Assembly (NCBI GenBank): GCA_035084275.1
Contig: CM068755.1
Coordinates: 9,858,001-9,922,000, forward strand
Reading direction: 5' to 3'
Source: Hydrolagus colliei
Lineage: Eukaryota
DNA length: 64,000 nucleotides
A program made the position numbers and the translations under genes. The stretch's first letter is position 1. Every line of letters begins with the position of its first letter. Positions 1 to 64,000 of the stretch are shown here, one piece after another. The notes below the pieces were generated by a model. It worked only from the letters and a program-made list of their open reading frames with translations, had not been told where the DNA came from and did no database searches.

Positions 1-39
1 AATGAGTGGATGGCTGGAGTGGGGGTGTCTGGACTGAAG

Positions 40-80
<41 letters not shown>

Positions 81-491
81 CCTTCAGACCGTGCAGCGAC
101 CAGCTTGGCTGCTTTACCTGCAAACAGAATGAACCTGTAACATTGCAGTCAGCAGAAGAGGGAGAGACAGAGACAGAGACACAGACATAGAGCTGGAGAG
201 AGAGAGAGAGAGAGAAAGAGATCCTGAGAGAGACAGAGAGACAGAGTGCTGGTGTTAACTGGCTGCTTCACTTGCCAGTCATTGCCAGGGGTGGAGAAGA
301 GAGAGATTACTGATCTGATGTCATTGGGTCACATGGAATTTCATCTGGACCGTGTTATGAGGAGGAGCTGAAACTCCACTTCACTCGCACACAGCCGCTG
401 AAGGGGGGGAGACAGCGAACTTTAGCACCACAGCTGTATTCTGGGTGGGGGTGGGGGGGAGGGGGGGGGTGGCGCAGGCGAGGACCGAACG
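1..491 (+). promoter_or_regulatory. RORalpha4 proximal promoter / 5'UTR with (GA)n tracts and a G-run
   Basis: Directly upstream of the ATG at 492. (GA)n at about 58-80 and 195-220, TGATGTCA CRE-like site at 316-323, G-tract at about 443-472. TSS cannot be determined. Confidence 0.5.
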
Positions 492-519
492 ATGTATTTT
501 TTGTGTTCAGCTATGAAAG
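492..519 (+). CDS. RORA: RORA coding exon 1 (RORalpha4-type N-terminus MYFLCSAMK-A)
   Basis: ATG at 492. MYFLCSAMK resembles human RORalpha4 MMYFVIAAMK. Strong donor AAAG|gtaagt at 520; phase 1 joins G|CT to exon 2 giving AQIEIIP. Confidence 0.93.
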
Positions 520-642
520 GTAAGTGTGCGAAGAGAGAGAGAGAGAGAGATGCAGGTACATGTTACTGCTGGGTTTCCAAACACGGTGGGTGGGTGGGTG
601 TAGCGAAAACTGTCAGGGCTCAAGGCATTATCGCCTTGGTGA

Positions 643-775
643 ACACGCACACACTCACACTCACTCACACTCACACACACTCACTCACACACACTCACTC
701 ACTCACACTCACTCACACACACTCACTCACTCACACTCACTCACACTCACTCACGCACACACTCACTCACACTCG
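643..775. repeat. (CACT)n/(CA)n compound microsatellite in RORA intron 1
   Basis: Directly visible; explains the His/Thr-rich pseudo-ORFs. Confidence 0.9.
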
Positions 776-1344
776 CTCGACGTTAAAATATCCTTTTCGG
801 TCTTGACGTTTCGAGCGCTTTCCCAATTCTGTGCAATGACAGCGTGAAGAGGGAGGGGAAGGAGGGGAGGGGATGGGGTTTTATTTCAGAGGAAAGGAAT
901 GTCAGCAATTTATAAGCTCCGGTGCTGCTGGGTGTCTGAGAGCCTCACACTGTAATCAGCTAAACCCCGTGTGCTGCATTAACGCTTTCACTGTAACAGG
1001 AGCGCGCTCAGGGTCTGTGCCATTGACTGGACAGTAACACGAAGCCTCTCCCTCTCTCCCTCTCTCTGTGTGTGAGCGGCCCTTCGGCTCCTCTTTATCG
1101 CTGGGCGCAGGCGAGTTTGCGATCCACTCAACCGTGTGTTTCTGCTGCTGTTTAATACGACTGTGGCATAGAATCGACACGTATTATTCATCCTTCTTCT
1201 CTCCCAACACCCCCCCCCCCCCCCCCCCCCCACACACACACACCTTCCTTTCCCAGTCAAGCACATCAAAGCACATCGGATTGGGTCGGTTAATCCCTCA
1301 GAGGAATGGTATTTTGCTGTCATTTCTTAATTGAAATAGCAAAA

Positions 1345-1399
1345 CACACACACATAGAGAGAGAGAGAGAGAGAGAGAAAATGTGTGTGTGTGTGTGTG
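1345..1399. repeat. (CA)n-(GA)n-(TG)n microsatellite
   Basis: Directly visible; a poly-C run also lies at about 1210-1231. Confidence 0.85.
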
Positions 1400-2940
1400 G
1401 GGAGGAAATACGTAAATTGAATGGACCCAAAGCATATTATTTCATTTCCTTATTGACTGTCTGTGTTGTATATTATTCTCCCCCACCCAGTGAAAGTTGT
1501 GCTTTCTTATTTAGTTGCATAACTCAGGTGGTGGGTGCATAGGGCAAAACAAACCATGATTTGTTTGCGATGTTGTTCAACGTTTTCCTGTTTTGTACAT
1601 TGGAGTAATTCACCCAGCTGGAAAATAATTATTTTGTAATTATTAGAATTCTTTTTATTATTGTGCTGGGGATGTGCTGGCTTTTCAATTAGAGATGGAG
1701 AGATGTTGAACCTCAGTCGTGTGTGCATTTCTGTTTGATTACTTAAAATGCACCATCACTTACCTGCTTAATTTACTGTATGTGTGTGTTTTTATGCATT
1801 GATGAGTATTTGGATTCAGATTTCCTGGTACTCTGACAAAGCAAAATGCAGATAGATGCAATCTGTCCAAAGCATAAATATCAATTTGCCACACAGCGTA
1901 TTTCATGTTGGTCGGATGTCTCAAAAAGCTTCGCAGAATTTAATGTGAAATGTAGTGACTGCTTTTACATTTACAATATGCGTTAGATATAGTGTCTTTT
2001 ACGTAGAGAGAATGTCTCAGAGCCCTTCACACTGGGCATCCGAGTTGGGGCAGGGGGTCACAGTTTCCTTATTGCTGGAAATTGGAGGATTTCGTATCAG
2101 TTCCTCTGGTCAGGATGAAAACCGTTGGCTTCAGTGACTGATTCGGAGCTAAGCCCCTTCCTCTCTCTTTCCCCTCCCCCCCCCCCCTAAACCCCCACCA
2201 TCATGTGGGATGGAGAGCCACTGACATTCAAAAATTTTGTTTTGCCTGCTTAAGCTTTCAAGCTGTTGGCATCGGCCCATCGTGAAACGCTGCAGCGTGC
2301 AAACCTGATTTGGTGTGTAACCCAGGGCACCTGACACTCACACAAACCGACTAGGAATCCTCCGCCGCATGTGTGGCGTGCGTGCCGCTGAGTCAAAGCC
2401 ATTATTTTCAACTAGAATTCAGATCGATTTGACGTCTACTTGCGCCTCATCCCACCGCTGTCGCTAACGGGAGAATCCGGGTGGTGCCGCCCAGATGCCA
2501 TCCGGTTGCCAGGCAAGCAGTGAGTTCCCCGGGTCAGACTCTCTACCAGGGCTGCATCAGACAGTAAGAGCAGAGATGCTCTCATTCATCCAGCAAATTA
2601 TTGCATTAGTCCTGTAATAATCTTTGCATTTGATATTACTTACGCCTTTATAATGCTGTCGAGACAGGAATTACGGTAAATTGTTGTGGCTGTGTATAAA
2701 CAGCAATAAAGAGAATGACCGATTTTGTTTTGGTGGCAGGTGAGGGTGGGTGGGTGTGGGGGAGGGTGGGGGGGGGGTTGGCGGTTTGTTAGCTTTAGTG
2801 AAGAGCAGGTTGTTCTTCAAGTGCCACCTGCTCCTGCTTACCTTCAGGAGCGTAATACAAGGTGGCATCAGCTCTACTCTGACAGCTGGTGTTGCATCTA
2901 CCTCTGTCCATTCTCTTTACGATCCTGTCACAGATCAATC

Positions 2941-3090
2941 ATTCTGGGACACTGCTGTGTGCAATTTGCTGTCACATTTTGCCCACATATATAGTGTCAA
3001 TTGACTTTTTACAGTATATTCTGAGAAGCGCTTTGAGGTATCGAGAAGACATGAAAAGCACTATATCAAAAGCAAAGAGTATTTTTTATT
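2941..3090 (+). mobile_element. 5'-truncated SINE copy
   Basis: GCTGTGTGCAATTTGCTG...TACAGTATATTCTGAGAAGCGCTTTGAG matches the 3' half of the full copies. Confidence 0.75.
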
Positions 3091-3159
3091 ATTCTGTGAC
3101 ACAGCAGTTTGGAAAAACACGAGTCTTTTCTGGCAATGAGAAGTGGAGAGAGAGCTAGC

Positions 3160-3390
3160 AGTAGATCACAAGATAGATTCGGATGAAGAAGTGCCTTTGG
3201 CACATTTTAGCCCTATCCTTCCTGAATACCCACCCAACCAGCCTTGCATACATGCTATCAAGCTGTTTCTCAATGAATCCAGGGGTCCTGGCCTCAACCA
3301 CCTTTCATGGAACTTGTTCTAGTTAATTGCCCTTTGAGTAAAGAAATGCTTTCCATGTCAGTTCGGAAGTTGCAACCTTACATATGCGTT
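3160..3390 (-). mobile_element. Old CR1-like 3' fragment
   Basis: AGATCACAAGA...GGATGAAGAAG tail is shared with 12865-12915(+) and 19985-20035(-). Confidence 0.5.
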
Positions 3391-4874
3391 CTGCTGCTTT
3401 TCTTTATTTAACAATGGAAATGTGATTAGTTATCGTAAAATGATAGATGGGTTAAATCTTTAGGACCATAGCATTTTGTTGTACTATTAGTTATAATAAT
3501 AATACTTGTATTTGATATATTGCCTTATATTGTGGAGCTGCCTCGAGGGCTTCACTAGATTTACTCTCGAGTCTAGTGACTACCTGTTAACAGCCGAACA
3601 TCTGTTTCTGTTTACTTCTGCCTATTTGTAGTTGTTAAGTGCATTGTGCAGCGAATAGCATTTTGAATTGTGTTGAATGAAATCATTGGGGGATGGAGAC
3701 GACGACAAAAGAAAGACACATTGGAAGAAAACGGGAGCCAGAGCTTAACAGTATAAAGCAAACTGCAGCCAGTGCATTGGTTCAACAGAGCACTTTAATC
3801 AGAGTTTTAATCTTTGGCCTAAACAGCAGATTTCATTGCAAATTGAAGGCAGTGCAGTTTCTGTGCATACAGAGAGCAATTTCTAGGAGAATGCAGCCTT
3901 TGTACATTGTGCAGCAAGGTGGGGAAGGATAAGAATGAACACATTTGAGTTACTTATTCTTCTGTCCATTCCCATGAAAAATGTTCCAGTTTTGTGCACT
4001 GAGATTCAGTGCTCCAAGCATGGAGCAGACTCTGGCTTGAATTCCTCTATGGAATTAAAACTGCACACTTTTCTGAATGTCAGAAATTACCCAACCTAAT
4101 TTAATGTAAGTTTAACAAATTTCTGCAATTGTGATTGAAAGATTTTTTTTTAGAAACTGTTCCATTCCTGTAAATTCCTGCTAACTTCAAGTTACAGACT
4201 TCAATACACTCAGCCGAGAGCTTTCCCAATATTAGAACAGCTATTGTAATGCCTTGTGGCAATCTAATAACATAGAGAAACGTTCAATATAAATTTAGTG
4301 TATTCACATATCATAAAAATTTATTCAGCAGATTTGGTGGTACACTGAATGTCATGAGAGGCAGGATGTGTGATTCTCTCAGGATGTGTGATTCTCAAGT
4401 TTAAATGACGTGGAGAGATAATTTTATTAGAGGTAGAAGTTCAAGGAATCAATAATTGTACTAATAATTATTTTTAAATCCAGGTCATAATTACAAAGAA
4501 AGTGTTATCTGACTAGAATGAACCTTTGCCCCTCTGAATGAAAAGCACCTCTCTCTGCAGTTATAATTTTACATACAATTTTTGGGTGCATGAGATGGCT
4601 AGTAAATCAATAATGATTTCTGTGGTAACGTAGAGGCATTAGTGTTTAGTGCTACAATCATAGTGTGAATGAATACAAGTTAGACACGTTCTGTTCCAGC
4701 AGAGAGGCTGCAGTTGACATCAGACTGGGGAGCCTTGTTTGAGAACTCCTCAGCATGTGGGCAATTATGACAGCCCACCTTCCAAACATCATAGTCATCC
4801 ATCAAGGCCAGACGGTACAAAGTAGGAGAAAAAACTCAAAAGAAGGAAAAAGGCCCCGAATTCAACATGGTCAT

Positions 4875-4975
4875 TTGCCTACAAAAATACACAGTTGCTA
4901 CACTTCACAGTAAAACCTGTGAAGTGCTTTGAGATGACCACCATATCGAATGCAAGGATTGTTATTATTATTATA
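4875..4975 (+). mobile_element. SINE 3' tail fragment
   Basis: CTGTGAAGTGCTTTGAGATG...AATGCAAGGATTGTTATTATT. Confidence 0.65.
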
Positions 4976-7900
4976 AAATTAATTTGCCTTAAAATTTTCG
5001 ATGGTGCGAAGATGTGGAATGTTCTTGAATGCAGGCTTAATTTGGAAGCTGGTGTTTTTAAACAACTGTTGAAAAATGTCTTTCGAGTTTAAACTGAATT
5101 GACAATTCAACACGATCATCAACTTTCAAAACAGAATGGTCCAAAATGGTCCAATGGCAAAGGGTTGATGGAATTTCAGATAAATTTCAGATCAAAAGCG
5201 TGGGGAAAAATAAAAGTGTGACAATGAACAGTGTTCCTGCCACTCTCTTTATCAGATGGTACAAGATAGATTTGACTTTCCAAGCATCATTTTCCTGCCT
5301 GCAGAAACCAAATGAGCCACAGGGCTTATGGTTGAGTCATTGAGCCCAAGAAATACCAGCCAGCTCCTCCAGCTTCCTGCAGATGTACATTTGGAGCCTG
5401 CATTTAAACGTACTTGCTCTTGTATATTTTGCAAATGTTTTATTTGAAGATAATATGTCAAGGGCTGTGAGCAATTCACTTTTTACGGAGGGCACAAGCC
5501 AGCTGCTGTAATTTCTTGAATTTCAAGCTCTGTGCGGGTGCTACGGATCCCAAAGCACCAAGGCCAGTTACTGCTGAAAGGCAGACAACATGACTCTTTG
5601 GCCAAGCACGTGATAGCCACATAGCAAAGACTTCGCATTTTCGTTTGGGGGCAAGTAGCTGTGGCTTATTGCTGACCTCCTCTCCCCCCCCCCTCCCGCA
5701 ACTAAGACACTCACATCAAGAAAGAAGAATTAAAGATCTCATCAGCTTAGTACACTGGCATTGCTGCTCTTGACCTCCATGGCAGAGTATTTCAACATCT
5801 GTAGTGCCTCAGACTTCTGAAACAATTCTATTCTTATCGCGGTGATAGTGACACGGATCATGGGCTGATGAGGGGAAGTCAGTGTGGCTTCACTGGAGGG
5901 AACGTTTTCTGGGGAGGTGACCAGAAGATAGATCAGTGAATGTCAGACATTTGGAATTTAGTATAGAAGATAGTGTTGATGTGCCTCAAGTTTCCTGTGT
6001 TACGTAAATCATACATGCAGTTGTCTCATTATCCTTGATAGCATCTTTACAGATTTCAATATGTATTTGAAAGAGCCCCTTTTGACAGTGTATTATCATG
6101 TTCTGTGTATATTACTTTTTCTGCATGTCAGTGTTGTAAAACTCTCAAAAGATTCAATGCAATGGCAGAGCACACAAATTTGGCAATGTTTACCCCTTTA
6201 AATGATAAACAGCATTAAATTACTATCTCCCAATGCTGATAGATTCGACAATGGTGTCTTTTACAAGTTTTTCTGGATATAACCAATCTTTACCCACATG
6301 TGCCAGTTGGTCAGTTGTGTGTCATTCTAATGAAAACGTTGCAATTGGATAGCACAGAAAAGAATATCAGACTTGCTGATGTTTATACATCGAGGTAGTC
6401 ACCTATGTGTCATCAAATAGATCATTTGCTTGCACTTTCACAGTGATGACTTGCTTGATACAGCCATATTTTCCACTGCGTACTGTTTCACAAGAATAAA
6501 ACCCATTGATAAATCAGGTGAGTAACGCACTTTGAGTGGGTGGTCTTCCTTCATTAGCTTTGCTAATATATTGCATTTTCTGACCCATATTCTAAAACCA
6601 GAAGATTTTCTAGAAAATCTATGCAATCCCCTTCAAAGATGAGCTAATTGTTTCTCACAAGGTTTACCTTTTTATGTTTATGTCCAGCACATAACAATGA
6701 ATTAACCCAGTCATGTTGCGGCTCCCCACAGCACAGACATTTTTTCAGTTTCGTGTTTAAGCTATTGGAATTGTATTCGTACTGAGTTAGCATCCAGTAA
6801 AGAAAGGCATTTTTAATTTGCTATTAGTTAAGGAGAGAGCAAATAGTATCACAAATCAGTAACAACTATGATTAGTTCTAATTACATACACAAAATTAAA
6901 GTGCCATGAATCTACAACCCGCAGCTCTTGAAAATCCCAGTTTTTTTTCTAGGTAGTGTAACTATGAACTGAAGCTTTGGTATGTTGCACTGTATATAAA
7001 TGCATCCTGTACAACAAGGCAGGTTCAAATTTTGACAGCTATCCAATTTCAGATAGAATCTGGACACTGAAGGTCTCTTCAGTGGATGGTTAGAATTTTG
7101 GTGCCTCATTGAGATTACTTCTTAAAAGGCAGTGGAAAGTTTAGCACTGTACCATGTAGACTATATCCTTTGCTAATAATACATGACAGGAATGTTTTAC
7201 AATCATTCAGAAATTCTGAAATACATTAAATAAATTGAATAAGGATCATAGATGGTGGTGTCTTGATTACAAAGCAGAAATTCAGCTAACAAATCTAGAC
7301 ACTACAAACTGAGACGCTTCAGTGGATTAGAAGTGTCACAGAACTGTTCCATGCTTCCACTTCATTTTTGAAATATTTCTTTTAAAAAAATGGGAAAGCA
7401 CATTGACATATGAGAGTGTTTTCTTACACTCTTGGCTGGTGGTGCAGTAGAGGAAAGTTGATGAATATAAGAGCTGTAAGAAAACAACAATGACGAAAGA
7501 TCTAAATGGACAAGGCCCCATGTGATGATACCATTGTATTCAGAGATATTCATTGGGGAGTAATTTTCGGCAGTGAATTACTGCCAAACTGCACTTTGTA
7601 TATTGTGCATCAGATGTATTTGTCAGAGCAGCACATTTGTTATACCACATTACCATCAAAATAAATTAGATAAACAAACACATTTGGGGATACACATTTG
7701 GGGAAAAAAACAAACTGCTTTTGAACTACACAATATGGAGATGTACATTTAATACTGGTAAAACATGTTATTTTATGAAACTGCTTCTCCTTTATTAGAC
7801 CTGGATGGGAGATGATTCTCAGTCTCAGGACATTGGAGACTTAGGCTGTTGGATAAGTAGTTGGATGGAGCAGGGATTCTCCACACTTGAGTGTGGGAAG

Positions 7901-10114
7901 ACAACAGAGACAGGTGTTCTGTCATGCCTGGTAGCCTCCTGTGACTGTTAACCTTAATCCACTGCCCCCCCCTCACACCTCCCTTGTTTGACAATTGGTG
8001 ATTGAAGTGGGGGAAATTCTGTCACTGGGTTACAGCTCCCCAGACTTGAAGTAGGCAAGTCTCTTTGCTCTGCTCCCTGGAACCATCGTATCTGAACTCA
8101 CTCTGGGCACAATCTTAACCAAAATCCCAGTAGAGATAGGCTCACAAAACAGAAGTGCTGTGAGTCTAATTCGGCTCCAAATTGGCACAAGATCGGCAGC
8201 CTCATTTGGAAGCATCATTATTCTGGGTGTGATCAAACAATTTTCATCTGAATCTCACTTGTGGTTTCGTGATTCCCAGGAGTGGAAGTGTGGAGTCGTT
8301 GGGTCTTGGTGAGTGCAGTGAAACACACATGCTGAGATGAGCTTGAAATTCATCAGCCTGTTGTGTATTCGACCTAATATGTGTCAGGACTCAGCTAACA
8401 CTATACCTAAAGGGAATCAGGCACATTACAGTTAGTGATCCCTTAATGAACTGATTGATCCAATGGTAAACACATTCCAGTTCAGTGAATGTACAGAGCT
8501 GTCAGTGGTACTGGAGCAAGAAAGCTATTGTAAAACAAGGGAAAAGCATGGATTCTTGTAGTGTTGAACTTGTGACTCCCTCCCCACACCCCTTACACTA
8601 AATATACAGAACAGTGGAGATACTGATCTGGATGTATACCAGCTACATAGCTTTAATGACACAAGGAATTAGTCCTCAGTGTGGTTTAAAGGCAACTGGA
8701 TGTCAAATTGATTTCTGCCCCACCACCATTAATTTGTACTGTAGTTACATTTTAGATTTTAAAATAAATGTGCAACTTTTTTTAATATTGAATTCTGTTT
8801 GCACGCATTCAAATCAGGCTGTGAGATGATTTCATTGCTAGAGAACAGGGCAGATTTCCTTGTACCAGTTGTACCAGTTCTGAGTATGAAATGCCCCCAG
8901 GTCAGGTACAGCATGGCTTACATACAACGAGGAGCTCCTGTATTACCATGACAACGTGCCTAGCCCAAACTGCTGAAGTCCTGACTGTATGCGAGAGTGC
9001 CTTTCGCCTTCCTTGCGCTATCTCTCCCTCCAGTCTTCTGCTTGCGATTGACAAATCAATGGTTTTAAGGTTAGCTTTACTCTGTGCTCTCAGGCCCAGT
9101 CCAAGCCCAAGTTCATCCTATTGCTATTTGAGAGATGGGAGAACCAATACTATAACAACAATGTGTATGTTTTCTAACTATTGTGCGGCAAGAATAAACA
9201 TTTCTCTCTGGCAGCTAAACATAAACCACACACACACACAGGTGCATTTACTGTAATGGGAACCCTTTAAGATATGTTGAAACAGTGACTCAGATGGGAG
9301 CTGCTTAGCAACCAACAATAAAACTGGGTGCAGTTTAATGAGATGCCAATGCAAAATCCCATCATTGTGTTTGCTACTAGCTGTTTAAAGTGGGTAGAAT
9401 TAAGGGTGTCAGAAACAGAGTTGTGAGGTTTTTCCTCCTCCGTCACTGAAACCAAATAAGTGACTATATAATTAGGACCTGGCGATACAATGATTTCCAA
9501 TGTTGCTTTTATGTGGGCAACGTAATTCTGTTGCGCAACATTACTTTAAATAATAAGGTTTCTTACAATTAACGACATTAAGCTCTTGTACATTGGTCTG
9601 TTGGACTGTCTGTTTGGCCAAACTTTTCTAGGATTACTGATCTGTGTAATAATAATGCAAATAATTGGCCTGAGTTGGGAACGATTGAGTGTGGGTCCAG
9701 GGCCATCCCCCTTTGGTTATTGCTGACCTCTTCGCCAGTCAGACATTACTTCAGACTTTACTCATCTTCACTGGTTTGTTTCATAGACTCTATTGTAGGC
9801 AAAGCAGCCAGTCTAACCCTTGCTGTTTACTCATCAAATCCACTCAGTTTTTGACGTGTTTGGGAGTGAGTTCTACTTGTATCACCAGCCTTTGTTTTCA
9901 AACACTTCATCTTTGCAGTGCTGCTGTGGTAACCATCACTTTGTCACCACAAGGCAGATCTACCAATAGAAACCGATATTACCTGAAGCAGAATTTGCTT
10001 CCCAGGCGGGAGGGGTTAAAGCTGTCATATTGTTCAACCTCTTTCTACAAGTACAGCCAGAGCCCTAGACTTTCTCTGTGTAGAATATAGTGGCTAAAAG
10101 TGCTAGAGTTATCT

Positions 10115-10225
10115 ATAATAATCCTTGCATTTGTTATAGCGCCTTATCACTCTGTTTAGACATCTCAAACCACTTCACTGTGGTTATATACTGTACTGTA
10201 AAGTGAATTGACTTTAATATATTAT
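10115..10225 (-). mobile_element. SINE 3' tail fragment
   Basis: ATAATAATCCTTGCATTTGTTATAGCGCCTTATCAC...ACTGTAAAGTGAATTGAC. Confidence 0.75.
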
Positions 10226-13200
10226 GGGAGAATTAGGAATCACTATTAGGAAGTCAAGTTTGTGATATGTGAAGAAAGATGTCTTTCTTCACATATCAAA
10301 AACAAGTAGCATGTAGTACATGTGCTGTACCACATGCTCAATCCCCCTTGAGTGAGCCCTCACCTCCATCTGGTAAAACTGGTAATTTGACAAAACAAGA
10401 GAGAATTCCTCTGCTTCTTCCCCTCTCTGGCATTAAGGCAGAACATCACGAGGTGCTGTCACTCCCCCAATGCTGGCAGGACACAGCTAAAGACAGCAAA
10501 GCTGATTAGAATTGGATTCAAGTGGCATTATGGGCTGTGTGTGCTCAGTGCTGTCCTTTCATCTTTATTGAGCTGATGGGACTAAAAAGATATAAACATT
10601 ATAGCCACCCGTGCAATTCCATTGATAAATTTGCTGGCTTTATAACAGGTTTCTGACAGTTGTGGTGAATGCTCTTACTCGGTGTGTAAGGCGATAATAA
10701 AATAGAAATTACATAAAATAAATCAGTTTCAGCTTTTCAGCATTCATCTATGCTGTCACTGAAAGGAAACTCAAGAATGCTTGCCTTTAGTATTTTACTG
10801 CACCATCATTCAGCTTTTCAGCAACTTTGAAATTGCGTCTTAAAATAAAGTAAAAGGACAGGTTCCAACACGTGCTGGGCGGGCTAGTGTTGGTGACTGA
10901 TTGTAGAGGTTGTGAATTGCCTGTGACCAGGCTAGGTTGAGAGAGGGACAATATATATTTTCTTCTATGAAACCATTACAGTAACAGAAAATAAACCTGC
11001 TTCAGGAGAGGCAGCGTTGCTAAATAAACACAAAAATGTGATTTAACTGAATGCAACAAACCAAATTTTAGATGTAAACTCTGACTTGGTTCCAACTCAG
11101 GATGTCTGGTAAAGGCCCTGCAGGTCTTGAAAGACTTCATTGAAGAAAAAGGAAAGGACACAGATTTACTAACTTAACCTCATCATGTAGCAGTCAGCCT
11201 CCCTGCAGCAGCGACATCAGTCTATGATGAAGAGATTCCCCCCACCTTCCACCTTTTCAGGTTCCACTGAGGGATGCTGTGTGGATTTTCATCTCAATGT
11301 GGAGGAGTTTCTAAAATCTCCTCCTTGGCTTTGCTTGCGTCGAAACTAAATATCTCGGATGCAAATGCATTAATTGGAAGGCAGACATGTCACAGCTTCA
11401 TTTAAAAAATGCTTGTCAATTGTTTTTAGTTCCCACGCAAAGACATGGCTCCAGTTGATGTCACTTGCGTATGAGTACTGGCATTGTGACCCAGTGTGGC
11501 ATGACCGTCCCTTGCCCAGAGGGGAAAAAAAATATTCGCCAAGAACTTTTTCATGAAGATAATGACCCATAAAATCATCTGCTTCTCACAGAATTTAGCT
11601 CAAATCTCAGTGCTGTATTATTTCATGTTGAATCATGACTTTGGGAGTATCGTCATCGGCCGATTGATCCCTGAGAGTATCTATCTCTTCATTATGCCTT
11701 CATTATGGGATAGCGCATGATGAATTGCTATTGTTAGAAATCAGCAAAGGATATATGTATCGCACAGTTGCTACTGTTGGTTGTAAGGAAAGATTTGAAC
11801 CACAGCATCATTGGAGTGGAGCCTGGATTCAGCTTGCAGATGCCTGGAAGCCTTGTGGTCTTTAGTTCTGCTGAACTATATTTGGACAGAAAAGACATTA
11901 GCTATTTTCACAATCTGGATATTCCACATTAGCACATCGGCTAATAATATGAGTCTTAGCGGATGAGATTGCCTAATGCAAGAGCAGCAAAATGGATAAG
12001 GACATGCTTAAGTATAGCCAGGCTGCCATTATTCACATTAGTGCGAGAGCATAGTTTGTTCACAGACTTTATTAAATACAATTAGCCCATGATGCATGCA
12101 TGGCTGATGATTCTATAAGCAGTTAGACTGTATTTGTGCCTCTCTGCTCGGAAGCAGAAGGAAGTGTTACTGGGAATAATCAGAGAATGCTAATCATCCA
12201 ATCATATGTGCGTGAAGTGACTCGAACAAATTGGCCACTTACATGCCACTGATTTGTTTAAAATTCTGACAAAGCAGCTGCTAACTGGCAATTCATTTTC
12301 CTGACAATTTCTGTGATTACCCTGGGAGAAAGCACTACAGAATCAAAAGTGACAGAATTGTGAAAGTCTGGCTTCTGTGTTTGATTTTGCCATCTAAGCA
12401 GTAGCTCCTGTGTGTGCAGGTCTGAGCTATGTGTGTGTGTTTTTTTTTAAAAAGCATGTTTATTTGGAGTTTTATCTGCTAGAAATAAATAGTTTATATG
12501 CAAGTTCAAGGAAATTGCAGCTGGTGAGACTGTAAACGGCAAAGCTTTCCAACAGTGTAGCACGCGCTCTGTCAACTGCCTTATGTGTGGCACAATGCTG
12601 CCATTCACATCTCTGCAAAAAGGTTAACTTTATTTTTTAAACAAATCAAAAATTTGATGCAACCCAAAAAAGCAGACTTTTCTACTACAGCAACAGGAGG
12701 CCACCACTTGCTTTGGAAAGGTTGGGCTGCACACCGTTGTGATTTATTCAGATTAGTTTGGCGTGGACTATAGCTATAGGTAGTTGTTCAGTGTTGTTAT
12801 TGTCCATATTATGAACACCTGAAGAACTAGAACTGAATTATTTCCCATTCTTCATGCAGCAAAACCAAATGGGCCGAAAGGCCTTCTTCATCCAAACGTC
12901 TCTTGTGATCTCGTGTGATTGTTAGCAGACGGATGTGTGCATTCCTTCAGAAGGAGGAGCTGAACAGGATCAGCCTCTGGTTGCTGACTTTTCATGTCAA
13001 GCACTAGCTCAGCACATATCTAGCACTTCACACTGATAAACCACAGCCCTTAAAGCATGAGTTTGTTTTTGTGTGGGAACTATTCAGAATTGAACGAGGA
13101 AGTACATACCATCTACAATGGTACAAGGAATGAACACATGGATTCATTTGATGTACATATTTAATGAACTAGCTACAAAAGGACCTGCAGCATAATATAA

Positions 13201-13394
13201 AGCCTCTGAAATAACAGAAGTACCAAAGGGTGTCTGGGAATGGTTATTTCTCCTCAGATTATTGGGCTTGGATTTACTCTGGTGAACTGTATTGCATCTC
13301 CTGGGTCCTTGTCAATTATGTCAGAGCAGAATGGTCATGGCTCTTCAGGTACCTACCTAGAAGTACTGAAAACCTAGGTGACAAATGCTTCCCA

Positions 13395-13630
13395 GGTGTC
13401 AGCCTGGCTCGATTGATAACACTTTCGCCTCTCAATCAAAGGTTATTGGTTCAAGCCTCCAGTTGAGACTTTGAAGTCATGTGGTTTAAGTTGACACTTA
13501 CTTGCAGGGCTGGAGAACCAAGGCATTGATGGATGTGCCATCCTTCGAATAAGATGTTAAACCGAGGTCTCGTCTGTCTGTTGAGATGAACATTAAGGAT
13601 CTAATGATTTTATTTGAAACAAGAGAAACA
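13395..13630 (+). mobile_element. Old DeuSINE (SacSINE1/AmnSINE1-like) fragment
   Basis: Degenerate tRNA head, then GTGCCATCCTTCGAATAAGATGTTAAACCGAGGTCTCGTCTG, resembling the recalled Deu-domain consensus. Confidence 0.65.
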
Positions 13631-14579
13631 GTCAATAAATATCCTTTATAGTAAATCCTGTGAAATGCTATGAGACATATTCCTGATGGGAAACATACTC
13701 AGTGATACAATTGCCAGGAATAGTATTATTATTATTAATATTATTCCAGACCTCAAGTACCTTATTAAATATAAGATTTTTTTTGGCCCGGTCGCAGTAA
13801 AGGCACTGAGCTCTGAGTTGGTGAAAACAAAAATGAGACGGATTGATTCCAGTTTGAATGGGGAATAAAGGGATAGGGGCTTGGATCAGAGACAGACTGA
13901 GGTTCAGGTTAGTGTTGATCAGAAGGCATGCTGATGAGCTGTGCATCTGGAGCAACTGCAGATGTAGAGACAGCTGTTGGTTGTGAATTTCTGTCATTGG
14001 CCCTAAATGAAGGAGTAAATCACAAACACAGCCGAGCCGGCACGGGCTGAGCCTCTCCTGTTCTCTTTATTTACTTTCGTGTTTTATTCCGTCCACATCA
14101 TAATTTTCACTGCCTAACATTCTGGAAAGCCGTCCACCACTTGGACAACGCTGTGGTACGTTTGTGGTTTTCTCCCTTCATTTCACATTAGTGTTAAAAA
14201 ATGCACAATCAATAGCTGTCTCAGCATCAGCAGCTTCCTTTAGAAATACAATTGTTCTGGGGGGGACCGAGGAAAATGGCGTCATTAGTTAAAGATTTTC
14301 AAACAAGCACAAGTGAGTTAATAATATTTTAACATTGCAATACCACAAAAGCCTCTAAAGTTTGGATTGTCAATGCACAGCTATTTCTCTTCTTAAGCCC
14401 ACCCTCCCCCCTTCACTTAGCAACACTGGCTTCCCATCCTCCACAGCTTCAGCTCCTCCCTCTACCTTTGGGACCACTTGCAATCCTATGTATATACTGT
14501 TCAGTATATATATATTATTATTATATATCTCCTGGCACGGTAGGAGAAATACAACTGCCTTAATATGTGGGGGGGTTTC

Positions 14580-14787
14580 TGGACTCTCTGTCTCAGCCAC
14601 TCCCTCTTCACCTTTAAAGACTATCTGAAGACTGATCTTTTCAACCATACATTCAATCATTTTTCACCCCTCCCGACCCTCCTCACTTACCTTCCCTATC
14701 TTGGACTCCCAGTCAGCTGGTGTGAACCACTTTGTGACATCCTCTCAACATGAAGAGCACTATATATATAAATGCAAATTGTTGTTT
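14580..14787 (+). mobile_element. L2 LINE 3' end fragment
   Basis: FKDYLKTDLF motif followed by tail ...GAGCACTATATATATAAATGCAAATTGTTG. Confidence 0.7.
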
Positions 14788-16880
14788 AAACTTTCAATTG
14801 GGATGTCCTCCCGACGTGAAAGGTTTATACAAATGTAATATTCTTGTAAACTAAAGGTAAACAACATTCAACATAATGAAGGCTCTATACCAAAATAATC
14901 ATGGATAAATAAAGTACAGATGAGTTAGCGAAGATGTGAGCTGGACGTTTCTTTCCAGTGGTGATTACCTGGAATGTGACTGTAGTTTCAAGCAACGTTC
15001 AGACCTTTTGCTATTATAGACAGTTTCAATTAGGGGAAAAGAAACAGTTGCAATCAGCAGTAAGTAACTTATTTGTTTTATTTATTTCCAGCTCTCAGAA
15101 ACTTTGGCGTTTTTTGAAACATGTTTCTTTTTTACGTTTCTCCTCCCCTGGGTTTCCGTGTGCCAAGCATGGTGGCCAAGCTTCTGCCAACACTACTCTA
15201 TAAACAGCTGCCTGGAGATGCCAGCACAGAGCAGTCCTGCTGTGTCTTGGCTCCTTTGTCCACCCTGGGGGGAACCAGCTGGCAAACCCCCACCCCTCAC
15301 ACCACCGCCACCACCAATGTAGCATGACTGCTGGAATTAGTATGTAAAAGATCACGGACATACATCTGTGGTCTTTGGTGGCAGTCCTGTGATTGACTTT
15401 CCCCCTGGGCCTAGCTTTACTCTATTGTCTTACTGTCTCAGAACATCCAGAAATTGGCAAATACTTAATTCTGCACTCAGTTGCCTTAAGCCTCTTTTAA
15501 GAGCTGACATTGTCTATTGTCCCTTTGTGTGTTACAGCTGTTGGATGTCTGCTGGTTGTTAGTCAATCAGTAGTACTAAAAGTCACAGGTAGTGAGTTGC
15601 CCAATTCATCGGACCCATGGTCTTTGCTGTGAGCCCAATTCAGAACAGGGTTCTATCAGTAATTAGGGTTTTTGTGTGTGAGGGCTTCCAGATGTTCAGT
15701 GCAAGATCACACAAGATGGGATGAGCTATTAATGGGTGGGGAGGTAGAAAAAGTGGAACAGTCTGAGACACTTTCCTTAAAGTGATTGGAAAAGAGAGGC
15801 CATGGTTTACTATAATTTACTTTACTCCCTCTTGAGGTTTTGGGTTCCCTGGTGGGAAATCAGCAAAAATCATGGTTTTGAGTGAGGTTGCACAAGTAGT
15901 TTTCTGTGAGGTGTCATCAAATGTGAATTGGAAATGTGAAGTGACTATTGGGGTGACTGTATTACATTGCATTTTTGTTTTTATATTGTCTGATGCTGTG
16001 TGTGTGTATACAGTATATACTGTGTGTGTGTATATATATATATATATATAAATCCATCAACCCTATCATCTTACCATCGATCAACTCCACTCATCATTCT
16101 TCTATAAAGTTAACCCACCTATTTATGCAGCAGTTCACTCATTAACAATTATTGCAAAAATAGACAGATGCTATAATTACAAGACAATAATTCTTTCCAG
16201 TTTAGTTGTACATTAAATGTAAACGAACACACCCAACCGTCCAACTGTCTGTATGTCATCCAATTCTCCATCTCCCTATCCGCCCTAGATTTTCCGGATA
16301 ATTGACGAATGTGGTGGTGAAACAGACCAATACATTCTTCACTCCACCCATCTGTTAATTGAACATGTCTCGCCATGTCTGGGAATGATGGATACATGGA
16401 ATATCGCTTTGGGACATATTCCGACATCACATTTTTTAAATATTGCCTTCAGCAGTCATTTGTTTTCACAATATCTTATTGAGACTTGTTTTCTAATCAC
16501 TGGAATAGGGACTGTGGTAGCAAATTTTTTAATTCCAGTAAATATTTTCTGGCTCTTCCATTTCTGTCACCACGGTATCATTTTATTGATACTTTCACAG
16601 GCCCTCGCTAGATTCGTATACACAAGTCAAAGACGTTAAGTGACTCATTGGATAAGTACTCAAGAATGAAAATATGAAAGGGGATTAGATCAGATAGCTC
16701 CAGAGGGGAGCTGCCACAGCAAAGGAATGATGTTCTGTCTTAATGGCCTCCATCTGTGCTGAAATTGCTTCAACTCTGTAACGCTGCTGCCGTCTTCATT
16801 CTTTGCAATTGCCATAATCAGGTAAAGGGGCAGGAATGAAGACATGGCATTGATGGAGCAGCCTCTCATTTATTGAATTT

Positions 16881-16944
16881 AGCGCCTTGGGACGTCCTCC
16901 CGACGTGAAAGGCGCTATATAAATGTAAATTGTTGTTGTTGTTG
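16881..16944 (+). mobile_element. L2 extreme 3' tail
   Basis: AGCGCCTTGGGACGTCCTCCCGACGTGAAAGGCGCTATATAAATGTAAATTGTTGTTG. Similar stubs near 14800, 20715, 22960, 27745(-), 30215, 56970, 57180 and 58500(-). Confidence 0.75.
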
Positions 16945-19042
16945 AAGGATTCAAACTACACAATGTGTTGTGAGCACATATAAATGAATACAGTACTGCA
17001 AAATTTAGGATCCTTGTCTAATTAAGGGCACTGATAAGAAATAAGCTAGTGTTACTAATCTGCTGCTCTGACTGGTGTTTTTGTTTGTACAGTATTATGT
17101 TGTACGGCTTTGATGGTCCTTGACTATCATTTTATTTTAAACAGTTTAAAAATGGAAAAGAATTATGTGAGCAGGCAATACCTGTGTCCCTGATCTAACC
17201 ATTTATAAACTTATGGTTCACATAACTTGATACTAAAATAGAGATCAACATTACCCAAAGTTGCTCAAATTAGGAATTCATTATCATAATAGCATTACCA
17301 AGTTTCAATCATAAACAAAATCCTTTGTCTCTAAAGTTACTCCGCTCCTGAAAGTAACTACAACTTGCATTTATATAGTGCCCCTCACACAGTATAGCAT
17401 CCTAAAATAACTCTGACTTAGCTTAATTCCTCTCGAACCATCAACTATGATGAGCAATTCTTGATGTTTCAGGCCAGTCGTGAGTGCCAACAAGCTGTTT
17501 GCAGTTGCTTTTCAGTTCTGGATAAATCTATGATCCTATATCTGTTACCGTCAGCGGCCTTTTTAGTAGTTTAGAAAATACACAACATGCGCACCATTTG
17601 TAGACTGAATGTTACTATAGGCAACAAAAAGGTCTGCATTCTTTGCAGTTGCCATAATCAGGTAAAGCGGCAGGAATCAAAACATTCCTCTTTGACCATG
17701 CCTCCGGTCATCTTCCCACCCCACCACCCTTGCCCTCCTCCCCTCTTACTTTCAACCCCCAGCTCGGGTGAAAACCCTTGACTGACCAGCGCCTTGACAA
17801 TACTGTACTTTGAATAGCAGTATAGATGCGCTACATTGGAGATGCATTACATTTTTAGCTTGCAAATCTCTTAAAGTAGTAAAGGATACTACATAATTTG
17901 CAGGACTCACATGCAATTTTTCAAGCAAGTAAATAAGTGGCTGAAGAAAATCAATGTGTTTCAGCAAGACACTTGGTTGAATATGATGCCTTTGCTCGAA
18001 AACTCGTTCGTGTTTGAACTTAAGTAGAGCAAAGCCTTAATAAATAGCTGGAATTTCACTAAACGGATCATACTAAGATGAAGTTCTGCTTCATCTTAGT
18101 ATGATCAGAACCACATTGCTCCCTACAGGATTTTGTTTTGAACACTTATGAAGGTGCTCAACTGTCCTCCCCACGAAAGTGTTGACAAGTTTAAAGGTGA
18201 CTGACAGAGTCCATATTGTACTGTGTGGAAGTAATTATAGCTTCCGCAATAAATCTTTGTGGTAAAGGTTCCTATTGACAGCATGGGTCAGATTATTGGT
18301 GAGATAATGTCTTTTTGAAATAAAGAGGGGGGAATGAAACATCTTGTCTTCTTGTGGTGTGTTCTGTAGTTATTTCCAGCCTCACGTTCAGCCTAACACC
18401 TAAGAAATAAGCTAATGTAGCTGAAAGAGGTTTGAACAAATATGACACAAGCATAGTTGCAGCTAATGCTACAGGCTTTCACTGTGCGTTATGTAACCAT
18501 TAATCTTAGCAGTTCTTTTTCTGAAGCAGATTATAGTGCCATAGCCACTCGGCCATCAAATGCTTTGGAGATTCAACTGATGAAGATTGTCAGTGGAAGG
18601 CACTGCAGCTGGATTAGCTTGATCTTCCTTTCACTGTAGTCTGCAGAATGCAACTTGGAGGTGTGTGTCTAGGTGGGGGGAGCGGGGGGTGGTGGGGGGT
18701 TGACATACAAAGTGATTCTGCTCAGTGAGGTCCAGTTGTGTTAACTGTGTGAACATCTGTATATGAAATGATTTATGGCTTCAAGGAGAGGAGGTGGCAT
18801 GGAGAGGCATTGCACCCGTTCAGTTACCAGCAAGACTTGATATTTATTAATCCTGCGCAAAATCCAGATGGCAATCAGTCATTTGACCCAAATTTGTTCC
18901 ATCCTTTGTTTTCATTTCCACTTTTCATTACAATATGTTTTTGGTGCAAAATGCAGCTTAGGAGCTTAGTATCTGCTTTACCTTGTGTTCTGAGCTCCGT
19001 TCATCTGTGTCATTTCATGCTGGAATGCACTGACTCAAAGTG

Positions 19043-19220
19043 AGGTGGAAGCGGATCAATTAATAACTTTCAAAAGGGAATTGGATACATAGTTGAGAAG
19101 GAAAAATGTGTAAGGCTATCCCGAAAGAATGGGGAAATTGGGACTAATCGGATAGCACTTTCAAAGCGGCGGCACAGGCACAATGGACCGAATGGCCTTG
19201 CGTTGTAAGGTTATATGATT
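19043..19220 (+). mobile_element. CR1 LINE 3' end
   Basis: TTCAAAAGGGAATTGGAT (FKRELD) and 3' GGCACAATGGACCGAATGGCC. Confidence 0.75.
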
Positions 19221-22220
19221 TAGGCTAGTCAAAAATCATCTTGCCTGCAGAAGCTGCTGGAATTGAAAACAAGCCTTTCATTCAGCCAGCGACTGGCCTG
19301 AGAGAGACACTATCTACTTTTAGAGTCAGTCATTAGCTCCAGGCAAGTTTCATCAATTTAAATTCAGTTAATCAGGGATTTGGGTCCACTCAGTCTGATT
19401 TAAGTCAGTCTATCTGTGAATAGATCACTGGAATAACATTGAAATGGTTCCTAAATGAAAAAAAAATCAAGAGCAGGTAATGAAAGAATTCCTTTAGGAG
19501 AAGTTGCAGCTAGAGATGGGTACAATACAGAGAAAGGGATATCATGAAGAACATTGTTTTGGTCTTTTACGCAACCTTAGGGAATCAGTATATTTAAACA
19601 AAATTGTGCGGCTTTCTATTCTTTATCAGTGCAGAGCCAAATATCTCATTTCTGATTCCTTTTCAAAAGCAATGAGATGGGTTTCCTGATGTTATGAAAT
19701 TTTGCCGACAGTAAACTGACACCTGAAGAAAGCCGAGCTCTACATGTGTCACTCCATTGAAGCCTTCCTGTTTCCAACATCTGACTGATGTCAGTAACGG
19801 ATTGGCAATGTTGTCAGCAAAATGCCAATTAAGCTCATTAACTGGAAGGATTGATCCAATTAAAAGTGGCCACATTGCAGTTTCCGTATACTTAAATGGC
19901 CTGAGGGCCTGTTCTCCATGTCCCTGGAACCAAAGGGAAGAATTATTGTATAATCCAATCGGAGCTCAGCAATCTGGCATTTCCACAAGATCACAAGAGA
20001 AGTTTGGATGAAGAAACGCATGTCAGCCCATCTGATCTTACGCTTCCAGAATTTCCACCCTATCGCCCATCCATAACAACATCAAGGTGTTTTCTTTAGT
20101 GAATCCCAGCAGACTAGTTACCCACTCCATTCATTAATTACCTTTAGTTTTGTTGCCAATGTCTTTTAGTTGAAGAGTTGGAACATGAGTGGGAGGTTTG
20201 GGATAAATCTAGTTGCCACCAATTTAAATTTTTCTTAAAAAGACAACTGCTGTATCCAGGCAGAACTGCCAGGCACATCAGACTTAAACCTATTCCAGCA
20301 ACATCGCACCCAGAATAACCAATATAGACATACACACAATGGATATAAGGTTATAAGAATATAAGGATATAAGATAGATTGGTACAATAGGAGAGTAGGA
20401 TGGGTTGATGGTCAAGCAAATTGATAGACAGATGGTCCCATGGGAGCTGGAATCACTGGGAACTTGAACTGACAACATGAAAACTACACATTTAACAAAC
20501 TAGGGCTGTAACATTTGCAACAAAAAATCATGACTTTCTTACAGCCGTATAGATTGGATTAGCCTTATAAGATTGGACTGTCTTTCTCCTTTGATCAGCT
20601 CAGAAACCATGCCTTTACTGTTGGTCTCTGGTTATCACAAATACACGTATTTGTAAAGCAGGTAAAGCAAGAATAGTGGCATTTCATGTGTTTGCCTGAA
20701 CTATTTGTCTGGTGGGACGTCCTCCCAACGTGAATGGCGCTCTACAAGTGTAATTTTATTGTTTGCTGTTTTTGTGTTTGTGGTTCCTATGCTAGTCACA
20801 AATACCATAAATGAAGTTTCAGACTATAGACCTTTGAGCTTCTCCTTTCTCTCATCATAGTTCATTCTGGTAACACTGGGCATCAATCTTATCACTCTTC
20901 TCAGCAACATCTTCTGTGCCTGTATGTGTTATTTATGGCTCTGTGACATTAATACTCCTTGGTGTCTGTCATTGCATTTGGTGCAGCATAACATAGATAA
21001 TGCGCCCAGTCAGTAAAGGCATAACTCCCAACAGAATGAAGAAATCACAAATAAATGCAATTGTGTAAAACACTAATCTAATCTCAGGGTTCACATGGTG
21101 GTTAGAAACGCCAGCAGCTGTATTACATGAATAAAGATGTTCAATGAATAAACTGCTGGATTGATGCGATAGAAACCGCTCACCAATTTTACTCATTTTT
21201 AAAAAAATGTCTGTGTTGCTTCTCGCTGAATTTTTATTTCCCTTGTTTGTGGGATGTTTCCGGTATGGATTAGATGCCCTGTTGTTGTTGTTATTAGCAT
21301 AACAATGTATAAGGGGTAGTTTAAGAAGAAGCCATTCGGGCAATCAAACCGGCTGCTTCACAAACCATGTTACTCATCCCATCAAGGACCCAACCCGAGT
21401 CCTCAGTTTACTGAGGAAAGCGCTCCATAATGACATTATCAAAAGCAATCAAGCAAAAGTATTCATCCAACATCACACTTGCACTTTTCATCCCTGGCCT
21501 ACCATATATTCAGATAGCTTCCCACCACCCCACCCCCCCCACCAATCCCAGCTGCAATAGTACAGGATCCATTGTGTGCGTGAATGTAATTTAGTATCAT
21601 TGTGTCCTTGAGTGTACATTCAATATCTAGAACCTCCAATCCTATTTCTAAATAGATGTTTATTCAGATCCTTTCTTTCAAGCATTTGTTCATTGCAGAA
21701 TTGACTGATTTTGCATGTTAGGGCGGTGTAGAGGGAGCTTGGCTCTCTAATACTCCTGCTATGCCTGATGCAGGAGTGTTTGATGGGTGTCAAAACAGGG
21801 TGGGAATGTGTGCCACTCCTCAGTTCTGTTCCTGTTGAGCACTAAACATATAAAATGGTTTAAAATGTGTGTAACAAAGAGCTTTGCTTCACATTTACAT
21901 TTTAAACTATAGAGACAACTTGCTTGAAGGAAAATCTAGTCACGTACGAACTACTGCAGGAACGAAAATAACAAGGACACTCAAAAGAGATGACCGAAAA
22001 GGCAGCAGCGTATAGCTGGAGGTTCTCTGGCATCTTCTGTTTGGGCGGGTGTGTTACTTTTGACAACAATCCAGTGCGTTTCCAGGGGTGACATCATCTT
22101 AATGTGTCCGGCAGCTGTGTTTACTGGGGCATATGTGGCAGCCGATGTGACAATGTCGCGCATGACAGATATCCTTGAGAAGGCAAGCATTGAAGGCTTC
22201 CCCAATTCCAAGTTATCTAC

Positions 22221-22410
22221 AATAATAATACTACTGCTTGCGTTTGATATAGCGCCTTATCACATCTTCAAGGCGTCTCAACGAGCTTCACAGGATATAC
22301 TGTAAAGTGTCGGAACTGTGTACCTTGTGGGCGACACAGCAACGAATTGCGCACAACGGTGTCCCACAAACAATCGTGGATTGAGCAACCAAATTATCAT
22401 TATTATTTAT
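22221..22410 (-). mobile_element. 5'-truncated SINE copy
   Basis: TTTGATATAGCGCCTTATCAC...AATTGCGCACAACGGTGTCCCACAAACAATCGTGGATTG. Confidence 0.8.
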
Positions 22411-24949
22411 CTATCTATCACCAAGGAGAGGAATTTTTGCCAACGGTGCTGTACTTCCATTCTACAGAGAGTGAATAAAAGGGCACGAAGCAATAATAAT
22501 GTAAATGAACACACTTTTTGTGCTAAACTGGAAGAATATTTTTGTTTTGGGAAAAACAATCCCAAAAGCAGCAAGTGTGATATATCGTGGAAAAATATTG
22601 TGTAATATTGTGTGTCTGGTTTTGTAATTTGGGTTTAAAATAATAATGGACAATTTAAATTTATATACAGCACCTCTTTTCATATTGGAAATAAACGGCT
22701 CAAAGCCCTATTCAAAATAATGGGCCAGGGCCCTGGACTCATTTAAAAAATGATTGTGTTGGGAAGACAGAAAAGAGGATGTATATTCTGGAATGAAGAG
22801 ATCAAATGGACAGAAATTCCTTCTGTACCCGATCCAGTCTTCCAGATGATCTAATCTGCTCTGGTTGCTAAATTTAATCAATGTGTCGCATGAATTTATC
22901 AATCCATGTAATTAAATTAACATGCGTGTGTATCGCCCCGCCATTCACTCTCCATTGCTTTAGGTTGTCCTCCGGATGTGAAATTTGTTATATAAATGCA
23001 AGTTGTTGTTGTGGTGGTAATAACTTCTAAGTAAAACCACATCAGAAATGTAAAATTCATTGGTGCACGTAAAATGGAGAATTGTTTGCTTATCTTATCA
23101 AATGGGGAAAGAAGAGTCCCAGACATACTTCAGCAAAGGTGCTACTTTGAACAACATGAACAGAATAATTCCATTCGGTTGCTTGCAAGGAAATGAAATC
23201 AAAGCAGTTTGCAGTTTTGAATCAAGTGCCATCCTGCTCCTGAGGGTAATCTGACCAAGCAATGCCACCGCCTTCAACTCTGGCTCCTGTGTGCAATATT
23301 TTAAATATAGGGTTGCCGGTACTTTTAACATGCTGTGGGCAATCTCTGACTTGCACATCAGTTCCTCTGTACAATATATCCAAATTATCGTTCGCTCCCA
23401 ACAAACAACAGAGTTTAATTCATGAGACATCTGTCCTTGTCACTGCTGTCTTTGGCCTCACTCTGTTGTTCTATCCTCCGGTGCATGACCCGATGATAGT
23501 CTCTGTTACGCATCCTAACTTGTCCAGGACACTTTTGCCTTGGAGCTGAGCCATTGCCCGGATTATTTGTTTCCTCTGACTATCATTGGTTTGGCAACAG
23601 TGAAAGGTACAGAGGAGGAATAATTGTCAGAGCTGCGCTGCCATCATTTGCTCATTTCTTGCAATTACAACAAACAAAAGCAGGAAAGAGAAGTGTGGGG
23701 TGGGAGGAGAAATGAAGTGACGGTGATTTGAATGAGTGCTTACATTGGCAAAGCTACCCGTCAGACAAAATGAAGCAAGTAATTAAACTATAATGTGCAC
23801 AGAGAGAGCACAAACAGCCCACAACGTTAATGTCACGACTGTTTGTGAGTGGCTCAGCAAGCCACTGAACAAAAGAACAAAATGCCTTCAGACTGGTTCC
23901 CAGTTTTAGATGCTGCAGGGACTTGAATGTTTTGGTTATACTTATTTGCTGGTCCTATAATAAACATTTCATTTAAATATTTTGTACCTTTTTGTGAAGT
24001 AACAAAACTGTGATTTCAGCTGAGTGAGCACTTGAGGTTAGCGAACCCAGTCTTCCAAAGAACGGATTTTTTGTGTTTTAGTACCAAGGTATACTTTTTG
24101 GAATCCTAGAATTTTAGTGAATTCAAACAATGGAATTTTGCAATGATTCATCATATTTCAAACCATTCCTTCTCTTGAATTCGGCAGAAATTCCATAATG
24201 TTCCTGAAAAAGTATTGCAAGTTGTGCATGTCACCATGCATCTCTGGTGTTTGCAGGACAGAAGCAATAACAAAGCTGTGGTTTTGTGAATGCGTTTATG
24301 GAGGCCAGCTGATAGCAATGGATCATGTCTAAATAATGGAATACTTGGTCTTATGGCAATGTCAAGAACAGCACATCTCCACTCTGCACTGTTAAAAAGG
24401 GGACAAGAAAAAGAAGTATTTTCATTACATTTCAAATCTTTGGGGTTTATAAAGTAATTTTCATTTGTGTTTTGGTTATCACTGTTTGTTACATAGAGGT
24501 GGAGTGGTAAAGGATCAGATGTGGAAGTAACACAAGCAACTATTTAACTTGAACTATCTGTTCAGAACTAAGGACAATTCCAGAATTTGCAAGGCTGATA
24601 ATAATAAATATAATAAAATATTTTTGCTCCTAATAGAGCAGTTGATAGATCAGCCTCACATAAAGCATAGGATGGATAAATACCTGTTTGGAAATAGGAT
24701 TGAAGGTCATAGACAAAAATCTAGGCAAAAAAGATCAAATACTCCACAGGGAAACCTTGTTCCTGTGCCATTGGGACCAGGAAATGTCATCTGTAGAATA
24801 AAACTGGCCAAGTTTGAATAATACCAATGGTGTAAAGAGGCTATCATAACCTGTCCATTAAATATAGCCATCTTTTTTAGTAATGGTTTGTTTTTGAACA
24901 GTTATCGTAGAGTTTCACTGAACTGTGAGGGTCAGCAGATAGTTATGTA

Positions 24950-25161
24950 CAGTAAAAGCCCATTTATCCATGACCCAATCAACCGTAACTTCCATATAAC
25001 CAGCACCTTAAAAAAAAGTCCACATTCGATTAACCGGAATTTATTCAGCACAAAGTATTTTTTAAAATTAATTTTGGGGGGATTTTCAGCCGAGTATCTG
25101 GCTCGCGCTTTCAATGGCATTGGCCAGGTCCTAAGGGTGCCGGATAAACGGGCTTTTACTG
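24950..25161. mobile_element. Tc1/mariner (Tigger/pogo-like) MITE, 212 bp
   Basis: 20-bp TIRs CAGTAAAAGCCCATTTATCC / GGATAAACGGGCTTTTACTG (19/20 match), with TA dinucleotide on both sides. Confidence 0.85.
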
Positions 25162-26329
25162 TACAATGTAAATATGAAGCGACTCTCCAAGGTTGGATTG
25201 GAGTTCACTGCTTTCAGCAAGGGAGTAGTGTTAGAATTGGCCTCATGATTCTTAGACAAGGAATTCCCTAGTGCCTTGTTGGACAATGCAGGCAGTGGAT
25301 TTATGATAAGGACATAATTGAGTTTGCCAGGAAGACACCCCTCCCCTTTCCCATGGTAAAATGGCATATGCATGCTCATGGTTTTGGCTTATGTACTGAA
25401 GACTAGTTACTTGAGAGATGGGCTCACCGTGGAACTGTACCCCAGCAGGTAAACAGTCAGGGAGCGGGCTAGAGAATAAAATTAGGGAGAAGAGTGCAGC
25501 CTTGTTCGGAGTCTTGAACTGTTGAGTCCAGGGCGATTCTGTGTTAATTAGCCCATTCGATCTGTTCTTCACTGTTTCACAGGAAGCAGCTGTGAAGTTA
25601 GTTATCGGGAGTGTGGATGAATAGGAAACCTTTCCTTAAATATTGTGAATGTCACTGTAACGCTGTGGTGATCAAGCCATTATTAACCCTTTAGAGTATA
25701 GATGTGCATGCCTCATTGTGTGTCATGCTCTCACATCCCTGTCCTCTCTGGCATGCGCCACCAGTAAAACCAGTAAGCCACTGCCAAACTCCACAGGTTG
25801 TTATCTAAAATGGCAGCAAGTAGCAGTAATCTGCTTCAAGGGATTTCAACTACGAATTATAGACTGGCGTCATTCTCGCAGTTTATAATGTTAATCAAAC
25901 TGGTTGATGAGATTAACTGCCTTGAGATCCCGCCCAGTTGTCCATTGTTTTCTATTTCTTCTTGTACCCTTGAGGGAAGATGGTTTGCCGCAGTTTGAGG
26001 CTGACATCTGCGTGAACGTTCATTTAGCAGCCAGTGCTATCGCTGGTGCTCGTGCCGTTACATTTCGTCCTGCATGCACTCACACGATGGGTGTGAATTT
26101 AATGATGTTCACCTAATATAGTGCTTTAGTCATGGTGCAAATCCATTTAATTACAAAATTCATTAAGAAGTAGTAGAAAGATTTACTCTATCTCTCATTT
26201 GTTTCAGACTTTACCACGCCCCTCTTTGCCTTGTGTGTTCCGTTCCCCCCCCCCTTCCCCACCCAACACACACTGCCACACATCCAACATAAGTAGCCGA
26301 TTTTGCGCACATTCACCTCCGACAAACAG

Positions 26330-26490
26330 CCACGAAGAGAATGACCAATTGAGCCAATGTATCCATAGAATTGCTGGTCAGGATACCAGGAGAAACTCCC
26401 TTCTCTTTTCGATTAATATGCCAGGGGATCTTTGTGTAACATTTAAATTTAGACCGTACTCTTTGGAGACCTGTGCTGTTCCTCAATGAA
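26330..26490 (-). mobile_element. Old DeuSINE fragment
   Basis: TGGTCAGGATACCAGGAGAAACTCCCTTCTCTTTTCGATTAATATGCCAGGGGATCTTT resembles the reverse complement of the Deu domain. Confidence 0.55.
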
Positions 26491-26577
26491 TTTTTAATGT
26501 GGCCCAGTGTTTAGCAGATCATTAGTTTGTCCAGTAAAAATACTGCTTTGGGAATGTTTTATGGGACATTAAAGTAA

Positions 26578-26721
<144 letters not shown>

Positions 26722-27244
26722 TGAGACACTTCCTGATGCTGACTGCAAATTAAAGACAAATCTCAAAGTTAGGGCAGCATCATTAATCCATTCATTTGGA
26801 GCTGGAGAGCTGATCTGGTATTGCTAGCTGCTGGGTAGAGCCTTGCTCGGCTCCTCGCAGGGACATTGATTGTTGCTGAGAGAAAATGTTTGCTCACAGC
26901 AAGCACAGTGACACATCAGTCAATTCTGTCTGTCACTACAAATTATTTTTAGCATAGCCTGGGCCTGGATTGAAAAACAAAAGTCTGAGCTTCTGTTGGA
27001 TAGATTTGGGATTCAGCAGGTGCAGGCTTAATGCTAAACGCTAATGTTGATCCACAGCCAACAAACTGGACTTTGCCATTCATTTCACAGTGAGGTGGGT
27101 CTGGCTGAGAACTGTGTGTCAGTGTCCTTGGCTCCAGTTTCACACAGACTGTGCTTGTTTATCAATGTGGGTTGGAGGAAGATTGAGGGGGAGTTGGAGA
27201 AATGGTCATGATTAAATTACTCAAACATTACTTAGAATACAATT

Positions 27245-27545
27245 ACCTAGGAACAGGAGTAGTCCATTCAGCAATTCAAACCTGTTCCATCATTCTATTA
27301 GATCATGGCTCAAGTCCATTAACCTGCCTTTTCTCCATATCCCATTATGCCATTTCCCAGTAAATAACCTCAATTTAGCAAATTCCAATCGACACATCAT
27401 CCACAATGTTTTGTGAGAGAGAATTCCAGATTTCCACAACCCTTCGTGTAAAATAAATAAATAAATGCTTCCCAGTTACATTCCTAACTGGTTTAGCTCT
27501 AATGTTAAGATTATGCCCTCTTGTTCTGGATTCTCTCACCAAATT
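27245..27545 (-). mobile_element. CR1 LINE 3' fragment
   Basis: Minus strand ESRTRGHNLNIR...FTRRVVEIWNSLSQNIVD, the CR1 ORF2 C-terminal motifs, followed by CR1-type 3'UTR. Confidence 0.85.
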
Positions 27546-29096
27546 GTTGCTCAACACTCCAGCAGTCCAGTTAACAGGGATAAAAAGCAGGGGAGGGTGG
27601 GAGTAAAAAAAAATGACATGACCGTACTGTAAAACTACAGTACTTGACTTCTAAGTGTCACAGGTAATATCTGATAGCAGCTCTGCAGGGCGCGTAGCAT
27701 TGCCAGTTGGTATTTCAGTTGCTGTGGGGTGCTGTGTGAAGCAACAACAACAAAATTACAGTTATATAGCGCCTTTCAAGTCGGATGGACGACCCAAGGC
27801 CCTAAACAATCAGGTCGGGACCAGAGCAGATGGGGGAGGGATCGGGGTAGGGGGAAGGAGAGTAGGAGAATTGAGCACACTAAGAAAGCTTACGTGGCAG
27901 TTTCTACCCTGACAGAACATCATGTTTGATCATGTACACTAGGACAGGAGAAAATACCTTTTTTTTAGAAATGTAATTTTAATAGAATTAAATACACAAA
28001 AGAATTTCAATCTGTTTGGCTTCCTGCCCCCGAACAGTTGGACTTGCAGATGTTGAGTTTCGCTCCTCTGTGTCCTGTTGCTACAGTATTGTTGGTGTAG
28101 GTTTATCTTGGATTGCTGCCACACCGCAAATGGTGAGCGCTGGCAAAGCAACATGGGACCTCCTATGGAAACCTGTGAGGAATCCTGATCTGAGATTATT
28201 CTGATCGTAAAAACTCCACCAAAGTTTCATGAAAACACAGAGGTCTGCCGAGACAAGTTTGTCTTGTCGATGCTCATTTCTCTAAAACTGGAGATTGTGC
28301 TTGTTGCTCTCCTTTGCACTCCCTCTTAGGTGCTTGTATCACAATACTCTAGGTGTGGCCCGCCCAGAGCACTTCAGTTTGAGTAGGACTTGTGGGAATC
28401 GTAACTTAATTCATTTGGCAATATAGCCCAGCATGCTATTTGCCTTTTTCTATTGTTGCCTCCCACTGTTTAATATGGCAAGCAATAAGTCAACTTCAGC
28501 TTTCCCCCTCTGTAACTTCTGTCCCATCCATGGAGTAAATATGTCTGTCTCCCATTCTTCCTTCGTGTATGCAGTACCTAGCGTTTATCTGTTTTGAACG
28601 TCATTTGCTGTTAAGAGCATGAGTTGAAATCATAAATCATTGCATTATACTAAGAATAAACCACCCCACTTGTCATAGGCAAAATGCACAAGGCTGCTCT
28701 TTAAAAAAGCATCTTGGCAGCTGTCTGCTGCTTTTTCTCCTAATTAAACAGCTAGTGAGTAACTAATTCAAACATATGGGCATATTAAAGCACGACTGTA
28801 TAGTAATTAGTTGTTAGTGTCTATTTATTTAGCTAATGTCACCAGCCTAGGAAACTTCCTATCTGCTTTTAATCTATTGCTATTCTGATTAGGAAAAGTT
28901 TTAAATGAAAATCAAAATAGAATCCAGGTTTACCTGCTCAATTAAAGCAAACCTGTGGTATGAATGAAACCAAAGTTAAGCTTTTAGTACTATAAACATT
29001 CCCGCATTTAATACAGTCACGAGGACATCTTCAAAAGCTTCACAGGATTTTACCGTAATGGCTAATTGTGAGATATTGCTGGGAGCAAACAGTTTG

Positions 29097-29267
29097 CCTC
29101 TCTCTCTCCTCCTCTCTGCCACCTCTCTCTCCACCTCCCACTCCTCTCTCTTTCTCCCCACCCCTCTTTCCTTCTCTTTCTCCCCCCCACCCACTTCCCT
29201 CTCTCCCCTGCCCCCCCCCCCCCCTCCCCACCCTCTCTCTCTCTCTCTCTCTCTCTGCCTCTCTCTC
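29097..29267. repeat. Polypyrimidine (CT)n/C-run tract
   Basis: About 170 bp, almost entirely C and T on the + strand. Confidence 0.9.
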
Positions 29268-29427
29268 AAACCTAGAAGTGCACTACCGGCATCATTCAGA
29301 GCTAATTCTACTGTACTCTCCTGCGACAATCGACTCATTAAATGCGCCACAAACGGCAGCGCCATCTTCAGGCACTAGTAGCAGCATTCCGAAATACTGA
29401 TACGAGGGGAAAAAATGCGCCACCGCA

Positions 29428-29533
29428 ATTGTGCCAGATAAGATCCGGTTAATCGAATGGGGACTGTTTTTTTGAAGTGCCGGTCATACGGAAGTTACGG
29501 TTGATCAGGTCACAGATAAATGGGCTTTTACTG
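29428..29533 (-). mobile_element. Second, truncated member of the same Tigger-like family
   Basis: Reverse complement aligns to the first ~105 bp of the 24950 element including the TIR; TA at 29534-35. May extend left to about 29270. Confidence 0.8.
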
Positions 29534-29730
29534 TACTTGAATACATGTCCCATACATGTCTTAAGTAGCAAGCCTCCTTATGCAGTAATTATATTACAAT
29601 GTTGACACCAATTTACTCCCAAAACAAGAAGTATGAATGGGGACTCGAAATTACACTGTAACTCTGTTTCCCCACAAAATCTGGAAGAGTGGTTTTCAAA
29701 CCTGATGTGATTCATATCAATCCTGTGTGA

Positions 29731-30111
<381 letters not shown>

Positions 30112-31224
30112 TAAACGGTGGGGAGTGTAGAAAGCAGTATTCCGTGCACCTGATATATTTCCTAGAATGGCAAATCTTCTCAAAATGCTTTACAGTAATT
30201 GATGTTAAGTACTTTGGGATGACCTCCCGATGTGACTGGCACTATACAAATGTAATTTTGTTGTTGTTCTTAAATATAATGACTGTGTATTGTAGGCAAA
30301 CACAGCAATAAATTTGTGTATAGATTTTTTTTACTCCCACCTGCACGGTCAGGCAATCACACCAACATAGCAATTCTTTGTAAATCCTGTGATTCTCGGC
30401 ACTCCTACTCCTACAAAACCAACTTAATTCTTTAGCAAGGATGAAAGGAAAAGGCCAATTTAGCTTGTTAAATGTCTACAGAGGAACCCCTGCAGCACTG
30501 CACAAATGAGAAGACGCAATGACCGAAGACTATTTCACTCCAAATAAGTTAGTGAAATGAAAGGGGGAGAAAATTTTGAACTGTAATGACACTTGTGCCT
30601 GAATTATACACAGGGAATTGTTTGAGGATACAGGTATTGTGACCATTAATGGATGTATCACAGAGGAAGGTGTTTCTTTTATTTTGTTATTTATACAACT
30701 GACCTTTTATGCTAGGCATTTGAAACAATGGCGTCTTAAATGGTGTATTGAAACAACAGTACCTTAAGTCATGCAGTGCTAATTGTGAATGTGGTTTGCT
30801 CCCACGTAGCTTGCTCCCTTTGTGTGCTGTGGCTCTTTTCCCGGCTCGATGTATCCTTGCTTGACCTTACTTGAAGCTCCAGAGTACAAGGTGTGCAGTT
30901 GGGAATAACTCTCTGTTTTCATCAATGGCAGACAGGCATCACTAGTGCTATCAGAGGTGCTGCCTGCTATCACTTGTTTAGAGCTTTATCATGTTACAGA
31001 ATTGTAGCAGTGGCATCTGTGGATTTGGCAACTCTCCTTCAAATGGCTTGTGTAGTCCTTCTCCAAGAAAGTTGAAACTGGCCCTGATTACATCTCTAGA
31101 GTATTGATCAGAGATATTCCTATTCTGGCTGTGTCCTGCTCATGTGCACAAGGCATTTACAAAGGAAAATAAAATCTGTGCTCCATTTCATTAGCTGTGC
31201 ACCATTTCTTAATGATGGAGATAA

Positions 31225-31672
31225 TAACAACAAAATCACACTTGTATAGCGCATTTCATGTCAAGAGGACGTCCCAAGGCGCTGGACAGTCATTGTTTCA
31301 GACCCGATTCAGGTGACGGGGAGAATGGAGAGAAAGGGGGGTATTTGGGGTGATCCACAGGACCGTCGAAGAGGAGGGTCTTGAGGCGGGACTTCAAGAA
31401 GGCTAGGGAGGGGGTGAGACAAAGGGATTGCCGGATGGAATTCCACAGGTTAGGGGCAGAGTGGCTGAAGGCTCGCCTGCCAATGGTGGGGCGGGGGTTA
31501 TGGAGCAGGCTGGAGCCTGCTGAGCGGAGTGGGCAAGCAGGTTGGTTGGGGGTTAGGAGGTTGCAGAGGTACGGTGGGGTGAGGCCATGGGGGGCTTTGA
31601 ATGTGAGTACCAGTTTCTTGAATTGAATCCTCTAGGTGATGGGGAGCCAATGGAGTCGGGCGAGGATGGGTC
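31225..31672 (-). mobile_element. L2 LINE 3' fragment (ORF2 C-terminus, 3'UTR, (TTG)n tail)
   Basis: Minus strand translates PILARLHWLPIT*RIQFKKLVLTFKAPHGLTPPYL...RAFSHSAPNLWNSI...LKSRLKTLLF, classic L2 motifs with an in-frame stop. Confidence 0.9.
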
Positions 31673-31696
31673 ATGAAGCTTGGAGTGGTAGAGGAT

Positions 31697-31820
31697 GATA
31701 ATAATAAATATATCATAATAATCCTTGCATTTTATGTAGCACTGTATCACCTCGTTGAGACGTCTCAAAGCACTTCACAGGGTATACAGTAAAATTGACC
31801 ATATTTGTGGGTGAATCAAC
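31697..31820 (-). mobile_element. SINE 3' tail fragment abutting the L2 fragment
   Basis: ATAATAATCCTTGCATTTT...GAGACGTCTCAAAGCACTTCACAGG. Confidence 0.75.
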
Positions 31821-34244
31821 ACATGACCCAACCCACCTTCTAGTGACATCTGATTGAATTCTATGTGACTTTGTAACATGCCCTGCCTGGAGTGCTACCT
31901 GCCTCTGTTTGAAAACATGATTACCACAAGCTCTACGCTTGGCAGTTCCTGCACATGTTGGGGTGACAAGCGTCCAAAGCAGGCTAGAGGCGGCACAACT
32001 CACAGCTCCAAACGTACCAGCGGCCTGGCTCATTGGCAGAACTGGAAGGGTCAGACTGGGAGCTGGTATTCTTCCCAATCAGCTCCCGCTAGCCCTGCAA
32101 GCCAAATCCATAAGCAGTAAGTTTGTCTTAGCTGGGCAAGCAGTAGAAAAATTGCCAGACAGTACTCTCAATAGCAAATTTTGTGTTTTTACCTGTTCAA
32201 ATTCCAGCAGTGCCTCAATGTACACTCTGGGGTGTCCAAGTCTTGGCTCTTGCCACCGGATGTCTGGTACTCTCTACACTCACAGCTCACTAGCCAAAAA
32301 TGAGCCATCTCTGTTTGTTCTAATCTCACTTTGACTTCTGCTCCACAGCTGCATTCCTGGTATTTGGAGGAATACAGTGGCTGAGTAAGTGGTTCTGAAG
32401 CATGAAATATTTATTATTGTAGAAGCATTGTCAGTGACTGATACGTTCTCTGAGAAAACGCATCGCTATTGCTCAGAAGCTGTATGTACAAATGCCGATT
32501 GCTGATGCAGCTTTATCTGCATCCGATTCAAAACTGTGTTGCCCAGATTACTAGAGAAGGAATTTCAGGTGTTTACAGAGTTGGCGTTTACAAAGCTGCC
32601 TTTCATAAGGACAGCTCAGAAAGTGAAGCAACATATAAACCAAGTCTACTAAATCTTTAATGAGGGAATTTTGCTATTGCACACTCTTGGTCCACTCCAG
32701 TCGTTCTGCGATCTTATCCAATGAATGGCTAAGCTGTACATACTTGGAAAGCCCGGGTCCGTGCTATATTAGCTGGTCCCAGCTAGCTGAGTCGGTCATA
32801 CATGCATTATAAGGTGGCTTCGCGGGCGCTCGGTTAAAGAAGGGACATCATCCAGACCTCCAACTCCGGATGGTAACAAAACAAGCCCAGTTTGAGATGC
32901 ATGCATGTGCAAACCACTTTTTACATACGTGCAGAAAGGAAATGAGATGCAGCAATTTTTCAGATTACTGCAGGCAGAGGAAGCACTGGACACATGGCGA
33001 CTTGCACCACCGACTGCATCTTTCTTTATTTGGTAACCTGTTTCTGCCATTGATATAAAGGGACTGAATGCGGAAGGGATGAAAATCATCTTACTATTTA
33101 CCAAGACTTCACTTAAAAGGTAAATCAATTCCCTTGCTGTTCTCATGATTTAAACAAAAAGGCTTGAAGATAAATTATTATTATAATGATAAAATAACCC
33201 ATTCTTGTGATATAGCGTCTATCATGCTGGGAGGACGTCTTGAAATGCTTAATAATGATAATAATAAGCTTTACAGGAAAGTGAGGTGATTGTGTAATTT
33301 GTAGGTACAGGTTGTACAATATCTTTGTCAAATAAAAGTAAATCATGCTGAAAGTAGTAAGAATCGCGTCAAGAATTCTCCAAAGAAACAGTGGCTTCAC
33401 ATCAGCCATGGTGCAACTGTCCTACAATCCCTTTACTCTAGTTGCTGGAGAGATCTAAAGAGATTTGCCTGGCAGTTTGCCAAGCTGCATCAAAAAAGGG
33501 TGGCAGATCTGGGCTTGTGTTACCAACAGATTGCCAAACAACCCTGCTAACTGTGCCTAGCCAACTGTGGGCATATTGATGCAAGGATGTAATGCGTTAA
33601 AGCCAATCTGCTCCGAACCAAATACACTGATCCCTCAGATGACGCTCTGCGTACCTTCTGTGTACCACAAAGGTGTGGGTGGAGGAGCTGAAGGGGATCC
33701 CTGCTAGCCCCCTAAGGCTAATAGTCATCCTTTCATGTTTTCCAGTTCAAGACATTCTAAAGGTTTTGGAGCATAAATAGTGGAACAGAACTGCCAGATA
33801 GTAAAAGGAACACTATGTTGCTTTCGGGATTGTGTATGCTTTTATTTATTGTGTTTAGATTATATATTATGTTTGTCACTCAATCTTTCAATTGAAAAAT
33901 CTTCTAGCAACGTGTTGTGTTTTACTCTTCCAGATGTAGATTCAATGTCAAGCAACAACACAACACAAATGGGAACAAGGATTGCAGGAGGACAGAATGG
34001 ACCTGAATCAGTAGAACCATCATTTGCCTCGAGCAACGTACTGGACCCGTTAGCCCAGGGCTGGCCAATCCCTCTTAGAACAAATCTTTGAAGACTGGTT
34101 TTCTCCATGAAGCCAAAGCAGTAGTTTCGAGCCACTTCTTTGGGTTGTTGCATAAACTGCTTTGACTTGGCTAAGGCTTCCCGTTCTGCAGGGTCTTGAG
34201 TGCAGCGGGTGTGTCAGAGCGAGCACTGAGCTCACTCAGTCCGA

Positions 34245-34463
34245 AAACAAAACACAAAATACTACAGATGCTGGGAATCTGAAACAAAAACAAAAGTTGC
34301 TGGGGAAACTCAGCAGGTCAGGCAGCATCCATGGAGAAAGGAAAAAGAGTCAACAAAGAGTCTGACGAAGGGTTGTAGACCCGAAACGTTGACTCTTTTT
34401 CCTTTCTCAATGGATGCTGCCTGACCTGCTGAGTTTCTCCAGCAACTTTTGTTTTTGTTTCAT
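34245..34463 (+). mobile_element. Non-autonomous Penelope-like pseudo-LTR inverted-repeat element with hammerhead motif
   Basis: 75-bp inverted arms 34280-34354 and 34388-34462 (73/75 complementary); flanking direct repeat TCAGTCCGA at 34236-34244 and 34464-34472. Confidence 0.8.
34355..34398 (+). ncRNA. Minimal type I hammerhead ribozyme motif (PLE type)
   Basis: CUGACGA (34362-68), extra A, stem II GGGU/ACCC, GAAA (34383-86), palindromic ACGU stem III, GUU cleavage triplet ending 34390. Stem I AAAGAGU/ACUCUUU needs a one-base bulge. Confidence 0.65.
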
Positions 34464-35194
34464 TCAGTCCGAGCTCACTATTGCACAGTAAGTGTCTTCT
34501 TCTGCTGCCTCTTGGGGAGTGGTGTGGGGGCAGGTTGGGCTTCCGGTGGTAGATGGATCTCTGTGTCATCTTCTCCAGGGTTGGCTCTGCTGGCCACTCT
34601 TACCACATGTACAAGAGTTCTCTTGCCCCACCCAACTCAAGTGATTAATCACACTCTATTTCCAGGGAGCTAATGAGATGCAAAAAGGAAAGCTTCATAA
34701 AGTATGTACAATTGATTAGATTCAACTACACACAAAGACCACAAACCTTTTTTTTTACAGCTTTGTTTTTTAAAATTAATTTTTAAATAACCCTGCAGCA
34801 AACTGTGTATTTTTTGCATCTCTGTGGCCGCTAACAATTATATATGAATAAATATCGCAGTTATTTAAACATGTTCTGACTATTGTGCTTTTTTTTGACA
34901 TTTGCGGCCAGCCATCACCGTGAGAAGCAAAGTCTCTCTCACTCTCTACACATAATGGGTCCCTAATTGCTTTGCCTCATTAGACTATGTTCCTCCTGAT
35001 TCTCTGGCTACTTCTTTGCTCTGGGTTATCAACCTTCTGCAGAACCCCATCATTTGTGATTTTTCCAAATAAAATAGGTTGGTGCGGGGGGAATCGAACG
35101 ATAACGTGACCTTAAGTTCAGCTGATCTTGTTGGTAACAATTCTCCAGTTATTCGCAGTTTGTGCAGTGTTCTGTCCTCGTGCTGTGAATATAT

Positions 35195-35312
35195 TAATAA
35201 TAATAACCCTTGCATTTGATATAGCGCCTTGTCACATCTTCGAGACATCTCAAAATGCTTCACAGAATATACTGTAAAGTGAATTGACTGTATATTTTGT
35301 GGGTGAAACGGC
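35195..35312 (-). mobile_element. SINE 3' tail fragment
   Basis: CCTTGCATTTGATATAGCGCCTTGTCACATCTTCGAGACATCTCAAAATGCTTCACAGAATATACTGTAAAGTGAATTGAC. Confidence 0.8.
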
Positions 35313-35515
35313 TTTGAAGATAAATGGCTATATCAAATCAGTTACGCATGCGTGCTTTTCCACTTCTAAAGTGTTATGAGTATTTTTTGAAAACATCCCT
35401 TGCTTCTGGGATTTCTATTATGATATGACGGTCTCTTTGGAGATTAGTGCGGGTTTTGTAAATCCTGTAAGATGACAAGCTTGTCTCAGATGGAGCAATG
35501 TGTTCTTTCTTGCAG

Positions 35516-35914
35516 CTGTAAAGTTTGGTCGAATGTCTAAGAAGCAGAGGGACAGTCTCTATGCAGAAGTACAAAAGCATCGCATGCAACAGCAACAGCG
35601 GGATCACCAGCAACAACCTGGCGAGGCGGAACCACTGACACCAACATACAATGGTATCACCAACGGGCTGACAGAACTGAACAATGACCTTAGCAATCTG
35701 TACATGGATGGGCACACACCGGATGTGGGCAAAGCAGACTCAGGAATGAACAACTTCTATTTGGACATTCAGCCATCGCCAGACCAATCTGGCCTAGATA
35801 TCAATGGTATTAAACAGGAACCCATATGTGAATACACGGCTGTGCCAGATTTCTTTCCTTATTGCTCCTTTACAAACGGTGAAACATCTCCGACTGTTTC
35901 CATGGCAGAACTCG
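35516..35914 (+). CDS. RORA: RORA exon 4, C-terminal extension and hinge
   Basis: [43 protein letters not shown]...[11 protein letters not shown]; the hinge identifies RORA rather than RORB/RORC. ttgcag| and |gtaagt; 399 nt. Confidence 0.98.
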
Positions 35915-37603
35915 GTAAGTTGCTCTTCTGGTGTACAGGAATGTATTCATAGCACTGAGAAAGATGCACTACAACAAATAGACAATGCAGTGAGTTGGTT
36001 TTGAAAAATGCACATGTCCCAGATCTGGATCAGGACCAGAGCTTAATGATTTGTGCCATTGTATATTTTGCCGAAAACTGAACCATTAATTGTACTTCCT
36101 CATGCCATCGCAGGTGGAGACTCCTGACTCTTCAAATGAACTAGATCAAAAAATAATATTGAATAGTTGGACCTGGAAGAGACTTTAGAAACCTCCCTCT
36201 TCTCCCCCCCACCCCCTCCCCAGAAAAGACATAACCATACACAAACCGACTCCCAGAATCTATTTTGAGTGCATCTCATTGACCGGTTTATCAGGGATTT
36301 AACCAGACAACCTGAATGAAAAATAAATCATAAAATGTCTTTTATTTTAATCATCTCAGTTGCAGCTGCCATCTGCTGGCAGCCTCCTCCCCTTCCCTTC
36401 CCTCGCCCGAACAGACTGTTGACCCGCTGCTGTACGAGCAAAAGGTTAGCAAAAAGCAGCAAATAGCCCTGCTATGAAATTTGGTGCCCTTTGGTTAAAC
36501 AAACAGCAGACCTTTGTAAATAAGATTCTTGTCCAAATGTGGACTGAGATTTCGGCTTTGTGTTCTCTTCACGAGCGATTTTTTAAAAAAATAGACTTTT
36601 TGATGGTGTTTTTGAATCTTGGTTTGGCATTTTATAGCAATAATCTTTGCGTTTGAAACGGCACTTTATCGCATCATTGAGACATCTCAAAGTGTTTCAC
36701 TCAGTATACTTAAGTGATTGACTTCACAATGTGTTGGTAATTTTGTCACTTTAAAAAAAAAAGCTACCTTTTGTAGTGGTGTATTAGGTGGATTGCTTCA
36801 AATTTGTTTCTGGCCCTTTATATTTTTATGTTTTTATCACAATCCAGATATGGGCATTACCTTCTTTCACACTCACCAAGATTTGCACAACACAAACAAG
36901 ATATCCTCACAAAAAAAGGCTCTTGCTCTATCTGGCCCTTCACTGTTCCCAAGTCAATTCTGACCTCTCCTAAATACCCATACTGTACACAGGGGCCCTT
37001 TGGGTGGTATGATGATCAGTTAGGAGAAATTTTGAGAGCTTCTTTGTCATTTATAATAATAATAACCCTTACAATTGATATAGCACTTTTCACATCTTCT
37101 GTTTATAATCAGTTGTCAAATTAAACGAAGTGAATTCAACAAGAAAATCCATCTAATGATGGCCATTTGTAGTTTTCAGTTCAGGGTCACTGCCCAGATA
37201 ACTCATGTTTATGACTAAGTTGAGCATTCCCAATAGAAAATTCTCTACGGTGTTATTTGAATATAAATTCTGATTTTACAGCTTGTTTAAAGCATTACTG
37301 AGCCCTCCTCCTGGTGCTAAGCACTTTTGATTACACTCTTTCTGTGCCAAGTTTTTTTTTGCTGCTTTCTATTTAAATGTCATGGACTGTTGAAATTATT
37401 TTGAAGACTCATAAGACAAACTAGTTTTGTCTTTCACCCTCCCCCTCTTTCTCTTCCCTTCTCTTTCTCTCCTTCTATCACATGGACTCGCAAGAGGATT
37501 AAGGACACTTGTTTACCACTATTAAATTGTCCATCCCTTTGTGTCTTGACTTTTGTTGTGACTTTATCTATTTGCTCTTAATTACTGAGTATTTGTCCTC
37601 TAG

Positions 37604-37725
37604 AACACCTTGCACAGAATATTTCGAAGTCGCACATCGAGACATGTCAATACTTGCGGGAAGAACTACAGCAGATAACATGGCAAACCTACGTTCAAGA
37701 AGAAATTGAAATCTACCAAAATAAG
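37604..37725 (+). CDS. RORA: RORA exon 5, start of ligand-binding domain
   Basis: [41 protein letters not shown]; ctctag| and |gtagtg; 122 nt. Confidence 0.97.
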
Positions 37726-37840
37726 GTAGTGGGTTGGGGGAAGAAATGTATTTTTTGTTCAAAATCTAAATGTGTTTCATTAACAAAACATTATTTTCTG
37801 AATCAAATCTCCAACTTAACATCATAATCCTCTTGTACAG

Positions 37841-37973
37841 CCCAGGGAGGTGATGTGGCAGTTGTGTGCAATCAAAATAACAGAAGCAATTCAGTATGTG
37901 GTTGAGTTTGCCAAGCGCATTGACGGATTCATGGAACTGTGTCAAAATGATCAGATTGTACTTCTGAAAGCAG
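37841..37973 (+). CDS. RORA: RORA exon 6, LBD
   Basis: [44 protein letters not shown]; gtacag| and |gtatca; 133 nt, after a 115-nt intron. Confidence 0.98.
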
Positions 37974-40900
37974 GTATCAAATCCTTTCCAGTTACTTTTG
38001 TGTTTCTTAGAAAGCCGCTGCATATAGTGCGCAGGGCCAACCATTGCAAGAGGCTTTTTTTTGATCTGGAATGTTAATATTTGAAACACATGGCATGCAA
38101 ATGGAAACAGAATAACTACTGGGAATTTTGAAAAGTGAACTGTGGGTAGCATATCAGCAGCATTGTTAATTTACGTGCAGGATCCTGAACACACATGGTA
38201 GGCATTGCGCGGGATATTGTTGACAGCCAGTACTTTGTGTTTCTAAACCCACTCCACATTGGAATTAGCGAATCCAGTCTGATCCCGTTTCATCACCTCC
38301 TGTAAAGCTTTCCAAATGCTGCACCACATGACCGCTGTGAAGCTCCAAGCGATAAGTGAACGTACTCGTGTATACTGCAAAGCCAACAGCTGTGGCATTA
38401 GATACCCAAACACTTGCTAGTGAGTAAATCATGGCCCTTGCATTTTTGCAATGGGCGATTTCTACGTCAAATGTTTTTTTTTAACCTAGTTTCGTATTTT
38501 CCTCCTTTTTAAAAAAAACAAAAAGTCTGTCTGTGGCCAAACGACATGCTTCCAGGCACTTGTCAGTTGCCATGTACAGATTGATGTGTCCATTGCTTGT
38601 TTTTTATTTCTATTCCCAGTTTCCATTCTTGTGATTTCTCTCTAACAGCCCAGGTCAGAAGCTTGACTCGTGGGGAATCGCAGGCACGTACCCATGTCAT
38701 GCTCCTCTATGGCCCAGCACATTTGTACAACAACCCACTGCAGCACAGGTCTTTAGCAGAATTCTGTCACCATCCATTCTGACATTTAAACAGAAAGCCC
38801 CAAAATCTGTACAAGTAGCACATTCCCATCCAGTTGATTTCTGCTGCAGACAGCAACAGGACTGAATGTTCTGCAGCTTTGGTTGAGGCTATCAGGATTA
38901 TTGGTAGGAAGGAACATTGGCAACTATGATTAGAAATAAGCCAATGAGGTATTTTTTCTGATTGTACAAGGTGTACAATTTTAAAATTATTATGCTACTA
39001 GATTAATGGATAAATCGTAAGGTCTTGCAAATTATCCACAAGTTGTGGCTGACCGTAAGAATTGCGCAGGACATGAAAAAGACCCATTGGTTTGATCTGT
39101 GATATAGACTCTTTACACCGGCTATTTTAATGGGAATCTATTTGATTCATCGCATGATAATTCACTCATACGTTAACTGCCCCAAGTGGAGAATCAGAAG
39201 TCATTGATCCTATCATTAAATTTAGTTCCTGGCTCCATCAGCTTTAAATTGTGCCTCTTAGTCGTTTCTTTTTGACAATAACACATAATTCTTGTTTAAT
39301 CCGTCCCTTCATCACGACCCTTCATTATTTACAAACGTAGCAATTACCTTCAGAAGGATTAGCCTCACGAGAGTATATTATGTCTCTGGCTCAGTGAAAT
39401 AAAACCCTAGTGCCACCTTCACCATTTTTCCTGTCCCTAACACTATTTAATTTTGATGGCACTGATTTATGTGCCTCCCTCATTGACTTGGGTTTATATT
39501 CTATGGATCTATATACCCAGATATTGCATTTTCTGAAGTCACCCCCTACCTTTGACTGCAAGATGATTTAGTTTACAAAGTTGAGATTGCACAGAATTAT
39601 GGAAAATTATTAAACTCAGCCTTAATGTACATCTGGTCATTTTTAATAATAGCAGAAAAAAAGGTTCCTAATTTAGACTACATTTGAGAATTGTTGACAA
39701 TTCAGTGCAATCCTACATTTTAAGACAAATGGCCTTTTTTCATTTTGAACTACATCGATAAATTCAGTAATTTTTAAAAAGATATGTTGTGGTAGCCCTG
39801 CTGAGTTAGCTACATACTTAAACTGACCGCAGAAGTCATAATCTTTCCTGTTCGCCTGCCATTTACCATCCCTTTGAGATCCTACAGTTACTCAGAGAAA
39901 TTGTAAGTGTCTGAAATGATTTAATAGACATGCAAACATAGTCCTACAATTGCCAGTTTTGACTCACAGGATTCTCCCCCAACAGAGCTGTGTACATGTT
40001 CAGCTTCACTATTAGTTAGTGATGACAGACAGGTTCAAAAATCCGCTCAAGTAATATTAGCTGTTCATTAAATTAGATTACCTCTAGCCTGTGGTTATTG
40101 GATGGGGTCTCTTCAAAAATGGATGTACGGCTCCTTATATCCCTTCCATGGAAGGAATACTATGGCTTCTGTGACTGCAGTTTGTTGAGGCGAGCAGAAT
40201 TGTCTGACCCCCAAATAGTCCTGTATAGACAGATCTTCAGCAGCTCAGACCTGCAACAATTGCAATTCCTGGCACAATATTTTAGTGACTACATTATTTA
40301 ATGACTCACCATTGCTTTCATTGTCTGAGTTCATTTAATGGAGAATTAAGATGATTATTAAAGGCAGCGAGCGGGTGGGTGGCCTTAGATTAGATGTATA
40401 ATAGGAGGCTCAGCGTGTGGCAGTGCCAATTGTGGTAGCATATGATGCTCTCCTCGTTGCTACCTCCTGTTATTACAGAAGAATCAAAAATGGTAGTTGC
40501 ATCAATGAGAATCTGATCATCCACATGGCAACTTGCAGAATCCCTGGAGCAGCAGAAACGTATGATTTGCTGCGAGCTTGGGTTTAAGCATGATGCATGT
40601 GGGAAGTGGGTGGCGGGGGGTTGTTTGTAGAACTGAGCATCAATTCTGTCACATAATCAACTCCACCTTAAGTTTAATCTGTTCAGTTTATAGGAAGAAT
40701 TTAAGGAAGAGAAGTTCCCATAGTTTTCTTTCAGTCTATTGTCATCCAGTCTTGTATGCTGTCAGACTAATTCATCCAGTGCTATCAATAAGCACCCATT
40801 CATTCATTTCAGCGAGTTAACGACTCAACAAACAATAGTCTGTGAAGAAAAGGAATACTAAAATAATTCAGAATTCATTTTCATATATGTATTTTCCGTT

Positions 40901-41835
40901 AGGAGAGACATTAATAGGAGTTTTACAAAGCATTACCAGGCTTGTCATTTTTAAATTCAGAGTACACCTTAAATCACTCACACCCTTGCCATTCAGGGAT
41001 ATTGCTTAACAAGTGAAAATTATACACCATATGTGGCAACTGAAAAATAGTTTTGCTCTTTGTTGAAATGGGGCATTTTGAGTTTCTGATTCCAGAAGTA
41101 TTTGCTGAGGAAAATTATTGCTTTCCGTGAGAGCAACTATCCCAATTCAAAGACATTTCACTTTAAATAATCAAACAATCAAATTATTGAAGTGAATTTC
41201 AGAACTGGTTAAGTTTGAAATCTACTTGATGTATCTTTGTTTTCTCATTTTATTTCACCGTCACTTTTGTACCCTTCCCATTCTTGCAATGACATTTAGT
41301 GCAGTTCTGTGTGTATGTGTGTGTGTTTTGGTGTGGGTGGTCTTAGTAAGTTATCGCTATTGGCAGCAATGTCACTGCTTACTGTTCAATTATTGGAGCC
41401 ACTTTTTGCAGATACAGGGATCCTCTGCTTTTATTTAATCTTGCTCTTGTCTCCCTTCACTGTGTCCTATAAATAGACTTTCAGGCAAATCAAGACAACT
41501 GTCTTGACCCAGTCAGCAATTGATAAAATTCTTCACAAGTCTGGCTGTCAGTTTGAAATGTCAGGTTGCCTGGAATTTACAATCATCCTCCCCAGACTTG
41601 TGACACAAGCGTCTGAAAGCCCCATGCTACAGTGTGAACTATTATTTATCTAGATCCAATCATGCTCTGCTTGTCTGATATAGTGGGCATGTAACACTGA
41701 ACATTAATCTTTACTACTGCCCTTGCACTAGCTGTTTTTATCTATATTAATTGTTAAACTTAGATCCAAGCTGCTTTCTGCTTATACAGGTGTGTCATTA
41801 AAGCCAACTCTGAACAGTGACTCTTTCTCATCTAG

Positions 41836-41943
41836 GTTCTTTGGAAGTTGTGTTTGTCAGAATGTGTCGTGCCTTTGACCCACAGAACAGTACTGTGTAT
41901 TTTGATGGAAAGTATGCCGGTCCAGATGTTTTCAAATCATTAG
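41836..41943 (+). CDS. RORA: RORA exon 7, LBD
   Basis: [36 protein letters not shown]; atctag| and |gtaaag; 108 nt. Confidence 0.97.
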
Positions 41944-42985
41944 GTAAAGTAACACCATTTCTCATTCTGCGTTCATGAAATATTAAAGGTGGTTTCAGAC
42001 TTGTGTTGTAGTCTGATTCCTTTAGGAAAGAGTAGGTCTAGTTGCCACAAGCTTTGCTATGGATTTGTTGCTGTAATTTGGGGGAGTGGTTTTAATAAGA
42101 GAATAAGGAAAATCAAACATGAACTGAGGACAATTCATAAATGACGCCAGTGGGAGATCCAACTGAGATCTCTTTTGATTTTCAACTCAATTCACTGCTC
42201 TCAGGAGGTCACGATAGAGACAGGGGGAGACGATGAACTCTTTTCTCAGACTGTTTTGTGGAGTAAAGTGAAAAATGCATGCCGCTGCTTTAGATACACC
42301 TCCCATGAGCACACAGCGAAAAACTGACCCAGAGTTCACAAAGGAAAACACCATTATAAAACTATTAAACTTGGATAGCAACTTGCTATCTCGAGTTTGT
42401 ATGGAGAAAGTTCAATTGTTCGAAGACCCCTCATCCTTAACTGGTCTAGTTAATTAGAAAACTGATTGAAATGGAGGAATATACAATTGTTTGCAATGTA
42501 TCCAACCAACAAAGCAAATTTGGTATCTTGTGTCAGTCGGTACTCTGGGTGTGAGAGCAGTGTTTTCTGTTTAATTATATATTTTGAGATATACAGTGAT
42601 GTCTATTAGACAGGATTTGTAGGCTGATTTGGCAGAAACGCATGCACAAGTGTGAAAGTAATTGTTCTGTTACATTCAAGATAAGATAGTTTCTCGGGTA
42701 TTTGAAATATCATGAAGAAAAATGCTTAATAAATGATGGTGTGGTTTCCAAGAAGGCATTCTCACCATCCATCAGCCTCCAGATTGCTGAACATTATGAA
42801 ATAAGATCTATAAAAAATGCTAAATAAATTCTTCCTTTTTTCAATGAAGTGAAGGCTTGATTTGTGTTAATACTCAAGCATTTGTACGCACACCTGCAAA
42901 TTTATCCCGGGACGAGTTGGTTTTGGATGGGTGATGTAGTTTGCCTGTCATTTTCACGTTGCTGTTTATTCCCTCTTCCTGACAG

Positions 42986-43096
42986 GTTGTGATGACTTGA
43001 TCAGCTCCATTTTTGAATTTGGTAAAAGCTCGTGTTCATTGCACCTAGGGGAGGATGAGATTGCCTTGTTTTCGGCATATGTGCTGATCTCCGCAG
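42986..43096 (+). CDS. RORA: RORA exon 8, LBD
   Basis: [37 protein letters not shown]; tgacag| and |gtgagt; 111 nt. Confidence 0.97.
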
Positions 43097-44474
43097 GTGA
43101 GTGCCTCACTGAACAATTTCTCTTCCGTGTCTTTTTATTGATCTGTTGCCTCTTCTCATAGTTTACCTTCTGAATAAAAACGCTTCCGTTTATTTCCCGT
43201 GTGACACACAGAGACTCATAGCCAAAAACCCATGGCTACTTGCACCCTGTTTCCACTAGTCACAAGTAGATGTGCAAGGAAGCCTTTGATGTTCTGTTCT
43301 GTGAGGATGCATTCACCTTCCATCCGAGACACCTTCTGACCAAACACCTGAGGTGGTAACCTGGCATGCGGGGCTTGGACCACCCACACCTCTTAGCCCT
43401 TTTTAAGTTTCCTATATTTGCAGTAATCGATTAGCCCACCCACGGTATTCACTCTGGATTAAAAGGTTTTTGGGGCTGTTTTCAAGTTCCTTGTGCGTCA
43501 CTTCGACAGTGAAGTAATAGGGGCACAGCGTGGCATAGATGATACAGAGAACATAAAGAGATTTAAAGTCAATTGGCCTGGAAACACACAGTTACCAGCA
43601 GCGCTACCCAATGACGCAGAGCCCTAAAGCCCCCAAATAATGATGTGCAGGTTAAGTCTTGGCTCTGTTGAGTTACAGCTGTGAAGAAGTCAAGAGTTTC
43701 CATAGGTTTCCGTTACCTTTGGAATGCACTGGATTTCTGCCCCTCTCTTCGTCTGTTGGAACAGTGAATGGAGCAGGATATCGCCCCGATATCATGTCAT
43801 TGTCCTCCGAGAAGCATTCAGAATGAATTACTTTTCAATAAAAGTCTCAGCAGGATCCATCCGTCACTGTTTGCGGTGACAGATATTGCTGTTCTGTTTG
43901 ATTGCGTAGCTCATTCAGAGGGGGCAGCTCACATTTATATCTGCCTAATGGGACAAGACAATGATCATAAAGTGTAAAGTGTCAGAACATCTCGGCTGAG
44001 AAATTCCTCTTGCCACGAAGAGCAGCGAGCTTGACGATCCGCACCTATAATGGGAAGATCCATTATGTCAGTGTCAAAGAGTGACAGTAGTTAGGAAAAT
44101 GACAAAAAATGTGACCTTGTCTCATACTAATGAATAAGGACACGTTGAAGGGAGGATGAGACAGTCAGAGAACTGACTGTTTATAATTCACCGGATTGAC
44201 ACTAGTGTGAGCGGAGGATCTGTAAATGAAAGACTCACTATTCCACTGGAACATTCGCTTGTGACTTTGAAGATGGAAGTTTAATTTGCAATGTCTCAGT
44301 CTAATTTGTTATCTCTGCCAGAGTAGGGACAATGTATGGTTCAGAAGATTTAAATTGATGTTGGTACTGTGCTTGTCTCAGGAACAATCTGTCCCCTTAT
44401 AGAGCAGCCAAAACCCATGTATGAATCCCCACGGGAAGCTCTTAATGCTTCTTGTAATCAAATTCTCTTCCTAG

Positions 44475-44587
44475 ATCGGCTGTGGCTTCAGGAGAAAGTG
44501 AAAGTTGAGAAACTCCAACAGAAAATCCAGCTGACACTTCAACACGTTCTGCAAAAAAATCACAGAGAGGATGGGATCCTGACAAAG
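44475..44587 (+). CDS. RORA: RORA exon 9, LBD
   Basis: [38 protein letters not shown]; tcctag| and |gtaact; 113 nt. Confidence 0.97.
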
Positions 44588-44659
44588 GTAACTCAACAGA
44601 CATCAATCCATCTTTCACTTCTCGAATCACTGGGGTGGTCTGTAACTTAAGGCTAAAAC

Positions 44660-45065
44660 CTGGGCATGGGGAGGTTGGTGTACTTGCCTCTGACTCAGAT
44701 GATTGTGGATTCACTTTAGATCACAGTCTAGGTGGACGCTCCCTTGCAGCACTAGGGGAATTCTCCACGATAGGAGGTGACAGTCTTCAGATGAGATATT
44801 AAAAAAATGCGGTTATGCCTGTCTGTTCTTCAGAGGGACAGTGAAGATCCTGTGACATTGTTTGAATAGAAAAAGGAGTTTCTTCCAATGCCATGGTCAA
44901 CAATCCTTCAGAATAATTAATACTTCACTCTGTGGTTATTTGCGGGCTGTTTTGATGCAAATGACAGCAGCATTCGCTTTTTCAAAAGAAAGCCATCTTA
45001 CATGACAGTAATAACCTGTGAACCACTTTGAAGCATTTTAATGTGATAAGATGCTGTGAATCTTT
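44660..45065 (+). mobile_element. Old near-full-length DeuSINE (SacSINE1-like)
   Basis: GTCTTCAGATGAGATATTAAA...GAAGATCCTGTGACATTGTTTGAATAG...TGTGAACCACTTTGAAGCATTT in the expected order. Confidence 0.6.
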
Positions 45066-46258
45066 GTGCTTCCTTCTTCCTTTCCTTCTCATTATTTTGA
45101 AGACATGATCTGTTGTTCTTGAAGTTTGTATGTGGCAAATGTGAATCCAAGTTACCCAAACCCTTCGTAAACTTAAATATATCCAACAAATCCCCTTTTG
45201 TTGTCTCAATTCAAGAATGAAAGTTTAGGGTTGCCAACCCTCCACATTGTTGTACCCTCTAAATTCTGGATTTAATGTTGCACTCCCTCCCAACGCATGA
45301 CCAAATAGACTGAAACAGAGAGACTTCTGTATTTTAGGCTGTCCAAGTAAACGTCCTGGGACAGTGAGGCAATAGTGAGACACTGTCCTGTCCCATAACT
45401 GTACCACAAACATCCTTCGCAATGACAGATTGTAATTGAAGATTTGATTAAATCAATGCAATGCCAATTTTTAGCAATGAAAAAGCACCTTTTTTTCCCC
45501 CTTTTTTTGTTATCTCTATGCCTGTTCACCAGCTCATCATCGACACGTTGCCATTACTCTTCAGGGCTGACATAACCTTACAGTCTTCTAGGAAAACCCA
45601 TCTCCCCGCAGAGGACACTTGTGCTTGTCAGCCAAAGCAGTTCATGTAAATTATTACCCTGCTATTAGTCTCCTACTGTTACAGGGATGCATTGATTTCC
45701 CTTCACAATGATGAGTAGTGGAGTTCATTCCTCATGTTGGTAAACAGGATGAACTTCAACATTGAAGCTTCAGAGAAAATAAATGACTGCCTCTGTGAGC
45801 TGTCTCACTGAAATAAAATTGAAAGTAACGCTAGTATTCGGGTGTGCCAGATTGACGGTATGAAACATTGAAATTTCCGTAAGCATTCCATTATTAATCA
45901 AATTTCAATCTTATATGGTGATGTGACAAAAATGTTGCATTCAGTTGGCGTTGCAGGATACGGCTGGCGCGGGCATTCACCTTGCTTTCTGTTGACATGT
46001 TCAATAATATTGACAGATTAGATTAGAGTTTTCTTTTTAGATAGGAAATAGCATTATGGAATATAGTACATAAGCAGTTCGGGACATATGTGCATGCGAT
46101 CGCCAGCAGGGTGGAAGGCGAACTAGATGGGCCTTGGACTTTTTTACGGCTAGCATCATTTATTTTCTAATACGTGCTATCATGTTATCATGAGATTAAC
46201 AGATTTTAATGTCCCAGTGTTGTCATTGAGTTTATCACAGTGAATTGCTAAAATGAGC

Positions 46259-46310
46259 TTTGATCCCTGGTCATGTGCTGAGTTATCTGATTTCAAACCA
46301 GGCGGCAATG
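46259..46310 (+). mobile_element. LF-SINE-like fragment
   Basis: TTGATCCCTGGTCATGTGCTGAGTTATCTGATTTCAAACCAGG resembles the recalled LF-SINE-type segment; weaker match near 32735-32795. Confidence 0.45.
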
Positions 46311-47120
46311 CTCTGGGTTAGTAAAAGAGATAAATCAGGCAGGATTTTTGTCGCCGAACAGTACCTGGAGCCACCTGCTGGAGGTATATGTGCAGATTTT
46401 AACTTCAACCCCTTCCCCTGGCCAAAACTTGAAACTGTACCCAGTAAATGAAAATAGAAGTTACATTTGTTCACAAGAGGATGGGAGAAAATCAGTTTGG
46501 AAAATAAACAAAGAAGCAAACAAGCCCAGATTTGTTAACCTCCCATTAAGGTTGATCCCCATGAATATCAGTATTTTAACAAAAAAGAATTCAGCAATGG
46601 CTTTTTGTGCTTTTTTTCAATACGGAACATTAAATATGAAACTGCAATAGTGTCATCTAGAGTCATAATGTGGAACTGCAGAAAGGAAAAAGTGGAGACT
46701 CAAATGTGACCATTTCATACTCCTGTGACTGCAGTTTTGTATTCTGTTTTGTGTTCTGTTTTGTAGCAGCTATTGATGCTTTGACCTACTTTCTCCCCAC
46801 CCCACCACCTCCCTCATTTGCCTGTCACATTAGCTTACACTGTCACTACACTGTGAAGCCCAATATGAAAGGCACTATATCATATGCAAGGAATTATGAC
46901 TATATTTATCAGAGTAATTTCATATGGAGGTGGCAAACTGCAGTGTAAAAACAGAATTACTGAAGTGTCTTTACTGCCATCTTGATAAACACAATGATCA
47001 CACTCTGCTGACTGAAGAAAGCGAATCTTGATTGAGAGCCTACTGAAGGTTCCATTTGCAGATGTGGGATGTACCTCAACACTACAGATGTTCTAAATTT
47101 ATTTTTCTTTCCCTCTGCAG

Positions 47121-47285
47121 TTGTTATCTAAAGTGTCTACCTTACGAGCGCTATGTAATCGACACACTGAAAAGCTGACTTCGTTCAAAGCAATACACCC
47201 GGACATTGTACGGGCCCATTTCCCTCCGTTGTATAAGGAGCTGTTTAGCTCGGAGTTTGAGCAGACGATGGCTACAGAAGGGTAA
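47121..47285 (+). CDS. RORA: RORA exon 10 (last coding), AF-2 helix PLYKELF, stop TAA
   Basis: [54 protein letters not shown]; ctgcag| acceptor. Exons sum to 1407 nt = 468 aa plus stop. Confidence 0.98.
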
Positions 47286-50200
47286 ACTTTATCACCAGAG
47301 AACTTCAGAAAACTTGAAGTACAGTCATTGAATAAATTGAAGACACTTTACGTGGCTACACTGCAGTGCCCATGCACAGACCAGGAGAGCAAACACGCTG
47401 CACATTACTTTTTGTTGGGGTGGGGGTGGGGGTGGGAGGGGGAGGGGGGGGGTTAATTAATATTAGCTTCCTAGCGGAAGTTGAACTTGTTTTTCTCATG
47501 CATATAATTTCTATAGAGCACAAAAGTACGATAGCATTATAATGCTGAGAAGCTAATTTAGAGCAAACGTATTACAGGGTATATGGACAAAATACACTGA
47601 ATATAACATTGAAAATAACCTTTAGCAATGGTTGGTATGTCATTTTAATGTTGATGTACGGATCTACTTTTTAAGCACCTTTTTTTCAATTTGTACGTGT
47701 TATGTTCATGTATTTATTAGTTCTCTTAATGCACGTGCACAAGAAATACAAGTTTAACATTTACGTTTATGGAGGGGAGGTGGGCGTTTTGGATGCTGCT
47801 GTTTCTTTAGGTTATTTGTCTTGTGTACAGTAGAATGCCAGCACACTTTGTTTGGTTTACAAACTCACTCCAAGTTGCATAAGTCTGTGTGGCTGCTTCG
47901 AAGCTGTCATGTGTCGTTGATTCAGTTAAAGAATACTATGGTCAAGCAAAGAAGAAGGAATCAAATGATTTATAATATACAAAGCCTTGTCTGGACCACT
48001 TTAGAGAGAGAGTTCTATTTTTATAACCCTCGTATAAATATTAGGAAGCACTTAAACTATTCCTGCAATAAAAAAATAAAAATAAAGATGTGATTTGTGT
48101 AAGAGAAAACATTTTTTGTAATGCGAGACAATGATAGAAAGAAATGTTATTTTCTAAAAGCTTGGTATTATTTTCTTGCGAGAATATGTCTGATTCTGTC
48201 TAGCGAAATCTTTTCATCTAATGTGCCATAGTGTCAGTGTTTTTTTTCTGATAACTGATAACAAGGAAAAAACCTTTTAACCTTGAAATGGTGGTTTCTT
48301 TGTGAAACAACATTCCAAAAAAAGTACATACAAAAATGTAGAAATGTCTAAGGAAAGCATTTGTAAGTGTTTTGAGTAGCTAGCCTGTATCACTGTTGCT
48401 TTTTGCACATTTACTTCATTCCTCTGTAGTGCAATATGTACATAGGGCACTTGCGGGTGTACATTTAATCCCTCAGGGAAGAAAACCATATGTTTGTACA
48501 GTCTCTTATTTTGCTAAGGGATGTTGACTGGATCACTTGGTCGTTTGTGTGTGAGGCAGCCAGTCTTGATCCTGCAGTGAGGCCACTGTTTGCTTGAAAT
48601 GCTTAAACACCAATCGTTACTTTTTCGTTTTGTTTAGTTTTTTGAGATGCACCTTACGAATGCTGTAGCTGTGAATGACAATCCAGAGTTATAACTAAAC
48701 GATAGGAGACCTAGGAAGCAAAACCGAGGCTGGTTCAAGGAGTTGAAATTTTTGCTCAGGGATAATGTAAAGATTTTAAAGAGGGTACGAGAATGGCCAG
48801 TATTTCTTGCAACAGTTAAAACACAGCAATTACATGCAAACCCGAAGATGCAAATTGACTGTACTTCTTAAAATAAAGTTTTTAAAAAAAGTGTTTGAAA
48901 GCCTCAAAAGCTGTAGACAGATGGTTGAGACACAACAGTATTTACAATAAAAAAATTTATAGCATGAAAACCGTTAGTGAAGACTCCTATGGAACACTGC
49001 CAAAGAATACATTGTGATCTTTATAAATCAACTTATCATGACACAAATTCAAGAACTCTCCCCTTTGACTCTTTACTGCCTCAACTGCGGGGATGTGTTC
49101 CTGCAGTCTGTAATGAGTGTATTACACCACATCATATAGAGAGAGTATAAAGATCCACTATTTCCTTACAAGCACAATTGCAACACGAGCTCTGTGGACG
49201 TGTTGGCATTTCCTGTCTACCTCCCCCCCACCACCCACCACCCGCATAGGCAAAACCTGTGACACAATTTGCAAGTGCACATGTGTGAACTTGTGCCCTA
49301 GGTCCATAACAGCCAGTGTATGCAGGAAAATAAAGGGTTTGGGAGTGAAAGGGAATGGGGTTGAGCAATAATGCGACAGCTATCTGCATTCTGCCACCAC
49401 GCCTTGCAATTCCCAGTACGCATTAAGAAATCTATTGCGTGTGCAGCTCTCAAACTGTGTTCATTTTGTCAGGGAATGTGCCCAGCTCTCACCTTAGATA
49501 CCCGTTTCATTGGCCATGTTTTTTAAGGGGGATTAAAAAGAGCGAGAAAGCTGCTCAGCGTCAATTCCACTTTTTCACAAACTGACCATCCTCAGTGTAT
49601 GCACAATCTGCCGTGGTGGCTCAGGGGGAGGAACAGAAAATGCACCTGGATATGAAATTAAACATGATTTTGCCCACAGGATTATGCTTTTGCAACTCAC
49701 AAGAAACCCACTTTGTCCATGCTTGCTTGTCCACTTATCAGGAATGTAGAGATGATGTGAAAGCTGTGGCAATTATAAGTTGTAAACTCCCTTTTACTTC
49801 ATTCCATTATCGTTTTCATCCATTTCTTAGTTCCGCACTCACTGCACCTGACTCCCTTCCTCCTTCAGACCTGGTGGGTTGCTATGACATTGCAATACTG
49901 TCAAGAGCTCACGGTGACTGATCTCACAGGGTACTTCCAGTTCCTGAGTTCAATCAATTGCCAGCGACATTGGTTTTGTTGCTTATATAAGCATAGCGTC
50001 CTAAACGACATGGTGTACCTAAGAACAGATGTCCTCAATGATCTTCTTTACTTCAATAAGCAAAAGATGTCATGGCAACTCAGGATCCTTCAGTTAGTCA
50101 GCCCTTACAGTAACTCAATGGTTAGGAGAGGAAGTAGAGGAAATTATTGTATTTGGAAGGAATAACTTTACTCCTTTGATTTAATAGCCTTTTAACATAG

Positions 50201-50593
50201 ACTATATGCAATACTGTATGCATTTATGCATAATGTTAGTTGCCGGATGTAACTGCAGTGTAATTTTAAAGACTTAGAATGGGAGGAGGATGGGTTGAGT
50301 GAATTTTATTCCATACTCACCTGGGGCACACATCCTAAATAATTGTCGGATTTCAAGTGTACCAGATACAGGCTCATTTCCTGCACAGGTCAAAAGGTCC
50401 CACCTGAGGCACTTCATCACTCCAGTCACCTGCTTGGTTGCCTGTAGCAACATCATTTTTCAATACTTGTTTTATTAGTGAATTAAACGTACAGATATGC
50501 GTCACGCATTGCTGACCAGAAAGCTATAAAGTGAAAGGTACTGTTCACATTCAGATGAATCTGTGCACTTTGACTGCTGCACAGTGCACCAGT

Positions 50594-50632
50594 TATCTAT
50601 CTATCTATCTATCCATCCTTCCATCCATCCAT
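50594..50632. repeat. (TATC)n(CATC)n microsatellite
   Basis: Directly visible. Confidence 0.8.
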
Positions 50633-52779
50633 TACTGCATAGTGTTAACAGATAGGACTCCTGCCCATTGATTGACCTATAACTGGAACAAAAACAATAC
50701 TACCTTTCCCGGTGAGTTATACGTGTTGCACTGTTCAGGTTTGTCTGCCTCCAGCTAATCTCTCACAGTACTGTCTCTAAAACAATGCTGAGCCTTATTT
50801 TTAAATTCTTGTCTTATGTGCTTTCCTTCAAATCCCGTCAAATGCAAGATTTGCTTTTCGAAGTGCTACCCCCATCACAAAGCTTTTCAGAACCATGTGA
50901 AAATCTCTGAATTTTACAATGAAGCTTTCTCAACTCCGAGTGCTAAAAGGATGCAGCTTTAACCTCCTAAATGGTGGAGTTCGAACGCAGACAAACACAG
51001 CGCATCACAAGACTGCTCTTTCTAACAGTTTCTGTAGCTCTGAGACCTATGTAGCAATTGCATTGTTCAGTTATCAATCATTCTGAGCTGCGAATAATCA
51101 AGTTATCTTTGAGCACAGTTGTACTGTAGATCAAATCCTTATGTGGATTGGCAATAAAGCTTTTCTGCAGGTTAGTTTCTTCTTTCACCATATTCCTCAT
51201 CATACAAGGTCTCAGTGTGACAGCATTATTATACTTGCATCAGTATTTTGTATCAAGTTGTTATCGTGCATTCATGTGAATTATATAGACACATTAGTGC
51301 ATCTTGTACACTTAACTTATTACGCCTAAACCCCCGAACTGGTTTCCATAGGAGTATTTGCTAACTTTTCAATTTGAACGATGAAATTTGGTTTCTTTTT
51401 ATTAGCCGCATATAAACTTGAGAATATTCCGAAATAATCTTTAATGTGCAAAACAGATTTTAAATCACAAGCAATAAATAAAACGTCAAATATTTTATAC
51501 AGGGAAAATGAATGAAATTTCTAAAAGAAAATATTTTTACCTAAAGATTTGGTTTAGTTGCTCTGTGTTTTTTAAACTCATCCAAACAATGGCCTGATTT
51601 ACTGGTGATTGTTAAATGTGTTCAGATTTGAACTGGCTGCTTCTTTGTTATTTGTCTACTCCTTTCAAAGGAGCTGTGATTTTTTTGTGTCGTGGGTTTG
51701 GGCCAACGAGAAACTTTCAAGTTGTATTATACTTTCCCAGTCTAAAGAAATGCCTAATAGACAAGCCCCAGACAAGGCTTTTACCATTTGCAGAATTACA
51801 GTGTCAGGTGGTTGACTTTCAAATAAGATATTAGTCTATCTTTATGGAATCTTAGCAATTTTCTTCTCTCCAAAGTACAAATGATAATAGATAAAACTCT
51901 AGCCATAACACAATGTCAAGCAATAATATAAAATAATTACTTTCTGTGCATAGTAAGACTTAGAACACCTGCATGTAAATGCAATCTTATTTATCGCTTT
52001 CTTTATTATAAATGACTGACTACTTTTGTTGATAAATAAGGACTTGTGATGGCCCATATAAATTCTCTTCTCTCTCTCTCTGCTTTTCACTCACTATATT
52101 AATGTTGTATCACCTGTATACAGTTATCTTTTTAAAACTGTTTCTGTATAGGTAAGAAAGAACTGCTATTATCAGCCTACTCAGTGCAAATATTTATCTG
52201 TTTATTAAATACTGCATTATTATAATTGTATATCTCTGTTTTAGTATATGCTCTCTTAGCCATAGTTACAAACTAGGGTGTGCTATTTTGTGTTTTCTGG
52301 TGTGTGGTGCTAGATAAGTTGCTTTGTGAACAATACCTTTATTCCTAAACTATGCCACCCTATGGACACCTTATTTTCACTGAGTAGAACACCCCACAGG
52401 TACCTGTGGCAAAAGGACTAGACTTGGGATATGTTTGAGGGCTGAGGAAGCCAGTCCTTCCTTGTAAAATGCTGTGGAGGACAGTATCACTTTCCCACAA
52501 CTGTATCTTATTTTCAGATTTTCTCTAACTGCAATCTGCCTATCCTGCACAGTCTTGCTCCTTTACTGATTCCTAAATAAAATGAAGTATTTTGATTTGT
52601 TTTGTAAATAAAACTGTAAAAAAATAAGAGATTTAATGTTGTCTTTTAAATACTCAGATTTTCATTCTAATATGAATGTTGTTATATTGTACTTAGAAAC
52701 TGTTATCTTTAATATTACCTTTATTAAAAGTACATTAAACACATCGATTTTAGATGTGCTTTATGTGCGTTTATCCTAT

Positions 52780-52785
52780 AATAAA
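52780..52785 (+). terminator. Candidate distal polyadenylation signal of RORA
   Basis: AATAAA followed about 30 nt later by a U/GU-rich tract (ctgtctttttttattgtgtattttattttt). Alternative AATAAA near 48067, 48872, 48946, 51473, 52577 and 52607. Confidence 0.5.
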
Positions 52786-53319
52786 ATTACTGCTTGTATT
52801 GGAGCCCGCCTGCTGTCTTTTTTTTATTGTGTATTTTATTTTTTACCAAATACATCATATTCTGCTTTCTTCATCAAGTAAATTTAAGCCCCATGCTTGG
52901 ACTTTCAGCTCATAATCCAGAGTGACACTCGAGTGCAGCGCTGGGATAGTTTGGATGAAACACCAGCCAAACCAAATCTTTTGCTTGCCCAATTTGGTCC
53001 TGTAAATGTTCATTTATACTCTACCATCAATGTATCTTATCTCCAGCCTTAGAAGGACATATGTTACTTGTTAGTTATAACCTGGGCCTGTAGGAAATAT
53101 TTGCCTAAAATTGCGGGGATATTTGAAAGGAAAATGCAGGGTGGGGTGCTTGCTATTGAGTTACATTTGACTACCAACCGGCATTTTTTCACTATGTGGA
53201 TTAAAAACTAAATGTGAGGATGTAACGCAGGCCAGAGGCCCTGGAAATCAATCCCCAAACATTCAGAACCAGTGTCTATGGGGCTGCAGGAGTTCACCAC
53301 CTTGAGCCTCTCACGAACC

Positions 53320-53580
53320 AGAACCACACGCACACTCAGAGACACAAGGAGAGACACATTCTCAGAGAGACACACATACTCGGACACAAAGAGACATACA
53401 CGCAGCCAGAGGAAAGTGAGACTTACACATTCACACAGAGGCACTCGTAAACACACACATACACACACAAGAGACATACACAGACAGACTCACACATACA
53501 TACAGAAGAGAGACACAAACACATTCACACAGAGACACTCTCAAGCAGAAACACATAAAGAAAAAGAGACACACAGACAA
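53320..53580. repeat. Degenerate (CA/GA)n low-complexity tract
   Basis: Directly visible. Confidence 0.8.
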
Positions 53581-53599
53581 GCCAACAGCCTTACATAGG

Positions 53600-53920
53600 A
53601 TAATAACAATCCTTGCATTTGTTATAGTGTTTTACACGTCTTCTAGATGTCTCAAAGCCCTTCACAGAATATACTGTGAAGTGAAGTTAATTGACTATGT
53701 TTGTGGGCGAAATGCGGCAGCCAATTGCGCACAGCAGCATCCCACAAACAGTCGTGGATTAAGTGACCAATTGTTTTATTGTTTATTGTTTTTTGTGAGC
53801 GATTATTATCAGGCGTGTGGAGTAAGGAAACTTGCCCAAAGTATCATCCTGCCTGGAATCGAACCCAGGTCTCTCGCTTGCAAGCCGAGTGCTCTAAACA
53901 CTGAGCTACAGGACTCCACA
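53600..53920 (-). mobile_element. Full-length tRNA-derived SINE (CORE-like + Deu-like body, L2-type tail)
   Basis: On the - strand: tRNA-like head with A and B boxes, body TTGGGCAAGTTTCCTTACTCC, GCTGTGCGCAATTGGCTGCCGC, tail ...AAATGCAAGGATTGTTATTA. Confidence 0.9.
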
Positions 53921-54369
53921 TAGTCAAAGGATAACATAAGATGACAGGTTGGACCAAACAGGGACAAAGGTAGGTTATCCTGTGGATTTATCCTGTGACA
54001 TCAGGTACTATATCAAATGCATAATAAAACATGCAATTGATATTGTGCTTTCCTGTCATTAAGATGTCTCAAAGAGCTTCACAGGATAAAGATGGCAACA
54101 GCTCAGCAATAGCTCCCTTCCTGTCCAGCTGGTGTTTATTATATTCTTCTCAAGTGCTTCTCCTCGACCCTATCCCTAGTCCCCTATCACAGGCTTTTCC
54201 GCCCTCCCATATCCCTCAACTCAGTTCTGTCCTAACCGTGTGTTCTTCTTTTTTGACACTGCCGGCCCCAAAACTGACTACAGCAGAGAATCGCTCACCC
54301 AAACCAATCATGCGAATCACGTCATCTGATTCTCAGCCGTGAAAGGGCAGGTGATGAAATTTGTTTGTG

Positions 54370-54675
54370 CAGTCCTGCAAGGGGTTAGAGCACTCGCCTC
54401 CGAAACGAGAGACGTGGGTTTGATTCCTGGCCAGGGCAAAATGAAATGTTGGACAAGTTTCCTTTCTCCACAAGCCTCCGTTTACCTAGCAGTAAGTAGG
54501 AACCCGGTTGTGAGTCGATTAGCGGATCACTTTTTCGGGGGGGAAAGGTTCCTTTAATAATAACAACCAAATTTATAATAAATTGGTTATTTAAACCACA
54601 AATGTTTGTGGGTCTCTGCTGTGTGCGATTAGCTACCGTGTTTTAGCCACAAAATCTACAAGACATGATAAGATA
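54370..54675 (+). mobile_element. Diverged copy of the tRNA-derived SINE
   Basis: Head GGTTAGAGCACTCGCC...GGTTTGATTCC; body CCTCCGTTTACCTAGCAGTAAGTAGG; decayed 3' part. Confidence 0.8.
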
Positions 54676-54678
54676 TCC

Positions 54679-54971
54679 TGTAGATTCCTGTAGCTCAGTG
54701 GTTAGAGCACTCGCCTTACAAACAAGTAGACCTGGGTTCAATTCCAGGCAGGGTGAAACCTTGGGTAAATTTCCTTACTCCACACTCCCAATAATAATCC
54801 CTCCGAAAAAATTGGTGACTTCAATCCACGACTGTTTGTGGGACACCGCTGTGCGCAATTGGCTGCCGCGTGTCGCCCACAGTCACTTCACTTTACAGTA
54901 TATTCTGTGAAGCACTTTTGAGATGTCTAGAAGATGTGAAGAGCGCTACATCAAATGCAAGGATTATTATT
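54679..54971 (+). mobile_element. Full-length tRNA-derived SINE
   Basis: A box TAGCTCAGTGG, B box GGTTCAATTCC; same body and (TTA)n tail as the 53600 copy. Confidence 0.9.
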
Positions 54972-55059
54972 ACATATCAAATGTAAGGATTGTGTTATTA
55001 TAATATATCAAATGTAAGTACAGTATAGTGTATTACTACTGTGATGCCAGACTATTCCG

Positions 55060-55335
55060 AGGGATAGGGTTTAATTTCCCCGCAGCTGCTGAGCTGCTCT
55101 GGTGCTGTAGGTGGCGCTGTGTTGCGGGTGTGCTGTTGTGAGCGGGCGGACCGTTCCTCGCCGGCCCCGCTGTTCCCGGGGATGTGTTTTGCCGCTGCAC
55201 AGCTCGAGGGCCATGTCGTGGTGAGGACCGTTGCTCCCGAGGCCCGCGCGGGGGCTGTGAGCTCCAAACAAACCCCAGGCACCCACCCACTCCCCACAGC
55301 GGGGCAGGCCCATCTCTGGGGGCTGAGCTCGCCGG
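55060..55335 (+). promoter_or_regulatory. CpG-island promoter / first exon region of ICE2
   Basis: Sharp local rise in GC and CpG density with a GC box (GGGCGG at 55144), directly upstream of the ICE2 exons. Confidence 0.75.
55213..55220 (+). CDS. ICE2: ICE2 putative first coding segment (M-S-W, codon split TG|G)
   Basis: gccATGTCGTG|gtgagg. The phase-2 join to 56139 gives MSWDCAPKNG, matching the human ICE2 motif WDISPKNG. Confidence 0.65.
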
Positions 55336-55382
55336 GTCTAACAGGGGCTTTGGTGGGCACGGGGTGGGCGGAGAGGTGATGT

Positions 55383-55778
55383 GGGGTAGGCATCTGTGGG
55401 GGTCAGGGGTAGGCATCTGTGGGTCAGGGGTAGGCATCTGTGGGGGTCAGGGGTAGGTAGGCATCTGTGGGGGTCAGGGGTAGGTAGGCATCTGTGGGGG
55501 TCAGGGGTAGGCATCTGTGGGGGTCAGGGGTAGGCATCTGTGGGGGTCAGGGGTAGGCATCTGTGGGTCAGGGGTAGGCATCTGTGGGGGTCAGGGGTAG
55601 GTAGGCATCTGTGGGGGTCAGGGGTAGGTAGGCATCTGTGGGGGTCAGGGGTAGGTAGGCATCTGTGGGGGTCAGGGGTAGGTAGGCATCTGTGGGGGTC
55701 AGGGGTAGGCATCTGTGGGGGTCAGGGGTAGGCATCTGTGGGGGTCAGGGGTAGGCATCTGTGGGGGTCAGGGGTAGG
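55383..55778 (+). repeat. G-rich minisatellite, 16 units of 21/23/27 bp (GGGGTAGG[TAGG]CATCTGTGGG[GG]TCA)
   Basis: Units counted directly; lies in ICE2 intron 1. Confidence 0.97.
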
Positions 55779-55899
55779 TTGACGAGGGGGTCTGATGTGT
55801 GGGGAAGCTCTTGGGTGGGAGGGGGAAGTATAGGTGCCCATCTTGACTTGGAGGGAGGGTTTGTCCCTGCCGTGATGGTGCCATTATCAAGTGATCAAT

Positions 55900-55998
55900 A
55901 GATATATAGTCAATTCACTTTACAGTATATTCTGTGAAGCGCTTTGAGACGCCTCGACGACGTGATAAGGTGCCATATCAAATGCAAGGGTTATTATT
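55900..55998 (+). mobile_element. SINE 3' tail fragment, ICE2 intron 1
   Basis: GTCAATTCACTTTACAGTATATTCTGTGAAGCGCTTTGAGACG...AATGCAAGGGTTATTA. Confidence 0.8.
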
Positions 55999-56138
55999 TC
56001 CCCTCCTTTTGTCAGCCAGACAAGCACCTCCTTCTGTGGGTACCGGGGAATCTGGGCTTAGAGACGTCTTTAATAGATTGAGCTAAATTTGTGCGTGTTT
56101 GGGATTGATATTGAATTTTCTTTTTTTTTATTTAACAG

Positions 56139-56243
56139 GGATTGTGCGCCTAAAAATGGGATTGAGGAATTTTTTTCCCGTGAAATGTATGACCGCTACA
56201 CCATGTCACCAACTGTCACAGAATTATGGTCTTTACCCAAAAG
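56139..56243 (+). CDS. ICE2: ICE2 (NARG2, little elongation complex subunit 2) exon 2
   Basis: DCAPKNGIEEFFSREMYDRYTMSPTVTELWSLPKR resembles human DISPKNGLKTFFSRENYKDHSMAPSLKELRVLSNR; taacag| and |gtattg; 105 nt. Confidence 0.9.
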
Positions 56244-57292
56244 GTATTGCAGTATTTATACCATCCTCTAGTTTACTAAAGGATTATTCATTCTCATGCT
56301 TTCTCTTTATAATAATGGAAGTGCATCCCGTAGCACTCGCGCCTTTGAAGCAGACAATTTTGGAAACTAGACAACCAGTTTGTGCATGTGCAATTACTTC
56401 CTGACCACAAGCCTTCCCGAAAGCTTTGAGAAAGACTTGTCCAAGTCAGCAATGTTGTCAAATGCAAGGATTTGTATGATGTGAAGATTGCATTGGTACA
56501 TTGCTGAGGAGGGAGATCTGAAAGCTCAATCTGGTTAAGAGAGGGTGTGAGGAAGGCTAGTTTGGGAGATGGAAGATATCAAACTGGTGTGGCAGTGGTT
56601 CTCCGATTTGGGGGTTAAGTGACGTTATTGGGGCTAAAGCTTTACTGTGCATATAGTATACCTGGCCCGAGAGAGCCATTCATTCAACGTCTCAAGATTA
56701 GTTCCCTGACATTGGACAAACCATAATTCAGACCGAGAGTGCTATCGAATGCACAAGGCTGATGCCTAAAGAGACAGGAAACCCGGTTTCAAAGTACAGT
56801 TTCTTGTCAATGTATAATTTACAATCAAACCTGTCTTCACTAACGTCTCGAGGGACTGGGCCAAAGTGGACTTTAAATAAGGGTGGCCTCTGAGTAAGGT
56901 TTGCTGATGTATCAACATGGCTGATTTGACTGAGCCAGGGCGGTTGCTGAATAATTGTTGGTGCTTTAAGTGCTCTGGGACTCTTCCCCTTCGTGAAGTG
57001 CACTATATAAATACAAGTTGTTGTTGAATGCTGGTGGTCGCTTGAACAGTATTTGTAAATATGTCTTGACTACAAAGCCTCTAAAGCTTTACCAACCTAT
57101 CTTTATCTTCTGCTCTGCAGGTACTGTCCTGCTTCATGTCCTCTGCGCGTTTGCAAACACTTTATTGCCTGAGCATCCTGGGACATCCTTCCCATGTGAA
57201 ATTTCTCTATAAATACAATTTGTTGTTGTTGTTAATATGATCAGAATTTTGCAGCAATGCTTTTACACACTTGACGCATTTCTTCCTGTCAG

Positions 57293-57566
57293 GCAAAGGG
57301 TGGAAAATGAGACTTCAAGCTCCTCACAGCCGCAGCTGTTGCCAGTTGAGAGCTCCAGCCAGGCACCTGATCCAGCACCAGCAAAGAAGAACAACAACAA
57401 CTGTGCTTCATTTACTTTCCCAGAACCCAGGGTCCCATATCCACGCTTATCCAGGCTGGAATATTGGGAACAAAATAGATATGTATCCTTAATGAAAAAA
57501 TTTAAGAATGGATACACATATATGAATCATATAGCTAAGAATGATGGAGACTTTGTTCAGTTCACG
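57293..57566 (+). CDS. ICE2: ICE2 exon 3
   Basis: Contains PEPRVPYPRLSRLEYWEQNRYVSL, resembling human PKPRVPYPRFSRFSQREQRSYVDL; tgtcag| and |gtgagt; 274 nt. Confidence 0.92.
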
Positions 57567-57739
57567 GTGAGTAAAGTGGAAAAGCATGATTTTATAATAC
57601 AGCCCAAATAACCACATTCAATCTACAATACTGGTCAATATTATTATTATGATAATATCTGACCAAGAGCTTGATCAGCAAGAAGCACCATCCAAATGTA
57701 CCAAACTACGCAACCCCCTCCCTCCACACACACTATAAG

Positions 57740-58085
57740 TGTGGAGTCCTGGAGCTTAATGGTTAGAGTACTCGCCTCGCAAGCAAGAAACCTAGGTTCA
57801 ATTCCCGGCAGGGCTAAATATTGGGTATGTTTCCTTACTCTTCATGCCTCTGTTTACCTAGCAGTAAGTAGGATCTGGTTTTAATCAATTGGCGGATTGC
57901 TTTTCTGGGGGTAATATATATTTTTAAAATTTGATAATTCAATCTGCAACGTTCATAGGACATTACTGTGCGCAATTGTATTTCGCCCTTAAAATATACT
58001 GACAATTCACTTTACTATATTAAGTGGTTTGAGATGTCTTAAAAATGTGATAAGGCATTATCAAATGCAAGGTATTATTTATTAT
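57740..58085 (+). mobile_element. Full-length tRNA-derived SINE in ICE2 intron 3
   Basis: Starts TGTGGAGTCCTG; B box GGTTCAATTCC; body TGCCTCTGTTTACCTAGCAGTAAGTAGG; tail CAAATGCAAGGTATTATT. Confidence 0.88.
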
Positions 58086-58171
58086 ACGTGTGTAAGCCCC
58101 ATATTAAGTAATTAATTTCCAGTCCCTAATGTGCACAAGCAAGAATGATAATGCAGAGTTGTCTCTTACAG

Positions 58172-58291
58172 GAACTGAAGAAAATAGTCTGTATTGAAAC
58201 AGCAGAATTCATGAACTATCTGCAGAATGTTGCCAGAATGTGTGCTGAGGACTACGATTTCATTATTCCTGACTCACTCCGCTACGTTGAG
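58172..58291 (+). CDS. ICE2: ICE2 exon 4
   Basis: ELKKIVCIETAEFMNYLQNVARMCAEDYDFIIPDSLRYVE resembles human DMKKHVNEEVTEFLKFLQNSAKKCAQDY; ttacag| and |gtattt; 120 nt. Confidence 0.92.
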
Positions 58292-59183
58292 GTATTTGCT
58301 CTGCACGTTTACATTGGGGGAAGGTACTGTATTACCTCTTCGTTTTTTGTAAGCTTGAATCCCAGATTGAAAGAAAAAGACTGGCCGAAGTATCCATTTC
58401 CTGGATCACAACTCGCTGATTTTTCAACACCGTTTTCACCTCTGACTTGTATACAGACTCTATATTTATGCTAAAGTAAGGTTTGGATTTCAGGAAAAAT
58501 ACAACAACACATTGCATTGATATAGCTCCTTTCTCATCGGGAGGATATCCAAGGCATTGAAAATATTGCAATTGCATTTGCAACTCTATTGAAACTCCCT
58601 TTTGTTGACTTCATTGACTTCCAGAAAGTTTTTTGATCTTTTAAATAAATGAGAAGCTATTGGACGTATAGTGGAATCCGAGATATCAGCTGTAATGTGT
58701 CCTCACTCCATCTCCAATGGTTAATGTCTGTTCCAATTGAAAGAGGAATGGGTATTCTCAACCAAATGATTAATTCATCAACTGTCTTGTCAGATGGCAT
58801 TGAAAAGGAGTTCTTTTGGGAATGTCTGTTAGGACAGCATAGTGATAGCCCATGTAGTTCACTGACACCCGCAGTTCCTATGAGTTCCTGAAAAACATGT
58901 GCAATCTACCTCTGAAAGAGCTGAGTGTGTTTAACAACAAGCTATTTCTGTTCTGCTGTTTAATATTCATTAAAATGAGTTGATCATCATAATTATTTCC
59001 CCCTTGCATATAATGCTGTATCAGAAATTTGCATGTGGTTTCTTGTCTTATAGGAACAAATGAAACGGCACTACTGAAAAGTGGATTTATCTGCGCTAGG
59101 GTGTTTATCTGTTCACTCTCATTTGAATATTAAATACCAGAATACTATCTAACATTCACTTATTCACTTCACTTTGTTTATAG

Positions 59184-59318
59184 GATGTTTTAAGAGAATG
59201 GAGTAACGCTGTGAAGAGATATCCACAGTATTATTGTGTACAAGATATTACAAGCATTATGGGAGGCAAATTCATCCCAGATCTCGAGTTCAAATTGGAA
59301 AAGAATCTATTCAGCATG
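59184..59318 (+). CDS. ICE2: ICE2 exon 5
   Basis: DVLREWSNAVKRYPQYYCVQDITSIMGGKFIPDLEFKLEKNLFSM; VKKY, TSLMG and KLEK motifs recognisable; ttatag| and |gtcagt; 135 nt. Confidence 0.9.
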
Positions 59319-59592
59319 GTCAGTTTCACCTACAAAATATACAAACAGTGCATTTAAGTAATGATAAGCCTAATGACCTCATCTATTGCTTTACATAATT
59401 TATCATGATATTGTCTTATCAGTGATATTAAGAAATGTATTGCTCTATGCCATTTGCAAGAACGTGAGATGTCTCATGTAATTGAATAATATGTATTTGC
59501 AGGTTGTGATTTTTGTACAGATCCTCTGATTGAAACATGAATTCAGTCTTCAGAGGTTACTGATTGATTCATTTGTGTTTTCTGATTTTCAG

Positions 59593-59715
59593 GGGAAGAG
59601 TGGCTTTTTGAAGTTGCCAGTTTCAAGATTTCCGTTCAAGATTGCGTTATCAACAGAATACAAACACGTTTCTTCTTTTGCTTCACCCAAGGAAAGGGAT
59701 TGTATTGTGAACTCT
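59593..59715 (+). CDS. ICE2: ICE2 exon 6
   Basis: GKSGFLKLPVSRFPFKIALSTEYKHVSSFASPKERDCIVNS; tttcag| and |gtaagt; 123 nt, phase 0/0 fits both neighbours. Confidence 0.85.
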
Positions 59716-60132
59716 GTAAGTCTTGTGTTGACGTAATGGAGGCTACAGTGTTCTGCAAGCTGCTATAGAAATAGTACATTACATCCACATTGTTACCAAG
59801 GGGTTTATTTTGATTATTAGATTTGATTTAAATGGAAGATGGTAACATGACTTGTTTCACTTATTTCAATAGATTTCAATAGATTTTGATGATTACATTG
59901 CAGCGGGTCTCTGAAGTATTTGAGTTGAATTTATTGACTGACTGTTTCCATGTACTCTTTACTCATTATTATTATTATTGGATTATAACTCTCCATAAAG
60001 CCCATATCTGTCGAAGGTTGAAACATTGCTTTCTTGTCTAGCAGTTGCTCTATTTGTCTCATACTTTTGTAGAGATTCAAGAAAAGGTTTGTTGTTGCTT
60101 TCTTGGGCACAACAACATTCTTTTCTTCGATG

Positions 60133-60238
60133 GCGCCCACAAAATATACAGTCAATTCACAGTATATTCTGTAAAGCGCTTTGAGACGTCTCAAAGACAT
60201 GATAATGCGATATATAAAATGCAAGGATTATTATTATT
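60133..60238 (+). mobile_element. SINE 3' tail fragment, ICE2 intron 6
   Basis: GCCCACAAAATATACAGTCAATTCACAGTATATTCTGTAAAGCGCTTTGAGACG...GCAAGGATTATTATT. Confidence 0.8.
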
Positions 60239-60534
60239 TTGGTTATTAGTGTGGTTAATCCTCTGCTGAACATTCCGCCTAAACTTCATATATTACATAC
60301 TATTTCTTCATCCTGGTTCTCAACCAAGTCAAAGTAAAACTAATTATATCAAGTTTGATTTAGTTGAGAACCAGACCAATTTATTGCATCATCTCGTATT
60401 ATTAATTTATTTTATTTTCTACAAAACATATTAACTCTATGCCTGTACTATGGGTACAGGTCCTCTGCCCTGATTTGTTGATATATACTCACAAAGTGTG
60501 ACTACGTACAAACATCCCTGTGCTTTTGTTTCAG

Positions 60535-60694
60535 GATATTATAAATGATAGAAATGCAGCAAAGCTTAGTGTGAAGTATGGTGCTCAGTTCTGCATGACA
60601 ACCCAGGCCTTGTATACCCTATTAAATAACCATGGGCCAAACTATACAGAGCAATGGGAGATTCCAATTCGTGTGAAAACCATCAATGACAAAG
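60535..60694 (+). CDS. ICE2: ICE2 exon 7 (gene continues beyond window)
   Basis: DIINDRNAAKLSVKYGAQFCMTTQALYTLLNNHGPNYTEQWEIPIRV resembles human TSQSLFTLLNNHGPTYKEQWEIPV; tttcag| and |gtacgt; 160 nt. Confidence 0.94.
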
Positions 60695-61930
60695 GTACGT
60701 TTTGCTGTTCAGGACTACAGACAATTTCCAGTCTGAGTTTTTTTTTAAGTCTTACCTATATTCCTCTCTACTCCTTTATAACAATCTGATTCAGGATTTA
60801 ATCTCGCATTTGCTTAAAAATCAACTTCCTAAAGTTGTACTTTTCTATTGTAAGTTCGACTTTAAATTTAATCATATTCTCTGACATTATTTCCAAAGTG
60901 CCCTTTTCATCCCCTACTTGTACATCACATAATCTGCAATATTATCATCTTTCTGATATGCTCTGCAACTATTTGGGTCCAAGAACAGTCAAGTTATGTC
61001 CAGAAACACATTGTTGCTCCTTTGCTCTCACTATAATCCTTACTCTAAAGGAACCCATAATGATCCCTGACAACCCTGATGCTTTTATTTGAGAATTCAA
61101 TTGATCCCTAATGCTCTTCTTTGAGAATTCAAATTAAAATCTAATGTTGTATGCTGTGATGTCCTATAACCTTAATTTTGCTTACATTAACTTTACATTC
61201 TTTCCACCTGGTCAGGTCCTAATCTAGATTTGTCTAACTTCATTAACTTCTTCAATGCAAACAAGTTATACACCTTCCTAATTTATCCTTTCTTTCTGTG
61301 CAAATCAATCTATAATCTTTCTAAACTGACCACCGACTTCCATCCATTACTTAGTCAAGTTTCTGTGATATCCACAATGTCATAACCTTCCTTTCTGGCT
61401 TGGATCGCAGACGAACAATTTTATTCCTAAAAATCGTGGCATTTCTTTCTGAAATGTTGAGGAATTCCTTATGCTGCTGTTCTGTGCTTTGAGGGGTACT
61501 ATATAAATGCAAGTTGTTTTTTCTGTTCATATCCCTAAACTAATATCTTTGACTATAATCGTATTGCTACTCACTTCTTTCAAAAAAATCTTTGAATCCT
61601 GTTTTTTGTTTTACTCCTTCTTGGTTTCCCAGTTTACTTTTCCTACATTTAAGTAAAAGTAGGAACAACTGATATTCCTGAATCTTAACTTGGGCTCTTC
61701 AGTTGAAAACTTTTCTTGCCAAATGTACACTGTTTAATTACGCATTTTTTAGTCATATTCTGAAGTGTTTGGGAGTTTTTTCACTAATTGTGCTATCAGT
61801 GTTTGGCCAGCAGGTGGTGCCAGATTTCTTTTAAGTTCTGAAATGGAAGCTTCTGTATTTGATGGTATTGGATGCCGAGCCATTTATTTGTACTAAATAT
61901 GTATAAATTACAATTTCTTAATCTTTAGGC

Positions 61931-62008
61931 TATTCTGTGAAGCTCTTTCAGACACCTCAATACCATGATAAGTCGCAATATCAAATGCAAGGATTATTAT
62001 TATTATTT
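61931..62008 (+). mobile_element. SINE 3' tail fragment, ICE2 intron 7
   Basis: TATTCTGTGAAGCTCTTTCAGACACC...TCAAATGCAAGGATTATTATTATT. Confidence 0.7.
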
Positions 62009-63280
62009 ACAGAACTTTATTTGATTTCAAGCTATTTGTGGTGAATAAATTAAACCTTGTTTTAATACCAAGGGTGAGGGTTGGGCTCACTATTTTGGAA
62101 ATGTAGGTTTAGAAAAGGGATAGGAGCTGTTTACCATTGTTTAGACTTTTTCCCCATCTCTCTTAAGCTTCTGTTTTACATCACTGTTCACTGGCGTAGC
62201 AGATTCATTTTGTTTTTTCTCTCCACTTTCCAATCTCCGTTTCTGTTCCAATTTAATTTAATCAACTGCGGCTGATTATTCTTTCTTCTTCAGTCTGGGC
62301 CCTTCTGCTGGTGGCAGTTAAATAATTATGAATGTTGGTTATTAATAACAATATGACATCCGATCGATAAGTGCAGCTCTTTGTTGCTGCTGTTATTGAT
62401 CAGAGTGGTGGTATTGCCAGAACAACAGTTTCATGGAAGCTTTCAGATGCTGGACAGCCCGTTCGATTGATCTTTAGGAAATGGGCGAATGTTGGGAGTT
62501 AATAGAAAGGAGAGTGAATGCTTTTTCAGGAAGCCAAATATTGCTGCCATGAAATGTAGCTCTCATCCACATATGGCTTCCCAGCTATTTATGTGTAAAA
62601 TATTACATGCATTCCTCATGAACTACAGAAGAAACCAAACATATTATTTTTGTTTCAGTCAGACAGTACGATATTGATATCACTAATAATGCAAATATTT
62701 TTGTGAACAATTTGGACTGATGTTTTAAGAGAATAACCCAAGGCTAGTGAATTGATAAACGATTCACTCACTGTAATTTTTTTTCATCTTTCTGGTTTAG
62801 TGGAATCTAGACAGTCATCTTTTGCAACCTAATTCTATCAGAGGATACAGTCAAATAGTCAGTTGGAGTAAAGGCAAATCATTGAAAATTAAGTTCTGTG
62901 CCAGTGCAATCCATCCTCTTTCATCTTGTTTATCAGTGTAATGTCTGAAGGGCTTCTAGTTCATCATTTAATTCAAATTTTTTACTTTTAATTATTGCAT
63001 TATAATTAGAAGGACTGTGATAATCCAATTTAAGTCCTTGAAATAGTGAAGGGTAGTTAGGGTAGATAATTGATAAGGTATATCGTTCCCCCCTCTGATA
63101 GACAAATCCAACCCAATCGAATATTTTTAAAATTATAACTAAACAAAACCAGAAAACAGTTCTTAGCATTGCAACTGTCTGGAAACACTTGTGAGAGGAG
63201 TTACTGACTTCCTGTGCACATGTACATATAGTAATCAGGAAGTGACTTAAACCACAGCCACCACATACTCACACACTATT

Positions 63281-63642
63281 ATAATAATAATATCCCTGCA
63301 TTTGGTATAGTACTTTTATCAAGTCTTTGAACGACTCCAACGCTTCACAGCATATACAATAACGTGAATTAAGTGTATATTGAGGGCATAACCAGTAGCC
63401 AATGGCGCACAGCAGTGTCTCATGAACAGTCGTGGATTGAATGATTAAATGATTTAAATTTTTTTTAAGGTATTATTACCCTTGCAACAGAGATCCGCCA
63501 ATTGACATAACAACTATTGTTTGGTAAACAGAGGCATGTGGAGTAAGGAAACTTGCCCAACGTTTTGCTCTGCCAGGAATTAAACCCAGGTCCTCTCGCT
63601 TGCGAGGCGAGTGCTCTAACCACTAAGCTAAAAGTCTCCACA
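63281..63642 (-). mobile_element. Full-length tRNA-derived SINE in ICE2 intron 7
   Basis: Reverse-complement copy of the same family, from (TAA)n tail to head ...GTCTCCACA. Confidence 0.88.
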
Positions 63643-64000
63643 GCATGCATCCATACATCGATACACACAGATGTACAAATTTACTATTCAGAGAATGTGG
63701 GTGTGTATTATTGATAGGAGAGTTTTGAGATGTGTGTGTGTGTGTGTAAAAAAAAGAAGCAAGTTTGGTTGTTTATTGATCAGTTCCCACAGTTTGATTT
63801 TAAGCTAAGAAGCTGCTTTGAATTACCAGCTGGGATGCTTCAACACATAGCCCTTTCCAACATAAACAAATCAGCTATGCAGACTGAAGTTTGAACATTT
63901 TGTATTGAGTGCTATTCTTTGTGTTCAGCGCAGATTTTTTTCATATTCTCGGTATTGTGGTACGATCCAATGCATTTATTTTGGCACAGGCAAGTTCAAA

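Follow-up and report, generated by a model that had tools for sequence, protein, structure and literature searches.

The insert found in an intron of RORA within the window (the whole 64-kb stretch of DNA analyzed here) almost certainly consists of two short pseudo-LTR ends of a Penelope-like element (PLE), joined head to head and with a 35-nt tail on one arm only, since its arms belong to a repeat that terminates an element encoding reverse transcriptase (RT) and a GIY-YIG endonuclease. It is an ordinary insertion scar, whose architecture has already been published for PLEs, and the PLE-type hammerhead that it carries is real, an ordinary element of a known sort, and likely inert. The RORA locus itself is of minor significance, being one of thousands of similar scars, and its contribution to RORA pre-mRNA is probably just a stable intronic hairpin. 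The only part that may be new is the population pattern of copy ends. These end statistics bear on how PLEs make inverted, one-tailed insertions and on the role of the hammerhead, both of which are called open in PMC8557442.

RORA coding exons start near positions 492, 26620, 29845, and 35516 on the + strand, with a zf-C4 match at E 8e-19. The best PDB match of a downstream exon is ROR-alpha (E 3e-21), compared with E 2.5e-16 for ROR-gamma. The insert lies between the third and fourth of the coding exons found in the window, in a host intron with approximate bounds 29987-35514 (+ strand); these exon positions place it in intron 3, counted from the first coding exon in the window, with the hammerhead motif sense to RORA, as in the original prediction. 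The insertion is probably common to the genome of the window and at least one other organism, because contigs cross its junctions: one from organism B spans the left junction into the tail, and one from run X7 spans the right junction. The left-junction flank in organism B carries about 2% substitutions (12 in 573), a level that agrees with the insert’s arms, where 2 differences occur in 204 columns. An empty site, which had been suggested as a check in related species, was absent from the 15 joints listed (111 more exist) in contigs of three DNA runs. One poly(A) single-cell RNA run from another organism contained 6,097 reads of the family on both strands, with 0 reads in the flank and no pile-up of read ends, a result that is uninformative. 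As a separate observation, the T-rich end of the right arm and the target duplication together form a sequence resembling a 3′ splice site, ending at 34467 (window 34440-34495), and a donor-like GTAAGT stands at 34488. A cryptic 20-nt exon is possible at 34467/34488, where the flank is without reads in that single RNA run of another organism.

The insert contains two inverted arms of 75 nt each, at 34280-34354 and 34388-34462, with 2 mismatches and a 33-nt loop between them, exactly as first described. Their overlap produces a 75-bp hairpin (34280-34462, + strand), identified by inverted-repeat and fold computation, with a fold of -144.6 kcal/mol (z -18.5); none of 200 shuffled sequences folds as stably. 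A target-site direct repeat encloses the insert, with copies on the + strand at 34232-34244 and 34460-34472. The repeat was already recognized in the original prediction, but at 13 bp (12/13 identical) it is longer than the 9 bp given there; according to the direct-repeat search, the first 3 nt of its right copy are shared with the end of the arm. The left arm extends 35 nt outside the hairpin (34245-34279, - strand), and this tail, present on the antisense arm only, is recognized from the bimodal 3′ ends of the family and from the 30-40-bp tails of published elements (PMC8557442, PMC3846280, PMC11167929). With the tail included, the antisense pseudo-LTR end occupies 34245-34354 on the - strand, corresponding to -3 to about +107 from the cut site, and shows 0 differences from the per-column majority of the family over 106 columns. 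The tailless sense end, at 34362-34462 on the + strand, aligns to the family from -29 to about +70 and shows 2 differences over 98 columns. Between the two lies a junction segment (34355-34361, + strand) that repeats left-arm positions 34344-34350 and acts as the apparent 5′ strand of stem I in the RORA copy; the native family sequence upstream of the core differs from it. Alternatively, this segment may represent extra bases followed by the native first 3 nt with one base lost, with the same outcome.

The family to which the arms belong is large. Exact matches to the 29-nt core number 757 in the genome, and those to a 25-nt arm word 2,970, while reversed controls gave 0. Of 882 candidate copies, the best 40 were scored and were 87-94% identical over most of their length. 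Direct repeats of 8-18 nt flank 37 of the 54 short insertions searched, a count made without a shuffled control. Both the genomic copies and the target duplications anticipated for them are present. At 40 loci around core matches the 5′ sequence varied, and 8 of 44 matches run on into a common longer sequence that leads to frames for a GIY-YIG endonuclease, a CX4CxxC linker, and an RT. When loci were found by ORF DNA, 28 of 30 ended in the repeat of the RORA insert, and 19 of 30 loci with the 5′ part of the ORF have a pseudo-LTR directly upstream. A pseudo-LTR stands at both ends of the ORF in L130, a near-full copy with a partial repeat and tail on the 5′ side, the ORF, and then the repeat again on the 3′ side.

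Atlas matches to the parent are RT clusters (0.93-0.98), and translations of three loci (L132-L134) have the composition of an EN+ Penelope-like element. Pfam matches in the parent lie under the cut-off (RVT_1, E 3e-4; GIY-YIG, E 5e-3), two other parent fragments gave no Pfam match, and a PDB sequence search with the RT fragment returned nothing relevant. Three cores on contig 1 have weak PF01541 matches at a distance of about 470-490 nt on their upstream side. The best PF01541 matches were considered as the parent and rejected, as they come from a separate PLE family that gave no blastn match with the RORA element. The RT and GIY-YIG partner foreseen in the original prediction was found as frames but not as an intact copy: all 7 long loci read have stops or frameshifts, in searches that scored the best 40 candidates. 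Judged from sequence, the RORA insert is the 3′ end of a protein-coding EN+ PLE with RT, Zn-linker, and C-terminal GIY-YIG domain. The linker points to a parent that would be of the Neptune/Nematis type, in which a CX2-5CxxC linker precedes the endonuclease (PMC8557442); the name Neptune is inferred from the CX4CxxC linker only. A sister subfamily (L207-L236) has 726 exact core matches, and in it C-G replaces the U-G pair that closes stem II.

The minimal hammerhead of the RORA copy occupies 34362-34395 on the + strand. Its core is formed by 34362-34368 and 34383-34390, with a predicted cut after U34390. A34369 is unpaired, GAAA stands at 34383-34386, stem III is palindromic, and the 3′ strand of stem I is 34391-34394. 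Stem II (34370-34382) is better drawn with 5 bp (34370-34374/34378-34382, one of them U-G) and a 3-nt loop. Rfam, proposed as a check for this motif, gave no hammerhead match at E<=10 for either the RORA copy or a family copy in its native context. Because Rfam detects none, the call rests on the core sequence, with its 757 exact genomic matches, and on the published descriptor of minimal hammerheads from metazoan PLEs (Cervera and De la Pena 2014, PMC4209133). These features bear out the assignment to the minimal type I hammerheads of Penelope-like pseudo-LTRs: the conserved core, stem II, and palindromic stem III are all present in the RORA copy, as are the unpaired base before stem II and the G-C first pair, and the family has a native stem I of 4 bp. 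In contrast to the published motifs, stem II has 5 bp, U occupies the cut position, and the 5′ strand of stem I is replaced or shortened in the RORA copy. The sister subfamily turns one stem II pair from U-G to C-G, and a G-C pair of stem II is A-U in 3 of the 100 rows listed and broken in 3 of 100; the search pattern fixed the stem, so this covariation is weak.

Stem I sets the RORA copy apart from its family. The family’s own stem I has 4 bp and no bulge, while the RORA copy has a 7-bp stem I made by the junction, in which 34355-34361 pairs with the right arm because it is a further fragment of the inverted copy, and in which G34391 has to bulge out next to the scissile bond. The one-base bulge noted earlier is thus needed in this copy, but it is a peculiarity of the junction. 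A stem I directly 3′ of the cut, as in the published minimal hammerheads, is absent from the RORA copy. Among the 95 family arms described below, 48 span the core, 26 have it intact, and 16 of these also retain such a stem I. Fold prediction agrees with the earlier view that the hairpin and the hammerhead are mutually exclusive. It favors the hairpin over forced hammerhead helices by 14.7 kcal/mol, which upholds the suspicion that this copy may be inactive, and it assigns stem I a pair probability that stays at or below 0.11 as the transcript grows and is 0 once it reaches 34402. According to these models, the ribozyme would very probably be inactive in RORA pre-mRNA, folded away in the hairpin, and the hammerhead is likely to be an inactive passenger. 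A microRNA reading of the hairpin was also considered and rejected: all Rfam microRNA-hairpin matches are far under their gathering scores and reflect the stem.

A selected conformational switch, in which the hairpin masks an active ribozyme in RORA pre-mRNA, is highly improbable, even though the folds exclude each other, the core is intact and sense to RORA, and the left junction of the insertion is also present in contigs of a second organism. The end of the left arm, to which meaning had been attached, is just one of many endpoints: a single arm of the 95 ends at -4..-2 from the cut site, near that of RORA. Stem I arose at the junction and requires a bulge adjacent to the cut, the 64-kb window holds no second hammerhead core of the PLE family that could act as a partner, and in PMC4209133 monomers are reported without cleavage and dimers with little. 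Conservation across arms is no higher in the core (95.2% in core columns, 95.6% in non-core columns, p 0.61), and the cores of family hammerheads decay neutrally; the excess conservation that might have been expected of a functional motif is absent. The switch is therefore unsupported: the endpoint is incidental, stem I is made by the junction, and the cores are no better conserved than their neighbors.

The ends of family copies were mapped in 64 insertions with 95 arms, chosen without regard to the core; the sample comprised the first pattern matches on contig 1, minus 6 second matches of one insertion and matches already analyzed. Such samples are first-listed matches on contig 1 (plus contig 2 for the test of the preceding G described below), and they favor young copies because an exact 25-mer was needed; some solo insertions in the sample conceal a decayed partner. 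The 5′ ends of 37 of the 95 arms fall at -36..-27, the 5′ edge of the hammerhead, and those of only 2 within 2 nt of the cut site. The stop rate at -36..-27 is 0.105 per nt, compared with 0.0075 downstream (14x) and 0.0034 upstream (31x). The 3′ ends are bimodal, at about +61..+76 and +97..+111, approximately 35 nt apart, and most copies are 100-140 nt long. It was predicted beforehand that ORF-bearing copies would share the 5′ edge, and this was borne out: among 30 ORF-bearing loci, 7 extend as far as the core edge, of which 6 (3 of them in the sister subfamily) have their ends at -31..-36 and 1 ends at -160. No description of this pile-up of 5′ ends was found in the literature searched.

Position -33 is the first base of the native stem I and lies in an initiator-like (Inr-like) context. 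A TATA-like box lies about 31 nt upstream; it is weak and a poor match to the consensus. A G precedes A(-33) in 46 of 100 copies (the first 100 of 189 matches), compared with 7 of 100 (the first 100 of 190) at the control position one out and 8 of 56 two out, all hand counts. When only G and A are compared, the figures are 46/77 against 15/49 in the pooled controls (p 0.002), with no difference from one control position alone (8/16). In the solo copies with a single base between the duplication and A(-33), that base is G in 3 of 3 (60 loci examined). Some of the preceding G’s are microhomology with the other arm (L253), and the ends of duplications carry an uncertainty of 1 nt. Junctions at -34..-27 could also be promoted by a mini-palindrome located there. 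A splice acceptor at the -33 edge was considered as well and rejected; an AG and a pyrimidine tract are present, but there is no common upstream exon at -31. Since the 5′ ends pile up at the edge of the hammerhead, not at its cut site, and often follow an extra G, the RNA of this PLE family likely starts right at the ribozyme and would be copied uncut.

The same edge bears on the proposal that the insert derives from a separate, retrozyme-like short element. A distinct non-autonomous master of SINE- or retrozyme-like type, reaching from about -33 to +105 and mobilized in trans, would give a sharp 5′ edge and would suit the length of most copies (100-140 nt). At five loci (L309, L317, L319, L321, and L324), two pseudo-LTRs follow each other head to tail at a spacing of 130-290 nt, and a preprint derives animal retrozymes from PLE pseudo-LTRs (10.64898/2026.07.22.740005). 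Such a master is nevertheless improbable: in longer copies the repeat adjoins RT and GIY-YIG sequence without a break, the majority letter of 39 short arms is also that of 30 long arms at all tested columns but one, the 5′ edge is common to ORF-bearing copies, and the RORA copy has a single core and is not tandem. Animal non-LTR retrozymes are defined as tandem repeats arranged head to tail, every unit of which carries a hammerhead (10.64898/2026.07.22.740005). The RORA insert is like them in being non-coding, hammerhead-bearing, and PLE-related, but it is arranged head to head, has a single core, and does not consist of tandem units. The short units at the five loci comprise a pseudo-LTR piece, 130-290 nt of the ORF start, and a second pseudo-LTR that starts at -33..-37; these units have the appearance of products of run-off and a subsequent template jump and resemble retrozyme-like dimers.

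How two ends of a coding PLE come to be joined head to head is indicated by the paired arms. Exactly one tail is present in 26 of 31 arm pairs (p 2e-4), two tails in 1, and none in 4. In 8 of the 26 one-tailed pairs, as in the RORA copy, the arms are non-nested, i.e., neither contains the other. Arms within a pair differ by 10.3%, and those of different insertions by 11.2%; the arms of a pair share minor alleles more often than expected (17 vs. 8.9, p 0.0075), a modest excess. This excess would suit self-priming, in which a single cDNA, or an antisense template, would have folded at a junction palindrome and served as its own template, the asymmetry arising from later deletion at the hairpin tip. 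Palindromic or duplicated filler at many junctions is in line with that route, and self-priming from junction palindromes has been argued for rotifer Penelope elements (PMC3846280). We regard it as unlikely, given that the second arm stops in the +61..+76 window, as solo untailed copies do, and given the single tail in 26 of 31 pairs and the non-nested arms in 8 of 26. One-tailed, non-nested pairs favor two priming events over fold-back copying, while central or tip deletions after insertion could mimic non-nesting under fold-back. Overall, head-to-head PLE ends derived from two cDNAs primed on uncleaved RNA are the best and a probable explanation.

The whole mechanism, combining a transcription start at about -33, staggered cuts, two internal primings, and cDNA joining, is moderately likely. 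Transcription of the RNA would start near -33, where native stem I begins, as the initiator-like context, the TATA-like box, and the excess of G suggest. The element’s protein would cut both target strands with a stagger of 12-16 nt, and the RT would use each nick for internal priming, one at about +105 and the other at about +70. Both cDNAs would extend toward the 5′ end of the RNA; most copies would be 100-140 nt long because the cDNAs run from internal priming sites to that end. The 3′ ends of the cDNAs would then be joined via microhomology or filler, giving the hairpin. A more specific version, which we hold tentatively and at slightly below even chances, places the hammerhead right at the 5′ terminus of the capped transposon RNA, uncut during copying: internal priming 70 or 105 nt beyond the cut site and run-off would give strong-stop-like mini-copies, and a protein dimer priming from both nicks, perhaps with two RNAs held by the stem III palindrome, would give head-to-head hairpins. 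Pseudo-LTR tandems and retrozyme-like dimers would likewise arise, by a template jump after run-off. Should the RNA begin at the ribozyme and be copied uncut from two internal sites, solo pseudo-LTRs, tails, inversions, and tandems would all be covered by one model.

The geometry of LINE-1 twin priming differs from this, as in the PLE family both cDNAs overlap on the RNA and start internally. The likeness lies in inversion by two priming events and in an extra G at full-length 5′ ends; in LINE-1, untemplated G marks capped full-length insertions (PMC4859970). A canonical EN+ PLE insertion comprises a pseudo-LTR, an adjacent inverted 5′-truncated copy, a 30-40-bp tail at one end, and an 8-10-bp duplication (PMC8557442, PMC3846280). 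The RORA insert resembles this unit in its inverted truncated copy, 35-nt one-arm tail, target duplication, and parent with C-terminal GIY-YIG. Unlike that unit, both of its partners are ends of about 100 nt without an ORF, and the duplications of the family are mostly 12-16 bp. For Poseidon of Anolis (PAc), two internal priming sites define the tail in vitro, both target strands are cut and extended, and the RNA that serves as the main substrate is uncleaved (Frangieh et al. 2024, PMC11167929). The family’s two groups of 3′ ends, ~35 nt apart, match these two priming sites. In contrast to Poseidon, which lacks it, the parent of the RORA insert has a CX4CxxC linker, and its long frame begins after the tail, whereas that of Poseidon begins inside stem II (PMC11167929). 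No report of a 5′-end pile-up for Poseidon was found in the consulted part of that paper.

Another PLE family, apparently intact and likewise with a C-terminal GIY-YIG, was encountered in tandem arrays at L135 (G000:C38:38500-48400) and L136 (G000:C21:18684000-18693900). The units of these arrays measure about 5.5 and 6.6 kb, are 99.5-99.95% identical, and occur together with telomeric hexamers, of which there are 74 and 90 per 9.9 kb. An upstream frame of 485-566 aa overlaps the 783-aa RT-endonuclease frame. Telomeric location has been tied to endonuclease-less PLEs (PMC8557442), and no telomeric array of a PLE with GIY-YIG was found in the literature searched; these arrays are probably more interesting than the RORA insert. 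Further matches to PLEs of this type occur near the ends of C3, C13, C18-C21, C24, C26, and C27.

Two other features were observed in the window. A 46-nt near-perfect palindrome (91%) at 10258-10303 is unrelated to the PLE insert. Another dispersed repeat, with many old copies that are 70-90% identical, is found at 2942-3106, 22210-22410, 35181-35308, 53589-54988, 57740-58096, and 63268-63646.
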